From assembly GCA_963813715.1 (NCBI GenBank), contig CAWFAK010000006.1:50082-114081 (forward strand): a stretch of DNA of 64,000 nucleotides, in the 5' to 3' direction. Positions 1 through 64,000 of the stretch are shown here, one piece after another. Numbering within the stretch: position 1 is the stretch's first letter; each line of letters opens with the position of its first letter. The notes under the pieces were generated by a model. That model did not search any database. It was not told the origin of the DNA and was given only the letters and a program-made list of their open reading frames with translations. The translations under genes were made by a program, and so were the position numbers. The stretch is from an uncultured Planctomycetaceae bacterium. Lineage in GTDB: Bacteria > Planctomycetota > Planctomycetia > Planctomycetales > Planctomycetaceae.

Positions 1-1094
1 GTAGGCGCCGCTGTGGTCGCGGGCGGCGAGCCAGTAGAGCGAGCCCGCCCCGGCCGAGCGGCGGAACATGGCCGGCGAGGCGACGATGGCCTGGGCGAAC
101 CAGCGGTCGCGGGCCTCGAGGTCGAGTCCGCTCCGCGTGCGAAAGTTGCCATTATCGGCGACGAGTCCCGCCCACTCCCACTTGCGGTCGTCCCACGCCC
201 GGCGGTCGGCGCGAGTGCCGTCGAAGGCCGACACGAGCAGTTGCTCGCGCCGGACTTGGCGGCGCGCTCCAGGATTTCTTTCATTCGCGCGTCGGGGGCG
301 AAGGGTTTGCCCTTCTCGATGCCAAGCGCCATCAACGGGCCGTACATCGCGCGGAATTCGCCGACGACCGGCTCCGCCTCGACGACGTCGTGCAGCTTCT
401 CCCAGAACTGGAGGTTGTCTTCCCAGCGGAGGCACGTGCCGTCCATCGGCTTCTGCGAGATGTCGGTGTACTTCACCAGCTGAGGATTGGCCGCGGTCGA
501 CAGGGGATAGATCTTGATCGAACGCAGAGCGGCCATCGCCCCGTCGACGTCCCCTTTCACCGGCAGCGAGCGAATGGCGACGAGCACCTTGTACGATCCC
601 GCGCGGCCCACGTGGTAACCGCTCGGCACTTCTCCCTTGTAGCCGGGCGGTAGCAGCAGGTGCTTCCCCCCTTTGCCCGCGTCGGGACCGGGCAAGCCCA
701 TGTCCATGATCCAGCGCTGGTGATGATCGTCCGCCAGCGCGATGAACGGCCCCGGCGGCAATTCGACCACGAGCGGCCGATCTTTGAGGTCGAACGTTCC
801 CGAGCCGTACGGCGTGTCGGAATTGGCCGTGAAGACGACGTGCCGCGGACCGGCCGACAGGATCATCATGTCTTCGTTGACCTTCTGACCCAGTTCCAGA
901 CCGCCGTTGAAGATGCCTTCGCACGAGAGGGTCGGGTACCAGAAGCGGTAGGCCGTGACGGCCCGCTGAAAATCCTCGGCATCGCGGGCCTTTTGCGAGG
1001 CCTCGGGCGTGGGAAAGCCACCACGCAATGTCGGCTCCTGGCCGGATGCGAATGCGGGCGCAAGAACCAGCGCGAGGAGGAATAGATTTCGCAT
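1..1094 (-). CDS. DUF1254/DUF1214 family secreted protein, truncated by the window start
   Basis: Not in the ORF track because there is no stop in the window. Manual translation from ATG 1094: MRNLFLLALVLAPAFASGQ...FTANSDTPYG...MGLPGPDAGKGGKHLLLPPGY...LGIEKGKPFAPD, which is a signal peptide plus DUF1254-type motifs and is paralogous to the next gene. Confidence 0.85.
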   Translation of the reverse strand, partial: MRNLFLLALVLAPAFASGQEPTLRGGFPTPEASQKARDAEDFQRAVTAYRFWYPTLSCEGIFNGGLELGQKVNEDMMILSAGPRHVVFTANSDTPYGSGTFDLKDRPLVVELPPGPFIALADDHHQRWIMDMGLPGPDAGKGGKHLLLPPGYKGEVPSGYHVGRAGSYKVLVAIRSLPVKGDVDGAMAALRSIKIYPLSTAANPQLVKYTDISQKPMDGTCLRWEDNLQFWEKLHDVVEAEPVVGEFRAMYGPLMALGIEKGKPFAPDARMKEILERAAKSGASNCSCRPSTALAPTAGRGTTASGSGRDSSPIMATFARGADSTSRPATAGSPRPSSPRRPCSAARPGRARSTGSPPATTAAP

Positions 1095-1130
1095 GTTGGT
1101 CTTCCGATCAAAAGCGATCAGGTCGCGGGG

Positions 1131-2574
1131 TTACTGAGCCCTCTCAACATCCGGCAGCTTCCACGTCTTCTGGTAGAGCGCCTTCGTCGGCGCGTACAGG
1201 CGGAACATCAGCTCGAACTTGCGGGCCGGATCGGTCGGCAGCCAATTGCTTTCCTTGCCGGTGGGGGCACTGGGACCGATGTAAATGTCGATTGATCCAT
1301 CGGCGTTCTTCTGCAGCTCAGGGATCTGCGACGATCGGCTGCGCGCGAGACGCCCTTAATGAGCGCGTGCGTCTGCCGGTCGTACGCGGTCAGCGACCAG
1401 TACTGTTTGACCGGCGCGTTCGGCGGCACCGAGAGCTGATAGGTTTTGCCGCCGTCGAACGCCTCCCCGTTCTTGTCCTTAATCGTGATCAGATAAAACT
1501 GCCCCGCGCCGAGCCGCTTGAGGCCGATGAAAGCATAACTGTACGCCACGCCACGCTCATCGACCGGATAGTGGTCGGGGTCGGTGTAGCCCTTCTGCGC
1601 TGCCTCGACGAGCGCGGGATACGTCGGGTACGTCCAGTGCCCGCCCGGCCAGAAGGAGGGGAAGCCGGCGTTGTACTTCATCTCCAGCCAGTCTCTGGCC
1701 TCCTTCATCGCGGCGTCTAAGATCTGCTCCGCCGCGGCGTCGGGACGGAACGGTTTGCCTTTCTCGATGCCCACCGACGTGAGCTGTTCGATCATCGCCT
1801 TGTCACGCTCCAGCCACGGCTCGCTCTGCACGATGCGGTCGAGATGTTTGAAAAAGCTGGCGTCGTAACGGATGGTCGAGTCGAAATCGACGTCCTTCAC
1901 ATCGGTGAACACGGTGGCCGGCGGATTGGCCGCCTGTGACAGCGGATAGACCTTCATCTGCTTGCCGTAAGCAATCGATTTCTGCACGTCGGCGTCGCCG
2001 TGGCTCTTGAGGTTCGATCGCAACAGCATGTATCCCGCGAACGTGTCGGACGACAGCGGGATGTAGCCGTCGGGCGTTCTCTCTTTGTATCCGGGCGGCA
2101 GCACGAGGAACTTGCCGCCCTTTCCCTTGTCGGCGCCGAGCAGCCCCGCATCCTCCAGCGGCATCTGCCACACGGTGACGACGTTAGCGTTGAACGATCC
2201 GTCGGCGTCGCCGGGCGGAAGATCGAGCACGACGGGGCCGTCCGCCGTGTTGTAGAACGTCATGAAATAGAGGGCATCGGGATTAGGGGTGAGCGTTTGA
2301 TTCTTCGCGTCGAGCGGCCGACCCCAATAAATCACCTGGCCAACCTGGCCGGGCGTCTTCGTCAGCATTTCCTGAAGCATCAGGTCATAGTTGACCGCGG
2401 GCATGCCCCAGATCACCGCCTCGACCGCTCGGCGATGGACGGTTCGCTCGGCGAGTTGGGCCGAGGTCAGCGATGGCTGCGTTGCCTTATCCTGAGCAAG
2501 GGCGGCGCAAGACAACCCCGCAAGTAAGAAGCCCGGCAGGATCAGAGCCGCGGCGCAGATCGTGCAGCGCGCAT
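1131..2574 (-). CDS. DUF1254/DUF1214 family secreted protein (frameshifts near 2570 and 1340)
   Basis: ORF 1208-2515 has LTPNPDALY, GADKGKGGKFLVLPPGY and VPPNAPVKQYWSLTAYD. The C-terminus continues in another frame (NADGSIDIYIGP...NWLPT...MFRLYAP...WKLPDVE) to TAA at 1131. Confidence 0.85.
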
Positions 2575-2641
2575 GATCTCAGGTTCCTTTCAGCTTGAAG
2601 GATCGGGTCGCCCGTCCGCGATCGATTGCGCGAAGCGCGAC

Positions 2642-4546
2642 CTACTCTTTTGGCCCCGGTTCGCCGGCGGGGTGACGGAGCATGGGAAAGACCTGGCGCA
2701 GCTTCTTGCCGGCTTTGATTTCCCGGAGTTTCTGTTCCATCAGGTTGGCCGGATTGAACGACGGCGGGAAGGAGCGCGGCGGAAATTCGTCGAATGTCGC
2801 CACGAACTTGAAGACGTCGTCCATCGCTCCGTAAACGGAACCGACGTGGTTGAGATTCCAATCCCAGAAGGTGTTGGACGTGATGTCGGCCCGCTCGAAC
2901 GGATCCTGCATCAGGTTGAAGACTTTCTGCAGCCGCAACGTCGTGAAAGGCTCGGCCCAGACCTGGAGCGTCCCCGGGGACCGCTGCTCCGAGAACACGT
3001 ACTTGTAGTCGCCGTCGCGAAAGCCCACCAAGAGGCCGTCGTCGTCGGCATAAAAGAACTTGTCGCGGGCGCTCTTCGCACCGTTGTTCTTGGCTGCGGT
3101 CCCGGTGACCGATTTCAAGAACGCCGACTGGTCGAAGCCGTCCAGGTGCACTTTGTAGTGCTTGCCGTTGGCGTCGTATCCCTGCTTGAGCTTGCCGATG
3201 ATCTCGGGCTCGCCGGCGATCGAGCAAAGCGTGGGGATCCAGTCGTTGTGGCTCATCAATTCGTTCGTGATCGTGCCTGCGTGAATTACGCCGGGCCAGC
3301 GGACGAGGCAGGGAACGCGGAAGGCCCCCTCCCAGTTGGTGTTCTTCTCGGAGCGGAAGTGGGTCATTGCGCCGTCGGGCCAGCTGTTCATGTGCGGGCC
3401 GTTGTCGCTGGTGTAGACGACGATCGTGTCGTTGGCGATGCCCATATCGTCGAGGGCCTTCAGCAGCGAGCCGACGGTGTCGTCGTGCTCGATCATGCCG
3501 TCGATGTATTCGCTGTCGCCGTGCTTGTAGCGACCGCGGTGCTCGGCGCGAACATGCGTGCGGAGGTGCATTCGCGTCGTGTTCATCCAGCAGAAGAACG
3601 GCTTGCCGGCTTCGTGTTGCCGTTTCATGTAGTCGATGGCCGCGCTCGAGGTTTCGTCGTCGATGGTCTCCATCCGCTTCTTGGTGAGCGCGCCGGTGTC
3701 CTCGATCGTCTGCTTGCCCATCTTGCCGAACCGCGGATCGACGGTTTCGTCGTCCTTGTCCGTGGCCTTGCACTTGAGCACGCCGCGCGGACCGAACTTC
3801 GCGAGATAGGCGGGATCCTTGGGATAGTCGGGAAGCTCGGGCTCCTCCTCGGCGTTGAGGTGGTAGAGATTGCCGAAGAACTCGTCGAAGCCGTTGACTG
3901 TGGGCAGGCTCTCGTTGCGATCGCCGACGTGATTTTTGCCGAACTGACCGGTCGAGTAGCCCAAGTTCTTGAGCAGGCCGCCGACCGACGGATCGAGCTG
4001 ACTCATTCCCATCGGCGCGCCGGGGAAGCCGACCTTGGTCAGCCCGGTGCGAATGCCGTGTTGCCCGGTGAGAAAGGCCGCTCGCCCAGCCGTGCACGAC
4101 TGCTCAGCATAATAGTGGAGAAATCGCAGCCCCTCTTTGGCGATGCGGTCGATGTTGGGCGTTTCGTAGCCCATGAGGCCGTCGCTGTAACAGCTGACAT
4201 TCGTGACGCCGATGTCGTCGCCAAAGATCACGAGGATGTTCGGCTTGCCTTTGCGTTGCGGAACCACTTGCTGGTCCTGCAAGGCGGCCAGCAGCGTGTC
4301 GCTCGAGCAGCACACCGCGTCGTCGATCGCAAGCCCGGTGCTCGCGGCTGGCGTCGCAGTCTGAGGCGAATTCGTCGGGGTCGGACGAACGAGCGGAGCC
4401 GGATTGTGAAGGTCGCGCGTGCTGACTGCTGCCTGTGGCGATGCGCCGGCTTGCTTGAGCCGCGGGCCGCCACCTTGTGCCAGCAGGTAGCCCAGCATTC
4501 CGCCGATCAGAAGCACGGCCGGAATCTGCAGTCGCGTGAGGCGCAT
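2642..4546 (-). CDS. Arylsulfatase (formylglycine-dependent, CTAGR motif)
   Basis: KPNILVIFGDDIG, YAEQSCTAGRAAFLTG, GKNHVG, SDNG and EGAFRVP motifs. Start taken at MRLTRLQIP. Confidence 0.93.
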   Translation of the reverse strand: MRLTRLQIPAVLLIGGMLGYLLAQGGGPRLKQAGASPQAAVSTRDLHNPAPLVRPTPTNSPQTATPAASTGLAIDDAVCCSSDTLLAALQDQQVVPQRKGKPNILVIFGDDIGVTNVSCYSDGLMGYETPNIDRIAKEGLRFLHYYAEQSCTAGRAAFLTGQHGIRTGLTKVGFPGAPMGMSQLDPSVGGLLKNLGYSTGQFGKNHVGDRNESLPTVNGFDEFFGNLYHLNAEEEPELPDYPKDPAYLAKFGPRGVLKCKATDKDDETVDPRFGKMGKQTIEDTGALTKKRMETIDDETSSAAIDYMKRQHEAGKPFFCWMNTTRMHLRTHVRAEHRGRYKHGDSEYIDGMIEHDDTVGSLLKALDDMGIANDTIVVYTSDNGPHMNSWPDGAMTHFRSEKNTNWEGAFRVPCLVRWPGVIHAGTITNELMSHNDWIPTLCSIAGEPEIIGKLKQGYDANGKHYKVHLDGFDQSAFLKSVTGTAAKNNGAKSARDKFFYADDDGLLVGFRDGDYKYVFSEQRSPGTLQVWAEPFTTLRLQKVFNLMQDPFERADITSNTFWDWNLNHVGSVYGAMDDVFKFVATFDEFPPRSFPPSFNPANLMEQKLREIKAGKKLRQVFPMLRHPAGEPGPKE

Positions 4547-4879
4547 CGTTGATTCTCCCGTCGAGAAGTTCGGGACGTCAAAGTTGTTCGGCACAGTCCG
4601 CGGGGTGGCGGCAACCGTCGACAAGCGACCGGCGCACTAGCCGACGACTCTCGCTCGGCTGGTCGCGATCGGGTGGCGACGAGCATTCATCGCACGGCTT
4701 CGGGCGGCCCGCGGACATCGCGGCAAAGATGGGAAGCGCGGCCCCAATGGTGGCACGCGAATGTCGAAATTGCAATGTCGCCGAGCGCACACCTTCTACA
4801 CGCCCAACGTTTCCTAGACGATACGTGCGACGCAAGCGCGCGGTCGGCCCGGCGCACATTCGATTGCCGAGGTGCGCGC

Positions 4880-5821
4880 TCAAGTTCCCTTCGTGCGCCA
4901 CTCATACGAGAAGGTATACGCGGCCGAGCGGGCGGCGGGGATGGGGTCGTCGGTCAGCTCGATTCCGTCGGTCACTTTCAGCGGATCGAAAATCAGTTGT
5001 CGTTCATCGGCCGCGCTCGTCGGCGAGACGGTTTCGATTTTCAGGCGGCCGAGTTCCACCTGACGGCGCTCGGCCGGCCAGATGACCGTCGCGTCGTCGG
5101 TGGGATCGCCAGCTTCGCCGATTTGCAGCATGAGGCGAAACGAGGCCGGGCCTTTCGCCACTCGGGCTTTCAGCTCGGCCTGCAGGAAGTTCGGATCGAG
5201 CTTGGAGGACTCATCGGGATTGAGGTACGACTCGCCGGCTTCGGGTACCCAGTGATAGCGGCCGAAGCGGCTCGTCCCGTCGGCCGCGATGAAGCGGAAC
5301 GCGTGAATTGCGTGGTAGAGCGCTTGGGTATAGCTGGCGGGGACCGGTTTCTGCATCAAGCGTCCCACAAACGCGCCGACGGCTGGATGGGTTTCGATGA
5401 AGCGGGGGACGGCCTGCGGATCGGGCTGGCCCGTGGCGGGATCGGGAAGATTCGTTTTGAGGAACGCGAGAAACTCCTCGGCCGTGCGGGCCAAGAACGC
5501 CTCGTTCGTGATCGCCAGGAGATCGGTCTTCTTGCCGTCGGGCAGCGCGAATTTGATGGCCAAAGCGCGGACGTCCGGCACGCCGTCGTGTTCGTGAGGT
5601 TTGCCGCTCCCGTTGGAGAAGCGGATTGTGGCGGGAATCGACGACCCCTGCAGGTGCGCGGCTTTGCTGATGCTGCGGGCCTCCGGTCCGGCGACGAAGG
5701 TCCCCGTGCAGACGATCCCTTTCGCGTGTGCCGTGCGAAAACCCGGATTCTTGCCGGCAATCGCCTGCTGCACGTCGACAATCTGTTTGGCAACGCTCTT
5801 GACCGAGGCGGGAATTTCCAT
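4880..5821 (-). CDS. Catalase-related peroxidase (SrpA-like)
   Basis: PGFRTAHAKG (distal His), IRFSNGSG and RSAAYTFSY (proximal Tyr); short catalase fold of about 313 aa. Confidence 0.9.
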   Translation of the reverse strand: MEIPASVKSVAKQIVDVQQAIAGKNPGFRTAHAKGIVCTGTFVAGPEARSISKAAHLQGSSIPATIRFSNGSGKPHEHDGVPDVRALAIKFALPDGKKTDLLAITNEAFLARTAEEFLAFLKTNLPDPATGQPDPQAVPRFIETHPAVGAFVGRLMQKPVPASYTQALYHAIHAFRFIAADGTSRFGRYHWVPEAGESYLNPDESSKLDPNFLQAELKARVAKGPASFRLMLQIGEAGDPTDDATVIWPAERRQVELGRLKIETVSPTSAADERQLIFDPLKVTDGIELTDDPIPAARSAAYTFSYEWRTKGT

Positions 5822-6292
5822 GATGGCTCCTTTGACACGTTGCGCCGTTGAATGCGTTGAATCGCGAAACTGGCTGCATCGTACGCCGGCAGGCTCCGCG
5901 AGGGTAGAAGCGTGGGCGCCTGTGCAGCGCGCGTTACGGCTGGTTGTCGATAGCGTACGGGAAGTCAACGCGCGCTCGGGACGCGACGTCGGTCGCACAA
6001 CGCGTCGAGAGTTTCAGAAACTCGTCGAATCTGGCACCGCGCCGGTTGAGGAATCCGTCGCGACGGTTCGCGCCCGAAGCGTTCATCGAGCAGCCAACCC
6101 GTTTGACCTTTATAAATTAAACGAATTGCACGCGCCGTCCGATGCTAAGACGGTGGCTCGCAGGATAACCCGCAATCTTAGGCCAGATTGACATCAGATT
6201 GCCCAAACAGGGGGGAATGCGGCATCGAATCGATTGGGGTTACTAACACATGTACTGCTCCGAGTTAAGCAACGGCAGGGCATGGAACGCAA

Positions 6293-8051
6293 ATGAATCG
6301 CTCGCGACCACAGCCTACTGCCGACATTCGGAGGCAGCTCCGCGCCGTTGCGGCCGTTGCCGTCCCGGGCCTCTTGATCGTCGGCTTTGTCACGATCGGT
6401 GCCTCTGCACAATCGCCGACACCCGGTATTAACATTGGCGACAAGCCTTCCTCGGTCGTTGCGAGTTTCGCCCCATTCGCAGGGCCCAGTTCTAACGGAA
6501 CACCGCTCGCAGCGCAAGAACCGTCCACGAACGTTCAGACACAGATGCCTACTGCCTGCCCGAATTGCCGCGGCGTCCTTGAGGGTCCAGTTCTCTCGAT
6601 CGACGAGCGGGCGGCGCCGCTTGCCCGGCGCCGAGCCAGACGCAACGGACAGACCACTACCGATCAACCTGGCGACGACCCTGCGCCTGGCCGGGGCCCG
6701 GCCGGTAATCATCGAGGCGGCTCAGGCGAGTGTGGGAGTTGCGGAGGCCGCGCTGTCCAAGGCCAATGTCTTGTGGTTACCCTCGCTCAACTTTGGGGCA
6801 GGTTACTACCGGCATGACGGCGCGACCCAGGGCCAGTCCGGAACCTTCTACGACAACTCCAAAGACCAATTTTTCGCCGGCGCAGGCCTGACCGCCAGGG
6901 TGTCGATGGCAGACGCCCTGTACACGCCTCTCGCAGCACGGCAGTTGCTCCGGTCGCGAGAGATCGACACTCAAACCGCGCAGAACGATTCCTTGCTGGC
7001 GGCGGCCCTGGCGTATTTCGATGTTCAGCAGGCACGGGGCCGCGTGGCCGGGATCCGTGACGTGGTGAACAAAAGCCTGGCGCTGGGAAAGGCCATCGAT
7101 GCGGAGGCCTTGGGAATCTCCAAGCCAACGGACTTGCACCGGGGGAGGGCTCTACTCGCCACATTCGAGGATGATGCCAGCACTGCCAAGGAGCAATGGG
7201 GGCTCGCCAGCGCCGCTCTGACTCGAGTGCTGCGGTTGGATCCGGTTGCCATCGTCGTCCCGCTCGAATCGCCCAACCTCCGCGTGACTCTGATCTCGCC
7301 GCACATCGCGGTGGATGCCCTGATCCCCATCGGATTGACCGGCCGGCCTGAACTTGCCTCGCAGCAGGCACTCGTGCAAGCGGCGCTCGTCAAGATCAGG
7401 CAGGAGAGCATGCGGCCGCTGGTCCCCAGCGTGATTCTGGAGGGAAGCCCCGGTCCCGCTGGACCAGGAAGCTACCTGATGGGCGGCATCTTTAGTTCCA
7501 CCCTCAACGGCGTGCCGAATCCTTCGGTGGATCGCGCGGATGTCAGCGTCGGGCTCGTGTGGGAGCTGCAAAACCTTGGGTTCGGCAATCGTGCCCTGGT
7601 TCGTGAACGACGCTCAGAGCAGGAGCAGCTCCTGGTCGAATTGTCCCACATCCAGGACACGGTCGCCGCTGAGATCGCCGCGGCCCATGTCCAGGTTCTC
7701 TCGGCGAATGCTCGCGTAGCCTCGGCTGAGAGAGGCCTCCGTGAAGCCACACTGGCCTACGAGGGCAGTCTCGAGGAAATGGGCAAAATCGAAAAAAATG
7801 GCGACGTCACAGTGATCGTCCGCCGGGCTTTTGACGTGATTGATGCGCTCAGGTCGTTGTCCAGGGCGTACGACAATTACTTTGCAAGCATCAACGACTA
7901 CAACCGGGGGCAATTCAGGCTGTATCGCTCCCTGGGTTGTCCTGCTGAGATCCTGTCTTGCGAACGCTCGCCGGGACCAATCGTACCTGTGGATACGACC
8001 CGTCCGTCCCAGATGGCTCCCGTCTGCGCCCCGGACCCTTGTCCGCACTAG
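6293..8051 (+). CDS. TolC-like outer membrane efflux family protein (frameshift near 6620)
   Basis: The signal-peptide N-terminus in ORF 6293 joins ORF 6387-8051: PINLATTLRLAGAR, WLPSLNFG, AYFDVQQARG and YNRGQFRLYRSLG repeats typical of OEP proteins. Confidence 0.75.
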
Positions 8052-8642
8052 TGCAACGAAATTCCCAATCCCACAGCGATTCGACCGTCCCTCGCGCCTC
8101 AACTTAGTGGCTCGGTCGACCCCCAACTGGGTGCGCGCTTCACGTGACCGACATCGAGCCCAATCGCGATTCGAACGGCTCAAATGAGGCAAACAGCCCC
8201 GGTTAGCCCGCTGGGGACGACTGCTAGGCGAACCTGTTAAGCGGCGCGGAGTGGAGCGGTTTGGCGCAGTCATTTGCGCGAATGTCTCGCGTTGGGTCGC
8301 GGGAATCTTGAATCGGCGCCGCGCGAGGAGTAAGCTCGAACCCGCATTTCTGTTTTTTAAGCTAAAGCTCCCAATCAGAGCGCGGGCTGGTCCGGTGAAC
8401 GACTCCCGGACGTCGACCTCGGACGGATGATTTATCCCTCGATCCGCGTGACTTCTCTCCGCGGGGACTAACTCTCACGGCCTTGTTTCGGCGCGGACTC
8501 GCGTCGCGACCGGCTGATTGCTCGAGTCACACGACCGACAATCGCGCTTAACACGCTCGGGCTCCCGGCACGCAGCGCTGACCGCAGTGACCACGTGCGC
8601 GCGGGTCGATCTCGCATTCTTATTCTCCACAAGGAATCCGCC

Positions 8643-9584
8643 ATGCGAACCCGTCTCCCACTTCTCAGCCTTGCCGGGCTGTTCGGACTGTGCCTGGCCG
8701 GCTCGGCCTTCGCTCAAAACGCCAAGACTCCAGCCGACGACGAAGCCACGATCCGCAAGGGCGTCGAGGATTACGCCGCCGCCTACAACAAGGGGAACTT
8801 TGACGCCGCAGGCAAGCATTGGTCCGCCGACGCCGAGTACATCAACGACGAAGGCAAAGCGACCAAGGGGCGCGACGCCATCGTCGGCCTGTTCAAGAAA
8901 GGTCGCGTGGCGACGAAGGGTTACACCCTCAAGGTCGACGTGCAGTCGGTCCGGATGCTCAAGCCCGACGTGGCGCTCGAGGACGGCACCGTCACGCTGA
9001 CGGCCCCGGACGGCACCGCCGACAAAACGCGTTTTTCGGCCGTGCTGGTGAAAGCCGACGGCACGTGGCAAATGAACCGCGTGCAAGACGTCGGCTCCGT
9101 CGCCGAGTCGGAAGAAACGACGCCCTACGCTCGGCTCAAACAGCTCGAGTGGCTGGTCGGAAAATGGGCGGACGAAGACAAGCAGGGCAGCATCCACATG
9201 ACCTGCCGCTGGGGCATGGGCAAGACCTATTTGATTCAGGAATACACGATCAAGCGGCCCAATCAGGATCCGGTCGAGATCGAGCAACGCGTCGCCTGGG
9301 ATCCGATCAACGGCCACTTGCGAAGTTGGATCTTCGATTCGAAGGGGGGCTTCAGCGAGGGGACCTGGCAGCGCACGGGCAATCAATGGGACGTCGCCGT
9401 TTCGGGCGTGCTGCCTGACGCCCGCATGGCGACCGCGCGGCAGATCTGGACGTTCGTCGACGACGACCATTTCAAATGGCAGGCCGTCGATCGCTCCATC
9501 GACAGCAAGCCGCTCGCCGATTCCCTTACCACGTTTCGTCGGGCCGCTCCGGAAACGGCGGCGAACGAGACCGGCAGTCATTGA
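8643..9584 (+). CDS. Secreted NTF2-like (SgcJ/EcaC, DUF4440-type) two-domain protein
   Basis: Signal peptide, DEATIRK...YAAAYNKG...GRDAI, then LKQLEWLVGKW...WDP...RSWIFDSKGG. SD AAGGA upstream. Confidence 0.8.
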   Translation: MRTRLPLLSLAGLFGLCLAGSAFAQNAKTPADDEATIRKGVEDYAAAYNKGNFDAAGKHWSADAEYINDEGKATKGRDAIVGLFKKGRVATKGYTLKVDVQSVRMLKPDVALEDGTVTLTAPDGTADKTRFSAVLVKADGTWQMNRVQDVGSVAESEETTPYARLKQLEWLVGKWADEDKQGSIHMTCRWGMGKTYLIQEYTIKRPNQDPVEIEQRVAWDPINGHLRSWIFDSKGGFSEGTWQRTGNQWDVAVSGVLPDARMATARQIWTFVDDDHFKWQAVDRSIDSKPLADSLTTFRRAAPETAANETGSH

Positions 9585-9607
9585 GCGCACAACCCAGGAG
9601 CAGTCCC

Positions 9608-11531
9608 ATGAAAGCTCAACTGTTTGTCATCACGTTGTGCGTTGTGCTGTTGGCGCCGCAAGCCGGGTTTTCCATCGGCGAACGGGGTGGACGCGGCGGC
9701 TTCGCCGGGGGCAGCCGCGGCCGAGCCGGCGGCGGAGGTGGGGGCGGGGGCGGGGGCGGGGGCGGCGAACGCCGTGAATTTGGCGGCGGCGAAGCCATGC
9801 ATCGCACTCCGTCAATGAGCGGCGGTTCCGGACCGATGAATCGCCCGGCAAACCGCGGCGGCGGAATGGTGCCCCACGGCGGCAACGGCGGGGGCTTCGC
9901 CAATCGCGAACGGCAGCCCGAGGGGAACCACTTTGCCGGTCGTCCCGATTTCGATCGTGGTGGATCCAACGGCGGATTCAATCGCGGCGGCGAAGGAGCG
10001 CGGCCCGGCAATCAACGCCCCGGCTTTGAGAATCGACCAGGCTCCAACAATCGCCCGGGTGGCGAGAATCGACCAGGTTTCGGCACTCGTCCCGGCGCGG
10101 GAGGCGGCGGCGAACAATGGGCGGGCATCGGCAATCGTCCGAATCAGCCCAGCCGACCCGGAGAAGGCGGCGCCGGTGAACGCTGGCCGGGAGCGGGCAA
10201 TCGACCGGAACGACCCGGTCAGGGTGGCAGCGGGGAACGGTGGCCCGGCGCGGGCAATCGTCCCGACGAGCCGAGCCGTCCCGGACAGGGAGGCAGCGGC
10301 GAACGCTGGCCGAATGCCAACAATCGGCCCAACTGGCCGGGTGGAAATGATCGGCCCAATTGGCCGAATGGTGGCAACAACCGACCCAACTGGCCGAACG
10401 GCGGCGGCAACGACCGACCTGACTGGGCGGGTGGCGGCAATCGACCGAACTGGCCGAACCGTCCGGGCCAATTGCCACGGCCGGAGAACGGACCGAACAT
10501 CGGCGATCGCACGAATATTGGCAATCGCACCAATATCAACACGGGCAACCAGGGCGACATCAACGTCCACAACAACAGCAATTAACAACACCAACAACTT
10601 CGCGAACAACCGCAACTGGAACGGCGGCGGCAACTGGAACAACTGGCACGGACCGTACGACCATTGGCACGGGCAATACGGCAATTGGAACGGCGGCTCG
10701 TGGAACAACTTCTATCACGCGCCGGCGGCGTGGTACGGCACGGGCGTGGCGACCGGCTGGCTCGCGTCGCCCGGAGACACCTACGTCTACAGCAACCCCT
10801 TCTACGTGGCGCCGCAGCCGCTCGCAGTGGGCGCCGCGCCGGTCGACGTCAATTACAACTACATCGACTACTCGCAGCCGATTCCCGTGCCGCCGCAGGA
10901 CGAGGCGGTGACCTACTCCGACAACGGTTCGGGTTACGCCTACGGACCCCAAACGCAGTCGGACGGCTATCCACCGAGTGACGCAGGTACGCCCGCGGCG
11001 CCGCCGGATGCTCCGGCCGCCGCGGACAACGGCCCGTCTTCGCCGGCCGCACAGGTCTTCGAGGCGGCGCGCAACGCGTTCAAGTCGAACGATTACGACC
11101 AGGCGCTGCGGCAGATCGATCAGGCGATCAAGCTGCAATCGAGCGACCCGACGTTGCACGAGTTCCGCACACTCGTGCTATTTGCCCAGGGAAAATACCG
11201 CGACGCGGCCGCCGGCGCTTACGCCGTTCTTTCGGCCGGGCCCGGTTGGACCTGGGAGACGGTGCGCGAACTGTACGCCGATCCCGAGACCTACACGCGT
11301 CAGCTGCGGCAATTGGAGCAGTACGTCCGCGCACACGAGAGTGCCAGCGACGGACTGTTTCTCTTGGCGTACGAGTATCTGGTGTTGAACCACGTCCCCA
11401 GCGCGATCAAAGAGCTGCAGAAGTTCGAGAAGCTCGTGCCGCAGGACAAACTCGCGCCGCAATTGATTGCGGCCTTTACTCCCCCGGCTGGAGCGCAGGC
11501 GGCAAACGAGCCTCCGCCGGGGTCGAAATAG
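9608..11531 (+). CDS. Secreted Gly/Arg/Asn/Trp-rich low-complexity protein with a C-terminal TPR domain ('protocadherin-like' planctomycete protein; frameshift near 10580)
   Basis: Signal MKAQLFVITLC..., RGG tract and NRPNW repeats. The second frame has YVYSNPFY, DYSQPI and TPR-like helices (ARNAFKSNDYDQAL...LHEFRTLVLFAQGKY). Confidence 0.75.
10040..10465 (+). repeat. Intragenic coding tandem repeats (RPGxGGxGERWPG x3-4; NRPNWPNGG-like x6)
   Basis: Visible in the translation of ORF 9476-10585, with synonymous divergence between DNA copies. Confidence 0.85.
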
Positions 11532-11578
11532 CGTGTTGATTCCGATTCGAACACAACTTGGGCCCTGAGGAGCCTGTC

Positions 11579-11953
11579 ATGGGTTTATTCACGACTCTTG
11601 CCGAAATGGTGGTCTCCGGTTTCGGCAATCCAGACTCGACGCAAGCCAAGCTGGCGAGCGCCGTCGTCAAACGATTTCAGACCAACGACGGAGGCGGCCT
11701 GGCCGAGGTGTTGCAGCAATTGGAGCAAAAGGGACTGGGCCAGGTGGCTCAGTCGTGGGTCGGCTCGGGGGCCAACCAGTCGATCACGCCCGAGCAGCTC
11801 AAGCAGGTGATGGGCTCGGAATGGATTCAGAAGCTGGCCGCTCAAGTCGGCGTCTCGCCCGACGAGATCAGCGAGCACCTGTCGGAAATTCTGCCCAAGA
11901 TCGTCGATCGCCTGACGCCGAACGGCCAGGTGCCGGCGGCCGCCCAATCCTGA
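11579..11953 (+). CDS. YidB/DUF937 family protein
   Basis: GGLAEVLQQLEQKGLGQVAQSWVGSGANQSIT...LPKIVDRLTPNG signature. Confidence 0.9.
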   Translation: MGLFTTLAEMVVSGFGNPDSTQAKLASAVVKRFQTNDGGGLAEVLQQLEQKGLGQVAQSWVGSGANQSITPEQLKQVMGSEWIQKLAAQVGVSPDEISEHLSEILPKIVDRLTPNGQVPAAAQS

Positions 11954-11961
11954 AACCCGTG

Positions 11962-11996
11962 CCGCGTCGCTCCCCGGGACGACGCGGTTTCCTCTT
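11962..11996 (+). terminator. Possible intrinsic terminator or stem-loop after the YidB-like gene
   Basis: CCGCGTCG-loop-CGACGCGG followed by TTTCCTCTT. Confidence 0.4.
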
Positions 11997-12063
11997 ACCG
12001 GAGTTTCTTCAACTCGTTCAGCTTCCTTCACCCCGTGCAGTTTCTTCTGGAGAACGATCACTC

Positions 12064-12869
12064 ATGTCACGCCTGCCCCTCTCTTTCACACTTTGCAGTC
12101 TGATTGTCGGGACTGCGCTGCTCGCAGCTCCCAATGTCCAAGCCAAGGATTCCGAGATCAAGGACGGGATCCCGGGAATCGTCGTCAAGGTCGACGCCGC
12201 TCAAGGCACCGTCACCATCGCGGAGAAGGAAGGCCGCGAGCGGACCTACACCGTCAACCAGGAAACGCAGATCATCGGACCGCGCGGCGGCATCGTCCAT
12301 TCGCGGCTGCATGATCACCGCTTCCACGCGGGTCTGCCGATCACCGTCGTCGCCAACGGCACGACGGCGGCCGAGCTGCACTTGGGTTACGACCGCAAAG
12401 CCCGCGCGGGCCGCTCGACGTCTTCGCGCGCAGCACAACGACCGCCCCAGCTGAAACACCGGCGACGACCGATTCGGGCGCGGCGACGCCGCCGGCCAAT
12501 CCGGCCCCGACTCCGGCCCCCTCCACCACCCGCACGACCCGCTTCCGCGGAGTCGAGGCCCGTCGCGCAGCGGCTAAAGACGCCAAGGAGGAAGAGGAAG
12601 ACGAAGACAACGAATTCCCGGGCAAGGTGAAGAGTGTCGATCCGACCCGCCACATGCTGGTCATTACGCTGGTCAACGGTAAGGACCGCTCGTTCCTCGT
12701 CTCGTCGGAAGCCAAGGTGCTGGTGAACAGCCGCGCGAGCCGGCACGGCCTTGGCGATCCGGCGCTGCAGCCGGGCGCCTCGCTCACCGTCGTTACCGAA
12801 GAAGGTGGACGGAAGGTCAAAGAAGTGAAGCTGACGCCGGCCGCCCGTCGCCTGCGGAAAGCCAGCTGA
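12064..12869 (+). CDS. Secreted hypothetical protein with two small beta-rich (OB-like) domains (frameshift near 12430)
   Basis: Signal MSRLPLSFTLC...; domain 1 GIVVKVDAAQGTVTI...; Pro/Ala linker; domain 2 GKVKSVDPTRHMLVITL...LQPGASLTV. Confidence 0.65.
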
Positions 12870-13001
12870 ACCGCGGCTCCCGCCGCCAGCCGAAATCGAC
12901 CGGGGCCGCGCGATCGTCGCGCGGTCCCGGGCCGTCGATCTTTGGAACCATTTACACAGTCGACCCGACCGAGATTCCTGCAACTTTGAGAGGCCCGCAC
13001 G

Positions 13002-13307
13002 ATGTTACGCCGATACGCCACGACGCTCTTCGCATTTCTGATCATCGCCGGCACGGTGCTGGCCGCGGACAAGACGTTCAACGCCACCTTGATCAAGGTG
13101 GACGTCAAAAAGAAGCTGCTGATCGTCAAGGTGGAGGATGAAAAGAAGGAATACGTCATCGACTCGAAGACGAAGTTCCTCGGGCCCAAGGGTGGCCTCA
13201 GCGACGACGGCATCAAGGACGACCGCCTCAAGCCGGGTGCCGCGCTCGAACTCGTGATCGCGGGCAACAACCGGACGGTCCGCGAGGTTCATTTGCCGAA
13301 GCGATAA
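13002..13307 (+). CDS. Small secreted hypothetical protein, paralogous beta-rich domain
   Basis: Signal peptide, then ATLIKVDVKKKLLIV...TKFLGPKGG...DDRLKPGAALEL. Confidence 0.7.
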   Translation: MLRRYATTLFAFLIIAGTVLAADKTFNATLIKVDVKKKLLIVKVEDEKKEYVIDSKTKFLGPKGGLSDDGIKDDRLKPGAALELVIAGNNRTVREVHLPKR

Positions 13308-13343
13308 GTCGGCTGGGTCACGCGCTGGGCGGAAGACGCGGGT

Positions 13344-13734
13344 TTAGTTCGCGATCGACGGCGACACGAACGCCCGCCCCGCCAGCGCGGCCCGCAAGGC
13401 CGGCGCGAGATCCGAGGCCAGACGCGACTTCACCACGTAGCCCAGCCCGCCGGCCGCCTGCGCCTCGCGCACATAGTCCTCGTCGGCGTGCACGGTGAGA
13501 AAGACGATTTTGGCCCGCGCCGGACGCCGTCAGTTGCCGCGCCGCCTCGATGCCGTTGACCACGGGCATCGTGATGTCGAGCACGAGCAGGTCCGGATCG
13601 TGACGCGGAACGTTCTCGACCAGCGACTGTCCGTCGCCCACTGTGTCGACAACATCGAACTCCGGCTCAAGCAGTCGCGCCGTCGCGGCCAGAAAGTCCC
13701 GGTGATCGTCGGCCAGCAGCACGCGAGCGCGCAC
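13344..13734 (-). CDS. Stand-alone response regulator receiver protein (frameshift near 13520)
   Basis: VLLADDH and LDITMPVVNG; continues in another frame as KIVFLTVHADEDY...GYVVKSRLASDL to TAA at 13344. Confidence 0.85.
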
Positions 13735-13815
13735 CTGCCATCTCCATCGGAATTAGGAACGGGACCGGAACAATGCGTTGCTTCACAGAACGCTAACACT
13801 GCGTCGCGCGAGTCG

Positions 13816-13837
13816 CTACTGACAAAACTGACAGGAC
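13816..13837. promoter_or_regulatory. Candidate NarL/LuxR-type binding site
   Basis: Reverse complement GTCCTGTCAGTTTTGTCAGTAG matches 17202-17223 at 17/22 positions and lies upstream of the receiver-only gene. Confidence 0.4.
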
Positions 13838-13876
13838 GGCCGGTTAAATGTCGGCAATGTGTCATTGGTCGGTTGG

Positions 13877-14515
13877 TCAGACCGAGACCAGTCCTTGCTT
13901 CATCGCAAACTGCACCAGCTGCGCGCTCGTCTTGATCCCCAGCGTCCGCATCATGGTGTATTTGTGGAAAGCGACTGTCCGCGCCGTGATGTGCAAGAGG
14001 CCGGCGATTTCTTTCATCGTGTGCCCCTCGGCTAACAACTGCAGCACTTCTCGCTGCCGGGCACTCAGTTCGCATTGGCTCTTGGCCGGCTCGCTCTTCT
14101 GCAAGAAGCTGTCGACGAGTGACTGCGTCGCCAACGGCGTGACGTAAGAACGCCCCGCCGAGACTTCGCGGATCGCCTGCATCAACTCGGAGGCGGCCGA
14201 ATTTTTGAGCAAATAGCCCGACGCTCCGACGCGAAAGGCCTCGGCAGCGAGGTCCCGATCTTCGCTCACCGTCAGGAAGATGATTTTGACGTCGGGCATC
14301 GTCTGCTTGAGCTGGCGAGCCGCGTCCATCCCGTTGAGCAGGGGCATGGCAATATCGAGCACCACAATGTCGGGCCGCAGTTCGCGGGAGAGTTCCAGCA
14401 CGGCACGGCCGTCGGCCACCGCCCCCACCACGTCGCACTCGGACTGCAAGAGCGCGGCAAAGGCCTCGCGCAACAGCCGGTGATCGTCGGCCAACAGCAC
14501 TCGGGGACGGGTCAT
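13877..14515 (-). CDS. NarL/FixJ (LuxR-HTH) response regulator
   Basis: REC domain (ADDH, LDIAMP, YLLK) plus LSARQREVLQLLAEGHTMKEIA...TVAFHK HTH. Confidence 0.93.
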   Translation of the reverse strand: MTRPRVLLADDHRLLREAFAALLQSECDVVGAVADGRAVLELSRELRPDIVVLDIAMPLLNGMDAARQLKQTMPDVKIIFLTVSEDRDLAAEAFRVGASGYLLKNSAASELMQAIREVSAGRSYVTPLATQSLVDSFLQKSEPAKSQCELSARQREVLQLLAEGHTMKEIAGLLHITARTVAFHKYTMMRTLGIKTSAQLVQFAMKQGLVSV

Positions 14516-14584
14516 CGATCGGTTTCCAGACGCCGGATTCATCTTGTTGATGATACCGGAGGTGTGACGGCGTGTAACGCGTTT

Positions 14585-16833
14585 TCAGGGGTGACCGTTC
14601 CGTGGGAAACGTCCGGCCGCTTCCCCTCGTCCGACTTTGGCCTGAAGGCCACCGCTGTACAAAGGAATCCGGGCGTCGATCCGCGTTCCGCCGGCGGGGC
14701 GCGAGTCGATCGACAGCGAGCCGCCGACGAGCTGCAGCCGCTCCCGCATGCTGACCAGCCCAAGTCCGCCGGCGCCGGCCACCGATCGCGGATCGAAACC
14801 GGTCCCGTCATCGGCGATTCGGAGGCAAATCTCCTCGATGCTCGCATTCAGTTCCACGCGGGCCTGCCGGGCGCCGCTGTGCTTGATCACGTTGCGGGCC
14901 GACTCCTGCACGATGCGATACAGGCACGAGGCCGCGTCGTCCGATAGTGCCGGAGGGGCCTCGTTGTGCGTGAAATCGATCGACACGCCATGGCTGCGGC
15001 TCAGTTCCCCGCACAGGGAGCGGATGGCGGCCACCAACCCCAACTGCTCGAGTTTCAGCGGATGCAGCTGGTGTGACAGGTTGTGCACCGACGACGAGAG
15101 CTGCTTCACCTGCGTCGACAGCTCGTCGATCGACGCCCCAAACGGGCCGGCGCCGTCGGGGGCTGCTGTCGCAGCATCTCGATCTTGACGGCCAACAGTG
15201 CCAGGCTCTGGCTCAGATCGTCGTGCAGCTCGCGGGCGATGCGGCGGCGTTCGGTTTCCTGGGCCTTGATCAGCCGTCCGCTCAACAGCCGCAACTCGCG
15301 CTGGCTATCGCGGATGGCCTCTTCGACTCGTTTCTGATCGGTGATGTCGATGCAGGAGCCGATATAGCCCTCGAACGTTCCCGTCGGAGCCGCGGCGGGC
15401 GACGCCGATATCGACGATCCAGCGATACTCGCCGTCATGCCGCCGCAGACGGTACGCCATCCGGAACGGTTCCCGTGCATCGAAGGCCTGCTCGTAGGTC
15501 TGGAGGCAACGCGACAGATCGTCGGCGTGCACACCCTCGGCCCAGCCATCCCCGAGTTCCTGCTCCAGCGAACGGCCGGTGAAATCAAGCCAGGGCTTGT
15601 TGAAGTAGGTGCACTTCTTGTCCGGGCCGGACATCCAAATCTGCACGGGGGCCGTGTCGGCCATCAGCCGGAAACGCTGCTCGCTTTCGCGAAGCGCGAG
15701 ATTCGCCCGCCGCCGGCGAATCATTTGCACGAGCAGTGAAGCGATCAGCAGCGCCTCGACGGAGCAGAGCGAAACAATTCCGACGATGGGCCACTTGTAC
15801 AGCTCCCACACGCCGGCTTCCCGATAACGAATGACGCTGCCGGCGGGCAGGCTCGCCTCGCGAATCCCCCAGCGGTTCAACTGTCGCCAATCGAACATGG
15901 GGACGGTCGACGTGACTGGCTGGACGCCGATCTTTTGCGCCGATTCGCCGGCCAGAATCCGCAGACCCAAACCGGCCGCCTCCCGCGCTTCGCTGTCCAG
16001 CCCGACGAGTTTGCCTCCGACGATTCCACGACCGAGAAACGACTCACTCACGCTGTAGAGTGGCGCGCTCGACACCGGTGCCAACCGCTCGATCACATCC
16101 GCGGGCACAAGCTCCTTCCCCAAACGATCCTGAAAGGCGAAGAGAAAGTAGACCAGGCTGTGTTGCGGCAAATGGGCGACCCGCTTCGACAGCTCGTCAG
16201 TGGTCAGCCCGGTCAGATACGTAAACTCGGCTTTATTCTCGTAGGGTGGAAACGCCCGCTTCGCCTGGGCTTCCCAGTACGCATCGAACTTCCCGACTCC
16301 CGAGACAACGAAGATGTGCCGGGTGCGCGGATGAAGCTGGAGCGCCAAGTCCAGGGTGCCCGTCAGGTCCAGGTTCACCGGCGCGCCGATGACATCGGGG
16401 GGCAGCTTGATGTCGTGAAGTTCCCGCTCCTCGACGGCTAAAAAGACAATGGGAACGCCCGGAAAGATCTCGGAGCGATGTTCGATGGCAAACCGCAGCG
16501 ATGGCGAGAGACAGGTCATCACGAGGGCGACCTTCCGCCCCGCATACTTCCGCCGCAGAAACTCGGTCTGCAGTTGCAACAGATCGGCCTTGGCGGTGCT
16601 CGACAGCTCCAGGTATTCGTTGTAGACGTCGATCGAATCGGGAGAGTGGCTGTTAAAGACGGCCGAAATGGCCTGCTCGACCATGCGGTTGCCGACGGCC
16701 GCGTTGCTCCCCTGCGGATACAGCACCACCACGAGCCGACGACTTTCGCCGCCCGCGGCAGCCGGAGTCGCGGCGCTCGCGACGAGCAGCAGCGCGCCAG
16801 ACCGAGCCAAAGTCTCGAAGACAAGCACATCAT
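14585..16833 (-). CDS. Sensor histidine kinase: periplasmic substrate-binding-like domain, TM, PAS, HisKA_3, HATPase (several frameshifts)
   Basis: Frames 15305-16828, 15106-15588 and 14585-15109 join: PAS (YFNKPWLDFTGR), ERRRIARELHDDLSQ (H box), YRIVQESARNVIKHS, DDGTGF, GLGLVSMRER. Confidence 0.9.
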
Positions 16834-17178
16834 GGATGCGTGTTGGGAAGAATCCACATGAACAGGCGTTGATGCGAAAAAGGCAACCTCACGAGGCGCG
16901 TTTGGGCATCTTGAATCGCTCCGCGCGGCCGGTTATGCTGGCCCACGCACGAGCGGCTTGCTCCTTCTTCCGTTCGCCCAGAGCTTCTCTCGCCGCATCG
17001 CGCGGGCACGTCCGGCGAACGACTCCCGGACGACAACCTCGGATGGAATTCTCCTTCTTCGTCCGCCGGAATCTCTCTGCCATCGAGTAGACGACGGCCG
17101 TTTTTGTGCTGCCGCGGGCGTCCCTCTTCTTTTCGTGCTGAACCGTCGGTGAGCAGCTTCCGACGGGTCACTCTCAGT

Positions 17179-17253
17179 CTACTGTCGGTTTTCCCTGGGG
17201 TGTACTGGTACTTTTCTCAGTAGTCCTAGGGCGCCGCAAAAAGTACCGATAGG
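17179..17253. promoter_or_regulatory. Cluster of related CTG-N10-CAG / GGTACTTTT boxes in a divergent intergenic region
   Basis: CTACTGTCGGTTTTCCCTGGGG (17179), GTACTGGTACTTTTCTCAGTAG (17202) and an inverted AAAAGTACC (about 17239). Confidence 0.4.
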
Positions 17254-17411
17254 CCGGGTGAATTGTCGCGCCACCGAGCCGACCTTCCCGGGCCCTCGTT
17301 GCGTCGGAAACGGAATACGCGCGGAGCGAGCCCGATCGCGGTTTCCGAGTCGTAGAACACGCTCTCGGTGCGAGTCGCTTTTCGATGCTCGTCTTTCAAG
17401 GAGCCGATTCG

Positions 17412-17786
17412 ATGAACGTATTAGAAACCGTAGCGGTCGGGCGGGTGCTGGAGGTTCACGTCACCGGCAAGCTGACCAAAGAGGCGTACCAGCAGTTTGT
17501 GCCGGCTGTCGACGCGCAGATCCGCGAGCAGGGCAAGCTGCGAATCTTGTTCGTGATGAAAGACTTTCACGGCTGGACCGCGGGTGCCGTGTGGGAAGAC
17601 CTCAAATTCGATCTCAAGCATTGGAAGGACATCGAGCGGCTGGCCATCGTTGGCGACAAGAAGTGGGAACAGGGGATGGTCACCTTCTGCAAGCCGTTCA
17701 CCAAAGCCGAAATCCGCTACTTCGACATGGCCCAACTGGAAGACGCCCGGCAATGGCTGGGCGAGACGGCAGCCGCCAAAACCTGA
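17412..17786 (+). CDS. SpoIIAA-like (STAS/SEC14, DUF3478-type) protein
   Basis: GKLTKEAY...FHGWTAGAVWEDLKFDLKH...RLAIVGDKKW...EIRYF. SD AAGGAG. Confidence 0.88.
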   Translation: MNVLETVAVGRVLEVHVTGKLTKEAYQQFVPAVDAQIREQGKLRILFVMKDFHGWTAGAVWEDLKFDLKHWKDIERLAIVGDKKWEQGMVTFCKPFTKAEIRYFDMAQLEDARQWLGETAAAKT

Positions 17787-17841
17787 GGCGCGCAGCCGCA
17801 CGGCCACATGACACGGCCACGACGGCAGACGAGTTCCCACG

Positions 17842-19035
17842 ATGAGTCTTCACGCTGAGACGCAAAAGTTCAAAGAGCCTCAACGTCCCGACCGGTTGCG
17901 GGGCATGCGGCGCTGGGCGTCGTTGGCAGGTTTGGGGCTCGCTGCGTTCGGCGTCTCGTATCTGGTCTTTGCCGGCACGAGCTTTTTCGGCAGCCCGGCA
18001 CCCAATCGGCCGACGCCGGCCGCCCGTTCGGGCATGGTCTGGATTCCCGGCGCCGAGTTCACGATGGGCACCGATTTGGATCTCGGCTGGGCGGAGGAAA
18101 AGCCGTCGCATCGTGTGCGGGTCGACGGCTTCTGGATGGACGAGACCGACGTCACCAACGCGCAGTTCCGCCGCTTTATCGAAGAGACCGGTTACGTCAC
18201 CACCGCTGAGCGGCCGCCGAATGTGGACGAGATTCTCGCGCAGCTGCCCCCGGGCACACCACGGCCGCCCAAGGAAAACCTTGTCCCCGGATCGCTCGTC
18301 TTCACGCCCACCAAAGGGCCCGTGTCGCTCAAAGATTTCTCGCTGTGGTGGAAGTGGACGCCCGGTGCCAACTGGCGGCACCCGGAAGGCCCGGGCAGCG
18401 ATCTGGCGGGCCGCGACGATCATCCGGTCGTGCAGGTTTCCTGGGATGACGCCGTCGCGTACGCGAAGTGGGTCGGCAAGCGGCTGCCGACGGAGGCCGA
18501 GTGGGAATTCGCCGCTCGCGGCGGCCTGGACAACAAGCCCTACGTGTGGGGCGACGATCCGCCGACCGACACCAGCATTCGCGCGAACATCTGGCAGGGG
18601 GAGTTCCCGTACCAGAACACGAGCCTCGATGGCTACGTGCGGACGAGCCCCGTGCGGGCCTTCCCCGCCAATGGGTACGGCCTTTACGACATGTCGGGCA
18701 ATGTCTGGCAGTGGTGCAGCGACTGGTACCAGATCGATCTGTATCGCGAGCGGGTCGGCAAAGGGGTGGTCGTCAATCCGCACGGCCCCGAGAAGAGCTT
18801 CGACCCGCGGCAGCCCTACAGCCCGCTGCGCGTGCAGAAAGGCGGCTCCTTCCTCTGCTGCGATTCCTACTGCACTCGTTACCGTCCGAGCGCGCGGCAC
18901 GGGTGCACGCCCGACACCGGCATGTCGCACATGGGGTTTCGCTGCGTGCTGTCTGCGGAACCCGCCCCGGCGCGACGAAATAGCTTCAGCCATCAGAGGC
19001 AACCATGCGAGTTCAAACAAGAGGAACGATGCTGA
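17842..19035 (+). CDS. Formylglycine-generating enzyme (sulfatase-modifying factor)
   Basis: HPVVQVSWDDA, RLPTEAEWEFAARGG, GLYDMSGNVWQW and catalytic-type KGGSFLCCDSYCTRYRPSAR. Confidence 0.93.
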   Translation: MSLHAETQKFKEPQRPDRLRGMRRWASLAGLGLAAFGVSYLVFAGTSFFGSPAPNRPTPAARSGMVWIPGAEFTMGTDLDLGWAEEKPSHRVRVDGFWMDETDVTNAQFRRFIEETGYVTTAERPPNVDEILAQLPPGTPRPPKENLVPGSLVFTPTKGPVSLKDFSLWWKWTPGANWRHPEGPGSDLAGRDDHPVVQVSWDDAVAYAKWVGKRLPTEAEWEFAARGGLDNKPYVWGDDPPTDTSIRANIWQGEFPYQNTSLDGYVRTSPVRAFPANGYGLYDMSGNVWQWCSDWYQIDLYRERVGKGVVVNPHGPEKSFDPRQPYSPLRVQKGGSFLCCDSYCTRYRPSARHGCTPDTGMSHMGFRCVLSAEPAPARRNSFSHQRQPCEFKQEERC

Positions 19036-20105
19036 CCCGATGCGGCCGAATCTGGGCGGTCTGGGCCGCCTTTGCGCTGGCGACCCCTACGCTCGCCCCC
19101 CTTGCGCTCGCGACCGTTACGCTCACCAACCTTGTCACGCCCGCCTTCGCTCAGGCCGACAAAACGGATCCCCTTCCCTCCTGGAACGAGGGGCCACGCA
19201 AGAGCGCGATCGTCGCGTTTGTCCAGGAAACGACCGACAAGGGCAGCCCGAAGTTCGTCCCGCTCGAGCAACGAATCGCCACCTTCGACATGGACGGCAC
19301 GTTGTGGATCGAGCATCCGATGTACACCCAGGTCGTCTATTGCCTCGACCGGGTGAAAGCGATCGTCAAACATCGGCCGCACCTCAAAGACATCGAGCCG
19401 TTCAAGACCGTGCTGTCCAGCAATCACGAAGCGATCTTCAAGCTGGGCTGGCACGAACTCGACAAAATTGTCGAGGCAACACTTTCCGGCATGTCGGTCA
19501 AAGAGTTCGATGTCGAGGTCTCGCACTGGCTGGAGACGGCCCGGCATCCGCGCTTCAAGCGACCGTACACGGACCTGATTTATCAACCGATGCTCGAAGT
19601 GCTGCGTTACTTTCGCGCCAACGGATTCAAGACGTACATCGTGACCGGCAGCGGCCAGGACTTCGTGCGTGTCTTTGCCGAAAAGACCTACGGCATTCCA
19701 CCGGAACAGGTGATCGGCAGCGCGGGCGAGACCAAGTACGTGTATCGCAAGAACGGCGAGCCCGTGCTGATCAAAGAGCCGAAACTCGTCCTCAATGACA
19801 ACAACGCCGGGAAGCCGGAGAGCATTCACCTCGTGATTGGTCGCCGCCCGCACGCGGCGTTCGGCAACTCGTCCGGCGATCGTCAGATGCTGGAGTACAC
19901 GGGGGCGGGCGACGGCGCCCGCCTCATGATGCTCGTGCTGCACGACGACGCCGAGCGCGAGTACGCCTATGGACCGGCCGACGGCTTGCCGGAAAGCAAG
20001 GTCGGCACGTTTCCCCAATCGCTCTACGACGAAGCCAAACAGCGCGGCTGGTCGGTCATCCACATGAAGACCGATTGGAAGCGCGTGTTCTCATTCGAGA
20101 AATAG
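19029..20105 (+). CDS. Secreted HAD-superfamily hydrolase (acid phosphatase-like)
   Basis: Signal peptide, DPLPSWNEG, motif I FDMDGTLW, motif IV AFGNSSGD. Confidence 0.88.
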   Translation: MLTRCGRIWAVWAAFALATPTLAPLALATVTLTNLVTPAFAQADKTDPLPSWNEGPRKSAIVAFVQETTDKGSPKFVPLEQRIATFDMDGTLWIEHPMYTQVVYCLDRVKAIVKHRPHLKDIEPFKTVLSSNHEAIFKLGWHELDKIVEATLSGMSVKEFDVEVSHWLETARHPRFKRPYTDLIYQPMLEVLRYFRANGFKTYIVTGSGQDFVRVFAEKTYGIPPEQVIGSAGETKYVYRKNGEPVLIKEPKLVLNDNNAGKPESIHLVIGRRPHAAFGNSSGDRQMLEYTGAGDGARLMMLVLHDDAEREYAYGPADGLPESKVGTFPQSLYDEAKQRGWSVIHMKTDWKRVFSFEK

Positions 20106-20135
20106 TCGGGCGGATGTTCCGAACCGCCGTGACCC

Positions 20136-20876
20136 ATGGTGTCTCACATGAATCGATACCTGACGATCCTGACCACACTGACCATCAGTCTGCCGGCTGT
20201 GCTGCTTGGAACAGCTCAACCCGTGACGGCTGAGGAGTCGAGCCCGGTCACGGCCATCGACATCGTGCTCGAGCCCGACGCCACGATGGTCCGGCACGCC
20301 GCGGACGCCAATCAGCGCCTGCTCAAGGATTTCCCCAAGGGCTTCGCCTTGGGCAAGACGCATCACCCGCACATCTCCTGCCTGCAGCGGTACGTGAAGA
20401 CGGCGGATCTCGACAAGGTGTACGAGGCCGTGGGCAAGGTCATCGCTGAGGACAACCCGGCCGCCTGGAAGCTGAAAGCATACAAGTACTACTACATCCC
20501 CTGGAAGGAAATCGGCCTCGCCGGGATTGTGATCGAGCCAACCGACGACCTCATCAAATACCAAAAGAAGCTAATCGACGCCGTCGCCCCGTTCACCGTG
20601 GAGACTGGGACCGCGACAGCCTTCGTCACCACGAAAGAAGACCCCGACATCAACCAGCCGACCATCGACTACGTGACGACGTTCGTGCCGAAGGAAACCG
20701 GCGAGAAGTTCAATCCGCATGTGACGATCGGCCTCGCCACGCAGGACTACCTGAAGAAAATGCTGGACGAAAAGTTCGAGCCGTTCACGTTCTCGCCGAC
20801 GGGGGCGTCTGTTTACCACCTCGGTAACTTCGGGACGGCTCGGCAGCAACTGAAGACCTGGGAGTTGAAGCCCTGA
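20136..20876 (+). CDS. Secreted 2H phosphoesterase (2'-5' RNA ligase-like fold)
   Basis: Two HxS/T motifs (PHISC, PHVTIG) and a signal peptide. Confidence 0.7.
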   Translation: MVSHMNRYLTILTTLTISLPAVLLGTAQPVTAEESSPVTAIDIVLEPDATMVRHAADANQRLLKDFPKGFALGKTHHPHISCLQRYVKTADLDKVYEAVGKVIAEDNPAAWKLKAYKYYYIPWKEIGLAGIVIEPTDDLIKYQKKLIDAVAPFTVETGTATAFVTTKEDPDINQPTIDYVTTFVPKETGEKFNPHVTIGLATQDYLKKMLDEKFEPFTFSPTGASVYHLGNFGTARQQLKTWELKP

Positions 20877-21008
20877 GGTCGTGTGTCGAGAGCGCAAGCT
20901 GAATCAGAGGCAAACCCAGTCCAAAGGAGCAATCAGGCCCAACGGAGTGGCATTCGGCCCGGAGCGCTTCGGGCCCTGAAGTCTTCACCACGCAACTGGA
21001 GGAAAAAC

Positions 21009-22901
21009 ATGCTGAGGAACACGAAGGCTCAGATGATCGCCATGTTGGCGGTCGGTGGGCTGCTGGGCTACGCAGCGTCGTCGAGTCGGATCGACTTATT
21101 TCACAGCGCAAAGGCGGAGCCGTCCCGGCAAGGCGCGAAGGAAAAAACCGCAGGCATCGCCCCGCATCCGTCGACGTCGACCCTTGTCGCCGCCATCAAA
21201 CCCGTCCCGAAAGAAGGCACTTGCTGCGCGGCGGGCTCGGCCAAGAGCCGGCTTGTGGCGCTGGCCAACGTCGATGCCAAACTCGCCAGCCTGCAGGCCG
21301 ACGGCAAGAAGCCGAACATCCTGTTCATCATGGGAGACGACGTCGGTTGGTTTAACATCGGCGCGTACCACCAGGGCATCATGTCGGGGAAGACGCCGAA
21401 CCTCGACAAGCTCGCCCAAGAGGGCATGCGGTTCACCGACTACTACGCCGAGGCCAGTTGCACGGCGGGTCGCGCCAACTTCATCACGGGCGAGATTCCG
21501 CTCCGCACCGGGCTGACGACCGTCGGCCAGGCGGGCGCCGACGTCGGAATGCCGGCTCAGGCTTGCACGATCGCCACGGCCCTGAAAGCGCAGGGTTATG
21601 TCACTGGCCAATTCGGCAAGAACCACCTGGGTGACCTGAATAAATTCCTGCCCACCTTGCACGGCTTCGACGAATTCTTCGGCTATCTGTATCACCTCGA
21701 CGCCATGTCCGACCCCTTCTGGTACTCGTTCCCCTCGGACCCGACTTTCTTCCAGACCTATGGGCCGCGCAACCTCGTGCATTGCTGGGCGACCGACACC
21801 GATGACGAGACGGTTATGCCTCGCTGGGGCAAAGTCGGCAAGCAGCGAGTCGTGGACGAAGGGCCTTTGCGTCCCTTCAAAAACATGGAAGGCCGCCAAC
21901 ACTGGCAGGTCGGACCCCCGGGTTCCAAGTACGACATGGAGACCTTTGACGAAGTGTTGGTCGAAAACACCAATCGCTTCATGGACGATGCCAAGAAAAG
22001 CGGAAAGCCGTTCTTTATTTGGCATAACACCACTCGGATGCACGTCTTTACGTTCCTGTCCCCGAAGTACCAGGAGTCGATGAATTACCAGACGAACTAC
22101 GGCCTGGAAGAGGCGGGCATGAAGCAGATGGACGATTCCATCGGCGCCATCATGAAACACCTGGACGACATCGGCGAGGCGGACAACACCCTCGTCGTCT
22201 TCAGCACCGACAACGGGGCCGAGGTGTTCACCTGGCCGGACGGCGGCATGACCCCGTTCAAGGCCACGAAGGGCACCGTCATGGAAGGCGGCTTCCGCGT
22301 GCCGTGCATCGCCCGCTGGCCGGGCAAGATCAAGCCCGGCACGATTCAGAACGGACTCTTTTCCGGTCTTGACTGGTTCCCCACCATGCTCGCCGCCGCG
22401 GGCAATCCCAACATCACCGACGAACTCCTGAACGGCGTGAAGCTCGGGGATCGGACCTACAAGAACCACCTCGACGGCTACAACCAGTTGGACCTGCTGC
22501 TCGACAAAGGGCCGTCCAAGCGTCAAGAACTCTTCTATTTTGGCGGCCCGCATCTGGGTGCCGTCCGGATCGGCGATTTCAAGTACCAGTTCTACCAGCA
22601 ACCACAAGGCTGGCCCGGACCCAAAACCACGACGGACATGCCCACCATCGTCAATATCCGTCAGGATCCCTTCGAACGGACGCCGTCGATCGGTCAACAG
22701 AGCCTAAACGATCTCGGCGGGGGCTACATGAATGACTTCTATGCGCGTGAGTTTTGGAGGTTTGTGTTTGTGCAGAAAGAGGTGGCCAAACTTGCGCAGA
22801 CCGCCATCAACTACCCGCCAATGCAGGACCCAGCTTCGTTCAACCTGGATGCGATAAAGAAGCAGATCGACGCGGTGATCAAGGCCCACCACGGCGACTA
22901 A
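21009..22901 (+). CDS. Arylsulfatase (CTAGR motif), paralog of 2642-4546
   Basis: KPNILFIMGDDVG, YAEASCTAGRANFITG, GKNHLG, TDNG, EGGFRVP. Confidence 0.93.
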   Translation: MLRNTKAQMIAMLAVGGLLGYAASSSRIDLFHSAKAEPSRQGAKEKTAGIAPHPSTSTLVAAIKPVPKEGTCCAAGSAKSRLVALANVDAKLASLQADGKKPNILFIMGDDVGWFNIGAYHQGIMSGKTPNLDKLAQEGMRFTDYYAEASCTAGRANFITGEIPLRTGLTTVGQAGADVGMPAQACTIATALKAQGYVTGQFGKNHLGDLNKFLPTLHGFDEFFGYLYHLDAMSDPFWYSFPSDPTFFQTYGPRNLVHCWATDTDDETVMPRWGKVGKQRVVDEGPLRPFKNMEGRQHWQVGPPGSKYDMETFDEVLVENTNRFMDDAKKSGKPFFIWHNTTRMHVFTFLSPKYQESMNYQTNYGLEEAGMKQMDDSIGAIMKHLDDIGEADNTLVVFSTDNGAEVFTWPDGGMTPFKATKGTVMEGGFRVPCIARWPGKIKPGTIQNGLFSGLDWFPTMLAAAGNPNITDELLNGVKLGDRTYKNHLDGYNQLDLLLDKGPSKRQELFYFGGPHLGAVRIGDFKYQFYQQPQGWPGPKTTTDMPTIVNIRQDPFERTPSIGQQSLNDLGGGYMNDFYAREFWRFVFVQKEVAKLAQTAINYPPMQDPASFNLDAIKKQIDAVIKAHHGD

Positions 22902-23068
22902 CAGATCGTTGCGATCGAGCGCCCCACACCGGGGCGCTCGTTCGCTGGCTGTTTCGTCAGCTCGTTCACCTGAGATCGCTTCAGTCTGTCACAGTTCGCT
23001 CCATACACATCTTTTCCGCACGGCTCACTCGGAAGCCGTGCCAGTCTCAAACTTCGAGAGGGCTAAAC

Positions 23069-23659
23069 ATGTCGGCATCCCTAGGTCCGGGAGTCGGGCC
23101 GCTCGGCGCCAGCGCAATTCGGCACAGCTGGGGCTGGTTCCTGGCGCTCGGAATTCTCGAAATCATCTTGGGGACGCTGGCCATCGGTGCCACGCTGGTC
23201 GCCACCGTGGTGACGGTCGTCTTCTTCGGCTGGCTGCTGTTGATCGGCGGCATCTCGTCGGTGGTGCACGCCTTCTGGCGGAAGCACTGGCGAGGTTTTT
23301 TTCTCGACGTGCTGACCGGGGTGCTCTATGTCGTGGCCGGCTTTTTCATGGTGGTCGAGCCCCTGGCGGCGGCCGCCCCGCTCACGCTATTGATCGCCAT
23401 GTTTCTGTTGATCGGAGGCATCTTCCGTATCGTCGTCGCCCTGTCAGGTCACGTCGATCACTGGGTCTGGGTGCTGCTCAATGGCGTGGTGACGGCCGCT
23501 CTGGGCATCATGATCTGGAAGCAGTGGCCTTCGTCCGCCTTGTGGGTGATCGGCTTATTTATCGGCATCGAAATGATCTTCTACGGGTGGTCGCTGGTGA
23601 TGTTAAGCTTGATTGCCAAGGGGGCCGTGGCGCCCGCCGCAGCGCCCGCCCGCACCTAA
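23069..23659 (+). CDS. HdeD/DUF308 family membrane protein
   Basis: WGWFLALGILEIILG...WPSSALWVIGLFIGIEMIFYG, about 6 TM segments. Confidence 0.88.
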   Translation: MSASLGPGVGPLGASAIRHSWGWFLALGILEIILGTLAIGATLVATVVTVVFFGWLLLIGGISSVVHAFWRKHWRGFFLDVLTGVLYVVAGFFMVVEPLAAAAPLTLLIAMFLLIGGIFRIVVALSGHVDHWVWVLLNGVVTAALGIMIWKQWPSSALWVIGLFIGIEMIFYGWSLVMLSLIAKGAVAPAAAPART

Positions 23660-23744
23660 CGCACACGAAGGCCGATCCCACGAAATTAACTCCCGCGAAG
23701 ACCAAACATCCGAGACTCGTTAACGGCTTTGGAGAGAAAACATC

Positions 23745-24788
23745 ATGCCCACGCATCTTTTAGCATTGGGGAGCGCCGCGTCGATCGCCCGGCGGCTGGC
23801 CCCGGCCTTCGCGGCCTTCGCCGTGTTCGCCGCATCGATCGCCGTGACCGCCGATGTATCGGTGGCTCAGCAGAAACAACCTGAGACGCAGCCTCCCCAA
23901 CAAGCGCCGCCGACTCCAAGCGCGGCCCCCGGCTCCCCGGTGGAAAAAGCTGGCCCGGCCAACACCAACGAAGCGCACATCCGGGCCGGCGCCCAAGCAT
24001 TCATCAAGGCGTTTAACGCGGGCGACGCCAAGGCACTCGCCGAGATGTGGACGGCCAACGGCACCATCGCCGACGAACAGGGCAACGTCTTCAAGGGCCG
24101 CAAGGCGATCGAAGAGCAGTACGCGGCCCTCTTCAAGGGGCATCCGGGCGTGCGAATGCAAATCGCCATCAAGTCGATCGACTTCCCCACGCCGACGACG
24201 GCAATCGAAGACGGCGTCACTCAACTGATGACGAAAGACAGCGAACCGCCCTCGGCCGCCCGCTACACTGCGGTGCACGTGCATGAGGACGGCAAGTGGC
24301 TGATGGCCAGCGTCCGCGAAGCGGCGATGCCCGTCGCATCGAACTTCGCGCAGCTTCAAGAACTGGGCTGGCTCGTCGGCGAATGGGAGGCCAAGTCGGA
24401 CGGCGTGACCGCTCACTCGCAAACTCGCTGGATCGCCAACAAGAGCTTTCTCCAGCGCACCTTCTCGGTCAATCGCGACGGGATGCAAGTCGCCTCGGGG
24501 ATGCAGATCATCGGCTGGGATCCGCGGAGCGAGCGGATCATCTCCTGGACCTTCGATTCGTCCGGAGGCCATGGCATGGGCGTCTGGAACGCGATGCCGG
24601 AAGGCTGGGGAATCGATTCGACCGGCGTGACGGCCGACGGCGTTCCCACGACGGCCAAGGATCACCTGATCCGCGTGCCCGGCGAGACCAACGTCTTCGG
24701 CTGGCGCTCGGTCGATCGCAAGCTGGGCGACATGAAAGTCCCGGACGTGCCCGAGGTCGTTTTCGATCGCGTTACCTCTAATAAGTAA
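23745..24788 (+). CDS. Secreted NTF2-like (SgcJ/EcaC-type) two-domain protein, paralog of 8643-9584
   Basis: AFIKAFNAGDAKAL...GRKAI...AIEDG; LQELGWLVGEW...GWDP...SWTFDSSGG. Confidence 0.8.
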   Translation: MPTHLLALGSAASIARRLAPAFAAFAVFAASIAVTADVSVAQQKQPETQPPQQAPPTPSAAPGSPVEKAGPANTNEAHIRAGAQAFIKAFNAGDAKALAEMWTANGTIADEQGNVFKGRKAIEEQYAALFKGHPGVRMQIAIKSIDFPTPTTAIEDGVTQLMTKDSEPPSAARYTAVHVHEDGKWLMASVREAAMPVASNFAQLQELGWLVGEWEAKSDGVTAHSQTRWIANKSFLQRTFSVNRDGMQVASGMQIIGWDPRSERIISWTFDSSGGHGMGVWNAMPEGWGIDSTGVTADGVPTTAKDHLIRVPGETNVFGWRSVDRKLGDMKVPDVPEVVFDRVTSNK

Positions 24789-24889
24789 TAACGACTGCGT
24801 GTGGACTGCCGGCGCCGTGTAATCCACGCGTCGGTCCTCCCATCGATCATTCGCAATCATTGGCAAATAATCGCATCAAGGCTCACTCA

Positions 24890-26185
24890 ATGAATCGTAT
24901 GACGTTCAATCGAATGACGTTTTGTGTGGTGATGGCGTTGCTCGTCGCGGCGGAGCCGATCCAACAGGAAGCCTGCGCCCGCGGTTTTGGTGGCGGCTTC
25001 CACGGCGGAGGATTTGGCGGCGGTGGCTTCGGCGGGTACCGCGGAGGCGGATTCGGGGGCGGCTACCGCGGCTTCGGCGGAGGCAGCGTCGGCGATTTCC
25101 GCGGCGGTAATTACGGTGGCTTAGATCGGGGCGTCTTCGGCGGCGAAGGATTTCACCCGAATTACGGTGGATTCAACAGCTTCCGCAGCGGCGATGCCGA
25201 CTTCGGCCAGCGGCAGTCGATCGGCTATCGCGGCAATGACGTCGGCAGTTTCGACAACGGCGTGCGTAACACGGGCAACTGGGGTGGCGACGCCGGGCGT
25301 TGGAACGGCTCCGTGAATCGCGGCCAGCTCAACAGTTTTCTCGGACTGCCGACCGACGGCGGACTGGGAGCGGCCGGCAGCCGGTTCACTAACCGGGCCG
25401 CGCAGCCGGGAACATTTGCGAATCACGCCAGCTCGGACATGCAGAACCACAATCCGTACGGCACGCATCCCTGGTCGCAGACCTGGGCCCATTCGCAGGG
25501 GCACAACGTCCAGAATTGGGCCAACAATCATCCCAATGCCACCAACGCCTGGAATTCGTCGCACTCGTGGGCCTGGACGCCGGCCGGTGTCGACGCGGGC
25601 CTGTGGGCGGCGAGCGCCTGGGACTTCGCGGGCTGGCCAGGCCTGAGCAACTGGCTCGGCTGGGACAACGTCGTTTCGTATCCCTACAACTACGGCCAAT
25701 ACATCACCTACAACGGCGACGACGTCTATTACGGTTCGCAACCGGCCGGCACGGTCGAGCAGTATTACCAGGAAGCCAGCAACCTGGCGGCAACTCCGGC
25801 CCCCGTCCAGACGTCCGCCAGCACCCCGCAATGGCTGCCCCTGGGCATTTTCGGCCTCGTTCAGGGACAGGACCAGAACCAGACCCCCACGCTGACCTTC
25901 CAGATCGCCATCGACAAGGCGGGGACGGTCCGCGGCAATTCGTCGAACCAATACAGCGACGTCCTGCCGATTCAGGGGGCCGTCGACAAGCGGACCCAGC
26001 GCGTCTGCTGGACTGTGGGGACGGACAAGACTACGGTCTATGACACCGGACTCGATAACCTCACAAAGAGCGAGTCGCCCATCCTGGTCCACACCGGACC
26101 CAAGCATACGCAGCAAGAAATGCTCATCCGCTTGAAGCGGCCCGCCGCGCAGTCCGGCAACGGCGCCGTCAGTTCGACCAAGTAG
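24890..26185 (+). CDS. Secreted Gly/Phe/Arg-rich, Trp-rich 'protocadherin-like' planctomycete protein
   Basis: Signal, RGFGGGFHGGG tract, QLNSFLGLPTDGG, YPYNYG...WLPLGIFGLV...IQGAVDKRTQRVCWTVG...GLDNLTKSE. Confidence 0.75.
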   Translation: MNRMTFNRMTFCVVMALLVAAEPIQQEACARGFGGGFHGGGFGGGGFGGYRGGGFGGGYRGFGGGSVGDFRGGNYGGLDRGVFGGEGFHPNYGGFNSFRSGDADFGQRQSIGYRGNDVGSFDNGVRNTGNWGGDAGRWNGSVNRGQLNSFLGLPTDGGLGAAGSRFTNRAAQPGTFANHASSDMQNHNPYGTHPWSQTWAHSQGHNVQNWANNHPNATNAWNSSHSWAWTPAGVDAGLWAASAWDFAGWPGLSNWLGWDNVVSYPYNYGQYITYNGDDVYYGSQPAGTVEQYYQEASNLAATPAPVQTSASTPQWLPLGIFGLVQGQDQNQTPTLTFQIAIDKAGTVRGNSSNQYSDVLPIQGAVDKRTQRVCWTVGTDKTTVYDTGLDNLTKSESPILVHTGPKHTQQEMLIRLKRPAAQSGNGAVSSTK

Positions 26186-26232
26186 TGGCAGAGTCCAAGC
26201 CTGCCCCGCATCTTTGATTTGGAGATTCTCCC

Positions 26233-26877
26233 ATGCTCAAACCGTTCCCCATGATCTGCCTCACCGCCGCGACCATTCCCGTGGTCGGGGCCCTGCTCTG
26301 GGCTCAGAGCGATAAGCCGCCGCGCGAGGCTCACTCAACTCCCGTCGCGGTCGCGATGCAGGAATCCCGCCCGGCGGCTCCAGAGGGTGCTCAGTCCAAA
26401 ACGAACGACGCCGGTTGGGTCGGCGTTATGGTCGAGGACAACAAGGGGCATGGTGTCCGCGTTGAAGGCGTCTTCCCCGGCGGACCGGCGGCATTTGCCG
26501 GCATCCGCCGCGGCGACGTCGTGCTCCGCGTCGGCAGCACCGAGATCAATTCGACGCAGGACGCCGAGACGGCCATCGAACACCTGGCGCCGCAACACGA
26601 GACTGCGGTGACCGTCGAGCGCAACCACAAAGCGGTCGAACTGAAGGTCATTCCGGGCAGCCTGACCGACTTCCGGCACGAGTACATGGCCGAAATGCTC
26701 CGACGCGACCCGCGCGATCCGAAGTTCGGCGCGCACCACGGAGTCAGCCCGGGGGACATGCAGTCCGAACTGGTTCGCCGACTCTTCGAGCAGAACGAGC
26801 GTTTGGACCGATCGATGAACGAACTGACGAAGGAAGTGCACGCCCTGCGCAAGCAGGTGGCCGCGCTGCAGAAGTAG
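26233..26877 (+). CDS. PDZ-domain protein with C-terminal coiled coil
   Basis: GWVGVMV...GVRVEGVFPGGPAAFAGIRRGDVVLRV. Confidence 0.8.
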   Translation: MLKPFPMICLTAATIPVVGALLWAQSDKPPREAHSTPVAVAMQESRPAAPEGAQSKTNDAGWVGVMVEDNKGHGVRVEGVFPGGPAAFAGIRRGDVVLRVGSTEINSTQDAETAIEHLAPQHETAVTVERNHKAVELKVIPGSLTDFRHEYMAEMLRRDPRDPKFGAHHGVSPGDMQSELVRRLFEQNERLDRSMNELTKEVHALRKQVAALQK

Positions 26878-26949
26878 TCGTCAACAGTTCGTCGCGATCC
26901 GGTTCGCCTTCGCTCCACGAATCCACTCACATGCAGAAAGCTGTCTGAA

Positions 26950-27297
26950 ATGACTCGCTCGAAAACCTTCATCGTGGCTTTAGTCGCCGTCGCCGCCCTC
27001 TGGATGTCGCCCGGCGCAGCCCAACAAGATTCCGTCGGCGACCTGGGACTCACCGTCCGCCAGGACGACCTCGACTCCTTCTGGCTGGATACGCACAACT
27101 GGTACTGGTACGGCTATCGCCCGTACACGAAGGCCCATATCAGCCGGTTCGACTCCAGCCTCCCCTCCTGGTCGTCGGCAGCGGCCTCCGCGACCGGCGG
27201 CTACTCGTTCGGCATCAACGAGCCGCCCGGCAATGCTTCCTGGGAAGGCGGACCGAACACGAAGTTCCAGTTGCAGAAGAACGGCACCTGGCACTAG
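26950..27297 (+). CDS. Small secreted hypothetical protein
   Basis: Signal peptide MTRSKTFIVALVAVAALWMSPGAA; host-like codon usage. Confidence 0.55.
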   Translation: MTRSKTFIVALVAVAALWMSPGAAQQDSVGDLGLTVRQDDLDSFWLDTHNWYWYGYRPYTKAHISRFDSSLPSWSSAAASATGGYSFGINEPPGNASWEGGPNTKFQLQKNGTWH

Positions 27298-28700
27298 GCC
27301 GGCTCCGGACTGCGCGTCGACCGTCTTCTCAGCACCAGCGCACGAACCGCGGCGCCGTCCGCGTTTCGGAGAGCAGGATCACTGCGCCGGCCGTCGGTGA
27401 AGTAGGGATCGCCGGTGAGGTTGCGGCGAGGCGCGGCCCGTCCGCACCCGCCGACGCCGTCGACATAGCCCACCGCGTCGATCCGCTCGGCCTCCATCAA
27501 GTCTTCGACGACGTAGTCCCGCGATTCGTCGACGTCGGGATCGATGCGGTGCGTCGTCAGGTTCCACGTCTTGTAGGTGAACCGCACGCCGATGTCGCGG
27601 CTGATCTGGCCGATCCAGACCGGTTTGCCGGCAAAGTGGAGCGTGGTCAGCCAGAGCCGCAGGTGCAAGCGCTCGTTGATCGAGCGCCGGCTCCGCTGCA
27701 GGGCGACGTCCTGCGTGCGGCCGAGCAGATGCAGCGGGCTCACGGGCGAGTAGCGATACTGGGAGCCCAGCAGGAACGATCGCGCCGTCTTCCAGCACGT
27801 CGCGAAGGTGATCGTTTCGCATTCATCCCAGCGAGCGCCAAACGCGCTCAAGATCGTGGCGAACTCGCCGATCACTACGAGGTTCACCGGATCGCCCGTG
27901 CGCTTCTCTGTTTTATTGGTCGTCGCCGCGGGTACCGCCGAGAGCCGCTGCACGAGGGTCGGCAAGTCGCACTCGACCCGTTCTTGGCTCGGATAAATGG
28001 CGTCGAAATTCCGCCGCAGGTAATCGGCCCGAATCCCGGGCACGGCAATCGTGAAGGTGAGATCGACGACCGGTTGCCCGGCGGCCGCGCCCGGAGGCGG
28101 CCGGTACGTGAGGGGGTCGGCCGCGGCGGCCGGCAGCGATGCCAGGTCGAAGGGGCCGCTCGCCGCGTGGAAGCAGGCCCGCACCACCTTGGTGCCGAAG
28201 TCCAGATGCGTGAACACAAATCCCTCGGCCTCGTGCCCGGCGGGCAGCGGGCGGAGGCGAAAGGCGTGCTGCTGAAAGTGCACGTCCATGCGGCGATTGG
28301 CCCGGTACGCCGAGACAAGCTTGAACGGAATCAGCGCCAAGAGCGGCACAAAGAACCAGCCGATCACCCCGAACGCCGACAACCGCTTGAGGATCGAGTA
28401 GTGGTTGACGCCGGCCGCCTCCAGCGGCGTGTAATAATTGCGGTCGATGGTGACCACGTGCAGCCGCAGTTGCGTTTGTGCCCGGTTCACCACGCGCAGA
28501 AAGACGGGCTGGATGCCCCGCCGCGCCAGCGGCACGCCGAACACCCGCTCCGATTCGGCCGCGTCGAGCACGGCCACGGTTACTTGGGCGAGCGGACTGT
28601 CCTGTGTTTGGGCCCGCGACAGGAACTCCCGGTACGACGGATCCGGATCGTAGGCGATCGTAAACAGCCGCTGGAACAGTTGGCGTCCGGGATAACTCAT
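27294..28700 (-). CDS. LssY C-terminal domain-containing protein (probable frameshift near the 3' end)
   Basis: GDPVNLVVIG, YRYSPVSPLHLLGRTQD, RLHLRLW, THRIDPDVDESRD, GDPYFTDG. Confidence 0.8.
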   Translation of the reverse strand: MSYPGRQLFQRLFTIAYDPDPSYREFLSRAQTQDSPLAQVTVAVLDAAESERVFGVPLARRGIQPVFLRVVNRAQTQLRLHVVTIDRNYYTPLEAAGVNHYSILKRLSAFGVIGWFFVPLLALIPFKLVSAYRANRRMDVHFQQHAFRLRPLPAGHEAEGFVFTHLDFGTKVVRACFHAASGPFDLASLPAAAADPLTYRPPPGAAAGQPVVDLTFTIAVPGIRADYLRRNFDAIYPSQERVECDLPTLVQRLSAVPAATTNKTEKRTGDPVNLVVIGEFATILSAFGARWDECETITFATCWKTARSFLLGSQYRYSPVSPLHLLGRTQDVALQRSRRSINERLHLRLWLTTLHFAGKPVWIGQISRDIGVRFTYKTWNLTTHRIDPDVDESRDYVVEDLMEAERIDAVGYVDGVGGCGRAAPRRNLTGDPYFTDGRRSDPALRNADGAAVRALVLRRRSTRSPEPA

Positions 28701-28847
28701 CGTAAGGTTCCGCCGTCCGGCCTCGCGTCAAAACTGCGGCCGAAACCGCGACCATTCGACCCTCGAAATCCGCAGGCACCGATCGTATCGGCACGACGCG
28801 GCGGTTACTATGCGTTCGGCCCCGTTGACCTTTCCGGCTTAATCTCC

Positions 28848-29915
28848 ATGAACGACCCACTGAAATTGGACTCTCGCATGAACACCAATCTCCGCGAGGA
28901 GCAAGTCTGGCTGGCCGTCGGGTCGTTGATGATTCTGGCGACGGTCGCGCTCGCCGGCGGGCTCTTTTACACGCGGGCCGTGATGATCCCTTTCGTGATG
29001 GCCATCTTCATCACGACGGCCGTCTCGCCGACCGTCGACCAGATGGTTGTCCGCTGGCACGTCCCCGGCTGGATCGCCATTTCGCTCTCGCTGATCCTGG
29101 TGCTGGCGATCCTGATGCTCTTGGGAGCGGCGCTCGCGCTCACCGTCCAGACGATCCTCAACACGGCCGACGAGTATTCGGACCAGGTCGCTAAGCTGGG
29201 CCGCCACATGTTCGCGGAGCTCCATTCCCACGGCATGAAGCTGGACGAGGCGCAAGTCTCCAACAAACTGAAGGCGCAGCTGCCCGACCTGATCACCACG
29301 GCGGCCGGCACCGTGACGTCGATCGTCTCCGACGGCATCCTGGTGTTGTTCTTCGTGATCTTCCTGCTGTCCGGAAGAGACCCGCACCAGCGGCAGACCG
29401 GTATTTATGCCGAGATCGAGGCGGCCATCCGCGAGTACATCGTCACGAAGACGGCGATTTCAGCCGTCGCCGGCGTGCTCGTCGGCACGATCCTCTGGCT
29501 GTTGGGATTGAAGATGGCGGCTCTGTTCGGGCTGCTGGCGTTTCTCTTCAACTTCATCCCGAACGTCGGCCCAATCGTCGCCAGCCTGCTGCCGATCCCC
29601 ATCGCCTTTGCCCAGTTCGAGGATCGGCTGTGGATGGTCTTGCTGGTGGTGGGGCTGCCGGGCTGCGTCCACATGACCATCGGCAACTTCGTCGAGCCGC
29701 GCCTGATGGGCCGCGGACTGGAGCTGCACCCGGTGGCCGTGCTGCTGGCCCTCGCCTTGTTGGGCCTGTTGTGGGGCGTGGTCGGAATGGTGCTGGCCGT
29801 GCCGATCGCCGCCATGGTCCGCATCGTGCTGAGCCGCTTCACGACAACGCGCGCTCTGGGCGAGCTACTCGCCGGCCGATTGCCCGGAGCCGAGCCGATG
29901 GCGCCCGTGCTATAG
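28848..29915 (+). CDS. AI-2E family transporter
   Basis: LFNFIPNVGPIVA, GNFVEPRLMGRGLELHP, GMVLAVP. Confidence 0.92.
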   Translation: MNDPLKLDSRMNTNLREEQVWLAVGSLMILATVALAGGLFYTRAVMIPFVMAIFITTAVSPTVDQMVVRWHVPGWIAISLSLILVLAILMLLGAALALTVQTILNTADEYSDQVAKLGRHMFAELHSHGMKLDEAQVSNKLKAQLPDLITTAAGTVTSIVSDGILVLFFVIFLLSGRDPHQRQTGIYAEIEAAIREYIVTKTAISAVAGVLVGTILWLLGLKMAALFGLLAFLFNFIPNVGPIVASLLPIPIAFAQFEDRLWMVLLVVGLPGCVHMTIGNFVEPRLMGRGLELHPVAVLLALALLGLLWGVVGMVLAVPIAAMVRIVLSRFTTTRALGELLAGRLPGAEPMAPVL

Positions 29916-30140
29916 GGCACATCGAGAAGACGATTCCCGACACGGCCGCGCCACTGCTTTCTGTATTGCGGCGGCGGCTTCACCGGCTGGACGCACGCCG
30001 GCCTGCGCATCGTGCAGGGCTAGAACGCTGAGAGTCGGGCCTCATGACGAGCGAAAAGCCGATGTGGTTGGCCTGCTCGCGGCAGCGTCGAACGGCAGGC
30101 TTCTTTTCAATTCCCGATCGTCGCCACACCCTGTCAGCAA

Positions 30141-31554
30141 CTACTTGTTGCCGGGTTTCGAGAGCTTTTTCTTTGGATTGACTCCCTCCATCCACCCTCC
30201 GTCGCCCGTGTCCTTGAATTCGATGTAGTCGGGCCGCGGCTGGAACGCCGTGATGCTAGCCAGCTTTCCCTCGCGGAAGAGAAACGACCATCCCTTGTGA
30301 AAATAATGCAGCTGGTCTTCCCTCAGGTGAGTCTTGATGTCCGGCTTGCCGTAGACCCGCACCACGTCATCGATTGAAGCGCCAAGTCCAATCTGCCGAT
30401 CGGTCTTGCCGAGAAAATCGCGTGCAGAATCGAAATGCAAGAGGCGCCCATAGCAGCAGAAACGGGTCATGCCTTCCCGGCTCGAGACGTCGATGTCGAA
30501 GCCGAGGGACGGGTAATTGAGACGCTCTTGCACAATTTCCTTTTGCCCTTTGAGAGCGGGGCCGCCCGGATACTGGAAGCGTTCAAATCCACGGTAGGTC
30601 TCCTCGATCAGGTCGGGTGTTCCCAAGAGGGTGATGATTCGATCCTTAGAGGCTCCCATCGGTACAGGACCGAGCCCTCTTTCCGGGGAGGCGACCCAGG
30701 ACTGCGTGTCGATCGGTTTGCGGTCTTTGGGCTCTTCGCACCGCGAGACCGCATATCCCGCCGGGGCCCTGATTTCGAATAGCGACTCGTCCACGGGGGC
30801 GTCGAAGACAAAATCCGTGGTCACCTCGCGATAACGTTGTCCTCCCGATCCCTTCTCGATATTGAGTTCCATTCGCAACGGCAGGTGCGTCCTCGGATCG
30901 ACGAACACCACGAACTGTCCCAGCGATTCGAAGGCAAATTTCAGCACCATCTTGCCTTCGAATTCCGTCGCGCCGGCGCCTTGCGCCGCTCGCAGGAAGG
31001 TCACGGATTTGTTGGAAGAGGCCGGCGTCGGCGCTTTTCCGGCCATCATCCAGGTAGAGTTGCTGGATTCCGGCCTTGTGCGATTTGTGGTCGATCCACA
31101 TCGATCTGCGTGCCTTCAAGTTTGTGATCGACACCCAGCCGTTCGGCCCTTCACTCCGCGATCCCACGCCGAGGACCGAAACTCCCGCCGAGACAGTCGG
31201 CACCTGGTCGCCCAGAATTGAGAGAGTGCGGCAGCTCATCGACTTGACACTCGAAACGGCTTGTTGGACCTGGGCAAAGGCCACGCCCGCCCCGCCGCCG
31301 GGGCCATGCGCGGATAGGACGACAATCAGCAGCGCAATAGCCGCGATCGCTGCCCCAACTGCCATCCATCGCGCCCATATCCGCGGCTCCATCCCGGCGG
31401 GCCGCGGCGAAAATGTGCGGTCGGGGTTCCTGCCGCTCGCTTCCTGCGCGACGGACAAACCGGGGTCGCTGAAATCGGGGATTGGTTCCTCGCGCAGGGC
31501 TGTCGCAATTCGGTCGAGCAGCCCGTCCGAATCGGAAAAGTTGATTTCCGACAT
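30141..31554 (-). CDS. Putative anti-sigma factor: TM, LolA-like domain, C-terminal repeat domain (frameshifts near 31000)
   Basis: Directly downstream of the ECF sigma gene. DGLLDRIATALREEPIP, TM, AFAQVQQAV, VDPRTHLPLRME, FDAPVDESLFEIRAPAGY. Confidence 0.65.
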
Positions 31555-31590
31555 GATTCCTCCGATCTCGCCCAAAATCAGCGTCGAGCG

Positions 31591-32106
31591 TTACTCTTCG
31601 ACGCGGCTCGGATTGAGGTCGGTCAGCAGCTTGCGCAGTCGGGCGCGGGCCCGGTGCACAAGAATGCCAACGGCATTGGTATCAGTCCCAAATTGCTCGG
31701 CGACTTCCGCGTAAGTCAATTGTTCGACGCAGTGCAGCCAGAACGCTTCGCCCTGCCGATCAGGAAGCCGCGCGGTCGCCCGCCGCACCTGCTCCACGAG
31801 TTCGCGGAACTCGATCTCCGTGGACGGCTCGGCAACGCTCCCTGGCAAGAGCGACGGATCTTCGTCGGCGTCGACGCGACTCGTCCTACGGCGCTCGCTC
31901 CGCAGCCGATCGAGCGCTCTACGCACCGCCAGCCAGCGCAAGAACGCTGGCCAATTATCGACTCGATGCGCGCCGCATTGTTCGAAGGCCTCGAGGAAAA
32001 CTTCCTGGTAACAATCGAGAGCCTGGTCGTGGTGTTTCAGGATGCGGAACACGGCGCGAAAAACGATGGCGCCGTGCAGCCGCCGAATCTGCTGCCAGTC
32101 GTGCAT
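31591..32106 (-). CDS. ECF RNA polymerase sigma factor
   Basis: ALDCYQEVFL (region 2) and LPDRQGEAFWL...LTYAEVAE...VHRARARLRKLL (region 4). Confidence 0.9.
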   Translation of the reverse strand: MHDWQQIRRLHGAIVFRAVFRILKHHDQALDCYQEVFLEAFEQCGAHRVDNWPAFLRWLAVRRALDRLRSERRRTSRVDADEDPSLLPGSVAEPSTEIEFRELVEQVRRATARLPDRQGEAFWLHCVEQLTYAEVAEQFGTDTNAVGILVHRARARLRKLLTDLNPSRVEE

Positions 32107-32341
32107 CCGCAACGCCCCCACTCGGCAAAATACGGTCACATCGGATCTGACGATACGAGCCGCCCCGTTATTTCGCGCGTTTTCGGTTGGGTCCGTCAGA
32201 ATTTCCAAGAACAAGCCACCGAACGCCGGATTTCGGTCGCGCCACGACCTCTCCCCGTCGAGCCTGCCGGGGTTTGGCATCGGCCTTGCTCTCACTCGGC
32301 CGGGGTCGGATTGCCACGGCGGGACCAGCGGCGCGGATGCG

Positions 32342-33837
32342 ATGACGGACTCTACGACACTCGAAACCGACATTCCGGCACGGCTCGACCGGCTGCCGTG
32401 GAGTGCGTTTCATTGGTTATTGGTCGTCGCGCTTGGCGTTACCTGGGTGCTCGACGGCCTGGAAGTCACCGTAGTGTCGGCCGTCGGCAACGCGCTCCTC
32501 AAATCGACGACGCTGGCCCTCACGGCCGCCCAAGTTGGCACGGCGCAGACCGGTTACCTGTTCGGCGCCATCGGCGGAGCCCTGTTCTTTGGCCACATGA
32601 CGGATCGGCTCGGCCGCAAAAAGCTGTTCACCGTCACGCTGCTGATTTATCTGGCCGGCGCGATGCTCACGGCGTTCTCCTGGAATTTTTACAGCTTCGC
32701 GCTGTTCCGCCTGATCACGGGGATGGCAATCGGCGGGGAATACGCGGCGATCAACTCGGCCATCGACGAGCTGATTCCCGCCCGGCTGCGCGGCCGCGTC
32801 GACCTGGCAATCAATGGGACCTTCTGGCTGGGCGCGATGGGCGGAGCCGCCGTTTCGGTGCCGTTGCTCGACGCGCGGCTGTTTCCAGAATGGCTGGGCT
32901 GGCGGTTGGCGTTCGGGCTGGGGGCGCTGGTCGGCCTCGCGATGATTGTCGCCCGGCGATTTGTGCCCGAAAGTCCCCGCTGGTTGATGACCCATGGCCG
33001 CCTTGATGAAGCCGAAAAGATCATGGCGTCGATCGAGCAACGCACCACAGGACACGCGCTGCCGCCGGGTAAGCAGTCGGCGGGCAAACAGGCGGCCGAA
33101 ATTCAACGGGTTCGCATCCGTACTGGCACGCACGTCGGCTTTGGCACGATCGCCCACACGATGCTCGTTCGCTATCGGACGCGGGCCCTGCTCGGGCTGG
33201 TTCTGATCGCCTCGCAAGCCTTCTTCTACAATGGCATCTCGTTCAGCTTTCCGCTGGTGCTGGGTCAGTTCTACGGCGTGCCCAACGACCGCATCGGTCT
33301 GTATGTCTTTGCGATGGCCGCGGCCAATTTTCTCGGTCCGCTGCTGCTGGGACCGCTGTTCGACACCGTGGGTCGCCGCCGGATGATCGGCGGCACGTAT
33401 GCCCTGTCCGGCGTGCTGATCATCGCGACCCTGCCCCTTTTCCTGCACCACGGGCTGACGGCCCAATCGCAGACCCTGGTTTGGGCGGCGACTTTCTTCT
33501 TCGCCTCGGCCGCGGCCAGCGCCGGCTACCTGACCGTAAGCGAAGTCTTCCCGCTCGAGATGCGAGCGCTGGCGATCGCCCTCTTTTACGCAATGGGGAC
33601 CGCGATCGGCGGCCTGGGCGCGCGGCGCTCTTCGGCAAGCTGCTCGAATCAGGCACTCGCTCCCTGGGCTACGGTTACCTGTTCGGCGCCGCGCTCATGT
33701 TGTTGGCGGCCGGCATCGAATGGACTCTCGGAATCGATGCGGAGAAAAAGTCGCTCGAAGACATCACGCCGCCTCTCTCGAGCGAATCGCGAGCGCAGCC
33801 TGCGTCTCAGTCTGTAAGCGAGCCAGCTGCGCGTTGA
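32342..33837 (+). CDS. MFS transporter (sugar-porter/aromatic acid-like; frameshift near 33620)
   Basis: DIPARLDRLPWS, TDRLGRKKLF, GGEYAAINSAIDE, PESPRWL, SEVFPLEMR. Confidence 0.9.
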
Positions 33838-33840
33838 CTT

Positions 33841-36043
33841 TCACCGAGTCGCGCTGGCCTGCTGCGCCGCGGCTTCTTCGCCCGGATGATAGTTCTGCTT
33901 CGAATGAGCCAGCACGTCGTCCCAGTAGAAATACGCTTCTTTCAGCCGGCACTCCGACAGCAGCTTCGCCTGATCGAAGAAGTGGGGCGAATCGGGGTTG
34001 CCGCTCTCGCCGTATTGCAGCAGGCTCCGCGTTTTGATCCGGTCGCCGAACTCGATTGAGGCCATGTAGGAGCAGCCGACGACGGCGTACCGCTTCACCA
34101 TCGGCCGGACAACGGGCAGCGGGGGCGTGTAATAAATGGTGAAGACGGATCCGACCGGCCCCTGCACCCCGGCGACCGGCAAGCTGGGCAGGCGGTCGTT
34201 GAAAGGGATTTTCTCGAAGAAGTCGGCGATGTTAGCGTGCCGCTGCAGGCGATTCACGTCGCCGTAGGGCACCTTCCAGCTGCCGTAGAGGCTCGTCAGT
34301 TTGGCGGCCGCGTCGCGCAGCGCACGGAACTCGGCCGAAATATCCGAGATCATCGCCGGCCGCAGCGTCTCGAGCGTGCTGCTGAGCAGGAGGCCGTAAA
34401 GCTGCTCGTACCAAAAGACGCATAACGTGGCCTGCGTCGAGTGAATGCTCGAACGGCAGTCCCAGTCGAGCAGATGCTTGATGTACGGCTCGACTTCCTT
34501 CGCCAGCGCCGGATCGATCTCTTTCAGCTTGCGGAACTTTCGCTCGAACTGCGGCAGTTCCTCCAGCGGCCAGTACATCGTGGTATCGAAGGCCAGAGCC
34601 TGCCAATCGTCGAAGGTGACGCCGTGCGCCTGGCGCAGCAAATGGCGCGAGACCTTGGCCCGTCGATTATCCCAGGTCGTCTCGCCGACGATGTAGCGCT
34701 GCAGGTCGCCCGGTTCCGGGTTTTGGTCGTCGGTCGTCGTATACGGCGACTGGTTGCAGTTCTGCACGTAGCCCGAGATCGGATTGAGCACCTGCGGCAG
34801 CTCGTCGAGCGTCAGGATGCCCTTCCAGTCGGATTCAGGCCGGCGGCCATCGACCGCCTTCGACCAGTCGAGGCTCGGATCGCGCCGCGGGACGATGCCG
34901 TTATAGAGATAAAGGATGTTCCCCTCGCAGTCCGCGTACACGAGATTGAACATCCGCTGGTCGAGCGTGGCGATGGCCTCGCGAAACTCCGAAAAGTTCC
35001 GCGAGCGGACCATGCGATAGATTTGCCGGCCGAAGAGCGCGTCGTTCATCCGGCCGACGTTGCTCGCCAACTGCTGTGTCCCGTTGAGCCGTCGGACGAC
35101 AGGACCGTGATGCGTCTTACGGAAGGTGAGCGTGCGCGTTTCGACGCCGTGCGCGTTTTTGACGCGAACCGTGTCGGTCCATTCGACGGCCGTGCGGTAG
35201 CCGTCACCGTAGCGGTAATTGAGCGGGTGCTGCGGATCGTCGAAGGTCTCCACCCATTCGTCGCCGCAATTGATGTCGTTGACGGTGTAGGTCCAGCCCA
35301 AGTGCTCGTTGTGCCCGATGGCCAGCATGGGGCTGCCGAAGAACGTCGAGCCGGTGAAGCTCCAGCCTTCGCCGCTGTGCAAATGAGCTTCGTAATACTG
35401 GCCGAAGCCGTAGTACGGCTGGTGCGAGTTGCAAAAGAGCATGGTCTTGTGCGAGCGGGTCTTCGACGGGCCGATGGCCCAGGCGTTGCTCCCCACGGCC
35501 CCGGGCGGCACGAAGGCCTGGGCGTGCAGCATTTCGTCCGGCACGCTCTTCGAGTGGGCCGCCATGCGGTAGAGGACATAGCGATCGAGGGCAATCGGGT
35601 ACCACGGCTCGAAGCGTTCGAGCAGCCGCAGCTTCTGTCGCGGGTGGCGTTCAACGTAATAGTTGAGTCCGCCGACGAACGCGCGGTTGCAGCGCCTGCA
35701 GCTTCGGATCGAGCTTGGCGAAATCTTCCCGGGCCCGCTGGGGAATCTCGAAGCGGTGCGTCGTCTCGTCCAGCGAGAAGACCGAGGGGCCGTAGAGCTC
35801 GGCATAACGGCCGAGCGCAAGCACGAACGAATCCTCGACCTGCCAGAGAAAATCCTCCGCCTGCGCATAGCCGAAGCCGAAGACCACGCTCTCATCGGTC
35901 GGGCCGTCGATGTGGGGGACGCCCCACTCGTCGCGATGAATGGTCACCTGGCCGGCCAGCGGCGGCGGGCTCTGGGCAGCGGACGACGGCTGAAGCGGAA
36001 ACGCGGACGCCAGGACCAACAGGGCAAAGCCAATTCGCCGCAT
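33841..36043 (-). CDS. Penicillin acylase family Ntn-hydrolase (peptidase S45; frameshift near 35690)
   Basis: Signal, [13 protein letters not shown]...[10 protein letters not shown], beta-subunit start [29 protein letters not shown]. Confidence 0.92.
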
Positions 36044-36325
36044 CAGCAGACTCCGAAGATGACCGGAAATTTATTTCTCGGGGAACCGTTCTACCGGCAC
36101 CGCGCCCCGCTCTCCAGCCGCCCAGGCACGCGCGAGCGGACCCAGTGACGGCCGAATAGGCTGCGGCCGGGCAATTGAAGATAACGCACGGGCCGCGCGA
36201 GTTCAGTAGCGGAACGCGGCGAGACCGGGAGGGGGCCGAATCTCGCCTGCATTCCGCCGCGGCGAGCCCGGGCCCGAACAGACTTCGTCCAGTCGCCGGG
36301 TAGGGTCTTGTCTGGCTGGGTGGGA

Positions 36326-36347
36326 TTATGCTAAATTTTTAGCATAA
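36326..36347. promoter_or_regulatory. Perfect AT-rich palindrome, candidate operator
   Basis: TTATGCTAAA-TT-TTTAGCATAA in the divergent acylase/tetR spacer. Confidence 0.6.
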
Positions 36348-36507
36348 GTTCCGCATGTCCGTTCTGTTGTTGAAACGGCGGCGACGCGTAATGATGGAGG
36401 GGGAAATCGACGGCCAACTCGCCACCAGGGAGACCGGCAGAAGAGGAAGCAGCTGCTCCCCAAGCCGTTCCCCGCAGTTTCGCCCGGGAAAGCCCACCAG
36501 TTTTGAC

Positions 36508-36541
36508 TTGTCCCGTTAACTAAACACTGTTAAGTTTAAGT
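36508..36541 (+). promoter_or_regulatory. Sigma70-like promoter with overlapping imperfect palindrome; likely leaderless tetR mRNA
   Basis: TTGTCC-17 nt-TAAGTT with extended TG; ATG begins 6 nt after the -10 box; AACTAAAC-ACT-GTTAAGTT at 36518-36536. Confidence 0.5.
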
Positions 36542-37153
36542 ATGGCCAGACCCACGCTGACCGAAACGGAAGTTGAGAATTGTCGCGAGCGCGTCTGCGA
36601 CGCCGCCCGCGGCTTGTTCTCCAAGCACGGCATCGACCATGTCGGCTTGCGGATGATTGGCTCGGAGGTCGGTCTAACCGGGGCCGCCCTCTATCGGTAC
36701 TTCCCGGAGGGACGGGACGAGATTGTTGCGGCCGTCCGCACGCGGGCCTTCCGCGAGTTGGGCGACCTGTCGGAGCAAGCCGTCCGTTCACCGGGGACTC
36801 CGCTGGATCGGTTCCAGGCCGTGGCCAAGGCCTACGTGGCGTTCGCGGCAAGCGACACCGCGTCGTACCGGATGTTGTTCAGCTTGATGCAAACGGGAGA
36901 TTTTCCGGAGCTGCGAAAAGAGGCCCGGCGGGCTCGCGACATCCTGTTTCGGGCCGCCCAGGCCGCGGCTCACAGTGAGGAATCGGTCGAAGAGGGACGT
37001 GTGCTGGCACACGTGGCATGGGCGGCGATCCACGGGGCCGTCATGCTGGAAACGTCGGACATGCTGCAAATGGGCGTTGATATCACACAACTGGTGGACG
37101 GCATCTCGCGGGCTCTCTCACATCTGAGCGGGGAGTCGCGACCCGTCGCCTAG
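36542..37153 (+). CDS. TetR/AcrR family regulator (WHG-like C-terminus)
   Basis: VCDAARGLFSKHG...LRMIGSEVGLTGAALYRYF; WAAIHGAVML. Confidence 0.92.
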   Translation: MARPTLTETEVENCRERVCDAARGLFSKHGIDHVGLRMIGSEVGLTGAALYRYFPEGRDEIVAAVRTRAFRELGDLSEQAVRSPGTPLDRFQAVAKAYVAFAASDTASYRMLFSLMQTGDFPELRKEARRARDILFRAAQAAAHSEESVEEGRVLAHVAWAAIHGAVMLETSDMLQMGVDITQLVDGISRALSHLSGESRPVA

Positions 37154-37301
37154 GGCGAAGCGGCGTCGTACGACTGGGCAACGGCAATCGCCGGTTCCGC
37201 GTCGGCGCTCCGAATCGAACAGGATGAATCGCGCTGCCAGGATCAATTGCGCGGCGCAGTTGCGCCGGCGCGAGGCAAGCGCCGAAACAAGGCTGTCGAA
37301 G

Positions 37302-37787
37302 ATGGCAACGATCTCGCAATCTGAGGTGCTCGACGCACTCAACGAGATTGAAGATCCGGAGATGCCGGTCATTTCGATCGTCGAGCTGGGGATCGTGCGG
37401 GACGTCACAATCGACGGCCCCCGCGCCGAAGTCACGCTGGCCCCCACCTTCTCCGGTTGCCCGGCCCTGTCCTCGATCACCGAGAGCGTCCGCAACAAGG
37501 TGTTGGGCATCGGCTTCGTCGAGGTCAACATCAAGCTCGCGCTCGATCCCCCTTGGACGACCGATAGCATCTCGGCCACCGGACGCGACAAATTAAAACG
37601 ACTGGGCATCGCCCCGCCCGACAAGCACGGCGGCGACGTCCTCACCGCCTTGGAGCTGCCCGTCCCCTGCCCTTACTGCGGCTCCCGCAATACGACGCGG
37701 CGAAACAACTTCGGCCCGACCGCCTGCCGCGCGATTTATTTCTGCAACCAATGCGTTCAGCCCTTCGAAAGGATGAAGCCACTCTGA
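37302..37787 (+). CDS. paaD: Phenylacetyl-CoA epoxidase subunit PaaD
   Basis: EDPEMPVISIVELGIVR, PTFSGCPA, PPWTTD, CPYCGS, FGPTACRA...C..C.QPFE. Confidence 0.92.
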   Translation: MATISQSEVLDALNEIEDPEMPVISIVELGIVRDVTIDGPRAEVTLAPTFSGCPALSSITESVRNKVLGIGFVEVNIKLALDPPWTTDSISATGRDKLKRLGIAPPDKHGGDVLTALELPVPCPYCGSRNTTRRNNFGPTACRAIYFCNQCVQPFERMKPL

Positions 37788-37849
37788 GAAACCGTTGGCA
37801 GTAGCCTCTCGTTGATCGACCACTCAAAGCGCTTACGAAGTCTCGAACA

Positions 37850-38642
37850 ATGAGCTATCAAAACATCCTCTGCGAGCAGAACGACTCCGTTCTGAAAATC
37901 ACACTGAACCGTCCCGAGAAGCTCAACGCGCTCACCGATGTGATGCTGCAAGAGTTGCGGGACGCGTTCGCCAAGGCGGCCGGCGACCGGGCGACACGGG
38001 CGGTCCTTTTGACCGGTGCCGGCAAAGGCTTTTGCCCCGGGCAGGATCTCGCCAACATCCAGGAGCTAAGCCACGGCGGCCAACCCGACTACGGCGACCA
38101 TGTCCGCAACAACTACAATCCGCTGATCCTGGCGATGGTCCGGCTCCCCAAGCCGATCGTGTGCGCGGTCAACGGCGTGGCGGCCGGCGCGGGGATGAGC
38201 CTGGCGATGGCCTGCGACGTGCGGATCGCCTCGGAAAAGGCCTCGTTCTTGCAAGCATTCATTAATATCGGGCTGGTGCCGGACAGTGGTTCGACGTGGT
38301 TTCTGCCGCGGCTCGTCGGCCGGCAGCGGGCCCTCGACCTGATGCTCTCGGGTCGCAAGCTGTCGGCTGCGGAAGCACTCGATTGGGGACTCGTGAATCA
38401 GGTCGTCGCGCCGGAACAGTTGCTGGACGAGGCGACCAAGACCGCCGCCCGCTACGCCGCCGCCCCGACCTTCGCGATCGGGCAGCTCAAGCGCAATCTC
38501 GACTTCGCGGAGACGCACTCGCTCGAGGACTTGCTCGCACTTGGAGGCGAAGTCGCAAGCTGAGTGCGGCTTGACGGCCGATCATCAGGAAGGGATCCGG
38601 GCCTTCCTCGAGAAGCGCACACCGGCCTACCAGGGAGAATAG
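37850..38642 (+). CDS. paaG: Epoxyphenylacetyl-CoA isomerase, crotonase family (frameshifts near the 3' end)
   Basis: [38 protein letters not shown]-terminus [17 protein letters not shown] in a shifted frame. Confidence 0.85.
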
Positions 38643-38644
38643 CC

Positions 38645-39601
38645 GTGGACGAACAAGCGCGGGCCGCCGCGTTCGAGGAACGAATCGCCCGAGGCGAGAA
38701 GATCGAGCCGGGCGACTGGATGCCTCCGAATACCGCCGGCAACTGTTGCGGATGATGTCGCAGCACGCCCACAGCGAGATCGTCGGCATGCTGCCGGAAG
38801 GCGAATGGATCACCCGGGCGCCGTCGCTCAAGCGGAAGCTCGTCCTGTTGGCCAAGGTGCAGGACGAAGGCGGGCACGGGCAATATCTCTACGACGCGGC
38901 CGAATCGCTCGGCGCCACCCGCGACGAAATGATCGAGGCCCTGCACACCGGCCGGGCCAAGTACGCCAACGTCTTCAACTACCCGGCGCCGACGTGGGCC
39001 GACGTCGGCATGATCGGCTGGCTCGTCGACGAGGCGGCCATCCTCAACCAGTCGATGCTCGCCAAGTGCTCCTACGGACCTTACGCCCGCGCGATGCTCC
39101 GCATCTGCAGCGAAGAAACCTTCCACAAGAAGCAGGGACAGGAACTGGTGATCCGCCTGGCCCGCGGCACTCCCGCGCAGCGGGCCATGGCGCAAGAGGC
39201 CCTCAATCGCTGGTGGTGGCCCACCTTGATGCAGTTCGGCTATCCCGATGCCGAATCGCCCCACACCGACACGCTCCGCCGTTGGGGCGTCAAAACCAAG
39301 AACGAACGACGAACTGCGCGAGACGTTCATTGCCGGCATCGTCCCCGAGCTGCGACTCTTGGGCCTCGAGCCTCCCGATCCCGAGCTGCGATGCGACAAG
39401 GCGACTGGCCGCTGGCATCACGGCCCTATCGATTTCGACGAGCTCAAGCGGGTCGTCAACGGCGATGGGCCGTGCAATAAGCGCCGTCTCGGCGAACGAA
39501 TCAAAGCGCACGAAGACGGGGCCTGGGTTCGCGAAGCGCTCTTGGCTTACAACGCCAGGCACGAATCGCCCCGGCGCGAGTTTAGCGGAGCGCCCGCATG
39601 A
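38645..39601 (+). CDS. paaA: Phenylacetyl-CoA epoxidase subunit A (two frameshifts)
   Basis: [64 protein letters not shown]. Confidence 0.93.
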
Positions 39602-40183
39602 GCGACTCGCAGGGACCCGTCTGGCAGGTCTTCGAGCGGCCGGCTCACGGACATCCCGTGCGCGCCGCCGGCTCGGTCCACGCCGTCGATGCCGAGACGG
39701 CCCTGCAAAACGCCTGGGCCGTTTACGGCCGCCGTCCGACCGCCGTCGCCCTGTGGGTCGTCCCGCGCTCGCCTCGTATTGATCGAAGAGACACAGGATC
39801 CGGCCGTCGACGAGACCCTCTCCCATTCCGATGGGAGAGGGCAGGGTGAGGGCTCTTCGTCACTTTCCCCCAACGGCTCGCAGCAAAACTATCTGCGTCT
39901 TCCGCCGCTCGCGGCACGAAGATCACCTACGAAGAGGAGTATCAGTCGTCGCCGCGAGCGCCGAACAGGCGCTGGCCCGCGCGATTGGCCGCAGCTCAAC
40001 GGCGAAGACTGTCACGCGATCTGGGTCTTTCCGGCTGCGGCCATCATCTCGAGCGAGTCGCCCACGGCCGAGTGCTCGTTCTCGCCCCAGCCGTACAAGT
40101 GGTTTCGCGATCACAAATCGTTTCCCACGGGCGCGCTGATGCGGGAAATCGAGAAAGAAGCGAGCAAATCCGAACATGCTTGA
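39598..40183 (+). CDS. paaB: Phenylacetyl-CoA epoxidase subunit B, long two-domain form (frameshifts)
   Basis: WQVF...GSVHAVDAETALQNAWAVYGRR...LWVVP, then a second PaaB-like unit (SVVAASAEQALARA...IWVFPAAAI). Confidence 0.75.
39816..39852. repeat. REP-like palindrome inside paaB
   Basis: CCCTCTCCCAT-TCCG-ATGGGAGAGGG followed by CAGGGTGAGGG. Confidence 0.7.
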
Positions 40184-40948
40184 TCCCCGGCAACGCGCGG
40201 CCCTCGACTCCAAGCTACTCCGCCTGGCGGATGACGAGTTCATTCTCGGCCACCGCAATTCGGAGTGGACGGGGCACGGGCCGATCCTCGAAGAAGACAT
40301 CGCCTTCGCGAATCTGGCCCTCGACGAACTCGGCCACGGAATCCTCTGGTATCGCATCGTGGCCGGCCTCCGCGGCGAAGATGCCGAGACCTATCCCGAC
40401 AAGCTCGTGTACGAGCGGACGGCCGGGGAATTCCAGAACGTCGACGTCGTCGCGCTGCCGCACACCGACTGGGCGTTCAGCATGCTGCGGCAGTTTTTGT
40501 TCGACGCCTACGAGTCGATCCATGTCCCCGCGCTCCTGACCAGCAACTACCGCCCGATCGCCGAGGCCGCGACCAAGATCAAGCAGGAAGAGGTCTATCA
40601 CCTCTATCACACGCGGGCCTGGGTGCAGCGGTTGGGCCTGGGCACCGACGAGAGCCGGCGACGGATGCAAACGGCCCTCGATCAGCTCTGGTCCCCTTTC
40701 CAGCAGCTCTTTGCCCCCGGAGCGGACGAATCGCTGCTCGTCGACGCCGGCATCACGCCCGATCTGCGGCCGGTTCACGGCAAATGGAGCGAGACCTGGT
40801 GGTGCCGTTTCTCGAATCGTGCGCGCTCGTCCTGCCTGATGCCGGGATCGTCCCCGTTGTTCGTGGGCCCGCAAATCTCGAACGAATGACCGCGCTCATC
40901 AGCGAACTGCAAGAGGTCTCGAGGATCTCGCCCGGCACCGTTTGGTGA
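40176..40948 (+). CDS. paaC: Phenylacetyl-CoA epoxidase subunit C (frameshift near 40795)
   Basis: LADDEFILGHRNSEWTGHGPILEEDIAFANLALDELGHG, EEVYH, RLGLGTDES. Confidence 0.93.
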
Positions 40949-41019
40949 CGACCGGGCGAATGGACTGACTCGCTCCCAATCGATCGACACGCGCAATCGG
41001 CGAATGAGGAGGCCGCGAC

Positions 41020-43050
41020 ATGGCGACGATCACTCTGAAGAACTACGCGGAAGACCGTTGGGTGGCTGGCTCCGGAGAGCCGGCGGAGCTGCGCTCGGCG
41101 GTGACAGGCGACGTGGTCGCGCTGGCCTCGTCGCGGGGACTCGATTTCGCCGCGATGGCCCGGTTCGCCCGCGAGCAGGGGGGGCCGGCGCTCAGGGCCC
41201 TCACGTTTCATCAGCGGGCCGGCATGCTCAAGGCCCTGGCCGAGGCGCTCACCGCCCGTAAGCAGGAACTCTACGAACTGAGCTACGAAACCGGCGCGAC
41301 CAAGGGCGACACCTGGATCGACGTCGACGGCGGCATCGGCACGTTCGCCGTCTATCAATCGAAGGGCCGCCGCGAGTTGCCCAACGACCGCATCCTGATC
41401 GACGGCAACGTCGAAGGCCTGTCGAAAGGGGGTACCTTCCAGGGTCTGCACGTCTTCACCTCGCTGCAGGGTGTCGCCGTCCACATCAACGCGTTCAACT
41501 TCCCCGTCTGGGGGATGTTGGAAAAACTCGCGCCCACGCTCTTGGCCGGCCTGCCCGCGATCGTCAAACCGGCGAGCGCCACCGCGTACCTGGCCGAGGC
41601 GGCCGTCCGCATCCTGATCGAAGCGAACGTGCTCCCCAAGGGGGCGCTGCAACTCGTGACCGGCTCGCTCGGCGACCTGTTCGAGCATCTCACCTGTCAG
41701 GACGTCGTCTCCTTCACCGGCTCGGCGGAGACCGCCCAGAAGCTGCAAAGCCATCCCGTGATCGCCCGAGAAAGCGTGCGGTTCGTCGCCGAGCGCGACT
41801 CGCTCAATGCCTCGGTCCTCGGCCCCGACGTCCGACCCGATTCGCCCGAGTTCGAGCTCTTCGTCAAGGAAGTCGTCAAGGAGATGAGCGTAAAGGCGGG
41901 CCAAAAGTGTACGGCCATCCGCCGCGCCCTCGTCGCCGCGCCGCTCGTCGATGCGGTGCAGGCCGCCCTCAAATCGCGCTTGGAGAAAATCACCGTCGGC
42001 AACCCGCGCGACGAGGCCACCCGGATGGGCGCGCTCGTCAGCCTCGCCCAGCGCGATGCCGTCCGCGCCAAGATCAAAGAGCTGGCGGGCGAAGCGTCGA
42101 TCGTTTACGGCGATCCGGCGCACGTGAACGTCAGCGGGGCCGACGATCAGAAAGGGGCCTTCCTCTCGCCCGTCCTGTTGCGGTGCGATCGGCCGTGGCA
42201 GGCGCGGGCCGTGCACGACGTCGAGGCCTTTGGCCCGGTCACGACTCTGATGCCTTACCAAGACGGCGCCGACGCCATCGCGCTGGCCAATCGCGGCAAG
42301 GGATCGCTCGTGATGAGTGTCTTCAGCTACGACACCGATTTCGCCCGCGACGTCGTGCTGGGCTGCGGCGCGTTCCACGGACGGATCGCTTTCATCGACC
42401 GCGACAGCGGCAAGGAATCGACGGGCCACGGTTCGCCCATGCCTCACATGGTCCACGGCGGGCCCGGCCGCGCGGGCGGCGGCGAAGAGCTGGGAGGCAT
42501 TCGCGGCGTGACGCACTACCTGCAGCGGACGGCCTTGCAGGGTCACCCGCGGGTCCTCACCGCGATCACCAACCGTTACATTTCGGGCGCGCCCACGCAG
42601 CCGGCCGACCCGCATCCGTTTCGTCTCAAGTTCCACGAGTTGCCGATCGGCTACCAGCTCAAAACGCAGCCCCGCGAAATCACGATGGACGACATCGAGC
42701 ATTTCGCCCGCTTCACCGGCGACACGTTCTACGCCCACCTGGACGAAGAGGCGGCCCGCAAGAATCCTCTCTTCGGCGGCCGTGTGGCCCACGGCTATCT
42801 GATTCTCTCGTTCGCGGCCGGCCTGTTCGTCGACCCGGCCCCCGGCCCGGTGCTCGCCAACTACGGGCTCGACAACTTGCGATTCGTCAAACCGGTCAAG
42901 CCGGGCGAATCGATCCAGGTCGCCCTCACGGTGAAAGAGAAAACGCTCCGCAAGCCCGACCAGGGCGAAGTCCGCTGGGACGTCTTGGTCACCAACGGCG
43001 CGGGCGAAACCGTCGCGGTGTACGACCTGTTGACGATGAACGCGGCTTGA
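41020..43050 (+). CDS. paaZ: Bifunctional oxepin-CoA hydrolase / aldehyde dehydrogenase
   Basis: HINAFNFPVWGMLEKLAP, KAGQKCTAIRR, HGGPGRAGGGEELGG, and a MaoC domain (FTGDTFYAH, LANYGL). Confidence 0.96.
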   Translation: MATITLKNYAEDRWVAGSGEPAELRSAVTGDVVALASSRGLDFAAMARFAREQGGPALRALTFHQRAGMLKALAEALTARKQELYELSYETGATKGDTWIDVDGGIGTFAVYQSKGRRELPNDRILIDGNVEGLSKGGTFQGLHVFTSLQGVAVHINAFNFPVWGMLEKLAPTLLAGLPAIVKPASATAYLAEAAVRILIEANVLPKGALQLVTGSLGDLFEHLTCQDVVSFTGSAETAQKLQSHPVIARESVRFVAERDSLNASVLGPDVRPDSPEFELFVKEVVKEMSVKAGQKCTAIRRALVAAPLVDAVQAALKSRLEKITVGNPRDEATRMGALVSLAQRDAVRAKIKELAGEASIVYGDPAHVNVSGADDQKGAFLSPVLLRCDRPWQARAVHDVEAFGPVTTLMPYQDGADAIALANRGKGSLVMSVFSYDTDFARDVVLGCGAFHGRIAFIDRDSGKESTGHGSPMPHMVHGGPGRAGGGEELGGIRGVTHYLQRTALQGHPRVLTAITNRYISGAPTQPADPHPFRLKFHELPIGYQLKTQPREITMDDIEHFARFTGDTFYAHLDEEAARKNPLFGGRVAHGYLILSFAAGLFVDPAPGPVLANYGLDNLRFVKPVKPGESIQVALTVKEKTLRKPDQGEVRWDVLVTNGAGETVAVYDLLTMNAA

Positions 43051-43073
43051 ATCGCGCGCCGCGAGCTCACACC

Positions 43074-43140
43074 GAGCCGGGGGCGTCAGCCCCCGGAGAA
43101 TTCGTTCGGAGGATTCTCGGCCAGCTCACGCTGGCCGCTC
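43074..43140. repeat. Inverted REP-like doublet between convergent paaZ and eamA
   Basis: GAGC-CGGGGGC-GTCA-GCCCCCG-GAGAAT and, on the opposite strand, GAGC-GGCCAGC-GTGA-GCTGGCC-GAGAAT. Confidence 0.7.
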
Positions 43141-43159
43141 AGGATTCCACGCCCGCGCG

Positions 43160-43582
43160 CTAATTGCTCGCCAGAATGACCGCTCCCGCCACGATCAGTG
43201 CGCCGCCCGACACCACTCGCCAACCGAGCGGCTCATGCAAAAACACAAACGCCAACACGATCACGAAGACGACGCTGAGCTTGTCGACCGGCGCCACGCG
43301 GGAGGCGGGTCCCAACTGCAGGGCCCGGTAATAGCAGAGCCAGGACAGCCCCGTGGCCACTCCCGACAGGCAGAGGAAGAGCACGGAGCGCCCGGAGAGC
43401 TTGTTGAGCGGCTCCCACTCGCTGCGCCAGGAGACGATCAACGAGGTCATCGCGAAAATGACCAAGGTGCGGATCAGTGTCGCAAGATTGGAATTGATCT
43501 CGGCGACGCCCACCTTCCCAAAAATGGCCGTCAGACCGGCGAAGAATGCCGACGCGATTGCAAACATCTGCCACGAGGTCAT
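43160..43582 (-). CDS. EamA/DMT family transporter (single domain)
   Basis: AGLTAIFGKVG...NSNLATLIRT...LSWLCYYRALQLGPASRVAPVDKLSV. Confidence 0.9.
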   Translation of the reverse strand: MTSWQMFAIASAFFAGLTAIFGKVGVAEINSNLATLIRTLVIFAMTSLIVSWRSEWEPLNKLSGRSVLFLCLSGVATGLSWLCYYRALQLGPASRVAPVDKLSVVFVIVLAFVFLHEPLGWRVVSGGALIVAGAVILASN

Positions 43583-43739
43583 TCCCTGAGCCCCTTCGCA
43601 TGGGACGAGATCGATCCGCAGTAACGCGGTCGTTGACGAGGCACCCGGATTATAGACCCCGGCGCTCTGCAAGCGACCGGCCGAGTCTCACGAGCCGCGC
43701 ACGAACTTGCCAGGCACGGGCTCGCCGACACAGACTCGA

Positions 43740-45080
43740 CTAGGCGGCTACGGTCGAAGCGCGCGTGGTGCCCGGCGAAGAGGTTGACACGCCCGGCAAG
43801 TTCGCCAGGATTTCGATCGTCCGTTGCGTCGCTCCCTGCTGGGAGAGGACGAGCTCTTGGGCACGGGCGCCTTGCGCGCGGGCTCGCTCGGGATGGGCCA
43901 GGCAGTCGGCGACGGCGGCCGTCAGCTCGGCACCATTGTGCACGACGCGAGCAGCGTCCGCGGAGAGCAGCCGCTCGACCACGTCGCGAAAGTTGTGAGT
44001 ATTGGGGCCGAAGAGCACGGCTGCCCCGTAGCCCGCCGGCTCGATCATGTTTTGCCCACCGCGATTGGTGAGGCTGCCGCCGACAAACGCCACGTCAGCC
44101 AGTCCCCAACAGGCGGCCAACTCGCCCAACGTGTCCAGCAGCAACACGGCCGGTGAGTCGTGGCGAAGAGCCGCGTTCGATGCGGAGCTGCGACGACAGA
44201 GTGGCAGTCCGCGGGACTCGATCAGCTGGGCCACGTCCTCGAAGCGTTCCTTATGTCGAGGAACGAGGATCAGTCGGAGAGCCGGAAAACTCGCGCGCAC
44301 GGTGAGGTACGCGTCGATCGCCGCCGCCTCCTCGCTTTCCTGCGTGCTGCCGGCAACGAAAACCGGCTCGGATTCGCCGATGCCGAAGGCGGCCCGCAGC
44401 TCGAGCGTCTTCGGGTTGCGGCGATTGCTCTCGACGCGGTCGAACTTGATCGAGCCGGTAATCGAGAGCCGCTGCGGTGAGGCGCCCAGTTCCAGAAACC
44501 GCTCCGCGTAGGTCCGATTCTGGACGGCGACCGCGTGCAGGCTGCCCAGAAGCCTCGCCACCAGCGGTCGCAGCCGGCGGTAGCCACGGAGGCTGTGTTC
44601 ACTTAGCCGGCCGTTAATCAGGGCGACGGGAATGCCCGAGCGATGCGCGTGCAGGATGAAGTTGGGCCACAGCTCCAGCTCAACCAGCACGATGGCGGTC
44701 GGGCGGAGGCGGGCGACGGCTTCGCGCACGGCCCAGGAAAAGTCGAGCGGGAAATAACAGACGGAGTCCCGCGGAAATTTCGCCTCCGCCACGGAGCGGC
44801 CAGTGGGCGTCGTCGTCGAGATCACAAATTCGACGGCCGGCAGGCGAATGCGGAGCTCCTTCAAAACGGGCTCGAGCTGCAACACCTCGCCCACGCTGAC
44901 CGCGTGGAACCACAGACAGGGCCGATCGCCCGCGCGTCGCTGCACCTGCCCGAGCAGTTTTTCCCGCCAGCCCGTGCGGTACTTGCCGCGGACCACGATC
45001 CGCCACAAGAGCATCGGCGAGAGGGCCGCCAAGAGTGCGAAATAGGCGACGTTGAGCAACCAGGGCATTGGAGCGGGCAT
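43740..45080 (-). CDS. waaA: 3-deoxy-D-manno-octulosonic acid transferase
   Basis: WFHAVSVGEV, FPLDFSW, ELELWPN, VPRHKERF, GGSLTNRGGQNMIEPA. Confidence 0.95.
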   Translation of the reverse strand: MPAPMPWLLNVAYFALLAALSPMLLWRIVVRGKYRTGWREKLLGQVQRRAGDRPCLWFHAVSVGEVLQLEPVLKELRIRLPAVEFVISTTTPTGRSVAEAKFPRDSVCYFPLDFSWAVREAVARLRPTAIVLVELELWPNFILHAHRSGIPVALINGRLSEHSLRGYRRLRPLVARLLGSLHAVAVQNRTYAERFLELGASPQRLSITGSIKFDRVESNRRNPKTLELRAAFGIGESEPVFVAGSTQESEEAAAIDAYLTVRASFPALRLILVPRHKERFEDVAQLIESRGLPLCRRSSASNAALRHDSPAVLLLDTLGELAACWGLADVAFVGGSLTNRGGQNMIEPAGYGAAVLFGPNTHNFRDVVERLLSADAARVVHNGAELTAAVADCLAHPERARAQGARAQELVLSQQGATQRTIEILANLPGVSTSSPGTTRASTVAA

Positions 45081-45150
45081 CCTTTCCCAGCTCGTTCGAC
45101 TCTATCCTGCGCAAATTCAGTTTATTCGTGACAGTTCAGACGCCCGCCCG

Positions 45151-48100
45151 TCAGGCCCCCGCTCCGTGGCACTTCTTATACTTCTTGCCGCTGCCGCAGG
45201 GACACGGATCGTTGCGGCCGACCTTCGGCTGACGATTGTGAATTGGTTCGACGGCGGTCGCCTCGGGGCTGTGGCCTCCCTGGGTTTCGGTCACTTCGCC
45301 GTCGCTGCTGGTCATCGGAGCCGCTTCCGCGTGGTTGACGGCGGTGATCTCCCACAGCGAGCCGACGAAGGCCGGGCTTTCCTTTTCGATGCGGAAGATG
45401 GCCGACGTGACCTGTTGATCGACGCGGTCCCACATCGCCAGGAAGGTTTTGCGGCCCTCGCGCTTGTACTCGACCTTGGGGTCGAGCTGAGCGTACCCGA
45501 CCAGGCCAATCCCCGCGCGGAGATGGTCCATGAAATAGAGATGGTCTTTCCACGCGGTATCGAGGATTTCGAGAATCAGCGCCCGTTCCGTCTGGGCCAG
45601 CTCGGGGCGATACCGCGCGTCGTAAGCCTGCAGCACGCGGTTCTTGGCCGCTTCTTCGTCGAGCGGCTCGAGCTCGTTCGCATCGAGATTGAGGTGATAG
45701 TCCTGGCTCGCCCAGCGGGCCAGTTCGTTGAGCGTCTGGGAGCGGTCGGGCGAATTCTGCGGGGGGACGTGGCCGTTACGCTGCGTCTCCGCCTTGTGTA
45801 GGTACTCGTCGGCCTTGTCCAGCACTTCGCCGTTGACGAAGAACTTCTGGCTCGTCTCGCGGAGCAGACCTTCGATCTCGTTGCGGGGACGATTCTTGAC
45901 GTCGTCGACCGGCAGCGCGGCCTGGAACCGCTCGTTGGCCCAGCGGACGAGCCCCTCACGGTTGTACCGTTCGCCGCCGCCGCCCGGCCCCTCGGCCATG
46001 AAGTTCGTCATGCCAACGGAGACGGGGAACTCGACCTCCTTCTGGCGATAGAGGTCGTCGATCTTGCGGCGGACCAGCTCGACTGCCTCCTCGGGACCGC
46101 CCAGATCGGTGAAGTCTTCGGGCCGCATCTCCAGCGTAAGTTGCTGATGCAGCCAGCCGCACACCGATTTCGGGCCGAACTGCGGATCGAGCAGCACGTC
46201 GACCGGCGTGAAGTCGAAGCGGGCGATCGCCTCTTTGGCCCGCGGCAGCAGGTCGGCCAAGAGCGCGTCGCGGCCGATCTTCTTCAGTTCGCGATCATTC
46301 GTGTTGAGACCGTAGCGGACGTTGACGAACCGCGACAGCGCGAGCCAGTTCCAGTCGTTGGTGTCCTCGGCCTCGCTCGGCAGATCTTCCTCGATCTTCT
46401 CGGCAATGTCAGCCTCGGCCTGTCGGCCGGCTTCGTCGAGCAGGAATTCCTCCAGCCGCTGCCGGTCCATGCCGTCGACGGAGCGAGCGTCGACCTCGAT
46501 GCCCATCGAGTGCGAGGCCCAGCCGGCGATCGTTTCCCAGCGGTAGGCCGGCTCGAGCAGCTTGGGCACCATCAGCCGGATCTGCTTGTCGATCATGTCG
46601 AGAATCAGTTGCCGGCAATTTCCGCCTTCCAGAATCCGCTGCCGATACCTGTAGACCTGCTTTCTCTGCTCGTCCATGACTTCGTCATATTCGAGCAGGT
46701 GCTTACGCATGTCGGCGTGGCGCTCTTCCACTTTCTTCTCGGCGCCTTGGATCTGCCGGTTGACCATCCGGCTTTCGATGGCCTCGCCTTCCTGCATGCC
46801 GAGCCGAGTGAGAATGTTCTTCACAAAGTCGCCGGCGAAGATCCGCATCAGGTCGTCTTCGAGCGACAGGAAAAAGCGGCTGGAGCCGGGGTCGCCTTGC
46901 CGACCGCTGCGTCCGCGCAACTGCAGGTCGATGCGCCGTGCCTCGTGGCGTTCGGTGCCGATCACGTGCAGGCCGCCCGCTTCCGCGACCTTGCGCCCCT
47001 CCTCGACCATTCCCTCTTCTTTGCCGATTTTCGCCGTCAGCTCGTCCCAAACGACTTTGGGAACGTCGAGGCGGGACGCGTATTGATGGCGGAGCTGGTC
47101 CCACGCCATGTATTCGGGATTGCCCCCCAGGATGATGTCGGTGCCGCGGCCCGCCATGTTGGTGGCGATGGTGACGGCCGATTCGCGGCCGGCCTGGGCG
47201 ATGATTTCGGCCTCGCGCTCGTGATACTTGGCGTTCAGAGACCGCGTGCTTGATGCCAAAGCGGCCGATCTTGTCGCTGAGCAACTCGGACTTTTCGATC
47301 GACACGGTGCCGACCAGGATCGGGCGGCCCGTCTGGTGGACTTCGCGAATCTCGTTGACGACCGCATCCCACTTCTCGCGCTCGCTCTTGTAAATCACAT
47401 CCATGGTGTTGATGCGGCGGAGCGGCTTGTTCGTGGGAATGGTGACGACGTCGAGCTTATAGGTTTTCCAGAACTCGGTGGCCTCGGTCATGGCCGTACC
47501 GGTCATGCCGCCCAGCTTCTTGTAAAGCTTGAAATAGTTCTGCAGCGTGATCGTGGCCAGGGTCTGCGTTTCGGCCTTGATCGTCACGCCTTCCTTGGCT
47601 TCGACCGCCTGATGCAGACCATCGCTCCATTGGCGGCCTTCCATCTTGCGCCCGGTGAACTCGTCGACGATGATCACCGTCCCCTGTTCGACGACGTAGT
47701 TCACGTCGCGCTTATACAGGTAATGGGCCTTGAGCGCGTTATCGATCAGGTGCGGCCATTCCATGTTGCCGGCGGTGTAAAAGCTCTCCACGCCGGCGAG
47801 CTTTTCGGCCTCGCGCACGCCCGCATCGGTCAGGTTGCAGGTGTGCTCCTTCTCTTTCACTTCGAAGTGCACGCCCTTCTGCAGCTGCCGGGCGATGCGG
47901 TCGGCCTTGGGATACTTCGACGTGTCGTCGTGGGCGAAGCCCGAGATGATGAGCGGCGTTCGCGCCTCGTCGATCAGAATGTTGTCGATTTCGTCGACAA
48001 TCGCGTATTGCAGCGGGCGCTGGACCTGGATGTCCTTCGACGGCTTCATGTTGTCGCGGAGGTAATCGAAGCCGAACTCGTTGTTGGTGCCGTACGTGAT

Positions 48101-48709
48101 GTCGCTGGCGTAGGCAACCTTCCTCTCTTCGGAATCCATGTTCGCCTGAATGGCGCCGACGGTGAGCCCCAGGCCGAGGTACAGCGGCCCCATCCATTCC
48201 ATGTCGCGGCGGGCCAGATAATCATTCACCGTGACGACGTGCACGGAGCCGACAAGGCCGTTCAAGAACGCGGGCAGCGTGGCGACCAGCGTTTTGCCTT
48301 CGCCGGTGACCATTTCGGCAATCATCCCCTTGTGGAGGAAGTAGGCGCCGATCATCTGCACGTCGTAGTGCCGCATCTTGAGAAAGCGGCGGCCCGCCTC
48401 GCGCACCGCTGCAAAGGCGTCGGGCAGAATGTCGTCAAGCGTTTCGCCGGCAGTCAGCCGGGCGCGGAGCTTCGTCGCCGTTTGCTTCAGCTCATCGTCC
48501 GACAGTTTTTGCCAGTCGGCTTCTTGCGAATTGATGCGGTCGAGGATCGAGCCGGGGATGACCTTCGAGGTCCCCCGTCTTTCATCCCGGTCGAAGCCGA
48601 ATTTGCGGATACGGCGGCGGTTGGACGAGCCAAAAATGGCCGTAATGAACCGTTCGATCCACCCGGTGAATACCGTGAACCAGTCGCCGATGCGATCAAG
48701 AAAGTCCAT
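45151..48709 (-). CDS. secA: Preprotein translocase ATPase SecA (frameshift near 47240)
   Basis: [78 protein letters not shown]. Confidence 0.97.
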
Positions 48710-49033
48710 GACCGAGACACCCCAACTGTCGAAATGGCAGCGGCGTTTGTCCGCTACGTCAAAACGAGGATCGCGGAACGCAAGAGAGCCCCGGGCGATC
48801 CGCGGATCGGACGCAGCCGGAAAAACGTAACCGCCGTCTGCGCCAAAGTTTATTACCGGACGCTGAACGGGTCAATGTCCTTCGCGCGGGCGATTGCCCC
48901 TGCGGAAATGACTATTTCGCAACAAGCGTGCCGCGGGGGTGGGTCAGCCAAACTGGGCGTTGGCCGGGCAACCACCGGAGATGCCAAAACGTCTGGCGGG
49001 CGGCGGCTAGCGCGCCGGCGCTTAGAAGGCGGG

Positions 49034-50461
49034 TTACCGGTCCAGAATCTCGCGGACGACGCGACCCTCGGCCGCCGGCAGCGGCACGTGCAGGAGATGG
49101 GCAATCGTGGGCGCGACGTCGATGTTTTCGATCTGTTTTACCCGCGTGCCCGCTCGAATTCCGGCTCCCCAGGCGACGAACGTCGCGTGCATGTAGGCCG
49201 GCTCGGGCCGATGGCCGTGACATCCCTTGTGCCCGCCGCCATCCGCGATGGGCTCACCGACGGCCGCGTCGTCAAACTCGAAGCCGGGATGCGTCGTCAG
49301 GATCAGTTGGGCCATTTCCGGATTATCCGCGGGTCGAGGCAGGCCTAGCTTCTCAAATTCGGCCGGCTCGAGCACGCTGTCGACCGCCTCGAGCTGTTTT
49401 AGCGCCGCGCGAATTTCCGCGGCCCGCGACTGCGACTCTTTGTCAAACAGATAGACGAACGCCGACCCGCCCGTGGCGACGCTCCAGGCGCTCCGCCGCG
49501 CGACGTTGCCCGACTTGTCGGTCGTGATCAGGCCGAGCCGCGCCAAAATCACGTTGGGGCGAATGAGCTTGTCGTAGGGGGCAAAGCCGTGATCCGAGAC
49601 GACGAACAACGTCGTTTCAGCGGCCTGCGGCGACTTTTGGATCGCGTCCCAGATCTCTTTTACGCAATGATCCTCGAACGCCACCGCCTGATACGCGGGC
49701 AGGGTCTGCGGACCGAAGACGTGTTGAATGCCGTCGGCCGAAACCAGGTGCACGAGCAGCAGGTTGACCTCCTTCTTGCCGACGAAATACGCGGCTGCCT
49801 GCGCGTAGAGCCGATCGCGCCGCAACGCGTATTGCTTCTGCCAGCCCCACGCACCGAGCTGTGAGATATCGATGCCTGCCGCGCCCAGCTCCGCGACCAG
49901 GCCGGGTGTGGTGTACCGCTGATGCAGTTCGACTCGCGCGGCGTCCGGGATCATCCAGTCGAGACTGCGGGCTCCGTTCGTCGCCGGCCAGATGACCGCG
50001 GCCGTCTTCAAGCCCGCGGCGTGGGCCGCATCGTAGAGCGTCTCGACGTGGACCGTCTGGTCCTTCGTGAGTACCGGATCGCCGATGTAGACGACCGGTT
50101 GTCGCGAGCGGCGATCGAAAACCGTGTTGGCCAGCACGCCGTGGGTCCGCGGCCGAGTGCCCGTGATGAGCGACGTGTGCGACGGCCAGGTCACGCTCGG
50201 GAACGACGTGATCATGCCGTCGGCCGACGCGCCCAGTTTCCGCAGCCGACGCAGCGTCGGCATGTCGGCCTTGGGGTCGTCCAAGTAACTGGCCGCCAAT
50301 CCATCGACGCTGACCAGCACCACGTGCTTGACGTCCGCCGCCGATGAGGCGGTCGCCGCGGCTAGTAACAACAGCACACCGAGGGCCGGCAGCGCCTGCG
50401 CGAGAAAGAACAAGACGAGAGCCACACACGAGTCGCGCCACGCTCGGCCGAGGAGCTTCAT
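49034..50461 (-). CDS. Alkaline phosphatase superfamily nucleotide pyrophosphatase/phosphodiesterase
   Basis: VSVDGL, PSVTWPSHTSLITG (Thr nucleophile), VSDHGF, GCHG, NIDVAPTIA. Confidence 0.9.
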   Translation of the reverse strand: MKLLGRAWRDSCVALVLFFLAQALPALGVLLLLAAATASSAADVKHVVLVSVDGLAASYLDDPKADMPTLRRLRKLGASADGMITSFPSVTWPSHTSLITGTRPRTHGVLANTVFDRRSRQPVVYIGDPVLTKDQTVHVETLYDAAHAAGLKTAAVIWPATNGARSLDWMIPDAARVELHQRYTTPGLVAELGAAGIDISQLGAWGWQKQYALRRDRLYAQAAAYFVGKKEVNLLLVHLVSADGIQHVFGPQTLPAYQAVAFEDHCVKEIWDAIQKSPQAAETTLFVVSDHGFAPYDKLIRPNVILARLGLITTDKSGNVARRSAWSVATGGSAFVYLFDKESQSRAAEIRAALKQLEAVDSVLEPAEFEKLGLPRPADNPEMAQLILTTHPGFEFDDAAVGEPIADGGGHKGCHGHRPEPAYMHATFVAWGAGIRAGTRVKQIENIDVAPTIAHLLHVPLPAAEGRVVREILDR

Positions 50462-50495
50462 CGTTGCCGACTTTCTTTGGTCATCGCGGCGCAAG

Positions 50496-52035
50496 TCAAT
50501 TGGCCGCGGAATCCGGACGGCTGCGGCCGCTCTGCTCGATTTGCTCGAGCTTGGCGCGGAGCGCGCGGACGATGTCCGGGTGCGCGGCGGCGACGTTCGT
50601 CTGTTCCTGCCGATCCGTCTTCAAGTTATAGAGCTGCGCGTCGAGTTCCCCCGGACGCGGCCGAATCCGCACCGGCGCGGTGAAACCACCCGACCCGAGC
50701 CCGAGCACCAGTTTCCAGTCTCCCGAGCGGATCGCGAACATTCCCGACCCGGAGTGATGCACGACCGCATCGCGGATCGGTCCCCTGTTCTCCTGGAGGA
50801 GCGCGGGCCGCAGGTCAAAACTGTCTTCGGCCGCGTCGTGCGGAAGGGAGACGCCGGCCACGTCGGTGCAAGTGGCCATCAAGTCGACCAGGCAACCCAG
50901 TTCGTTGCTCGTCGAGCCGGCGTGCACGTGCCCCGGCCAGCGGACGATGAACGGAATCCGATGACCGCCATCGTAGGCGTCCGACTTCTGGCCGCGGTTC
51001 TCGAGATTGGACCGGTGCCCGAATTGCGCGATCTCTTCCGGCGTCCAGCGGGCGCCGTTGTCGCTGGCGAACGCCAGGAACGTGCTCTCCGTCAACCCGT
51101 TGCGGTCAAGCGCGCTCAGCACCTCGCCGACCGACGCGTCGACCGTCTCCACAAAATCGCCGTAGTCGCCCGCGCCGCTGTGCCCGCGGAATTTATCGCT
51201 GGGCAGATAGGGTGTGTGCGGACCGGAGAGCGCCAAATACAGAAAGAAAGGCCGCGTCGCCGACGATTTCGCCTGCCCATCGAGAAAGCTCACGGCCCGC
51301 TCGGTCAGCCGGGGCAGCACGTCGGCGTGGCGAAACGAGGGAGCCATCGCCCCCTTCCGCCAGAACGGGCCGCGCGCGTGTTGAGTGTCGCCGCTGTCGC
51401 CCACAGTGGCCGTGGGCATTTCCGTCGGGCGATCGTTCTCGACAAACACATAGGGAGGCATGTCGAGCGAAGCCGGGATGCCAAAGAACTCGTCGAAGCC
51501 GACAGTGATTGGTCCCGGACGCAACGGCCGCGAGTAATCGACCGGTTGATCGCGTTCGCCGCGCTTTGGATCGAATGGCTGAAAGCCGAGATGCCATTTG
51601 CCAATGCCGGCCGTCGCGTAGCCCTGCGCTTTCAACAGCGACGGGAGCGTCGGGCGGCCTTCCTCGATGAGGGCTCGCGAATAACCTTGCAGCACGCCCG
51701 ACTTCATCCGCGTCCGCCAGGCATAGCGACCGGTGAGGATCGCGTAACGTGTCGGCGAGCACACGGACGACGGCGAGTGCACGTCGGTGAAACGCATCCC
51801 CTCGCGCGAGGCGATCGATGGCAGGCGTGCGAATCTTCGAGTCCGGGTTGTAGCAGCCCGGGTCGCCGATCCCCAGATCGTCGACGAGCAGAATCACGAT
51901 GTTCGGCCGCTGTGCGGTTAACGCCCGCCGCGGCTGATCCGCCCGACAGACTCCAGCCAAAATGGCGCACAGCGTCAAGCTGGCGGCCGCAACCATCCAA
52001 TCCGACAACGGTCGCACGCGACGATTCCCGAACAT
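50496..52035 (-). CDS. Arylsulfatase (canonical CxPxR; frameshift near 51805)
   Basis: [43 protein letters not shown]. Confidence 0.93.
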
Positions 52036-52164
52036 GACTTGGACTGCGAGCCAACAGGAGCAATCGATCCACCGTCACGCGCCGTTGAAGTGAGTGATGG
52101 CGTTGGGGCCGGGGACGCCCATCGGGTTCTGATCGAGCCTGCCGAGGGGGCGTCGTCGCGAATT

Positions 52165-52743
52165 CTATTTGAGTTCCGTGACGGCGTGAGGGCCAGGAGT
52201 CCCGATTGGCTGTTTCCCCTGGACATCCAGCGCGAAGTTCCAGTCGGTTTTTCCGGGCTGTTCGATATCGATCTTGAACTGCGAATTTTCGGCATTCTTG
52301 TCGGGGTCGTTGTACAAGTTCATCAGTCCGTCCGGGCCCCTTAAGCTTTTCCCCCGCTTCGAGGCCATCAAGCCTGGAGTCAATTCCGCAAACGACACGA
52401 CATACGACCCGGTCGGCACGCCGTCGCCTCGGTCGTACGTGCTAAACTCGAACTCGCCATCGCTCTTACAGATTGCTTTCAGGAGAACATCGCCGCCGTT
52501 CGGATTCTTTGGGTCAGACAACATGACGACCAGCACCTGCTTTGGGTACGCCTCCCGCGGCGACTTGCCGTCAATGGTGACGTGGCCGGCAAATTTGGCG
52601 ACGCTCGCTTTCTGCAATTTGAGGTCCTTCATTTGCTGATCCATCGCGGTGTCCACACCGTTGGATTTTCCACAGCCGAGATTGAGCAGCGCCAGCATCG
52701 CAACGCCAGCGGCCATCCACGTCGGATGGATTTTCCGAAGCAT
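52165..52743 (-). CDS. Putative lipoprotein typical of DUF1559 partner genes (carboxypeptidase-regulatory-like)
   Basis: Lipobox LNLGC, GHVTIDGK, DGEFEFSTY..GDGVPTGSYVV, LYNDP. Confidence 0.7.
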   Translation of the reverse strand: MLRKIHPTWMAAGVAMLALLNLGCGKSNGVDTAMDQQMKDLKLQKASVAKFAGHVTIDGKSPREAYPKQVLVVMLSDPKNPNGGDVLLKAICKSDGEFEFSTYDRGDGVPTGSYVVSFAELTPGLMASKRGKSLRGPDGLMNLYNDPDKNAENSQFKIDIEQPGKTDWNFALDVQGKQPIGTPGPHAVTELK

Positions 52744-52842
52744 ACGTACATCCTCGGGGCAGAACATTTCAGCTGCCCTCAAGCGGTCTCGCGCGGACGG
52801 ACTTTGAAACGAAGCCGGACGACTTCGAAACCGCATTGGAAT

Positions 52843-52881
52843 CAAGAACAAGAAACGGGGCCGCACAAATTGCGGCCCCGT
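52843..52881 (-). terminator. Intrinsic terminator or stabilising hairpin downstream of the DUF1559 gene
   Basis: ACGGGGCCGCA-5 nt-TGCGGCCCCGT with a TTCTTGTTCTTG tail on the minus strand. Confidence 0.65.
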
Positions 52882-52931
52882 CAACGCTTTCCGGTTTTCC
52901 AGTCGTCAACGACAAGCCGGGTTCTATGGGA

Positions 52932-54098
52932 CTAGAATTGCGAGTCGATCACTGGCCGGCCGCCGCGGAATGTAATTAAGCGGACGAACGGGACGAGTCC
53001 AACGTTCTCGCTGACCATGTGGGCCGAGCCGTCGCAAAACGCAAAGCCACACGATCCCGGATGGAAGCTGTAAAGGCCAAGATCGAGTTGGTTTGTGCAG
53101 TTGATGAAGCAAACGGGCGGCGAGCTGGGGCCAGTGTAGCCGGGCGAAGCGAGGCCGCTTGTAGTCGAGCCATAAAGCGACATGTATCCATTATCCAAAC
53201 AGGCCCAGCAGCCGCCGGCGTTCACTTTGGGTGTGGCTCCGCTTGTGAAATTGGTTGGCACCAAACAGGCCAAAGGCTTTTTCACGCCGCGCACCCAGAG
53301 GTCGGGACGTCCGGCCAATTCTGCGCAGAAAATCGTCGTCGAAGTACCGTCCGTGATCATATCAATCGAAACCGTCTCCCGGACGTTGTTTGTCATGACC
53401 CCTTCACAACACTTCTGGTCGCACTTGTTGACGCAACCGGTGGTGGCAAGACGATACGCACACTGAAGTCCCGGTTTGCAGAATGTGTTGATGGCCGTGT
53501 AGTCGCTGCCCCCTGCCCAGTAGTGCGGGAAGAGGGGGACTCCTGCTTGACACAAGAGACAACCAACAAGGCTCGTCTCAATAAAGGGATTCACGCTGCG
53601 CGGTGACGAGGGGCAGGCATAACCAGGAATGACGGCGGCCGCCGGCCGTTGCAGCCCCGGTGGCACCAGCGCCGGACAGCAGCCGCCCGAGTTCGGCTGA
53701 CAGTATTTTGGGAGACCGACGATACAGGAACAAAGCGGCGAAAAGATCGGGCCGTTCATGCAGATTTGCCTGTAGACGGTGTTCGCTTCCATGAACGGAA
53801 GCAGCCGCTCGCCCCAATTGTGGATGTCGATATTGTCTGGACAACAATTTCCGCAGGCGAAGCCGAGCGACTTGAGAACCGGACCGACGTTCAGCAAGAA
53901 GGATGCAGGAAAGAAATTGTTGACGTCATGATAATTGTGCGCCGCCAGCGCCATCTGCTTGAGATTGTTGCGGCACTGGGTCCGCCGCGCCGCCTCGCGG
54001 GCCGCCTGCACTGCCGGCAGCAAGAGGGCGATCAGCACCGCAATGATGGCGATGACCACCAGGAGTTCAATCAGCGTAAACCCTCGCCGACTTCGCAT
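52932..54098 (-). CDS. DUF1559 prepilin-type N-terminal cleavage protein, Cys-rich
   Basis: [43 protein letters not shown], and H-X9-DG motif [14 protein letters not shown]. Confidence 0.93.
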
Positions 54099-54861
54099 GT
54101 TCTTGATCCTTTCACAGCCCGGAGGAAAGAGATAGAGACAAACCTTCGCAACAAGAACGAAGAATGATTGCGAACAGAGTCGCAATCTCAAACTCACGAG
54201 TCGAAAGACTCAAAGATGGGAGGCACGCGCATGCCATACTGTTCGAGCGTCCAGTTTAGAGAAACGCCCGTTGATCGGTGCAAACACTGAGCATTCTGGC
54301 GAGTTTATGGAAGAGTGCAAAGGGGGAAAACGCTTATTTCCCATGGATTTACGCTGTTTAATCTTGCCGGCCTGGATGGGGCGAGGCGGCGGCGGCTCCT
54401 GAAAACGGTGGCGGCGGAGCGGCCTGGCTGAGCAGGAGCTGAGGAAAAAGGGGCGACCCGGCGCGCCCGGGCAACCGGCTACCCTGTCGCAACGCGAGAG
54501 TTCCGCCGGTCGGCCATCGCCCGGCAAGAAGCGATCGCCGCGGCGAACAGCAGAATTGCCCGATCGGCCGCGAGGCGACCTTACCCGATCGCAGCAAAAC
54601 AGCCGCTCAGCGGGGCTGCACTCCCCAGACTTACTGCCAAAAGAAGCAGGCGCAAACGCGACGCGGAACGCACGCACCGTGAGCGGAGAGTCCGGGTTCG
54701 TAATCCGCCAGCCTACGTCGTTGCCGCGAGGCCAAGTCGGCCCGACGGCCTCGAGAGCCAGCTGCCGAAATTAGTCAGACAGCCGCCGGACCGATGGCAA
54801 CCGCGAAAAAAGTCGCGGCGGGGCGGTCCCGTCGCCTGTGCCGGCCCCGTGCACGCGTCAC

Positions 54862-55216
54862 CTAGTGGCATGGCACTCCGGCGTCGCTGCCGTCAAAGCA
54901 GGTGAGGTTGCCGCCAGGACAGTCGAAGGACCCGTGATGCCACCACAGTGACCGCTTGCACCCCTCCGGGTGTGGATTGCCGAAAAGCCGTGCCCGTACG
55001 TGCAGCTGCAGGACCGTTACCTGGCCGCCGGTGCTGCCGCAATTGCACGCCTGAGCGTTGTGCTGCAACATGCGACGCTGCCGTCTGGCAACTGCATGCA
55101 TACATCGGAGGATCACAGACGAATAGCCAGCTGGGGCGTACTCGCCCGGCGTTCGCAATTTGCGACTTCTCGAAACGCCCTCTGGATACGGCATGCATCT
55201 GGGGTGGCAAATTCAT
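54862..55216 (-). CDS. Cys-rich peptide, copy 1 (putative RiPP-like precursor; multiple indels)
   Basis: MNLPPQMHAVSRGRFEKSQIANAGRVRPS-WLFVCDPPMYACSC...LTCFDGSDAGVPCH*. SD GAGGT. Homologous to copies 2 and 3. Confidence 0.65.
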
Positions 55217-55305
55217 CGCTGGACCTCAATGGTTTGGGCCGGAGCCTACTGAACGGCAAGGCTTCGGGCTGGAAGGAACGCGGCATCGATGCCCGCGCAC
55301 ATCAC

Positions 55306-55651
55306 CTAATTGCATTGCACTGCGTTGTCGTTGCCGTCAAAGCAGGTGATGGCGTCCTTCGAACAGTCTACGGGGCCGGAGTTATTCCAGTGACCGACTG
55401 CACCGCCCGGGTGTGGATGACCATTGCCAATCCCGTGCGTACATGCCGCAGGACCGTTATTTGGACCGCCGACATCGCCGCACGAGCACTCCCCAGCTGT
55501 CGGCGCAACATGCGACGCTGAGATCCGGGCAGCTGCAGGCAACTTGGTCGCACACGAATTACAGCGTGGAAACCTCGTCCGGCCGAAGCCACAAACGAGA
55601 GTTTTCAAAACGCCCTCTGGAAACGGCTCGCATTTGAAGTGGCAAATTCAT
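55306..55651 (-). CDS. Cys-rich peptide, copy 2 (multiple indels; possibly a pseudogene)
   Basis: MNLPLQMRAVSRGRFENSR...FVCDQVACSCPDLSVACC...CSCGDVGGPNNGPAACTHG...ITCFDGNDNAVQCN*. Confidence 0.65.
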
Positions 55652-55846
55652 GGGCTGGACCTCATTGGTTTCGGTTCGATCGATTCACGTCTGTGAAAGG
55701 ATAGTTCTTCGAAGCCGTGCGGACCTCAATTCCAGTTGAGAACGCGGCGCGTTGAAAGGGCCAATCCCACGCTCATCGACACGTTGGCTCGAGCCGGAGT
55801 CGTGCTCCGATGGCTTGTTGGCAACCGAACGCATTACCAAATTCGC

Positions 55847-55974
55847 CTCGTCCTTGGAACGCAACTCACGCGAAGGTCGGCCTCCCTCGCATCAGCGCAA
55901 CATCGCACCGCACAAGGATACGGGAGGCTAAGCTTCCGGAACGTGCGTCCCCAAGAAGACGGCCGCGGTACGAG
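55847..55974. repeat. Degenerate MITE/REP-like inverted repeat element
   Basis: Left arm CTTGGAACGCAACTCACGCGAAGGTCGGCCTCCC pairs imperfectly with right arm GGGAGGCTAAGCTTCCGGAACGTGCGTCCCCAAG; outer ends CTCG/CGAG. Confidence 0.5.
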
Positions 55975-56041
55975 GGAATCCTGTTCGGCGCGATAAGTCG
56001 CTCTCAGCGAGCGCTCCCCCTCAATTCCCGTCTTCGGCAGT

Positions 56042-56371
56042 TTAACTAATGCAACCCACATCTACCCCGGTTGCTGTCATAGCAGTGTACTCGTCGTGGC
56101 AGGCGTCACAGTCGGCCTCTTGCATGGTGGTGTGGGTGGGTACCCCAGCATTTCCCAAGACCGCCTGAGCAGTGGATCCCGTGGGACTGCCGCAAACACT
56201 GCTGACCTGTGTGCAACACGAGACGCTGCCGTCCCGCTGGCAGCTGCATGCAGCCATCGGCGGATCACAGAAGAACATCCAGCTTGGAAAGACTTGCCCG
56301 GCCGAACTCACAATTCGCGACTTCGGCAAAGGCCCTCTGGAAACTGCACACATTTGGAGTGGCAAATTCAT
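56042..56371 (-). CDS. Cys-rich peptide, copy 3 (open frame, 109 aa)
   Basis: MNLPLQMCAVSRGPLPKSRIVSSAGQVFPS-WMFFCDPPMAACSCQRDGSVSCC...; 3' DNA TGCTATGACAGCAAC matches TGCTTTGACGGCA(G/A)C in copies 1 and 2. Confidence 0.7.
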   Translation of the reverse strand: MNLPLQMCAVSRGPLPKSRIVSSAGQVFPSWMFFCDPPMAACSCQRDGSVSCCTQVSSVCGSPTGSTAQAVLGNAGVPTHTTMQEADCDACHDEYTAMTATGVDVGCIS

Positions 56372-56623
56372 GGCTGGACCTCGTTGTTTGGGCGTCGTCT
56401 ATTTAACTGCAAGGACTTTCGACCGGAAAAAAGCACTCGATAATACGGCGTCAAACCTCGCGGCCGCAAAGTTTTTCAAACCACGGGTCAGCAACATGTG
56501 GTGGTTTTTCGCGCGACGACCAGCGATCGATGCGGGCTACCGCCGGCCCAAAGAGGATCGCCAGCGAATCACATCGGAAGACATGTTCGACGATCCTCTG
56601 GTTGGAGCATGCAGACAAGGCGT

Positions 56624-59600
56624 TCAGCGTAAGTTCTAGCTGGACGAAAACCCACGGAGCTGAAGTACGGCCGCTCGCATTCGCCATCGCAACGACGGCC
56701 GGAACTCAGCAGGGTAGCACTGAGGAACCCCCCGCCGCGCATCACACATTTGTCTGCCGCATTGACCGGCGCAATCGCCGGAGCGTCGTCGAAAAGCTTT
56801 CTGTTCCGTTCTAGACCGATTCCCGAGTTAATGCACATTTCGCCGGCGTTCCCTAGCATGTCGAACAACCCCAAATCGTTCGGTTCCAAAGTCCCAATGG
56901 GCCATGCGTGATAGTCGCTGTTAGCCAGCAAACCGCGCATAATGCGGTAATAGCTGATCGCTCGCCCCGTAGTAACGGCTCGTCACTGTCCCCGCTCGAC
57001 ACGCGAATTCCCATTCTGCTTGCGTCGGCAACCGATAGCCCTTCAGTTCCCAGAATTTGTCCTTCGCCTTCATTCCCGGACCATAGACCCCGTCCTTGGG
57101 GTCGTAGCACCATTGGTTTCTGGGAATCTTCTCCCGCTCGCTCAACCAATCGCAGTACTGCGCCGCCTCGTACCAATTGATGCCAATCTGAGCGGAGTCG
57201 TCTGTACGGACGTAATCGCGAAACTGAGGGGCATTTGCCGGATCGAAACCTTTTATCGCCTGTTGGAAGGTGCGGTATTGGACCTTGGTGACTTCATGCG
57301 CTGAAATTGCGAACGTGCGACCAATGCGAATTCGGACCTGAGTGTCCGTTGGCGAGTAACCGGCGTCGGATTTCGTCGTTCCCATCAAAAACTCACCACC
57401 AGCCATAATCACGTAAGTTTGTTTCTGGCTGTTGATGAACCAGCTTCGCGTGCTACTCGGACGTGCGGGCCTGCAACTGACTGTCAGCGGACGTTCAAGC
57501 CTCTCTAAGATCGGCATCGAGCGGTTTGTCTTGCCCCCATTTTCGTAGTAGCCATTCGGAGGCACCATGGAGTCCGGGATCGGGTTCGTTTTCGTAGACA
57601 GCCAGCAGCTTCGGGATGAGCGGTTCCCGCTGTGCGGAGGGCAATTGAGCGTCTGTAAACTGCCCGAGGGTTAGCACGAGCGCCCTGCGGATCGTCATGT
57701 CGGCCTCGGTCTCCCGGCGTTGCAGGATGGCCTGCGGGTCGCCCCCGCGTGGACTGAGCCAATGAATGATGTAACTGCGAACCCTCGGGTCGCGGCTCGC
57801 CTTGAGCAGCGGCCAAACGGGCTCTCCCGCTCCGAAACGTAGCAGAGCGACCGCCGCGTTTGCCTGCCGTCTTCGCCAGAACCTCCTTTTCGTCCTCGTT
57901 CGCGTCCGCAGGAGATGTTTTCGGCGACTTCTTGGGTCGCTCGCGTGATCGCCTCGTCCTTGTGGGCGGAGAGCTTGCCAAAGATCACGGGGAACTGGAA
58001 CTGCTCGCCGTCGGCCAGCAGGTTGAACAATCCGTCAGGACTTTCGGCCGCAAATTCCGCGAGTGTCTCCGTTGCGAAACGGCGAGACGGTTTTTCTTGA
58101 TTGGGGTCGCGATAGATCTTGCCGAGCGATTCGATCAACTGGCCTTTTGCCGGCCGCAGGGCTTCGCGAAACGCGACGTGATCCGACGCTTCCAGCGTCA
58201 CCAGGTGATTCGAGATTAGCGCGTTGATCTGACTCCAACGCTTGTCGTCAGGCGCATAGGTCGCCAGCGCACAAGCGGCTTGAAACCGTTGCTGCAGCTC
58301 CCGCTGCGGGTCCAGTGCGGCGATCCACAGCGGCTCGGCGACCCGCTCTTTGTAGGGCAAGAGAGAGTCCCGCACGACGGTAAAGCGAGCGGGCGACTTC
58401 CACACCATCAAGCCGTCGCGCAGATTGTCCAGCTCAGTTTGATCCACCGGAAGGATCGCCAACGCCAGGTTCAGCTTCTCATTTGACCCCTGCGGGGCTT
58501 CGTCAAACTGCCTCCGAAGCAATGGGTCGGCCCAACGGCGATATCCATCGAGCTCCGGGATGATGGCGGGAACCTCCGCTATGTCGGCCGACTTGAGCCG
58601 TTTTACGAGAGACCCCGCCTGGAAGCGGCCGTTGATCTGCCAACCTGCGAAGAGTGCGACGATGAAGATCAATCCCGCGACGGTACCTCGAATGCCGTGA
58701 AAGCGTCCGGCACGCCTCATCATTTTCCGTTGCGGCCCGGTCCACCTCTTGTGGTCCGTCAGCAAGCGAATCTTGACGTCTTCCCATAGCGAGGGCAGAT
58801 GCCGAGTCGTTGGCTTGGCGTTCCAGACGCCCGCTCGTTCTGCCAACAACATCTCTGTCCGGCCTCGCCGAGTTTCCCTCTGCTTTTCCGTCAGCCAGTC
58901 CCGCAGCGAAGGGACCAGGTAGTCGTGGGTCAACTGATAGTACTTCGGGCCCAACACGGCTTTACTGTCCGCCATGTCGTCAGCGTCGTGCCCCTCAGGG
59001 TCAGTCGGGGTGATCAGCCGAAGCTCGCCATCCAGGATGCGGATCAAATCCTCGAAGTCCTTCGGACGACTCAAATAGCCAGAAACCTCCAAGAGTTCCT
59101 GAAACGAGCGCATGTGGCCCTTGATGTCGGCGCCGCTTTCGGGCAACAGCGCTTTCAGCACGGCACGAGCCGCCCTTTGATGCAGGCGGTGCCTTGGGTT
59201 GGCAGCCGGCGAACTGAATGTCTCTTCGAGAAAGGTGACGCCGACCCCCTCCGTGCCGCCCAGGGCTTCGAGCGAAGCGGGACTCCACGTTTTGCCTTTG
59301 ATCATCTCGGCAAACAGGGCCAAGCGAACGCAGATGACCTTGCCCTCTTGCGAAAGACCGGAGACGGCCTGATCCAGAAATCGTTGTTCGGCCGGCGTGA
59401 TTTCCTTTCCGTCCTCCGGCAAGGCCCCGTAGGCCCGCCCATAGGCTTTCAGCACGCGCTGGGCATGACGGACCTCGAACAAATCGACCGCGGCGAAGTT
59501 CTGCCCTTGGACCAGCTCGATTTCGAGATCTCGCAGAAATCGCGTGACTGCCATCCAGAAGTCGTCCCGGACCATTACCAGGCACTGGACTCCCCCGCCG

Positions 59601-61085
59601 TCGCATTGTCGGAGGGCTTGGACCAACTCCGTGTTCTCGTCTTTGCCTTTGCTGTGCAGCCACTGCTCGAATTGGTCCAGGACGATCAGCACCTTGCGGC
59701 CGTGCCCGATCCCCTGCCCCTGCCGCAGAGCCGCCAGCGTATCTTTCAAATTGAGGTTGGTCGGCAAAGCCGGACATCGCTTGCGGAGTCCGTGAAGCAG
59801 CCGAGTTTCGGTCTCGTCGCCCGTCGCCTCGATGTACACGGGCACAACATGGTTCGCGAGCCGCGGCAGCAGGCCCGCCTTCACTAAAGACGATTTTCCA
59901 CAGCCGGACGGGCCGTAGATCAAACCAACCGGAAAGGTTTCGTCAGGGTCGGTTTCTTCGATTCTGGTCTTCCAGAAGCGGATGCTGTCAGGCAGCCCGT
60001 CTCGGTCTCGGGGGCCGGGCAACAGCTCCAGGAAAAAATCGGCATCACGAGCGTCGAAGGATCGCAAGCCCTTGGGCACGATCCGGATCATCCGGCTCTC
60101 AGAAGGCGTTCGGGCGGACGGCGTGTCGACCGCGACGGGCTTCTCGGAGACGGCTTGATCGACCGGCGGTTGCCTGCCCGAGCCGGCGATGTTGCGATTG
60201 CGCCGCGAGAAAATCGTTGAGATCGTGGGCGAGGTCCGTGGCGGTCGTGTAACGTTCCGAGGGTCGTTTCGCCAACGCCTTCAGGCAGATTCGTTCCAAT
60301 TCCTTGGGAATGGTGTCGTCGAACTGACGTGGTGGGCGCGGTTCTTGGATCGTGATTCGTTCCAGCATCTCCACCTTGGTGTCGGCACGAAACGGATGAC
60401 GGCCGACCACCAGCTCGTAGAGCACGATCCCCAGACTAAAGATGTCGCTCCGGCCATCGACTCGGTGACCTTCACTGCGGGCTTGCTCCGGGCTCATGTA
60501 GGCCGGGGTGCCCGCAAACCTGGGTCCCTTGCCGATATCCTCTTCCCGCAAGGCGAGGCCGAAATCGACGAGATACGGCTTGCCATCCGCGTCGATGAGA
60601 ATGTTGCCCGGCTTCACGTCTCGATGCACGAGCTGGTTGCGGTGGGCGTAATGTAGCGCGTCGGCCACAGTTGCCACGAGTTGCACAGCGTGGCCCAAAG
60701 CGAGGCGAGACTCCTTCATCTTCCTCGCCAGGTCGGTCCCCTCGATGTATTTTGAGACGACGAAAAAGGGATGCTCAGCCGTGCCGCCGACGTCATAAAC
60801 GGGGACAATGTGCGGATGCTCGAGATTGGCGACGGTGCGAGCTTCGGCCAGATAGGGTTCGGCATCCTCGGGTCGGGCGACCCGATCGGGATGCGGCACT
60901 TTAACGGCCACGGGTCGACTCAATTGCTCGTCCTGCGCAAGGTAGACGAGGCCGAAGCCCCCCTTGCCGAGAAACTTCTCAACTCGATAGCGTCCGACTC
61001 GTTCCGGCAGGACGGCGGGCGCACTCGAGATGGCAGGAGCCGTCAGCCCCTGAATGGTGCGGGTGACCGTTTCGCCTTCGGACAT
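56624..61085 (-). CDS. Multidomain Ser/Thr kinase - P-loop (STAND-like) NTPase - helical repeats - FGE/CLec-fold domain (several frameshifts)
   Basis: LGKGGFG, HRDVKPGN, DFGLA, GTPAYMSPEQ; GPSGCGKSS, LDQFEQW; YRLPTQAEWEFACRAG, GLFDMLGN, GFRPARTY. The stop is either the shifted TGA at 56624 or the in-frame stop at 56569. Confidence 0.85.
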
Positions 61086-61434
61086 TCTCTAGCGTTCTCC
61101 GCGATCTAAGGTGCATCGCCCATTCTAGCCCTGATCGCCGTCCAAGCCACGATTCTCGCGGCGATTGGGTCAGCGGATCGATTTTTTCGCGGCCATTGAC
61201 GCCACCAACTGCCCGGCCGGTCTGCTCCGATGCGCCCGTCCTGGGGAAATCCGGCTGTCCTCGCGAATGCGTTGGGACTTGATTAGGCCGCCAGTTTCGA
61301 GGGGGCAGATCACCGGAAAGTCGTGACGCAGCCCGGGTCGATTGGATCAAGCCACGCCGTCGCATAGAATGGGTGTCCGACTGAGAAGCCCGCATTTCGG
61401 GCAAGGGCGCAACACTTTTTAGAAAATGGATCAC

Positions 61435-61632
61435 ATGCCTCAGGGTACGATTAAGAAAAAGACGGACAAGGGTTTCGGGTTTATCACGACCGAGTCGGGC
61501 AAGGACATGTTCTTTCACTCGTCGAACGTTGAGGGCTCCGGCTACGAAGCACTCCGGGAAGGGCAAAAAGTGTCCTATACCGAGGGCAAGGGGCCCAAGG
61601 GACCACGGGCGGAGAACGTCAGACCGATCTAA
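61435..61632 (+). CDS. Cold-shock protein
   Basis: KGFGFI (RNP1), MFFHSS (RNP2), GPKGPRAENV. Confidence 0.95.
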   Translation: MPQGTIKKKTDKGFGFITTESGKDMFFHSSNVEGSGYEALREGQKVSYTEGKGPKGPRAENVRPI

Positions 61633-61652
61633 ACGCCACCGATCTAAACGCC
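61623..61652. repeat. Exact 15-bp tandem duplication spanning the csp stop codon
   Basis: ACCGATCTAAACGCC x2. Confidence 0.9.
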
Positions 61653-61820
61653 AGGGTGCCTGAGGACGGCCGACGAGACGACGACGTTGGCCACGTCGAG
61701 TTTTCAATCGACCGCCGTCGACGATACTCACGCTGGCCAAGACGAAATTCGGCCTTGGCTGGGCGTCGACGAATCGTCGAATGCGCGACCAAGGCCGAGG
61801 CGAGTTCAACAATCTGGCGA

Positions 61821-62384
61821 TCAGCGGCGGTCCATTTTGATGAAATGCGAGGCCAACGCCGCCGCACCGACAGCGAGGGCCGCTTTGCCGAGGAAGCTAT
61901 GTAGCAAAGCCGGTTGCTTTTGCGCAATCTGACCAGTGGCCTGGGCAAAGGCCTCCGGATGATTCGCCTGCGCATAGCGCGCGACCGTCGCGACATCGTT
62001 CGCATCCATCTCGCTCGGGTCAGTCGTCTGCAGACCGGGCACTTCTGCCAGCGGAGACTCGCTCGCCCCGCCGCCGGCGGCAGATTTCTTCAGGCAGTTC
62101 ACCAACACTGCCGCAATACTGCCCAGGCCCGCGGTCGACAGGCTGCCCAGCGGATTAGTGCCGCCCGCACCCGGAGTGACATGATCCGAGTACTCTTGCG
62201 GATCAACCTTCTGCGTCGCCGTGGCGAGCAGCTGCTGCAACTTGTCGGGCTCAATGTTCTTCAGCATCTCCTGCAGGTGCTGTAGATCCGGCGAGTTGGG
62301 GTCCTCGAAATTCGCGTCGCCGGCTGACAGCCGTTTCAAATTTTCGCCGCCGATCGAATCGGTGATTTGTTGCAAAAGTCCCAT
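61821..62384 (-). CDS. Hypothetical protein
   Basis: 187-aa ORF with SD GAGGGAG and host-like codon usage, co-oriented with the GlsB-like gene. Confidence 0.65.
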   Translation of the reverse strand: MGLLQQITDSIGGENLKRLSAGDANFEDPNSPDLQHLQEMLKNIEPDKLQQLLATATQKVDPQEYSDHVTPGAGGTNPLGSLSTAGLGSIAAVLVNCLKKSAAGGGASESPLAEVPGLQTTDPSEMDANDVATVARYAQANHPEAFAQATGQIAQKQPALLHSFLGKAALAVGAAALASHFIKMDRR

Positions 62385-62443
62385 GGCTCACTTCTCCCTC
62401 TTGTCTTCTTCCGTAAGGACTGGTGTTTGAAGGCGACCGATAC

Positions 62444-62698
62444 TCAGGCAGTGCGACGAGCAAGCGCGTGGTACACCAGCAGGACGACGATTGCACCACC
62501 AACAGCGATCAACATGCTGTAGATGTCGAACCCAGTGATGCCCGAGAAACCCGCGAAATGCGCGATGAAGCCGCCGACGACTGCACCCACAATTCCCAAG
62601 ACGATGTCCATAAACATCCCCTCGCCTTTTTTGTTGACGAGCAGGCTGGCGACGAACCCAGCGACGAGTCCTAAACCAAGCCACGCAAGAATTCCCAT
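62444..62698 (-). CDS. GlsB/YeaQ/YmgE (transglycosylase-associated) membrane protein
   Basis: MGILAWLGLGLVAGFVAS...DIVLGIVGAVVGG...AVGGAIVVL. SD AGGAGG. Confidence 0.92.
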   Translation of the reverse strand: MGILAWLGLGLVAGFVASLLVNKKGEGMFMDIVLGIVGAVVGGFIAHFAGFSGITGFDIYSMLIAVGGAIVVLLVYHALARRTA

Positions 62699-63289
62699 TG
62701 GGAATCCTCCTGTTGTGAAAGGTCAGTTGAATCAACGAAGGCCCGGCGCGCACCGCGGCTGCGATGACCAAGAACAACGGCACGCTGGCCGTACGTGAAA
62801 CAGAACTCGCGAGTTGCTGACGCGCGAGCGCTACGCAGACGTGCATTCCTCCTTCGCGAGACGGGCGCGCAGGAGCTGCCGACCTGGAAAGGACAATCGC
62901 GGAGAAATCGGTCGGAAAGCGGCGAACGACCGCGCCTGACTTACGATTTGCAGTAACGGGCGACGTGCTCAGACGTCGGAGCGGATCCCGACAACCGATA
63001 CCATCCTGGCCGGAACTCGACCGCAAACACTTGCCTCGACCGAAGGCCGGGCAACGCAATCAGCGAAACCAAAGGGCGGCCCGCATGCGTGAGGTCAGGT
63101 TCTCGCGAACTGAATCGAGAACCGTGCCATTCCAGAGCGGCAAAAGAAGTGACCGAATTTAAGAAGGGCGATCACTGCCAGACAGCTTGCCATTCGTTAG
63201 CCAGCGCCTCAGTCTGGCACGATGCATCTTCCATGTCAAATAAATTCTCCAAGAGCGTCGAACTCGTCCGGCCACGCATCGAGTTTGTG

Positions 63290-63904
63290 TCATCGAATGA
63301 GAAGAGCTCGCGCAGGGCCTGCATCTCCTCCGACGACTTTCAACGGAGCGGCGACGAGGTCGTAGACTCCCTCTTCGACGTCTTTTAGATTCAGAGATTC
63401 CAATATCGTAACTTGATTTCGGGCGAGCCCGTGATGAATCGGGAGATCTTTGCTGTCCAGCGCGTCGACCGACGGAAGATCGACGCCCAACAAAACGAGG
63501 CCCTGCGATCCCAACCAATCGGGCACGTCGAGGTCGAGCACCGGGATCTTTTCTGGAAACACCCGAGGGTCGCTCCACGCATCCGTTCGAATCAGCAAAC
63601 GGGTCGCGCCGCCGAAATCTCGCGATAAGTCGCGTCGCGAAATGATTTGAGTTTGTCGCACCTGCACGACGATCGCTTTGCCGACGAAGGTCGCGAGCGG
63701 CAAGTCGTGTAGTTTTGTGCCCTCGTCCAAAAAATGAAACGGCGCGTCGACATGAGTGCCGAAGTGCGTGCTCATGCGAAGGGCGCCGACATTCACCGTC
63801 GCACCGGCTGCGCGCTTCCAGGTCAATTCGTAGTTGAACTCCGTGTCGCCCGGCCAGGCCGCCAACTTCGTATCGAGCGGCAGGCTGATGTCGATGATTT
63901 CCAC
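63290..63904 (-). CDS. Cyclase-family metallohydrolase (kynurenine formamidase-like)
   Basis: IDISLPL...WPGD, HFGTHVDAPFHF, GVDLPSVD, ILESL, GGDAGPARA. Probable GTG start at 63904. Confidence 0.88.
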   Translation of the reverse strand: MEIIDISLPLDTKLAAWPGDTEFNYELTWKRAAGATVNVGALRMSTHFGTHVDAPFHFLDEGTKLHDLPLATFVGKAIVVQVRQTQIISRRDLSRDFGGATRLLIRTDAWSDPRVFPEKIPVLDLDVPDWLGSQGLVLLGVDLPSVDALDSKDLPIHHGLARNQVTILESLNLKDVEEGVYDLVAAPLKVVGGDAGPARALLIR

Positions 63905-63979
63905 GGCTTCGCCTCTGCCTTCTGACTCGATCCTGTCGACGTTGGCCTCAGGCCGTTCGATCACCTCAAATCTGACGAT

Positions 63980-64000
63980 TGGCCGAGGCGGGGCTCGAAC
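63980..64000 (-). tRNA. 3' end of a tRNA (probably Leu), truncated by the window end
   Basis: Reverse complement G-TTCGAGC-CCCGC-CTCGGCC-A reads as T loop, T stem, acceptor strand and A73. No encoded CCA. The anticodon is not visible. Confidence 0.7.

Follow-up and report, generated by a model that had tools for sequence, protein, structure and literature searches.

Cyanobactin pathways of Cyanobacteria are the closest described counterpart of the system reported here. They combine a PatA-type S8 protease, which carries a C-terminal DUF (PatG_D/PatG_C), with several precursor genes per cluster whose cores are hypervariable. The precursors share an N-terminal L-P-x-Q-x-x-(P/A)-V-x-R box, reading N-I-L-P-H-Q-G-K-P-V-L-R in the canonical precursors that we fetched, and are cut at a site that follows the pattern (V/L)-x-(A/P)-S; the published consensus for PatA is G(L/V)E(A/P)S (PMC10885120). 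A YcaO heterocyclase, a LAELSEE box, a PatG-type macrocyclase and an AYDG follower belong to the same pathway, and each precursor holds one to four cassettes of a few residues. In the portion of PMC4259220 that deals with the conserved DUF, no binding to the linear substrates tried was detected and its function was not known.

The planctomycete system shares the protease and its DUF, the multiple precursor genes, the hypervariable core, the leader box and the cleavage site. It differs in host phylum and lacks the YcaO heterocyclase, the LAELSEE box, the PatG-type macrocyclase and the AYDG follower. Its precursors have one core of 38–94 residues, far larger than any cyanobactin core, and, unlike in cyanobactin clusters, most precursor loci are found beside Ser/Thr kinase genes and not with the protease. 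Modules in Chitinophaga, Methylotenera and Rivularia (L086/L087, L081 and L073) are similar in having the leader box, a P-S site, Cys-rich cores of tens of residues and no cyanobactin enzyme other than a PatA-type protease. In those modules, however, the peptide genes come after that of the protease, whereas the planctomycete ones come before it or at other places in the genome; the Cys framework is also different. Only the planctomycete loci show pairing with kinases, the modules of other phyla adjoining TPR, caspase-like or AAA_35 genes.

Three paralogous units in the window

The window is a 64,000-nucleotide stretch of contig CAWFAK010000006.1 (here C6) from the 7.49-Mb genome of an uncultured Planctomycetaceae bacterium (here G000). 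It contains three paralogous minus-strand units (Table 1) with DNA identities of 70–76%; no fourth DNA-level copy was found in the genome. Every unit starts with MNLP(L/P)QMxAVSRG, is Cys-rich and has no N-terminal hydrophobic stretch, which agrees with a sequence-only reading of this DNA that had described the leader start and the lack of a hydrophobic signal peptide. That reading also proposed three paralogous genes of about 110 codons, counted after indel correction. The paralogy stands, but the intact genes do not: as assembled, none of the three is free of frame breaks, and the indel caveat is needed for all of them because family-like parts change frame in each.

Table 1. Features of the peptide array and its neighbors (positions in the window)
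Feature	Position	Strand	Remarks
DUF1559 / N-terminal methylation-motif protein, 421 aa	52932..54197	-	downstream neighbor
Copy 1	54862..55216	-	family-like parts spread over three frames
Copy 1, leader frame	54893..55216	-	MNLPPQMHAVSRG...GRVRPS, then WLFVCDPPMYACSC
Copy 1, C-terminal piece	54862..55194	-	third frame, ending TCFDGSDAGVPCH
GAGG, copy 1	55224..55227	-	
Copy 2	55306..55651	-	leader ORF 55559..55651, TAA after 30 codons
Copy 2, C-terminal two thirds	55306..55608	-	another frame; closest to copy b of short-read contig L021
GAGG, copy 2	55660..55663	-	8-nt spacer
Copy 3 (first transcribed)	56042..56371	-	open 109-codon ORF: MNLPLQMCAVSRG...GQVFPS, then Cys-rich core
Copy 3, His-rich (HPHHH) and C-Y-D segment	56064..56198	-	other frame than the ORF, internal TGA
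Copy 3, leader	56282..56371	-	30 codons, up to predicted PatA-type site V-F-P-S
GAGG, ribosome-binding-like, copy 3	56379..56382	-	7 nt before ATG
Receptor-like Ser/Thr kinase - nSTAND1 NTPase - FGE-like (lectin-fold) gene	56569..61085	-	upstream neighbor

Copies 1 and 3 have box, site and initial Cys motifs in frame; copy 2 retains only the box. Further downstream the frame is lost in all three. Copy 3 holds the family frame for only 65–75 codons or so, the last third of its ORF falling outside it, and the off-frame segment was matched by intact relatives in tblastn (frame 1 versus frame 2; E = 4.8e-7 for P0006 and 1.5e-5 for P0007). On the alignments and the PatA consensus (PMC10885120), cleavage of copy 3 would expose WMFFCDPP as the new N-terminus. 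A 1-nt and a 2-nt gap disrupt the cleavage-site region of copy 2, where the invariant Pro-Ser is not visible even when the frames are followed. In copy 1 the leader frame is succeeded by a family-like piece in a second frame and by the C-terminal piece in a third. Compared with L021, copy 1 resembles the fourth copy in its 3' part (79% identity) and the third in its 5' part (72%), so that it may have arisen by recombination or by the collapse of two copies into one. A search of 54600–56700 gave neither a sigma-70-like promoter nor an intrinsic terminator.

A family of small Cys-rich peptides

Intact family ORFs of 69–124 aa occur in many sources, and short-read contigs L021–L023 carry intact genes of 96–117 aa. 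A search among 1.84 billion representatives returned 20 family proteins at E≤0.001, and the family alignment comprises 35 members. These share the box M-x-L-P-L-Q-M-x-A-V-x-R, followed some 18 residues on by G-x-V-x-P-S/A and then by a hypervariable core with 6–18 Cys in the framework C..CxC..CC..CxC..C. Long forms have an additional His-rich stretch and two to four more Cys; the short forms are without the His-rich part. Pairwise identity falls from 79% in residues 1–12 to 55% up to the invariant Pro and 34% in the core (21% when Cys are left out), and the hypervariable cores are set between flanks that are 95–96.5% identical.

The strong DNA-level conservation of the box among the three window copies could mean that it is an RNA or DNA element without coding function and that the reading frames are accidental. 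This can be rejected on the codon pattern of 27 distinct leader DNAs, and we assign it only the slightest probability. Four different codons are used at each of L3, P4, A9, V10 and R12, and 22 of the 27 have GAGG 7–8 nt before the start. That residues are kept through synonymous changes, behind such a motif, shows that the leader is translated. The intact ORFs likewise speak against a non-coding element, as does the lack of any Rfam match at E≤1 in 54000–57000.

Pfam and NCBIfam returned no match at E≤1 to any of the four peptide ORFs of the window, and 25 family members yielded only two single, unrelated matches at E≤10. The family profile matched no PDB sequence at E≤10, and the top ESM Atlas scores (0.75) led to no named cluster. 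Pattern searches confirmed 3 of 13 matches in genome contigs, all from G002 and G003 records, and 4 of 212 in metagenomes. Across the phylum, two of 301 genomes matched: G000 itself and a marginal case (E = 6.6e-4, with an internal TGA) in which a motif scan found no leader. Titles and abstract openings in the open literature contained no such planctomycete cyanobactin-type system, and the passage concerned in one of the papers (PMC7750434) gives only a BGC count. On these sequence comparisons the family is an undescribed, genus-restricted group of small Cys-rich peptides.

Comparison with cyanobactin precursors

The V-x-P-S site of the family agrees with the PatA consensus. Direct profile comparison (hhalign) with canonical cyanobactin precursors gave the expected register at a probability of 1.8% (P = 0.028), which is not significant, and cyanobactin-precursor models in NCBIfam and Pfam did not match the family. 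The same leader is found in small genes adjacent to PatA-type proteases in Chitinophaga, Methylotenera, Rivularia and an uncultured cyanobacterium. The family aligns with these non-canonical precursors (set A7) at a probability of 86% (E = 4.9e-6, 31 columns), and A7 aligns with the canonical precursors at 92% (E = 5.6e-7, 20 columns); part of the similarity to A7 is built in because the set was picked by regular expressions requiring part of the motif. The link from the family to canonical precursors is thus only transitive, by way of the PatA-adjacent forms. The LAELSEE box is present in all seven canonical precursors fetched and in none of the 35 family members.

The proposal that these units bear a cyanobactin-type leader and a PatA-type site is supported by the site consensus together with the protease linkage and the NCBIfam and PDB matches given below. 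An echo of AYDG had also been suspected near the C-terminus. T-C-(Y/F)-D is indeed frequent in long forms, but A-Y-D-G does not occur and no PatG-type macrocyclase was found; this suggestion is not supported.

Linkage to a PatA-type protease

In the related genome G003 the protease gene (L014:10345-12297) encodes Peptidase_S8, PatG_D and PatG_C domains and scores 536 bits against the NCBIfam PatA/PatG model TIGR03895 (cut-off 421). Among solved structures it is closest to PagA and PatA, both N-terminal proteases of cyanobactin pathways (E = 8e-77 to 4e-67; PagA 8e-77, PatA about 1e-67); the PatG macrocyclase reaches only 5e-38 and the PatG DUF 2.4e-45. The G000 enzyme (C7:1017574-1019563) is 54–67% identical to that of G003. 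As assembled it spans at least three frames, and no single piece attains the TIGR03895 cut-off, the simple sum being about 474 bits. This is the only PatA/PatG-family locus in G000; neither a PatG-type macrocyclase nor a second PatA/G gene was found there.

Immediately before the protease gene, and in its orientation, stand short peptide genes: three in G003, three (broken) in G002 and one, intact and of 69 aa, on contig C7 of G000. Adjacency is confined to these short forms and does not extend to the window array; no peptide gene was found within 1–1.8 kb upstream of the protease in G001, G004, G005, G011 and G027. Among the 12 genomes of the genus the protease occurs in G000–G005 and G011, the peptides in G000–G005, and neither in G006–G010. 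Peptides are thus present in 6/7 protease-bearing genomes and 0/5 others, although genomes of a single genus are not independent; the protease without peptide (G011) comes from a genome that is 67% complete. The predicted association with a PatA/G-like protease is therefore seen both as adjacency in three genomes and as co-occurrence. The window itself was correctly read as having no protease, and processing in trans, as then supposed, is plausible because G000 encodes both the protease and a short precursor on C7. No YcaO (PF02624) match exists in G000 (82.6% complete), which fits the earlier expectation that azolines are not formed.

Complex prediction for the G003 protease and its own precursor gave a score of 0.55 (best control 0.01), with runs agreeing in at least 64% of contacts and a partner pLDDT of at least 53. 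The passing mark is reached by 116/157 solved complexes and 2/215 mismatches, but this score lies in a band where passes are often wrong: at 0.60 or below, passes comprise only 18/157 solved complexes plus both mismatches. Part of the score may also be memory, since solved PatG–peptide complexes exist. The model gives weak support to binding between protease and precursor.

A PapB-like rSAM/SPASM gene adjoins the protease in G000 and G002, an arrangement that, with a leader and a Cys-rich precursor, recalls ranthipeptides/SCIFF. It scores 121 bits against a family cut-off of 340 and lies far below every family cut-off. We rejected it as a maturase: the gene is present in the peptide-less genomes G006, G007, G009 and G010 and was not found in the peptide-bearing G004 and G005, so that, in contrast to ranthipeptides, no rSAM/SPASM maturase travels with the precursors.

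Annotation pipelines already assign proteases of planctomycete MAGs to the PatA/PatG family, their substrates so far being unannotated "hypothetical proteins" without a family model; the present family would be a substrate family for them. If so, a cyanobactin-type leader and protease may serve Cys-rich mini-proteins of 40–90 residues in Planctomycetota without heterocyclase or macrocyclase. Bacteroidota, Proteobacteria and Cyanobacteria contain related forms. The leader box accompanies the protease and its DUF where the other cyanobactin enzymes are missing, and this offers a testable idea on the roles of the leader N-terminus and of the DUF.

Frame breaks: consensus error or decay

Because the assembly is indel-prone, long-read consensus error and real decay are inseparable here, and we judge the chances of the two to be about even. 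Taken at face value, the indels and stops would make the window copies, and perhaps the kinase-STAND gene, decaying pseudogenes, leaving the C7 precursor as the only functional one. At least five to six frame changes, a TAA and a TGA fall within about 1 kb, and stop codons, being substitutions, are a rare product of consensus error; copy 2, moreover, is without the invariant Pro-Ser. Relative to short-read contig L021, the flanking genes have six frame-shifting indels in 7.7 kb (DUF1559 one, sulfatase four, phosphodiesterase none, SecA one), compared with 17 in 4.46 kb of the kinase-STAND-FGE gene, whose dN/dS of 0.41 is the highest of five genes (others 0.04–0.22). Short-read contigs, too, contain a frame-broken fourth copy.

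Errors are nevertheless evident. One extra base at about 47238 splits SecA, which is intact in G002 and L021, and the G000 assembly reaches 82.6% completeness with no more than 18 contigs. G002 has two contig versions of the locus with 100% identical flanks, the peptide genes being intact in one and broken in the other, which indicates consensus trouble in a strain-variable region. Ten sequencing runs gave partial matches, with shares of at most 0.15, and none was from RNA. What could be placed from four of these, 151-nt contigs and two pieces of relatives, nowhere spans the frame breaks. Death of the array in G000 is thus a serious contender, to which we lean slightly less than to the contrary; in this one genome the window array may be non-functional.

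Core, fold and location

An AF2 model shows a disordered leader and a four-strand core (pLDDT about 80). Foldseek found nothing in the PDB better than E = 2.3, its rows being Cys-rich modules of class C GPCRs, EGF and granulin, and none of 48,161 chains reached Z≥2 in VIA-align. Most family copies have no signal peptide; in one copy, seen on two independent short-read contigs, a Sec-type signal peptide replaces the leader, which favors a role outside the cytoplasm.

The CxC and CC motifs and the HxHHH stretches of long forms would suit cytoplasmic, metallothionein-like metal-binding proteins whose N-terminus is a regulatory or degradation tag, as would the rarity of signal peptides and the PatA-type protease, for which no signal or membrane anchor is predicted. 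Yet hypervariability, tandem arrays and leader–protease linkage are not metallothionein traits, the His-rich part is missing from short forms, a version with a Sec signal exists, and no metallothionein family was matched in Pfam or NCBIfam. We consider such a role improbable.

Pairing with receptor-like kinases

The kinase-STAND-FGE gene ends 198 nt from copy 3, on the same strand. It is split into four ORFs in the window and forms a single 1486-codon ORF in L021. Of 15 peptide loci examined, 11 have a Pkinase domain next to the peptide gene (the window, L037, L014, L016, L017, L021/L022, L050, L051, L055, L058 and, by homology, L013); there are 80 Pkinase matches in the 7.49 Mb of the genome. 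Besides Pkinase, the peptide-linked kinases carry WD40, nSTAND1, FGE-like or TPR domains, and a single hydrophobic segment follows the kinase or STAND part, suggesting a receptor topology with the sensor domain outside. The sensor end is hypervariable, the last 75 or so residues being 35–42% identical as against 85–100% elsewhere in the protein. Among solved structures, the FGE-sulfatase domain comes closest to the non-enzymatic TvpA (E = 4e-20), PvdO and PorK, with matches to true FGEs at about 1e-9. Its C-terminal R-G-G-S segment, in which we take the catalytic Cys pair of true FGEs to lie, has no Cys. A diversity-generating retroelement was considered for the hypervariable end and discarded, the genome holding no template-like repeat, only paralogous domains.

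Kinase domains next to peptide genes in 11/15 loci, and cores rich in Ser, Thr and Cys, might indicate that the kinases modify the peptides by phosphorylation and elimination, as in class III/IV lanthipeptides. However, they are not fused to a lyase and LanC-like cyclase: Pfam matched neither, and only WD40, nSTAND1, FGE-like or TPR domains stand beside the kinase. The receptor topology suggested by the hydrophobic segment also argues against modification, and we regard it as very improbable.

Linked hypervariable pairs of ligand and receptor kinase are known from plant SCR/SP11-SRK and from agr or com pherotypes. The planctomycete loci may be likened to these in the tight linkage of a small hypervariable Cys-rich peptide gene to a receptor-like kinase whose sensor end is hypervariable too. 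The likeness is one of analogy only, as the kinase is bacterial (Hanks-type) and maturation would be by a cyanobactin-type protease. Kinase pairing and joint hypervariability suggest a system of peptide signaling or recognition; we know of none of this kind in Planctomycetota.

Proposed maturation and role

We favor, as reasonably probable in its entirety, the explanation that the window units are long-form cyanobactin-like precursors, cleaved in trans by a PatA-type protease to a linear Cys-rich product and paired with a kinase. The single subtilisin encoded on C7 (S8, PatG_D and PatG_C) would bind the leader and cut after P-S, with neither heterocyclization nor macrocyclization of the precursor. 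The product would be a mini-protein of stacked beta-hairpins, possibly disulfide-bonded, that probably acts outside the cytoplasm, and the upstream kinase-STAND-lectin-fold gene may be its regulator or receptor.

Secreted antagonism offers a different role for the same product. Bacteriocin- or toxin-like mini-proteins in an arms race would account for hypervariable cores inside 95–96.5% identical flanks, tandem multi-copy arrays, leader-plus-protease architecture and the copy with a Sec signal, and the TPR, caspase-like or AAA_35 neighbors of PatA-type modules in other phyla are in keeping with it. The kinases would then be merely neighboring regulators, which leaves their pairing unexplained; furthermore, no conserved immunity, transporter or lysis gene lies beside the arrays, and Pfam, NCBIfam and PDB show no similarity to known bacteriocin or toxin families. 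Antagonism is unlikely on balance, if well short of negligible.

A more specific version of the favored explanation would make the hypervariable peptide a matured, exported ligand of the adjoining receptor-like kinase, sensed by a WD40 or lectin-fold domain outside the cytoplasm whose binding end is likewise hypervariable. It would follow that the conserved PatA/PatG DUF docks onto the L-P-x-Q-x-x-(P/A)-V-x-R box. Signaling and docking taken together are speculative, and we think it doubtful that both hold. Were the ligand reading true, planctomycetes would possess strain-specific self/non-self or pherotype signaling by way of a borrowed cyanobactin leader protease.

On the other side of the array, the DUF1559 gene is syntenic in all relatives of the window locus; between G000 and G002 its protein shares just 57% identity, compared with 94–98% for the flanking genes.

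A Cys-rich peptide family with a translated leader

A word-indexed search matched copy 3 of the window array to three "hypothetical proteins" of 119–124 aa, and a profile search run against 1.84 billion representatives returned 20 proteins with E≤0.001, of which 15 reached ≤1e-10 and 3 reached ≤1e-30. Scans of whole genomes and contigs added members from five other genomes of the genus (G001–G005), from metagenome contigs L021–L024 and from contig C7 of the window's own genome (G000). No Pfam or NCBIfam model matched any family member, and there was no match in Rfam. Short forms (69–98 aa) share the framework C..CxC..CC..CxC..C; long forms (96–124 aa), to which the window copies belong, carry an extra His-rich stretch and 2–4 additional Cys. 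When 35 members are aligned, no variation is seen at M1, P4, Q6, one Pro and two Cys, and conservation reaches at least 90% at L3, L5, A9, V10, R12 and five more Cys. Members compared in pairs are 79% identical over residues 1–12 and 55% as far as the invariant Pro; core identity is 34%, falling to 21% once Cys are left aside.

The conserved residues of the leader are each encoded by 3–4 different codons among 27 distinct leader DNAs, 22 of which have GAGG 7–8 nt upstream of the start codon. This synonymous variety, together with the GAGG, rules out the conserved box as an RNA or DNA element and indicates that selection is on the translated peptide.

Positions of features discussed in the text
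Feature	Location	Strand	Remark
Copy 3	window 56371-56042	minus	first in transcription direction
Copy 2	window 55651-55306	minus
Copy 1	window 55216-54862	minus
Fourth array copy	L021:10469-10738; L022 from 4351		identical in both contigs; ends after short-form-like core
Usual C-terminal part of fourth copy	L021:10753-10869		another frame
Ser/Thr kinase-nSTAND1 NTPase-FGE-sulfatase-like gene	window 56569-61085	minus	upstream of array, four ORFs
Same gene, intact	L021:4333-8793		one 1486-aa ORF
Hypervariable FGE-like end	L021:7975-8790; L016:5981-9676 (C-terminal ~75 residues); window ~56569-56800
DUF1559 protein	window 52932-54197
239-aa ORF	window 52165-52884
SecA	window 45151-48709	minus	two overlapping ORFs; extra base near 47238
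SecA, intact	L015:7369-10941		G002
G002 versions of array locus	L015 (C13:1-15000); L016 (C11:143000-162900)
Three short-form genes	L014:9347-10171	as protease	G003
650-aa protease	L014, 174 nt downstream of short-form genes	as short-form genes	G003; Peptidase_S8 + PatG_D + PatG_C
Protease orthologue	G000:C7:1017574-1019563		sole one in G000; 54-67% identical; split over at least 3 frames
Radical-SAM/SPASM gene	G000:C7:1019944-1021265; L038:12351-13664 (G002)	convergent to protease
FHA + LuxR-type HTH gene	L014:12543-13187		G003
Mu-type transposase	L017:2182-3756		G002; rve + Mu-transpos_C_2
Acidic-core leader-bearing genes	L086:13654-13890; L087:12958-13152; L081:8511-8702		Chitinophaga, Methylotenera

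Broken frames in the window: assembly error or decay

The sequence-only reading described three paralogous genes of about 110 codons. Three paralogous leader-bearing units are indeed present, each starting MNLP(L/P)QM.AVSRG, but in none of the three is the frame unbroken, so that no copy is a clean gene of that length. They are the only DNA-level copies in the whole 7.49-Mb genome (blastn; mutually 70–76% identical) and align with a mean column identity of 72% and many 1–5-nt gaps. The leader frame of copy 1 agrees with intact relatives as far as ...WLFVCDPPMYACSC; family resemblance then continues in a second frame (PDGSVACC...) and, for the C-terminal piece (...ACNCGSTGG ... TCFDGSDAGVPCH), in a third. 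Copy 2 meets a TAA at codon 31, preceded by a stretch that a 1-nt and a 2-nt gap have scrambled, and resumes with FVCDQVACSCPDLSVACC, the remainder (ECSCGDVGG ... TCFDGNDNAVQCN) being in another frame. Copy 3 has an open ORF of 109 codons that loses family resemblance from about codon 65–75; its His-rich and C-Y-D parts (...GTHPHHHARG..., ...VHCYDSNRG...) occupy a different frame with a TGA inside, and match the intact relatives P0006 and P0007 at E 4.8e-7 and 1.5e-5, respectively.

The G000 assembly has a completeness of 82.6% in 18 contigs, and its two closest peptide-bearing relatives are MAGs of uncultured Planctomycetaceae bacterium. That it contains indel errors is marked by SecA, which is split by a single extra base in the window and is a single intact ORF in the related genome G002 and also in L021, a metagenome contig from short reads. 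Taking L021, which is 95–96.5% identical to the window across the flanks, as reference, we counted frame-shifting indels and estimated dN/dS for the flanking genes.

Frame-shifting indels and dN/dS in flanking genes, window versus L021
Gene	Indels	Length (nt)	dN/dS
SecA	1	3015	0.04
Phosphodiesterase	0	1587	0.22
Sulfatase	4	1947	0.14
DUF1559	1	1178	0.19
Kinase-STAND-FGE	17	4455	0.41

The array itself has at least 5–6 frame changes and two stop codons within ~1 kb. This density is well above the background of the flanking genes, which argues that the copies have really decayed. Against this stands the locus in G002, of which there are two contig versions with downstream flanks 100% identical, one with two intact peptide genes and the other broken: the pattern expected where strain mixing in a hypervariable region affects a long-read consensus. 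(The two versions could themselves be strain heterogeneity or a haplotig.) No reads spanning the frame breaks were found in public sequencing runs. We regard decay and assembly error as about evenly balanced; the three window copies may be non-functional in this assembly, and the kinase-STAND-FGE gene is possibly decaying together with them.

A PatA-type protease accompanies the peptides

In G003, another genome of the genus, three short-form genes are followed by a protease scoring 536 bits on TIGR03895, "PatA/PatG family cyanobactin maturation protease" (NCBIfam; cut-off 421). Its best solved relatives are N-terminal cyanobactin proteases (4H6W, E 8e-77; PatA entries, ~1e-67), and its C-terminal half is matched by the PatG DUF structure (2.4e-45). 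Because these PagA-type and PatA matches are far stronger than that to the PatG macrocyclase domain (only 5e-38), the enzyme is, judged by homology, PatA-like and not a macrocyclase. Directly upstream of the G000 orthologue lies an intact 69-aa short-form gene (MHLPLQMTAVPR...VRPN...), and in G002 three broken leader-bearing ORFs have the same arrangement.

Co-occurrence with a PatA/PatG-like protease had been proposed as a check on the sequence-only reading, and it is seen among the 12 genomes of the genus: peptides are present in G000–G005, all with the protease, neither was found in G006–G010 (completeness 86–98%), and G011 (completeness 67%) has the protease without peptides found, a pattern that counts as support and not as a statistic because the genomes are kin. 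No peptide gene was found within 1–1.8 kb upstream of the protease in G001, G004, G005, G011 or a further protease-bearing genome, G027; where these have peptides, the loci are elsewhere in the genome. G000 has no second PatA/G-family locus and no match to YcaO. Complex prediction with the G003 protease and its own precursor gave a score of 0.55 (best control 0.01), with runs agreeing in at least 64% of contacts, partner pLDDT of at least 53 and no interface reported. Of 157 solved complexes, 116 pass the mark used, as do 2 of 215 mismatches; at scores ≤0.60 the passes come from only 18 of the 157 and from both of these mismatches. The prediction leans slightly towards a protease–precursor pairing.

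A radical-SAM/SPASM gene adjoins the protease in G000 and G002. Its nearest counterparts are PapB-type maturases, with a score of 121 bits that misses the cut-off of 340 and every other cut-off; it was ruled out as part of the system, since its occurrence across the genus does not go together with that of the peptides. Downstream of the G003 protease gene is a regulator gene whose FHA domain would fit control by a neighbouring Ser/Thr kinase.

Relation to cyanobactin leaders

Cleavage is described as following G(L/V)E(A/P)S for PatA-like enzymes and preceding AYDG for PatG-like ones (PMC10885120); the family's G-x-V-x-P-S/A site has the (V/L)-x-(A/P)-S core in common with the former. Leaders for comparison came from the genomic surroundings of genes related to a cyanobacterial PatA homologue. 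Canonical precursors at these loci start MNKKNILPHQGKPVLR... and carry LAELSEE and G-V-D-A-S and S-Y-D-G repeats. Non-canonical small genes right after a PatA-type gene were found in Chitinophaga (MNLPIQAKPVYR...GGVTPS, then 6 Cys), Methylotenera (MLLPKQNAVERI...), Rivularia (MKLPIQAQPINR...GVKPQ, then 6 Cys) and an uncultured cyanobacterium.

In profile–profile comparison the family matched the non-canonical set from Met1 to P-S (probability 86%, E 4.9e-6, 31 columns), although some of this similarity is built in, because the set was chosen by regular expressions demanding part of the N-terminal box while leaving free the P-S site and, for part of the genes, (P/A)-V-x-R. The non-canonical set in turn matched the canonical precursors (92%, E 5.6e-7, 20 columns). 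Directly, family and canonical precursors did not match significantly (1.8%, P 0.028, 15 columns); their top alignment pairs LPLQM.AVSR with LPHQGKPVLR, the register expected. The earlier claim that these are orphan precursors, processed in trans, whose leader and protease site are related to those of cyanobactins is supported, the protease of G000 being on contig C7 and the array on C6; the proposed echo of AYDG in C(F/Y)DG is not. Because several defining tests fail (the system has neither macrocyclase nor heterocyclase, and its cores are very large), we class it as a variant related to cyanobactin pathways and not as a member of them.

At the Chitinophaga and Methylotenera loci some leader-bearing genes have extremely acidic, Gly/Asp/Glu-rich cores that are not Cys-rich. 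Signalling- or conflict-type neighbours recur beside PatA-type genes of other lineages: VWA proteins and kinase-WD40 in G027 (L041, G027:C129), TPR and caspase-like proteins in Chitinophaga (L086) and an AAA_35 NTPase in Rivularia (L073).

Proposed maturation and product

AlphaFold2 (short form, 35 aligned sequences) predicted a disordered leader (pLDDT 52–65) and a core of four beta-strands (pLDDT ~80); structure searches gave no significant match. In the fourth array copy, seen in two independent short-read contigs, a Sec-type signal peptide (positively charged at its start, then hydrophobic for 20 residues and followed by V-R-A) replaces the MNLPLQ leader ahead of the usual ...FICDPPMFACSCPNNSVACC... 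core. Such a copy is an indirect sign that the core acts outside the cytoplasm, and would favour disulfides over intracellular metal binding. As the most likely mechanism, and one to which we give a reasonable degree of credence, a single PatA-type protease guided by the leader would cut the precursor after V-x-P-S and release what we infer to be a linear, hypervariable, Cys-rich beta-hairpin mini-protein, with neither azoline formation nor macrocyclisation.

Neighbourhood and receptor-like kinases

Downstream of the window array are a DUF1559 protein, two sulfatase-superfamily genes and SecA, and the neighbourhood is syntenic in G002, G003 (L013) and L021/L022. A Pkinase domain adjoins the peptide genes at 11 of the 15 peptide loci examined (window, L037, L014, L016, L017, L021/L022, L050, L051, L055, L058 and, by homology, L013); at L038 the kinase is ~5.5 kb off, and L023, L024 and L052 are too short to judge. 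Pkinase is matched 80 times in the 7.49-Mb genome, so that chance is an unlikely explanation for this adjacency. By simple hydropathy analysis, the kinase-WD40 proteins have one hydrophobic segment that immediately follows the kinase domain, and in the 1486-aa protein one follows the STAND module, hinting that these proteins are built like receptors whose WD40 or lectin-fold domain would lie outside.

Nearest to the FGE-like domain are PvdO, PorK and, at E 4e-20, TvpA, a variable protein with a lectin fold; true FGEs match at ~1e-9. Between L021 and G002 the last ~75 residues of the domain have 35–42% identity, against 85–100% for the remainder of the protein; the peptide array is likewise only 70–80% identical between strains whose flanks are 95–96.5% identical. 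TvpA, the best solved relative, is a variable protein of a diversity-generating retroelement; no template repeat of such an element was found in the genome. The kinase pairing and the fact that peptide and sensor end are both hypervariable, otherwise unexplained, motivate the idea that the peptides are ligands of the adjoining receptor-like kinases, which we nonetheless consider improbable.

The variable island reaches beyond the peptide genes: between G000 and G002 the DUF1559 protein is 57% and the next ORF (239 aa) 40% identical, and genes further downstream are 94–98% identical. In G002 a solitary short-form gene adjoins the kinase-WD40 gene of L017, ~2.3 kb beyond which lies a Mu-type transposase.
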